Shown: positions 1-13,436, numbered from the stretch's first letter. The stretch is DNA of 13,436 bases from Candidatus Eiseniibacteriota bacterium (GCA_031364845.1 JANLWX010000219.1:1-13436); one strand, 5' to 3'. Numbers and translations are program-made. Notes: generated by a model not told the origin, from the sequence alone.

Positions 1-172
1 GCGGCGTGCCCGCGGCGGCACCGTCCGCGTTCAACTCGCACAGCCAGATCGCGGTGCGATACGAATCGTCCGCCTGATCGACCGAAACGTGCGTGAACGC
101 GATGCGGCGTCCGTCGGGAGCGATCTGAGGGTCCGCGATCCACACGAATCGCAGGATGTCGTCGGCGCGCAT
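1..172 (-). CDS. S9-family (dipeptidyl aminopeptidase / acylaminoacyl-peptidase-like) protein, N-terminal 57 aa; runs off the left edge
   Basis: Manual translation from ATG at 172: MRADDILRFVWIADPQIAPDGRRIAFTHVSVDQADDSYRTAIWLCELNADGAAAGTP. DPQIxPDGRRIAF...YRTAIWL is the typical first PD40/TolB-like propeller blade of S9 peptidases. GGGAG SD lies 7 nt upstream. The catalytic domain is outside the window. Confidence 0.8.
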   Translation of the reverse strand, partial: MRADDILRFVWIADPQIAPDGRRIAFTHVSVDQADDSYRTAIWLCELNADGAAAGTP

Positions 173-250
173 TCGGGCACTCCCGGGGCGATGTTGGAAG
201 GAAAGTCGCTTCGATCCGCGCATGATGTGGCGGCCGGCGCGTGGACGGAA

Positions 251-280
251 AAATTAGGAGCGCGGCACCCATGAGGTCAA
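251..280 (-). promoter_or_regulatory. Candidate sigma70 promoter for the peptidase gene
   Basis: Minus strand reads TTGACC-N18-TAATTT (-35 at 280-275, -10 at 256-251), in a short AT-rich patch about 80 nt upstream of the ATG at 172. Confidence 0.5.
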
Positions 281-294
281 ACGCCGCCCGCGCG

Positions 295-300
295 TATACT
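295..300 (+). promoter_or_regulatory. Candidate -10 element (TATACT) for a leaderless GH31 transcript
   Basis: TATACT ends 7 nt before ATG 308. No SD directly before that ATG and no clear -35. Confidence 0.45.
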
Positions 301-307
301 GCGCGCC

Positions 308-2467
308 ATGCCCGCACCGGCCTTCGTGCTCGCCACACTGATCCTGCTCACTGCATGGGCGAATGCCGCATGGTCCGCCGCCCCCGGCGTCGGCGAAGCG
401 ATCGGCGAGCGCATCGTGCGGTTCCACGCCGATGCGCCGTCGCGCGCGGCGGCACTTCCTTCGATCGCCCTGCAGCGACCGTTTCCCGCCACCGGGCCCG
501 TGCCCGCACACTTCGCGACGGTCCCCGAATTCTCATCGCAGGGCGGAGTTCAGACCGCGCGCATCGCGACCGCGCGCGGCACGTCGCTCTACGGCACCGG
601 AATGGTGGGCGGCCCGCTGCTGCGCAACGGTCGGGTCGTCACGTGCTGGAACACCGATGCCTACGGCTACGGCATGGACTCGCCCTCGCTCTACCAGTCG
701 CACCCGTGGGTGCTCGGCGTGCGCGCCGATGGCAGCGCGTTCGGCGTCTTCGCCGACACACCGGGCAAGGTGGTGGTCGATCTGCGCGACGGCATCGAGT
801 TCAAAGCACAGGGCTCGGCGTTCGCGGTGATCGTCATCGAGCGACCCGGTCCCGAGGACGTGATGCGCGCACTCGCGAGCCTGACCGGCACCATGCCGAT
901 GCCGCCACGCTGGGCGCTCGGCTATCAGCAGTGCCGCTACTCGTACTTCCCGGATTCCGAAGTGGTGCGAATCGCCTCCGAGTTCCGCCGCCGTGACATT
1001 CCATGCGACGTCGTGTGGATGGACATCGACTACATGGACGGCTACCGCTCGTTCACGTTCGACCCGCGACACTTCTCGAATCCCGCGGCACTCAACGACA
1101 CGCTCCACCGGATGGGATTCCACTCGGTGTGGATCATCGATCCTGGAATCCGCCGCGAGCCGGGCTTCCGTGTGTACGATGAAGGCACAGCCGGCGACCA
1201 CTGGGTGTTGAACGCCGACGGCACACCGTACGTGGGCCGCGTGTGGCCGGGGCCGTGCGTGTTTCCCGACTTCACGCGCGCGGCGTCGCGCGCCTGGTGG
1301 GCGCAGCAGACGCGCGACTTCGCGCAAAGCGGTGCCGACGGGATCTGGAACGACATGAACGAGCCCGCGGTGTTCGACGTCGACGGCAAATCGATGCCGA
1401 ACTCGAATCGTCATCGCGCCGACGCCGAGCTGGGCGGACCGGGTCCGCATGCGCGCTATCACAACGTGTACGGCATGCAGATGGCGCGCGCGACGCGCGA
1501 AGGTCTGTTGGCGGCCCGCCCCGACCGGCGTCCGTTCGTGCTGAGCCGCGCGAATCATCTCGGCGGCCAGCGCGTGGCCGCAGCGTGGACCGGCGACAAT
1601 CAGGCGACGTGGCCGCATCTGCAGGCGTCGATCGCGATGGTGCTGAACCTCGGGCTCTCGGGCCAGCCGTTTTCGGGTCCCGACATCGGCGGCTTCGCGG
1701 GCTCCGGCGACGGGCCGCTGTTCGCGCGCTGGATGGGAATCGGAGCACTGCTGCCGTTCGCGCGCGGCCACAGCGAGAAGGGCACCTCGCGCAAGGAGCC
1801 GTGGTCGTTCGGCGCGGAGGTCGAGAACACCTGCCGGCGCGCGATCGCCACGCGCTACCGCCTGCTGCCCTACCTCTATGGAGTATTCCGCGAAGCGTCA
1901 CGCACCGGACTTCCGGTCGCGCGTCCCCTGCTGTTCGCCGATCCCCGCGACGCACGCCTGCGCCGCGAGGACAGCGCGTTCCTATTGGGGGCTGACCTCA
2001 TGGTGGTCGCGGACGTCACGCCCTATCGCCTGCGCGAGCCCGTGATGCCACGCGGGATCTGGCGACCGGTCGATGTCGAGGTCGGATCCGACGGCCGCGC
2101 GTCAGGCGGCACGAACACGCCCGATCCCGATCTCCCGCGCCTCCACCTGCGCGGCGGTACCATCCTCCCGCTCGGAGCGGTGGCGGAGCACTCCGCGGCG
2201 CAGTCGCTCGATTCACTCGAGCTGGTGGTGTGCCCCGACGCGAGTGGCGCCGCCACGGGCACGCTCTACGAGGATGCGGGCGACGGATTCGGCCACGAGC
2301 GCGGCGAATACCGGCTCACGCGTTTCGACGCGGTGCGGAGTGCGGACACGCTGCGGGTGACGGCCGCGATCGTCGAAGGAGACTGGAAGGCGAAGGCCGG
2401 CCGCGTCTATCGCGTGCGCGTGATCGAGGCACCGCGCACGGCGGCGCGCGTGGTGATCGGACCCTGA
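308..2467 (+). CDS. Secreted glycoside hydrolase family 31 (alpha-glucosidase II-like), 719 aa
   Basis: GH31 motifs LYQSHPW, PPRWALGYQQCRYSY, DVVWMDIDYMDG, catalytic nucleophile WNDMNEP, HNVYG, acid/base WTGDN, GPDIGGF, PFARGH, RYRLLPYLY and C-terminal LYEDAGDG (DUF5110-like). Hydrophobic N-terminal signal peptide ending ANA/AWS-A. Confidence 0.95.
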   Translation: MPAPAFVLATLILLTAWANAAWSAAPGVGEAIGERIVRFHADAPSRAAALPSIALQRPFPATGPVPAHFATVPEFSSQGGVQTARIATARGTSLYGTGMVGGPLLRNGRVVTCWNTDAYGYGMDSPSLYQSHPWVLGVRADGSAFGVFADTPGKVVVDLRDGIEFKAQGSAFAVIVIERPGPEDVMRALASLTGTMPMPPRWALGYQQCRYSYFPDSEVVRIASEFRRRDIPCDVVWMDIDYMDGYRSFTFDPRHFSNPAALNDTLHRMGFHSVWIIDPGIRREPGFRVYDEGTAGDHWVLNADGTPYVGRVWPGPCVFPDFTRAASRAWWAQQTRDFAQSGADGIWNDMNEPAVFDVDGKSMPNSNRHRADAELGGPGPHARYHNVYGMQMARATREGLLAARPDRRPFVLSRANHLGGQRVAAAWTGDNQATWPHLQASIAMVLNLGLSGQPFSGPDIGGFAGSGDGPLFARWMGIGALLPFARGHSEKGTSRKEPWSFGAEVENTCRRAIATRYRLLPYLYGVFREASRTGLPVARPLLFADPRDARLRREDSAFLLGADLMVVADVTPYRLREPVMPRGIWRPVDVEVGSDGRASGGTNTPDPDLPRLHLRGGTILPLGAVAEHSAAQSLDSLELVVCPDASGAATGTLYEDAGDGFGHERGEYRLTRFDAVRSADTLRVTAAIVEGDWKAKAGRVYRVRVIEAPRTAARVVIGP

Positions 2468-2477
2468 GTACCCGGAA

Positions 2478-3005
2478 CTAGCGAGCTGGCTCCGGTGCGC
2501 CCGGCGTCTGCGCCACCGTCGCCGCATTCACGAGATCGGTGATCGTCCCGGGCGCAGTCGCGTCCACGTAAGGCGCGCGAATCGCGATGTTCGAGAAGTT
2601 CGACCAGTTGGGAACTTCATCCGCGGTCCGCAGGATGAAGTACCAGGTCTGCGCCGGCGAGAGTCCGCGCACCGAGACCGAGTCGACCGCACCCGCGACG
2701 GACGGTGAAGGCATGCTGCTCACCATCGTCGCCGCGTTCCACCACGAGGTCGTATCGGTGCCCGAGATCGCGACGTTGCGATATCGCATCTCGTAGCGCG
2801 CCGCGCGGCCGGTGGTCCCGTCGTCGCCGGGGGCGTTCCAGGCGAGCGTCGCCGTCGAGTCGCGGGAGGTCGCCTGGGCATGCGCGGTCCCGGCGCACGC
2901 GCTGCCGAGCAGCGCGCACAGCACGACGAGGCCTTTGCCCATGCGCCGGATGCGACGCTCGATTCCGCGGGGGGTCCCGCGGTCTGCGACCGGAATCGCC
3001 TGCAT
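2478..3005 (-). CDS. Small secreted fibronectin type III-like protein, 175 aa
   Basis: GGAGG SD 5 nt before ATG 3005. Basic n-region, hydrophobic LVVLCALLG and AHA|Q cleavage site. FN3 subtype motifs LAWNAPGDDG..G.A.RYEMRY, VRGLSPAQTWYF and ADEVPNWSNFSN. Alternative start ATG 2942. Confidence 0.85.
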   Translation of the reverse strand: MQAIPVADRGTPRGIERRIRRMGKGLVVLCALLGSACAGTAHAQATSRDSTATLAWNAPGDDGTTGRAARYEMRYRNVAISGTDTTSWWNAATMVSSMPSPSVAGAVDSVSVRGLSPAQTWYFILRTADEVPNWSNFSNIAIRAPYVDATAPGTITDLVNAATVAQTPGAPEPAR

Positions 3006-3046
3006 GTCATCCTCCAGCCCCGTTTCGCGGTGGCTAGCTCGCTGGC

Positions 3047-3062
3047 TGCAAGCCGGATGCCG
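3047..3062 (-). promoter_or_regulatory. Candidate sigma54 (-24/-12) promoter for the FN3 gene
   Basis: Minus strand CGGCAT-CCGGC-TTGCA versus consensus TGGCAC-N5-TTGCW, with exact GG-N10-GC spacing. Predicted TSS ~3036, just upstream of the GGAGG SD at 3015-3011. Confidence 0.65.
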
Positions 3063-3272
3063 CTACCAACCGTCCGCGTTTCGCGGCCCGGCCGGAGCGC
3101 GCCACCGGACGTCGCGAGCGCGATGCCGTCTGTGGCCATCCGTCGCGATCGCCGTCGCTTGCAGTCGTTTCGGCGCGTGTCTCCCCGGTCGCTGCGCCAC
3201 CGGCCGTGAACCGATTCTCCGCGGACCGCGACGCGCCCCGGTGTCGTCGATTCCGGCAGAAAGCCCGGCGGC

Positions 3273-3307
3273 CTCGTGCAACGCGCAAGGGGACTGCGTC
3301 GCACGAG
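3273..3307. repeat. Imperfect inverted repeat (candidate activator site or hairpin)
   Basis: CTCGTGC-A-ACGC (3273-3284) / 11-nt spacer / GCGT-C-GCACGAG (3296-3307): 11 of 12 positions pair. Confidence 0.5.
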
Positions 3308-3376
3308 CACACTCCCAGGTTCATGATCCCACCCAAGTCCTTGCGCGCACGCAACGTGGCCGCGCGTGAAACGGGC

Positions 3377-3392
3377 AGGCCTCGTTCGTGCT
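3377..3392 (+). promoter_or_regulatory. Weaker candidate sigma54 promoter for the phosphatase pair
   Basis: AGGCCT-CGTTC-GTGCT: GG-N10-GC spacing with GGC and TGCT conserved, about 100 nt upstream of GTG 3496. Confidence 0.35.
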
Positions 3393-3495
3393 TCGAATTC
3401 GAGCCCCCTCATCCATTGCCGGCGGAACCTCCGCTTTCCCTTCTTCGACTCGGGCGCGACTTTCGTACTGAAGATCCACATCCCGGCGAGGCCCC

Positions 3496-4800
3496 GTGTT
3501 CCCTTACTCCCGTCGTCAGCTTTCGCGCCATCGCCTGGCCATCGCGGCCTGCGCCCTCGCATGGATCGGAAACGCCGGCCTCGCGTTCGCCGCGGACGAG
3601 ATCCATTGGACTCTGATGGGCCAGAGCGCGGTCACGTTCGACTGGCGGGGATCCGAAACCGCGATCGAGTTCGGCACGACGTCCGGCTCCTACACGCGCT
3701 CGGTCACCGCGGTCACGCCGAGTCCGCTGCCCAACTCCTCGAGCGGTCCGTTCCGCGAAGCGCGCATCACCGGACTCGCCGAGAACACGCTCTACTACTA
3801 CCGGATCGGCACCGGCGCCGAGCGCACGTTCCGCACGCCGCCGCCGCGCGGAGGATCCGGTTTCTGGGTTGGGAGTCTCGCCGACATCGGCAGTTCGCTC
3901 AGTTACTCCGGCGTGGTGCCGACCCAGCAGCAGATGGGCGCCGACAATCCGAACATCGATGGGGACGACCGGCCGCGCTTCGTCGTCGTGCCCGGCGATC
4001 TCACGTACGGCGACGACAAGGGCAAACCGCACGTCGATCAGCATTTCAACGACGTGATGGCGTGGTCGCAGGAAGCGGCCTACATGGTGATCTGGGGCAA
4101 CCACGAGTGGGGTTCGAGCGTCGACGATCTGCAGAACTACGAAGGCCGCTTCGACTTCCCGAACTCGCAGACCTCTCCCGGTGCGCCCTCGGCCGGCGGA
4201 CCGGGCGAGGACTGGTACTGGTTCGACTACGGCAACACGCGCTTCATCGCGTTCCCCGAGCCCTACAGCGGCGCGTGGAGCGACTGGAAGACCAAAGCCG
4301 ATGCCGTGATGGCGCAGGCCCAGAGCGACCCGGCGATCACATTCATCGTGACATGGGGCCACCGGCCCGCGTGGTCTTCGGGCGGTGATCACCCCGGCGA
4401 GTCGCAGATCGCGACCATCCTGCGCGACCTGCACGCGAAGCACGCGAAGTTCGTGCTGAACCTCCAGGGTCACTCGCATCACTACGAGCGCAGCGATCCC
4501 GCTCAGACCGACGGCATCACGCACGTGATCGTCGGCGGCGGCGGCTCGTCGCTCGGCGGACTCGCCTCGAAGCCGGCGTGGTCGGTCGCGCGCTCCAATC
4601 ATCTTTCGCATCTGAAGATGTTCATCTCCGCCGACCGCATCGAAGGCTACGTGGTGTGCGGTCCCGCGGGCGCTGGCAACAGCGACACGTGCACGAAGGA
4701 TACGGTCATCGACACGTGGACGATCACGGCACCCGGAGGCGGAGGCGTGAGCGATCAGGTGCCTCCCGCGCCCACACGCGGCATGCAGGTGACGAACTGA
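3496..4800 (+). CDS. Secreted purple acid phosphatase-like metallophosphoesterase with N-terminal FN3-like domain (paralog 1), 434 aa
   Basis: All five PAP metal-ligand blocks: DIG, GDLTY, GNHE, VTWGH, GHSHHYER. PAP N-domain (EIHWT..VTFDW..ARITGLAENTLYYY). Signal peptide ending AFA|ADEIHW. GAGG 4 nt before the GTG start. Confidence 0.9.
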   Translation: MFPYSRRQLSRHRLAIAACALAWIGNAGLAFAADEIHWTLMGQSAVTFDWRGSETAIEFGTTSGSYTRSVTAVTPSPLPNSSSGPFREARITGLAENTLYYYRIGTGAERTFRTPPPRGGSGFWVGSLADIGSSLSYSGVVPTQQQMGADNPNIDGDDRPRFVVVPGDLTYGDDKGKPHVDQHFNDVMAWSQEAAYMVIWGNHEWGSSVDDLQNYEGRFDFPNSQTSPGAPSAGGPGEDWYWFDYGNTRFIAFPEPYSGAWSDWKTKADAVMAQAQSDPAITFIVTWGHRPAWSSGGDHPGESQIATILRDLHAKHAKFVLNLQGHSHHYERSDPAQTDGITHVIVGGGGSSLGGLASKPAWSVARSNHLSHLKMFISADRIEGYVVCGPAGAGNSDTCTKDTVIDTWTITAPGGGGVSDQVPPAPTRGMQVTN

Positions 4801-6062
4801 TGCGACGCGAATTGCGTGTGCACCTGATCGCGCTGGGCCTGGTCGGTTCCTTCGCGGTACCGGCGATGGCGGCCGACGAGATCCACTGGACGCTCATGGG
4901 CCCGACCTCGGTCACCATCGACTGGCGCGGCAACGAGTCGATCGTGCGCTACGGGATCACGCCGGCCTACGGCCAGCAGGCGACGACCATCACGCCTTAC
5001 CCGATGCCGTTCTCCTCACCCGGTCCCTTCCGCGAAGCGCGCATCACCGGGCTCGCCGAGAACACGCTCTACTACTACTCGATCGGAAACGATGGCGGCA
5101 CGTTCCGCACTCCGCCCGCGCGCGGCAGCACCGACTTCGATGTCGCGGTCGCCGGCGACGTCGGGGACTCGGTCTCGTACTACCGGTGGGTTCCGGGCGT
5201 GGCGCGACAGATCGCGAACATGGCGCCGCGCTTCACGTTGATGGTCGGAGATCTCACTTACGGCAACGCGCACGGACAGGCGGCCGTCGACCAGCACTTC
5301 AACGACATGATGGTGTGGTCGCGCAACGCCGCCTACATGCCGGCGTGGGGCAACCACGAATGGGACGTTCCGGCGAACGACGACCTGCGAAACTACAAAG
5401 GCCGCTTCGACCTGCCGAATGCGCGCACGTCGCCCGGCTCACCGACCGTGGGCTGCTGCGGCGAAGACTGGTACTGGTTCGACTATGGCAACGCGCGGTT
5501 CATCGCCTACCCCGAACCGTGGACGGGCGCGTGGGCGGCGTGGAGGAACAGCGCCGACTCCCTCATGACGGCGGTCGCGAACGATCCCCAGATCCAGTAC
5601 ATCGTCACCTTCGGCCATCGCCCAGCCTATTCGTCCGCGCATCATCCCGGCGAAACGACGCTCAAGAACTACCTCGATGCGCTCGGGGCCAAGCATCCGA
5701 AGTACGTGCTCAACCTGAACGGCCACAGCCACAACTACGAGCGCACGCATCCGCAGCAGGGCGTGGTCCACATCACGGCCGGCGACGGCGGCGCCACGCA
5801 CGAGACCGACGGCAGCTGCAAGTGGAAGATGTGCACGTCGCCGTCGTGGTCGGCGTACCGCGCGTTCCGCCACGGACCGGTGCGGCTGCGTTTCACGCGC
5901 ACCGGCATTCAGGGCGCGGCGATTTGCGGGCCCGCCGCGACGAACGACGACATCCAGTGCACGCTCGGGACCGCGTTCGATTCGTTCGTGATCCCGTCGC
6001 CGGTCGCCGTCACCGACGCTGCAAAACCGGCGACGACTACGAACCTCTCGGTACGCCCATAG
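4800..6062 (+). CDS. Secreted purple acid phosphatase-like metallophosphoesterase (paralog 2), 420 aa
   Basis: True start is ATG 4800, overlapping the upstream stop (TGATG). Signal peptide MRRELRVHLIALGLVGSFAVPAMA|ADEIHW. Motifs DVG, GDLTY, GNHE, VTFGH, GHSHNYER. Colinear with paralog 1. Confidence 0.9.
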   Translation: MRRELRVHLIALGLVGSFAVPAMAADEIHWTLMGPTSVTIDWRGNESIVRYGITPAYGQQATTITPYPMPFSSPGPFREARITGLAENTLYYYSIGNDGGTFRTPPARGSTDFDVAVAGDVGDSVSYYRWVPGVARQIANMAPRFTLMVGDLTYGNAHGQAAVDQHFNDMMVWSRNAAYMPAWGNHEWDVPANDDLRNYKGRFDLPNARTSPGSPTVGCCGEDWYWFDYGNARFIAYPEPWTGAWAAWRNSADSLMTAVANDPQIQYIVTFGHRPAYSSAHHPGETTLKNYLDALGAKHPKYVLNLNGHSHNYERTHPQQGVVHITAGDGGATHETDGSCKWKMCTSPSWSAYRAFRHGPVRLRFTRTGIQGAAICGPAATNDDIQCTLGTAFDSFVIPSPVAVTDAAKPATTTNLSVRP

Positions 6063-6065
6063 CTA

Positions 6066-9000
6066 CTAGTGGGCGATGACGAACCGTCCCGTCGTGCGCC
6101 CATCGGCTGAGTTCACGCGATAGAAGTAGATCCCCGCCGGCAAACGCGCGCCCGTGGCGTCGCGGCCGTCGACTTCGAGGTGATGGGGCCCGGCATCCGC
6201 GAACGCTTCATCTGCCAGCGTGCGCACTGTGCGGCCCGCGGCGTCGAACAGCACGACCTCGAGCGGCCCGGCCCTGGCGGTCGCAAACATCAGGCGGCCG
6301 CGGCCGAACATCGGATTGGGCGCCATGCGCGGCGCCTGGGATAACGCAGCGGCGAGATCGGGAGCCGCGAGCGGTGGCGGCGGCGCTTCGAACTCGCGCA
6401 CCGAGATGTTGTCGACGTAGAACGACTCGCTCCCGAGCACCGGCTCGTCCAGGATCTGCAGGTCGATCGCACTGTTGCTCGCCAGGGCGACACGATCGAC
6501 CGTGATCTGCTTCCACGTCGTTCCGAGCGCCACATAGGACGAGAATGTGGTCGGACCTTGCTGCGCGCTCCCGACCCATTCGCGCACCTGGAGCCGGCAA
6601 CTGCCGGCACTTGCGGAGGCCTTCACCCACGCGCTGATTCGGTACTTGGTGCCGGCCTGCGCGACGACCGGGATCACATTGGGACTGTCGTTGAGCCCGA
6701 ACAGTCCGAACGTGATGGGCCCTGCGATGCGCGCGCAATATCCACCGTCCTGCCCGCCGGTCACGCGCGTGACGGTCGCGGTGCCGTAGGCGTTCCATCC
6801 AGTGAGCGCCGCTTCGAACGACGGATTCGCGACCAGATTCGGGCCCAAGGTATCCGACGGCGGCGGCGTGGCGGCGAACACCGTCACGGTCGCGGTGTCC
6901 AGGGCGCCGAAGGAGTCGGTGACGATGACCTTCGCGTTCCAGACCCCCGCGGTGTACGTGTGCCCTGCACTGGGCTCGGAGCGCGTCATGACCGATCCGT
7001 CACCGAACTCGAAACGATATGAAGCAATCGGACCATCGGGATCGCTGGATCCGGTGGCATTGAGCGTGGCGATCAGCGGAGCCAGCCCCGACGCGGGTGT
7101 GGCCGTGAGCACCGCGTTCGGCCGCCGGTTGCCGGTGCCCCCCACCGCGATCGATGAGGTGACGGAGCTCGCGGCGCCATTGTCGTCGGTCACCGTCGTC
7201 GTCAGCGTCCAATTGCCGTTGCCGTAGGTGTGCGGCGCACGCGGCGAGGACTGCGGCCCCACGATGGTTCCGTCGCCGAAGTCGAAGCGATAGCTCGCCG
7301 GGCGTCCATCGGCGTCGGTCGACGCCGAGGCGTTCGCGATCACGACGTGCGGTGCCGCGGGCGCAGCGCCGGGAGTGGCGAGCGCGCGGGCATCGGCGAC
7401 GTATGCCTTCACGTCGTTGGTCGTTCCGCACGTCGAGCAGCGCTGCCGCCAGTTGCTCCCCCACAGGACCCGCCGGCCATCGGGCGAAGGGACACCATGG
7501 CCCTCGCATCGATAACAGTTGGTGAAGTCGGTGTGGATGTGGGCGAACCGCTGAACCGTCTTGCTGCCGTCCATCTTCACCGCAACGATCTCGCTCGTGA
7601 ATCGCTTGCCCGCCTCCGGGTAATACGTCACGTACGCCCAGCCCGGACGCTGCAGATTGCGGGTCGAAACGTGATGCGCGTAGGCCTCGTTGGTGGGATC
7701 GGTGAGCGACGTCACCACGCCGTCCTTGAGACGCACCATCGTGACGCCGCCCATCAGCTTTCCATTGAGCTTCTCGCCGCGATAGCCGCAGTGCTCCTGG
7801 CCGATGATCACGTCCTCATTGTTGTCGTACGGATTCATCGCCATGTCCGCATGTCCCAGCTCGTAGACGAATCCGAGCGAAGCACTGCCGCTGCAGCGGG
7901 GCGATGTCGAGGGCATCGGGCGCGACGTGAGCGCCAACGTCACCGGATTCACGTCGAGCACCCGCAGGCTCTCGTCGTGGTACTTGATCATCACGTACTT
8001 GCCGGACGGCGAGATCGACACCCAGTCCGCCGCGCATCCGCCGCTGATCCCGCATCCGCCGAGATCGAATGCCGGGCCGATGCGCGAGTTCGGATACGGC
8101 AGCAGCGGCGCCTGCGGATCCATGTCGACCACGAACACGCGGGTCGCGTCGAACAGGGCGATGAAGCGGCCGTCATCGGAGACGTTGCCTTCGGAAGCGC
8201 CGATGCCGCGCACGTTGAACGGCGTCGGCCACGAGCGGGTCTTCGTGCAGTCGACCACGTCGATCCACGCCAGTTCGTCACCGCTCACGCTGATGCGCTC
8301 GTTCGCATGCGCCGGACTCGGATGCCAGCGGTCGTCGCCGTGCCGGTGTTCGGTGCACTGCTCGTAGCGGACGGCGTAGGTCTCGCCATCGAGATAGACG
8401 CGCGTGGGCGTGGCGTCCTCGTTGTCGATCGCGATCAGCGTGTGGGTCGAGTTCCACGGCTGATCCTTGGCGTAGTGGTGGCGTGCATCGACCGCCCACC
8501 GGCCACTGCCGAACGACGTCGACAGAGAGGTTCCGGTCACACCGGTGATTCGCGTCACGGTCGTGCTGAACACGGGATCCGTGTAGGTCGCGAGATAGCC
8601 GGGCAATGGCATCAGCGGCTCGGTGTACACCTTGCTCGAGTCGCGCGGGATCGCGCGGAAGCCCGGCGCGAACGGCGCTTCGACCGTGACGGACGCGACG
8701 GGTGCCACGTTCGGCGGGCGCACCGTGATCACGCGCGACGCGGTCGCGGTCGCACCCAGATCGTCGGTCACGGTGAGCGTCGCGGTCCACGTTCCACGCA
8801 TGTAGACGTGGCTGGTCGAGCTGCCGCTCTGTGACACCGCGGAACTTCCGTCGCCGAAGTCGAACCGATAGTTCGCGATGCGGCCGTCGACATCCGAGCT
8901 GCCCGAACCGCTGAGCGTGACCGTCAGCGGCTCCTTGCCCTCGCCCGGCGTGAGCGCGATCGCGGCCACCGGCGGCACGTCGACGCGAATCGGAACACTG

Positions 9001-10733
9001 GTGGCGGCGACGTTGCCGGCGGCATCCGTCGCGCGCACGGTCACGGTCCAGTTGCCGAGACCGAGCGTGCGGGTCGCGGTCGGGCTCGACTGCGGGCCGA
9101 TCACGGTGCCGTCACCGAAATCGAAACGATACGACGCGATGGTACCTTCGACATCGCTCGAAGCCGCGGCGTTCGCGGTGACCGCGAGCGGCGGAGCGCC
9201 GCTGGTCGGGCTCAACGAGAGCCGCGCGACCGGTGCTGTTCCCGTCGGAAGGAACTCGAACGCCCCGCGCTCGGCGTAGGCCACCGTGCCGCGCCCGGAG
9301 TTGGGAGTTGCGGAATCGTCGGCGCGTGCGCGGCTGGCGCCGTCGGTCGCGGGCCAGTCGGTGACCGACGCATTGCCCGAGTCGATCAGCGGGGATCCCG
9401 CGGCGGGACGGAAATCGGCGGCCGCCGGATCGACGAACCACGGGTCGGCGACGATCGAGCGCGCTTCCTGGCCCGAGGCGGACGCGAACGAGGCGAGCGT
9501 CGAATACTCACTCGAGCCCCACTTTACGAGCGCGCGGCCCGGGCTCCACCACACGTTGTCGCTCGAGGCGAACCCCGACCGGGAGGCCGAGTCGATCCAC
9601 AGGTCGTAACCGTTCGGCACTTCGCCGTTTCCGCCCGCGACGCAGTTGTACAACGAGGTGTTCGGTGAACTCTCGCACGAGAATCCGTAGCGCCCGTTCT
9701 CCCACGCCACGTTGCCGACATTGCGGTTGCCGCCCGAAGACAGATGCTCGAATCCGTCGTCGCCGTTCGACCACGCCCGGTTCTGAAGAATCTTGTTGCC
9801 GGTGGACGACGAGGACAGCAGCAGTCCCGAACGCAGATTGTGATGCAGTCGGCAGCGCTGGACCGTCACACCGGTCGTCGCATAGAGCCGGATGCCCGCG
9901 GCTTCCGGTCCATTGGGCACTCCGTTGGAGTGCGACTCGATGTCCTGCAACACGCCGCTGGTGGCACCGTTCACGTACACGCCGTGCTCGCCGTTGCCCC
10001 ACGCGAGCGCCGGGCCGATCGAAACCGGAGACGAACTCGCCGTCGTGATGCCGTAGCGCCAGCACTGAATCAGCGTGTCGGAGCGCATCACCACATTGTT
10101 GGATCCGCTGGTCAGCGTGATTCCACGATCTTCGGCGCGGGCGATGGTGATGCCTTCGATCGTGATCCACGACTTGCCGGAGAGCCGGAATCCAAAGTCA
10201 CGGCGTCCGACCTTGACCGTGCGGGTGCCGGGATTGACGCCGCCGTAGCGAACGTAGAGACCCTGTCCGAGCGTCCAGCGGAACGAGTTCTGCGGGAGCG
10301 ATGACGCCGAGGCCGAGGACTTGGTGAGGCGCACGCCACCCACGAACACCTGCTCGGGGCTCCACGTGACGGCGGAGGCCAGGAATACCTCGCCCGAGTA
10401 GACCGCCCATTTGATGCTCGACGAGAAATCGTCGGCGCCGTCCACGATGACGTTTCCGCTGACGCTGCGGACCGTGAACGGTGCGCTGGAACTCCCGCCC
10501 GCCGAGAACTCGATTTCCTCGGCGTAGGTTCCCGGCTTCACGTTCACCGTGTTGCCGGGGCCGCCGCGCGCGCTGACGGCGGCCTGAATCGTCTTGTAGG
10601 GGGCGGACTCCGTCCCCGATCCCCCATCGGAAGCAGCAGGATGTGAACGATCGACCCAATAGGTTCCCGCGTGAACGGGTACAGCAAGCATGAGAGCGGC
10701 GGCCACGAGGGCGGCTCGTGCGACGAAACGCAA
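6066..10733 (-). CDS. Large secreted modular protein, 1555 aa: DUF1565/right-handed beta-helix + choice-of-anchor-Q-like segment, 4 PKD domains, unknown beta-propeller, CBM4/9-like domain, FlgD-Ig/T9SS-like C-terminal domain
   Basis: TTG start with GGAAGG upstream; signal peptide ending VHA|G. TYWV..ASD..SGT..APYKTIQAA..PG.TV.VKPGTY.E then N-ladder repeats and DPWF..DFRP..GSPLIDSG..ERGAFE (10667-9252). Four S.D.DG.I.SYRF[DE]FGDG PKD units (~9236-6876). Propeller blades ISPSGKY and PSPDGRRVLWGSNW. NLVANPSFE...FYVDNISV (6839-6393). PNP...FDAAGRTVRTL...DGRD..G.RLPAGIYFYRV tail. Confidence 0.9.
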   Translation of the reverse strand: MRFVARAALVAAALMLAVPVHAGTYWVDRSHPAASDGGSGTESAPYKTIQAAVSARGGPGNTVNVKPGTYAEEIEFSAGGSSSAPFTVRSVSGNVIVDGADDFSSSIKWAVYSGEVFLASAVTWSPEQVFVGGVRLTKSSASASSLPQNSFRWTLGQGLYVRYGGVNPGTRTVKVGRRDFGFRLSGKSWITIEGITIARAEDRGITLTSGSNNVVMRSDTLIQCWRYGITTASSSPVSIGPALAWGNGEHGVYVNGATSGVLQDIESHSNGVPNGPEAAGIRLYATTGVTVQRCRLHHNLRSGLLLSSSSTGNKILQNRAWSNGDDGFEHLSSGGNRNVGNVAWENGRYGFSCESSPNTSLYNCVAGGNGEVPNGYDLWIDSASRSGFASSDNVWWSPGRALVKWGSSEYSTLASFASASGQEARSIVADPWFVDPAAADFRPAAGSPLIDSGNASVTDWPATDGASRARADDSATPNSGRGTVAYAERGAFEFLPTGTAPVARLSLSPTSGAPPLAVTANAAASSDVEGTIASYRFDFGDGTVIGPQSSPTATRTLGLGNWTVTVRATDAAGNVAATSVPIRVDVPPVAAIALTPGEGKEPLTVTLSGSGSSDVDGRIANYRFDFGDGSSAVSQSGSSTSHVYMRGTWTATLTVTDDLGATATASRVITVRPPNVAPVASVTVEAPFAPGFRAIPRDSSKVYTEPLMPLPGYLATYTDPVFSTTVTRITGVTGTSLSTSFGSGRWAVDARHHYAKDQPWNSTHTLIAIDNEDATPTRVYLDGETYAVRYEQCTEHRHGDDRWHPSPAHANERISVSGDELAWIDVVDCTKTRSWPTPFNVRGIGASEGNVSDDGRFIALFDATRVFVVDMDPQAPLLPYPNSRIGPAFDLGGCGISGGCAADWVSISPSGKYVMIKYHDESLRVLDVNPVTLALTSRPMPSTSPRCSGSASLGFVYELGHADMAMNPYDNNEDVIIGQEHCGYRGEKLNGKLMGGVTMVRLKDGVVTSLTDPTNEAYAHHVSTRNLQRPGWAYVTYYPEAGKRFTSEIVAVKMDGSKTVQRFAHIHTDFTNCYRCEGHGVPSPDGRRVLWGSNWRQRCSTCGTTNDVKAYVADARALATPGAAPAAPHVVIANASASTDADGRPASYRFDFGDGTIVGPQSSPRAPHTYGNGNWTLTTTVTDDNGAASSVTSSIAVGGTGNRRPNAVLTATPASGLAPLIATLNATGSSDPDGPIASYRFEFGDGSVMTRSEPSAGHTYTAGVWNAKVIVTDSFGALDTATVTVFAATPPPSDTLGPNLVANPSFEAALTGWNAYGTATVTRVTGGQDGGYCARIAGPITFGLFGLNDSPNVIPVVAQAGTKYRISAWVKASASAGSCRLQVREWVGSAQQGPTTFSSYVALGTTWKQITVDRVALASNSAIDLQILDEPVLGSESFYVDNISVREFEAPPPPLAAPDLAAALSQAPRMAPNPMFGRGRLMFATARAGPLEVVLFDAAGRTVRTLADEAFADAGPHHLEVDGRDATGARLPAGIYFYRVNSADGRTTGRFVIAH

Positions 10734-10931
10734 TCAGACCTTCCCTGATCTCCGGCAACAAGCAGCTCGAAAGCGGCGGCTTCCGGTGTCGGTGGTAGTG
10801 CGAGGGTCCTGGTCATTGGGCGGCGGGCACGCGGGGGATGCGTGCATCGACAGGTCGCATATTCGAAGGGTGGCCGGACCGCGTCAAGGAAAACGTCGGT
10901 GCCGCTTACGCTTTTTAGGAGCCCTTGACCG

Positions 10932-13436
10932 TCAGTTGACGACGACGAGGCTTCCCGAACGAACGCCCTCACTCGCCTCGACACGGTAGTAGTAGACACC
11001 CGCCGGCAGCCGCGCGCCGTGATCGTCGCGGCCGTCGACGGCGAACGTGTGGCGGCCCGGCTCGAACGTCATACCCTCAGAAAGTGTGCGAACGACGCGG
11101 CCTCGAACGTCATACAGCTTCGCGCGCACGACGCCGGCCTTCGTCAAGGAAAGTCGCAGCGTCGCCGTGGGCCGCGCCGGGTTCGGCCCGATCGAAGCAC
11201 CGAACTCGACGAACGGAAGCGTCACCGTCAGCGATTCCGGAGCGCTCGGGGGCTCCACGACCGACCCATTTTCGTCCGGTGCTCGCCGACTCGCCAACGC
11301 ATTTCCGGGGGTCGGAGCGACGTAAACGAGGACATCGTCGACCATGAACGACTCGCCCGGGGCGACCGGCGTGTCGATCACCTGGAAGTCGATATTGCGG
11401 CCGCTGCCGGAGGAGACGAAGTCGACGCTCACGAGCTGCCATGCGGCCGACAGTGTAACCGGCGAAGAGTAGACCACCGGGCCGACCTGAACTCCGAGCG
11501 CGGTGTACTCGCGGAGCTTGATCCGGACCTGGCCCGTGCTCGATGCCGATCGCACGCGGGCCACGTAGCGGTAGCGCGTGCCGCCGGTGGTCGAGTTGAC
11601 GATGTTCGGGCTGTCGTTGATGCCGAACACAACGTTCGAAGCAGGACCGGATGCCTGGCAGGCGAACCCACCCGAATAGCCGCCCGCGATTCGCGTGAGC
11701 GTCGAGCCGCCGTTCTGGCCCCAGCCGTTGAGGTTCGTTTCGAACGACGGATTCGACACCAGGTTCACGATGTTGTCGTTCACCGTGATCGCGACTGCCG
11801 CATTGCCACTCAACGCGTTGGTCGCCGTGAAGGACACCATATAAGGAGCAGGGCGGCCGTCGTTCCAGGCCGGCGTCCACGTGAAGGTTCCACCGGTGCG
11901 GCTCGCGTTGGGCGTGAACACGGCGGAGTTCCCTGCAGGAAGACCGGCGAAGCTGACCACCAGCGACACGATCGAGTCACCGTCAGCATCGGAAACGGTC
12001 ACCGTGACCGACTTCGGCTCGCCTTCGTTCGCGGTCGCGGTCGCCGCCACGTTGACTACCGGAGCGCGGTCGATGTTCGAGATCGTGACACCCGTCGCCG
12101 CACTCCCCAACAGCGCGTTCGTGGCGGTGAACGTCACCGTGTAGGGCCCACCGGCAGCCTGGTAGCCCGGAGTCCAAGAGAACGTGCCGCTCGTGCGCGT
12201 GCTGTCGGGTGTGAAGGTTGCGCCCGAAGGGAGATTCGATGCGGTCAACGACAGGATGCCCTCGCCATCGGGATCGGACGCCGTCACCGAGAACGTCAGT
12301 GGCGTGTTCTCGGCACCGCTCTGGGTGGTGGGCGCGGACACGACCGGTGAACGGTCGACGTTCCCGACCGTGAGCGCCGTGCTCGTACTCGCGCTCAGCG
12401 CGTTGGTGGCGGTGAACGTAACCGTGTAGGGACCGCCTGCGACATCGTAGCCCGGCGTCCAGTTCAGCGTGCCACTGGTGCGCGTTTCATTCGCCGTGAA
12501 CGTCGCGCCCGCGGGCAGGCCGTTCGCGACCAGTGACGTCATCGCGTCACCGTCGACATCGCTCGCCGTCACCGTGATGCTCAGCAGCGTGCCTTCGGCG
12601 CCGTCGGCAGTCGCCGGAGCGGACACCACGGGGGCGCGGTCGAGGTTCGTCACCGAAACGCTCGTGCTCGAGGTTCCGCTCAGCGCGTTGGCAGCGGTGA
12701 ACGTCACCGAGTACGGACCGGGGGCCGAATCGTAGCCGGGCGTCCAGGCGAACGTGCCCGAGGTGCGGGTTCCGTCGGTGATGAACGTTGCGCCCGCCGG
12801 CAGATTACTCGCCGTCAAGGACGTGATCGCATCGCCGTCCGGATCGCTCGCCGACACCGTGATCATCAATTCCGAGATCTCGGTCGCACTCACGTTCGCG
12901 GCCGCCATCACGGCCGGCGCGCGGTCGGTGTTCACGATGGTGAGCGTCGTCGTCGCGGTTCCACTCAGCGCGTTCGACGCCGTGAATGTCAGCGTGTGGG
13001 TTCCGGCCGCCGAATAGCCCGGCGTCCACGTGACGCTGCCGCTCGTCTTGTCGCCGCTCGGCGTGAACACCGCGCCCGCGGGGAGGCCCGCGACGGTCAA
13101 TGAGTTAATGGTGTCGCCGTCGGGGTCTGACGCCGTCACCGTCAGGCTCAGAGCCGAACCCTCGGACACGCTATGTGTGGCGGCCGTCGACACGACCGGC
13201 GGCCGGTCGCCTTCGGTGATCGAGATCACGGTCGCGGCACTTGCGGTCAGCGCATTGGCCGCCGTGAACGTCACCGTGTAAGGGCCCGGTCCATCACCCG
13301 AACCCGGCGTCCACTCGAGGGTGCCGCCGGTGTTGGTTCCGTTCGGCGTGAATGTCGCTCCCGCTGGCAGGTTCAAGGCACTCAGCGACGTGATCGCGTT
13401 GCCATCCGGATCGCTCGCCGAGACCGTGAAGCTCAA
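10932..13436 (-). CDS. Large secreted Ig-repeat (He_PIG/cadherin-like) protein with CBM4/9-like and FlgD-Ig/T9SS-like C-terminal domain; 5' end lies outside the window
   Basis: Frame is open from the right edge to TGA at 10934-10932. Six Ig-like repeats, NLVSNPSFE...FMVDDVLV (11765-~11320) and PNP...YDVRGRVVRTL...DGRDDHGARLPAGVYYYRV tail. The ORF track's initial M is an internal TTG at the window edge. Confidence 0.9.
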   Translation of the reverse strand: MSFTVSASDPDGNAITSLSALNLPAGATFTPNGTNTGGTLEWTPGSGDGPGPYTVTFTAANALTASAATVISITEGDRPPVVSTAATHSVSEGSALSLTVTASDPDGDTINSLTVAGLPAGAVFTPSGDKTSGSVTWTPGYSAAGTHTLTFTASNALSGTATTTLTIVNTDRAPAVMAAANVSATEISELMITVSASDPDGDAITSLTASNLPAGATFITDGTRTSGTFAWTPGYDSAPGPYSVTFTAANALSGTSSTSVSVTNLDRAPVVSAPATADGAEGTLLSITVTASDVDGDAMTSLVANGLPAGATFTANETRTSGTLNWTPGYDVAGGPYTVTFTATNALSASTSTALTVGNVDRSPVVSAPTTQSGAENTPLTFSVTASDPDGEGILSLTASNLPSGATFTPDSTRTSGTFSWTPGYQAAGGPYTVTFTATNALLGSAATGVTISNIDRAPVVNVAATATANEGEPKSVTVTVSDADGDSIVSLVVSFAGLPAGNSAVFTPNASRTGGTFTWTPAWNDGRPAPYMVSFTATNALSGNAAVAITVNDNIVNLVSNPSFETNLNGWGQNGGSTLTRIAGGYSGGFACQASGPASNVVFGINDSPNIVNSTTGGTRYRYVARVRSASSTGQVRIKLREYTALGVQVGPVVYSSPVTLSAAWQLVSVDFVSSGSGRNIDFQVIDTPVAPGESFMVDDVLVYVAPTPGNALASRRAPDENGSVVEPPSAPESLTVTLPFVEFGASIGPNPARPTATLRLSLTKAGVVRAKLYDVRGRVVRTLSEGMTFEPGRHTFAVDGRDDHGARLPAGVYYYRVEASEGVRSGSLVVVN
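11772..13436 (-). repeat. Intragenic tandem repeat, 282-300 nt unit (94-100 aa Ig-like domain), 5 full copies plus 1 partial
   Basis: Units start at DRxP codons at 13208, 12926, 12641, 12356 and 12071 (spacing 282, 285, 285, 285). Consensus DRAPVV...E...TVTASDPDGD.I.SL...LPAGA.FT...TSGT..WTPGY...Y.VTFTA.NALS. Confidence 0.9.

What the first reader, a model, noticed from the sequence alone, without database searches (positions are those of the whole stretch)
2478..6062. Shared C-terminal 'orphan FN3 strand A' tail on three neighbouring secreted proteins: candidate donor-strand docking or polymer system
Seen: three tails align without gaps as D-x3-P-x5-[LM]: FN3 protein DATAPGTITDLV (2564-2529), phosphatase 1 DQVPPAPTRGMQVTN* (4753-4800), phosphatase 2 DAAKPATTTNLSVRP* (6015-6062). 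In the phosphatases it follows a short linker (GGGGVS, SPVAVT) and ends at the stop codon. Knowledge: this pattern (DxxPPxxIxDL-like) is the usual lead-in and first beta-strand of tandem bacterial FN3 domains, but here no domain follows it. Inference: the tail is a donor strand that completes an FN3 fold lacking strand A, and the divergently transcribed small protein looks like such an acceptor. That would give a pilus- or cellulosome-like assembly in which FN3 subunits chain head-to-tail and enzymes plug in through their tails. Alternatively the tail is an unnamed sorting signal, since these three proteins lack the FlgD/T9SS-like tail of the two large proteins. Similar PxxPxxL tails occur on other secreted proteins, so novelty must be checked.
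Basis: partly seen in the sequence, partly recalled or inferred. Interest (0 to 1): 0.8.

Follow-up and report, generated by a model that had tools for sequence, protein, structure and literature searches.

The report
Split-FN3 plug-and-socket enzyme tethering
Two predicted secreted phosphatases and a small neighbouring protein end in a short peptide that matches the first strand of a fibronectin-type domain, the very strand that the small protein and its relatives lack, so the peptide likely plugs into that gap and would tether enzymes to export-tagged anchor proteins, an arrangement not found in the papers searched.

Summary
It is an orphan FN3 strand A, matching strand A of the chitinase A1 FN3 structure. 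It follows the last FN3 domain in 113 of 120 homologs of the small protein. Among 120 phosphatase homologs, 40 end in the tail, 55 end in a T9SS/FlgD-type CTD instead, and only 2 continue into a full FN3. In related loci, FN3 domains directly after a signal peptide lack strand A (60 of 66), while other copies keep it (170 of 177). An operon of tail-bearing link, strand-less anchor with CTD, and PorV-family gene occurs in 18 of 20 loci examined, including this genome's contig C73. AlphaFold leaves the tail unpaired on its own protein. A predicted complex of the small protein with the phosphatase-2 tail gave weak support (0.48, best control 0.02). Best reading (0.65): trans donor-strand docking that links enzymes to CTD-bearing anchors. 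Binding and chain formation are untested. The loose motif alone is not enriched in this proteome. Nine literature searches found no description. This scan noted the same idea earlier on other genomes.

The parts
2478..3005 (-). Small 'link' protein, 175 aa: signal peptide, FN3 domain without strand A, orphan strand-A tail, 15-residue extension; both acceptor and donor
2877..3005 (-). Predicted Sec signal peptide (residues 1-43, ending A-H-A; no lipoprotein Cys at the cleavage site); judged by eye and from homologs, no predictor run
2565..2876 (-). FN3 domain starting at strand B (W-x-A-P-G-D-D-G family): the predicted socket
   Evidence: AF2 strands at mature 6-13, 26-32, 63-71, 77-84, 97-99; Foldseek FN3 matches; chitinase A1 FN3 alignment
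2529..2564 (-). Orphan strand-A tail of the link protein (D-x3-P-x2-I-x-D-L)
   Evidence: no strand assigned in the monomer model
3496..4800 (+). Purple-acid-phosphatase-like protein 1 (signal peptide, Pur_ac_phosph_N, Metallophos), tail-bearing cargo
4753..4797 (+). Degenerate strand-A tail of phosphatase 1, ending at the stop
   Evidence: rank 2 of 3216 C-termini
4800..6062 (+). Purple-acid-phosphatase-like protein 2, start overlapping the stop of phosphatase 1; tail-bearing cargo
6015..6059 (+). Strand-A tail of phosphatase 2, ending at the stop
   Evidence: rank 4 of 3216; partner in the complex prediction
6066..10733 (-). Context: 1555-aa beta-helix/PKD/CBM protein with FlgD_ig-type CTD (about 6102-6281). 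Its central domain is 57% identical to the tail-bearing protein on contig C151
10932..13436 (-). Context: Ig-repeat/CBM protein cut by the contig end, with FlgD_ig-type CTD (about 10968-11141)

Best explanation
The tail is the first strand (A) of an FN3 domain moved to the C-terminus of enzymes and link proteins, and it likely inserts in trans into FN3 domains that begin at strand B, which would join enzymes to anchor proteins carrying a type IX (T9SS)-type export tag. Shown by sequence and comparison: three protein classes exist, namely cargo (enzyme plus tail), links (strand-less FN3, sometimes a second whole FN3, plus tail) and anchors (strand-less FN3 plus CTD); link and anchor genes sit together, usually before a PorV-family gene; tail and CTD alternate at the end of the same cargo domains. 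Predicted: the tail cannot reach its own domain, and the phosphatase-2 tail binds the small protein (weak support). Inferred: after Sec export the tail completes the seven-stranded fold of a neighbour, rebuilding without a covalent bond the tandem FN3 rod that related giant proteins encode in one chain. The order would be enzyme, zero or more links, anchor. The anchor's CTD would supply outer-membrane export and surface attachment to partners that have no CTD. In this genome the five donors found are the two phosphatases, the window link, a link on C73 and a protein on C151; the acceptors are the two links and the C73 anchor.
For: (1) Motif identity: the profile aligns the internal copy of the motif with the N-terminal strand of the solved chitinase A1 FN3, 1k85. 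In the two-domain model (mean pLDDT 90) the internal copy gives a bridge at 108 and strand 115-119, next to strand B at 123-129. (2) Link family: 113 of 120 homologs have the tail after their last FN3; 2 of 120 have the motif before their first strand B, and both look N-terminally incomplete. (3) In 76 genome loci, FN3 domains directly after a hydrophobic N-terminal segment lack the motif in 60 of 66 cases. Four exceptions look like lipoproteins and two are misclassed internal domains. Other domains have it in 170 of 177. (4) Cargo: 40 of 120 phosphatase homologs end 1-4 residues after the Leu, 55 end in a CTD, 25 end otherwise, 2 of those continuing into a whole FN3. The tail label changes 12 times on a FastTree of 127 rows, at least 5 forced by branches with support of 95 or more. 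A second domain shows the same swap: tail on C151, CTD in the window's 1555-aa protein. Kelch propellers, beta-helix proteins and PcRGLX-like proteins also end in the tail. (5) In the 76 loci, 29 of 2580 ORFs have a C-terminal tail, 8 of them without an FN3 hit, against 1 of 9142 internal windows. (6) Operon: link next to CTD anchor in 19 of 20 loci picked from own-family genomes on their FN3 hit, with a PorV-like gene in 18 of 20. The PorV profile was built from this genome's genes; the C73 gene passes the NF033709 cut-off. SprA and PorU pass their cut-offs in this genome. Minimal socket-plus-CTD proteins exist (P0079; L056:9602-10210). (7) Register: the SN-to-D spacing before link tails (9-13 in 112 of 113) matches the spacing between tandem repeats (mostly 9-12). 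(8) Complex prediction, small FN3 (117 aa) with the last 31 residues of phosphatase 2: score 0.48, best of 3 controls 0.02, runs agreeing in at least 91% of contacts, partner pLDDT 57. The mark was reached by 116 of 157 solved complexes and 2 of 215 mismatches, but at 0.60 or under by only 18 of the 157 and by both mismatches. It is weak support and may reflect likeness to solved whole FN3 domains.
Against: No binding, stability or assembly measurement exists. The complex score lies in the weak band, no interface was returned, and the 31-residue piece also held the last strand of the phosphatase fold, so the strand that docked is not identified. The window's two phosphatase tails depart from the consensus. 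The loose motif is not enriched at C-termini of this proteome. Genome-level co-occurrence is uninformative because 115 of 121 phylum genomes hold the FN3 family. Two genomes have a tail-stop match without the family: in G017 it lies in an 83-codon ORF with no signal peptide and looks like a relic, and in G108 it scores 0 on the tail matrix and looks like chance. No anchor gene lies in the window. How a docked complex would cross the outer membrane is inference. Own-family links carry a conserved aromatic stretch after the tail that the model does not explain. Loci and homologs are related, so counts are not independent.
Confidence: 0.65

Rival explanations
1. The tail is a short sorting signal read by the export or attachment machinery (for example a PorV-family shuttle or a PorU-type enzyme), derived from FN3 strand A but not bound by the FN3 proteins.
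For: It sits at a fixed 1-4 residues from the end of cargo, often before Arg or Pro. It alternates with the CTD. A PorV-family gene follows the link-anchor pair, and the genome has nine loci over the PorV-family cut-off. Shuttle genes linked to their substrates are known for type B CTDs (PMC12618676, abstract).
Against: It does not explain why signal-peptide-proximal FN3 domains lose exactly the same strand or why socket-plus-CTD proteins exist. In links the tail lies 1-38 residues from the end. Locus L059 has two tail proteins beside a strand-less FN3 protein with FG-GAP repeats and no CTD hit.
Confidence: 0.15
2. Same strand exchange, but its main product is a long homopolymeric fibre of the small link protein (a chaperone-free FN3 pilus) with enzymes as tips and the CTD protein as base.
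For: Links hold both socket and tail in tandem register. Single-domain links are the commonest form among close homologs (100 of 120 have one domain). Covalent arrays reach 40 matched stretches.
Against: No oligomer was modelled or seen. Nothing here sets chain length. Many loci pair one link gene with one or two anchors and several cargo genes, which also fits short stalks. This reading is a special case of the best explanation, not an alternative chemistry.
Confidence: 0.25
3. Circular permutation in cis: the tail folds back on its own FN3 domain, and the phosphatase tails are unrelated or vestigial.
For: A B-to-G domain followed by strand A is the pattern of a permuted domain. The terminal tail has pLDDT near 90 in the two-domain model, and coordinates could not be inspected.
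Against: Only about four residues separate strand G from the tail, the same as between tandem repeats. No strand is assigned to the tail in either model. In 137 tandem arrays the last domain has no trailing motif in 98, and in the other 39 the protein continues beyond the motif. Anchors such as L056:9602-10210 have no strand A at all, and cargo has a tail but no socket: the phosphatases' own N-terminal FN3-like domain matches PF16656 from position 3.
Confidence: 0.05
4. The tail is a functionless remnant left when FN3-containing C-terminal regions were lost.
For: Two phosphatase homologs continue into a whole FN3 at this position. The window's phosphatase tails are degenerate. A relic tail exists in G017.
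Against: Stops fall at the same place in unrelated cargo families, with D and P invariant in 40 tails by definition and the other positions conserved; 48 stop-ended matches against 8 control matches; repeated swaps with the CTD.
Confidence: 0.05

Closest known systems
Donor-strand exchange pili: chaperone-usher Pap/Fim (recalled) and CPR Pam pili (PMC13278184, abstract and passages read)
   Same: An incomplete Ig-like sandwich is completed by a strand from the next subunit; tip, shaft and base roles fall to different gene products.
   Different: Here the fold is FN3, the missing strand is A, the donor is the C-terminus, and unrelated enzymes carry the donor strand. The linked gene is PorV-family. 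In Pam pili the donor is a linker strand or an N-terminal strand, and chaperones are encoded in the operon.
Type V pili of Bacteroidia, FimA/Mfa1 (recalled, no call)
   Same: C-terminal donor strand; same superphylum.
   Different: Those are lipoprotein precursors cut by a protease and have a different two-domain fold. The link has no lipoprotein Cys at its predicted cleavage site and matches FN3.
T9SS CTD cargo and linked shuttle genes (PMC12618676, abstract read; PF13860, TIGR04183, NF033709)
   Same: Anchors and the two large window proteins carry the CTD; SprA, PorU and PorV-family genes are present; a shuttle-family gene lies next to its presumed substrate.
   Different: The three tail proteins have no CTD. 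Gaining a CTD in trans through a split domain was not found in the papers searched.
Cellulosome cohesin-dockerin (recalled, no call)
   Same: Diverse secreted enzymes share one C-terminal docking module that would bind a non-catalytic, cell-anchored scaffold.
   Different: No cohesin or dockerin match. The module is a strand of about 15 residues that would complete a fold, one socket per acceptor.
PilC/PilY C-terminal tail docking on minor pilins (PMC13711793, abstract read)
   Same: A conserved C-terminal peptide of about 10 residues tethers a large protein to a surface structure by adding a beta-strand.
   Different: The acceptor is the type IV minor pilin complex, not a split FN3, and the tail is limited to one adhesin family.
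Obscurin-like-1 Ig3: myomesin trans fold complementation (PMC5222588, abstract read); strand-swapped engineered FN3, PDB 4m6a (title only)
   Same: An incomplete sandwich takes a strand from another protein; the N-terminal strand of FN3 can swap.
   Different: Eukaryotic or engineered, a single pair, donor not a reusable C-terminal tag.

Membership tests
FN3 domain | FN3 sandwich fold | tested here: met
   Foldseek top hits include FN3 domains with probability 1.00 but E 0.004 or weaker; profile hits chitinase A1 FN3 at E 4e-8; many homologs carry PF00041
FN3 domain | Strand A at the N-terminus of the domain | tested here: not met
   First strand in the model is B; motif absent before strand B in 118 of 120 homologs
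Purple acid phosphatase (cargo) | Pur_ac_phosph_N plus Metallophos domains and the five metal-ligand blocks | tested here: met
   Both Pfam domains over cut-off in both proteins; solved PAPs matched at E 4e-17; the blocks (motifs recalled) are visible in both sequences
Purple acid phosphatase (cargo) | Phosphatase activity and substrate | not testable with these tools
   needs an assay
Chaperone-usher / Pam donor-strand pili | Subunit with an incomplete Ig-like sandwich | tested here: met
   by analogy only: FN3 lacking strand A
Chaperone-usher / Pam donor-strand pili | Donor is an N-terminal extension or inter-domain linker of a pilin-fold subunit | tested here: not met
   donor is C-terminal and the fold is FN3
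Chaperone-usher / Pam donor-strand pili | PapD-like chaperone and usher genes | not tested
   no profile search for them was run; the gene after the anchor is PorV-family
Chaperone-usher / Pam donor-strand pili | Subunits form a filament | not testable with these tools
   no oligomer was modelled; needs EM
Type V pili | Lipoprotein precursor and FimA/Mfa fold (recalled) | tested here: not met
   signal peptide ends A-H-A without Cys; no such Pfam or fold match
T9SS type A cargo | C-terminal FlgD_ig/Por_Secre_tail domain on the protein | tested here: not met
   absent from the three tail proteins, present on the two large window proteins and on anchors
T9SS type A cargo | Host encodes SprA, PorU and PorV | tested here: met
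   all three over curated cut-offs in G000; PorK, L, M and N were not searched
Cellulosome | Cohesin and dockerin domains | tested here: not met
   no match in the 6 window proteins or the 24 locus proteins scanned
Named C-terminal sorting signals in NCBIfam/Pfam | Match of the tail to a curated CTERM family | tested here: not met
   none for the three proteins at E up to 0.1; very short models can be missed

The most novel reading that the evidence does not exclude
Eisenbacteria, Zixibacteria and others use a split FN3 domain as a general plug-and-socket code: any enzyme ending in the strand-A plug borrows a T9SS export tag in trans from a socket-CTD anchor, and self-chaining link subunits build stalks of adjustable length without chaperone or usher, with a dedicated PorV-family shuttle. 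This would be a modular surface-display system and the first case of T9SS export by fold complementation.
Probability: 0.35. Interest if true: 0.88.

Novelty: new variant of a known kind. Interest (0 to 1): 0.72.

Why it matters
It would explain how secreted enzymes without a CTD reach and stay on the surface of T9SS-bearing uncultured bacteria, and add a docking logic next to cohesin-dockerin and pilin strand exchange. The tag is about 15 residues and the socket about 100, so the claim is cheap to test in vitro and could give a natural peptide-protein coupling pair. It also affects annotation: thousands of short 'fn3, hypothetical' proteins and enzymes with an apparently truncated end would be parts of one system.

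Tried and rejected
Loose D-x3-P-x5-[LMIV] scan of the proteome: 48 C-terminal hits, mostly cytoplasmic proteins, no clear enrichment. Pfam and NCBIfam gave no named tail family. Genome co-occurrence test: saturated, 115 of 121 genomes positive; four negatives re-searched at E 10 stayed essentially negative, and two more negatives were not re-searched. Cis fold-back rejected on spacing and models. The idea that the phosphatases' own N-terminal FN3-like domain is a socket was rejected: it matches PF16656 from position 3, and tail and CTD paralogs start alike. The IQ-TREE run did not finish, so FastTree was used; phosphatase 1 sits on a long branch and its place is unsure. Promoter/terminator scan of 2400-6200: nothing above chance. 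No homo-oligomer or link-anchor complex was modelled, as only one complex job was available. Gene calls are my own (codon or GC-frame scoring), so some starts are wrong and two-domain links were missed in a few loci. Signal peptides were judged by hydrophobicity and eye. A note written says 10 non-FN3 cargo ORFs; one search lists 8, plus one enzyme with a weak FN3-like hit.
Full report
Observation. The small gene (3005-2478, minus strand) encodes a predicted signal peptide, one FN3-like domain, the tail and 15 further residues. The two genes on the plus strand are purple-acid-phosphatase-like (Pur_ac_phosph_N and Metallophos over cut-off; solved PAPs at E 4e-17) and end 3-4 residues after the hydrophobic position. 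The two large minus-strand proteins end in FlgD_ig/Por_Secre_tail domains; the three tail proteins match no tail family in Pfam or NCBIfam. The window is contig C198 of a 4.6-Mb, 66% G+C assembly. Some homologs are labelled Candidatus Eisenbacteria by their sources.

Chance. The loose pattern is too weak: 14 hits in the last 5-residue bin against 3-14 elsewhere. The phosphatase tails are degenerate, scoring 6.1 and 4.7 on a matrix from FN3-subunit tails. A matrix from 35 more distant phosphatase tails, with the five closest left out, ranks them 2nd and 4th of 3216 C-termini. Across 121 genomes of the phylum a strict DNA pattern gave 48 stop-ended matches in 30 genomes, 12 TGG-ended ones and 8 control matches. 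Of the TGG-ended matches that came with a locus, most were internal strand A or links with an extension.

What the tail is. A profile of two-domain homologs aligns the internal copy of the motif with the first strand of the solved chitinase A1 FN3. AlphaFold2 on a two-domain homolog (L006, pLDDT 90.0, pTM 0.57) assigns a bridge at 108 and a strand at 115-119 to the internal copy and no strand to the terminal copy, though that segment has pLDDT near 90. The window protein's model (pLDDT 82.9) has five strands of three or more residues from B onward, and the tail is unpaired with block means falling from 76 to 59. Foldseek returns FN3 domains with probability 1.00 but no E-value under 0.001. The repeat family is large: 13,309 cluster representatives at E 0.001, with up to 40 matched stretches per protein. 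In 137 arrays of three or more repeats from the 150 best hits, the last repeat has no trailing motif in 98 and the protein continues after it in 39; the first repeat has the motif before it in 101 of 137 by a strict regular expression, and most misses show a variant of it by eye. The native order is therefore A to G, and the small protein is the repeat cut at the A-B loop.

Three classes of protein. Links: 113 of 120 homologs have the tail after their last FN3 and 2 of 120 have the motif before the first strand B. Acceptors: in 76 loci, first domains after a hydrophobic segment lack the motif in 60 of 66 cases, other domains have it in 170 of 177. Cargo: of the 120 best phosphatase homologs (of 1014 found, lengths 227-725 only), 40 end in the tail, 55 in a CTD-like end and 25 otherwise, 2 of these continuing into a whole FN3. 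On a FastTree of 127 catalytic cores the tail label needs 12 changes, at least 5 forced by strongly supported branches; direction cannot be read from this. Kelch propellers, beta-helix proteins and PcRGLX-like proteins also end in the tail (24 proteins scanned). A domain that ends in the tail on contig C151 is 57% identical to the middle of the window's CTD-bearing 1555-aa protein.

Gene order. In Eisenbacteria- and Zixibacteria-titled records, tail-bearing links lie next to strand-less FN3 proteins that end in a CTD or a similar C-terminal domain. For 20 loci chosen from own-family genomes on their FN3 hit, link and CTD anchor are adjacent in 19 and a PorV-like gene follows in 18; one miss ends at a contig edge. 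This genome has the trio at C73:6895-10108, and the third gene passes the PorV-family cut-off. SprA and PorU are also present. Anchors reduced to a socket and a CTD exist. Genome-level co-occurrence says nothing, as 115 of 121 genomes hold the FN3 family. G017 and G108 have a tail-stop match without it; the first looks like a relic, the second like chance.

Binding prediction. The small FN3 (117 residues, own tail included) with the last 31 residues of phosphatase 2 scored 0.48 against a best control of 0.02, with at least 91% contact agreement between runs and partner pLDDT 57. The mark was reached by 116 of 157 solved complexes and 2 of 215 mismatches, but at 0.60 or under by only 18 of the 157 and by both mismatches. 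This is weak support. Halves of a split domain can pass by likeness to solved structures, and no interface was returned.

Mechanism. Shown: the motif's identity, its loss from signal-peptide-proximal domains, the three classes, the operon, the alternation with the CTD. Predicted: no fold-back in cis; docking of one tail. Inferred: after Sec export the tail completes a neighbour's FN3 fold, giving enzyme-link-anchor chains, and the anchor's CTD supplies T9SS export and attachment. I put this at 0.65. A long fibre is a special case (0.25). A sorting signal read by the machinery (0.15), cis permutation (0.05) and a remnant (0.05) are the alternatives.

Comparison with what is known. It works like donor-strand complementation in pili and has the logic of cohesin-dockerin docking, but fails the membership tests for chaperone-usher, type V and cellulosome systems. 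I read the abstract and selected passages of PMC13278184 and the abstracts of PMC5222588, PMC13711793 and PMC12618676; no supplements were read. Type V pili, Pap/Fim details, cellulosomes and the PAP metal motifs are recalled. Nine full-text searches (listings only) returned no description of a split-FN3 docking tag; the library lacks most subscription journals and matches words only.

Earlier notes of this scan. My reading was recorded before the look-up. One search returned several notes proposing the same split-FN3 docking on other genomes (e1-9546754, e1-1187756, e1-7030593, e1-6774435, e1-9722273, e1-6646483) and one favouring cis permutation (e1-9742785). They are not independent support. 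I took from them the obscurin paper lead, the word 'socket' and the cis rival, which I tested here. (e1-9376285) prompted the search for T9SS genes. What this locus adds is the repeated tail-CTD swap in two cargo families and the link-anchor-PorV operon.

Verdict. A real, conserved feature and a likely undescribed docking system built on a known principle. Interest 0.72; new variant of a known kind; awaiting a simple binding experiment.

Noticed in passing
G000:C73:6895-10108 (L124) and L125-L143: Own-family two-domain links carry, after the tail, a conserved aromatic stretch (roughly G/S-F-V-W-L/F-G-W) and an Arg-rich end; cargo tails and the window link lack it. Role unexplained.
   Followed up: partly
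G000, whole genome: SprA, PorU and nine PorV-family loci pass curated cut-offs, and 221 of 3353 called proteins end in a CTD-like domain by a home-made profile: a T9SS-like apparatus in an Eisenbacteria-like genome.
   Followed up: partly
L111, L113, L114, L115: In another family the link-anchor-cargo cluster lies among genes that by eye resemble exopolysaccharide synthesis genes, and the cargo are Kelch propellers, beta-helix and PcRGLX-like proteins; the system may serve polysaccharide remodelling.
   Followed up: no
L109 (G040:C5, same genus): Similar cluster: two large CTD proteins, a tail-bearing homolog-like protein of the C151 type, a tail phosphatase and a single-domain link.
   Followed up: partly
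L059:4357-11425: Record titled Gammaproteobacteria: two tail proteins beside a strand-less FN3 protein with FG-GAP repeats and no CTD hit, so the pairing may work without T9SS.
   Followed up: partly
L019, L021, L027, L031, L037: Lipoprotein-like proteins with this FN3 family keep strand A in their first domain, unlike proteins with ordinary signal peptides.
   Followed up: partly
L108:9787-10038 (G017:C25): A tail survives in a short ORF without signal peptide in a 97%-complete genome with no match to the FN3 family; the DNA after it resembles that after a tail gene in G012. Possible relic after joint loss.
   Followed up: partly
window 308-2467: GH31 alpha-glucosidase-like gene with a hydrophobic N-terminus, converging on the link gene; no tail and no CTD.
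   Followed up: no
G000 C95, C168, C80, C133, C132: Five further paralogs of these phosphatases, all embedded in 950-1220-aa proteins ending in a CTD.
   Followed up: partly
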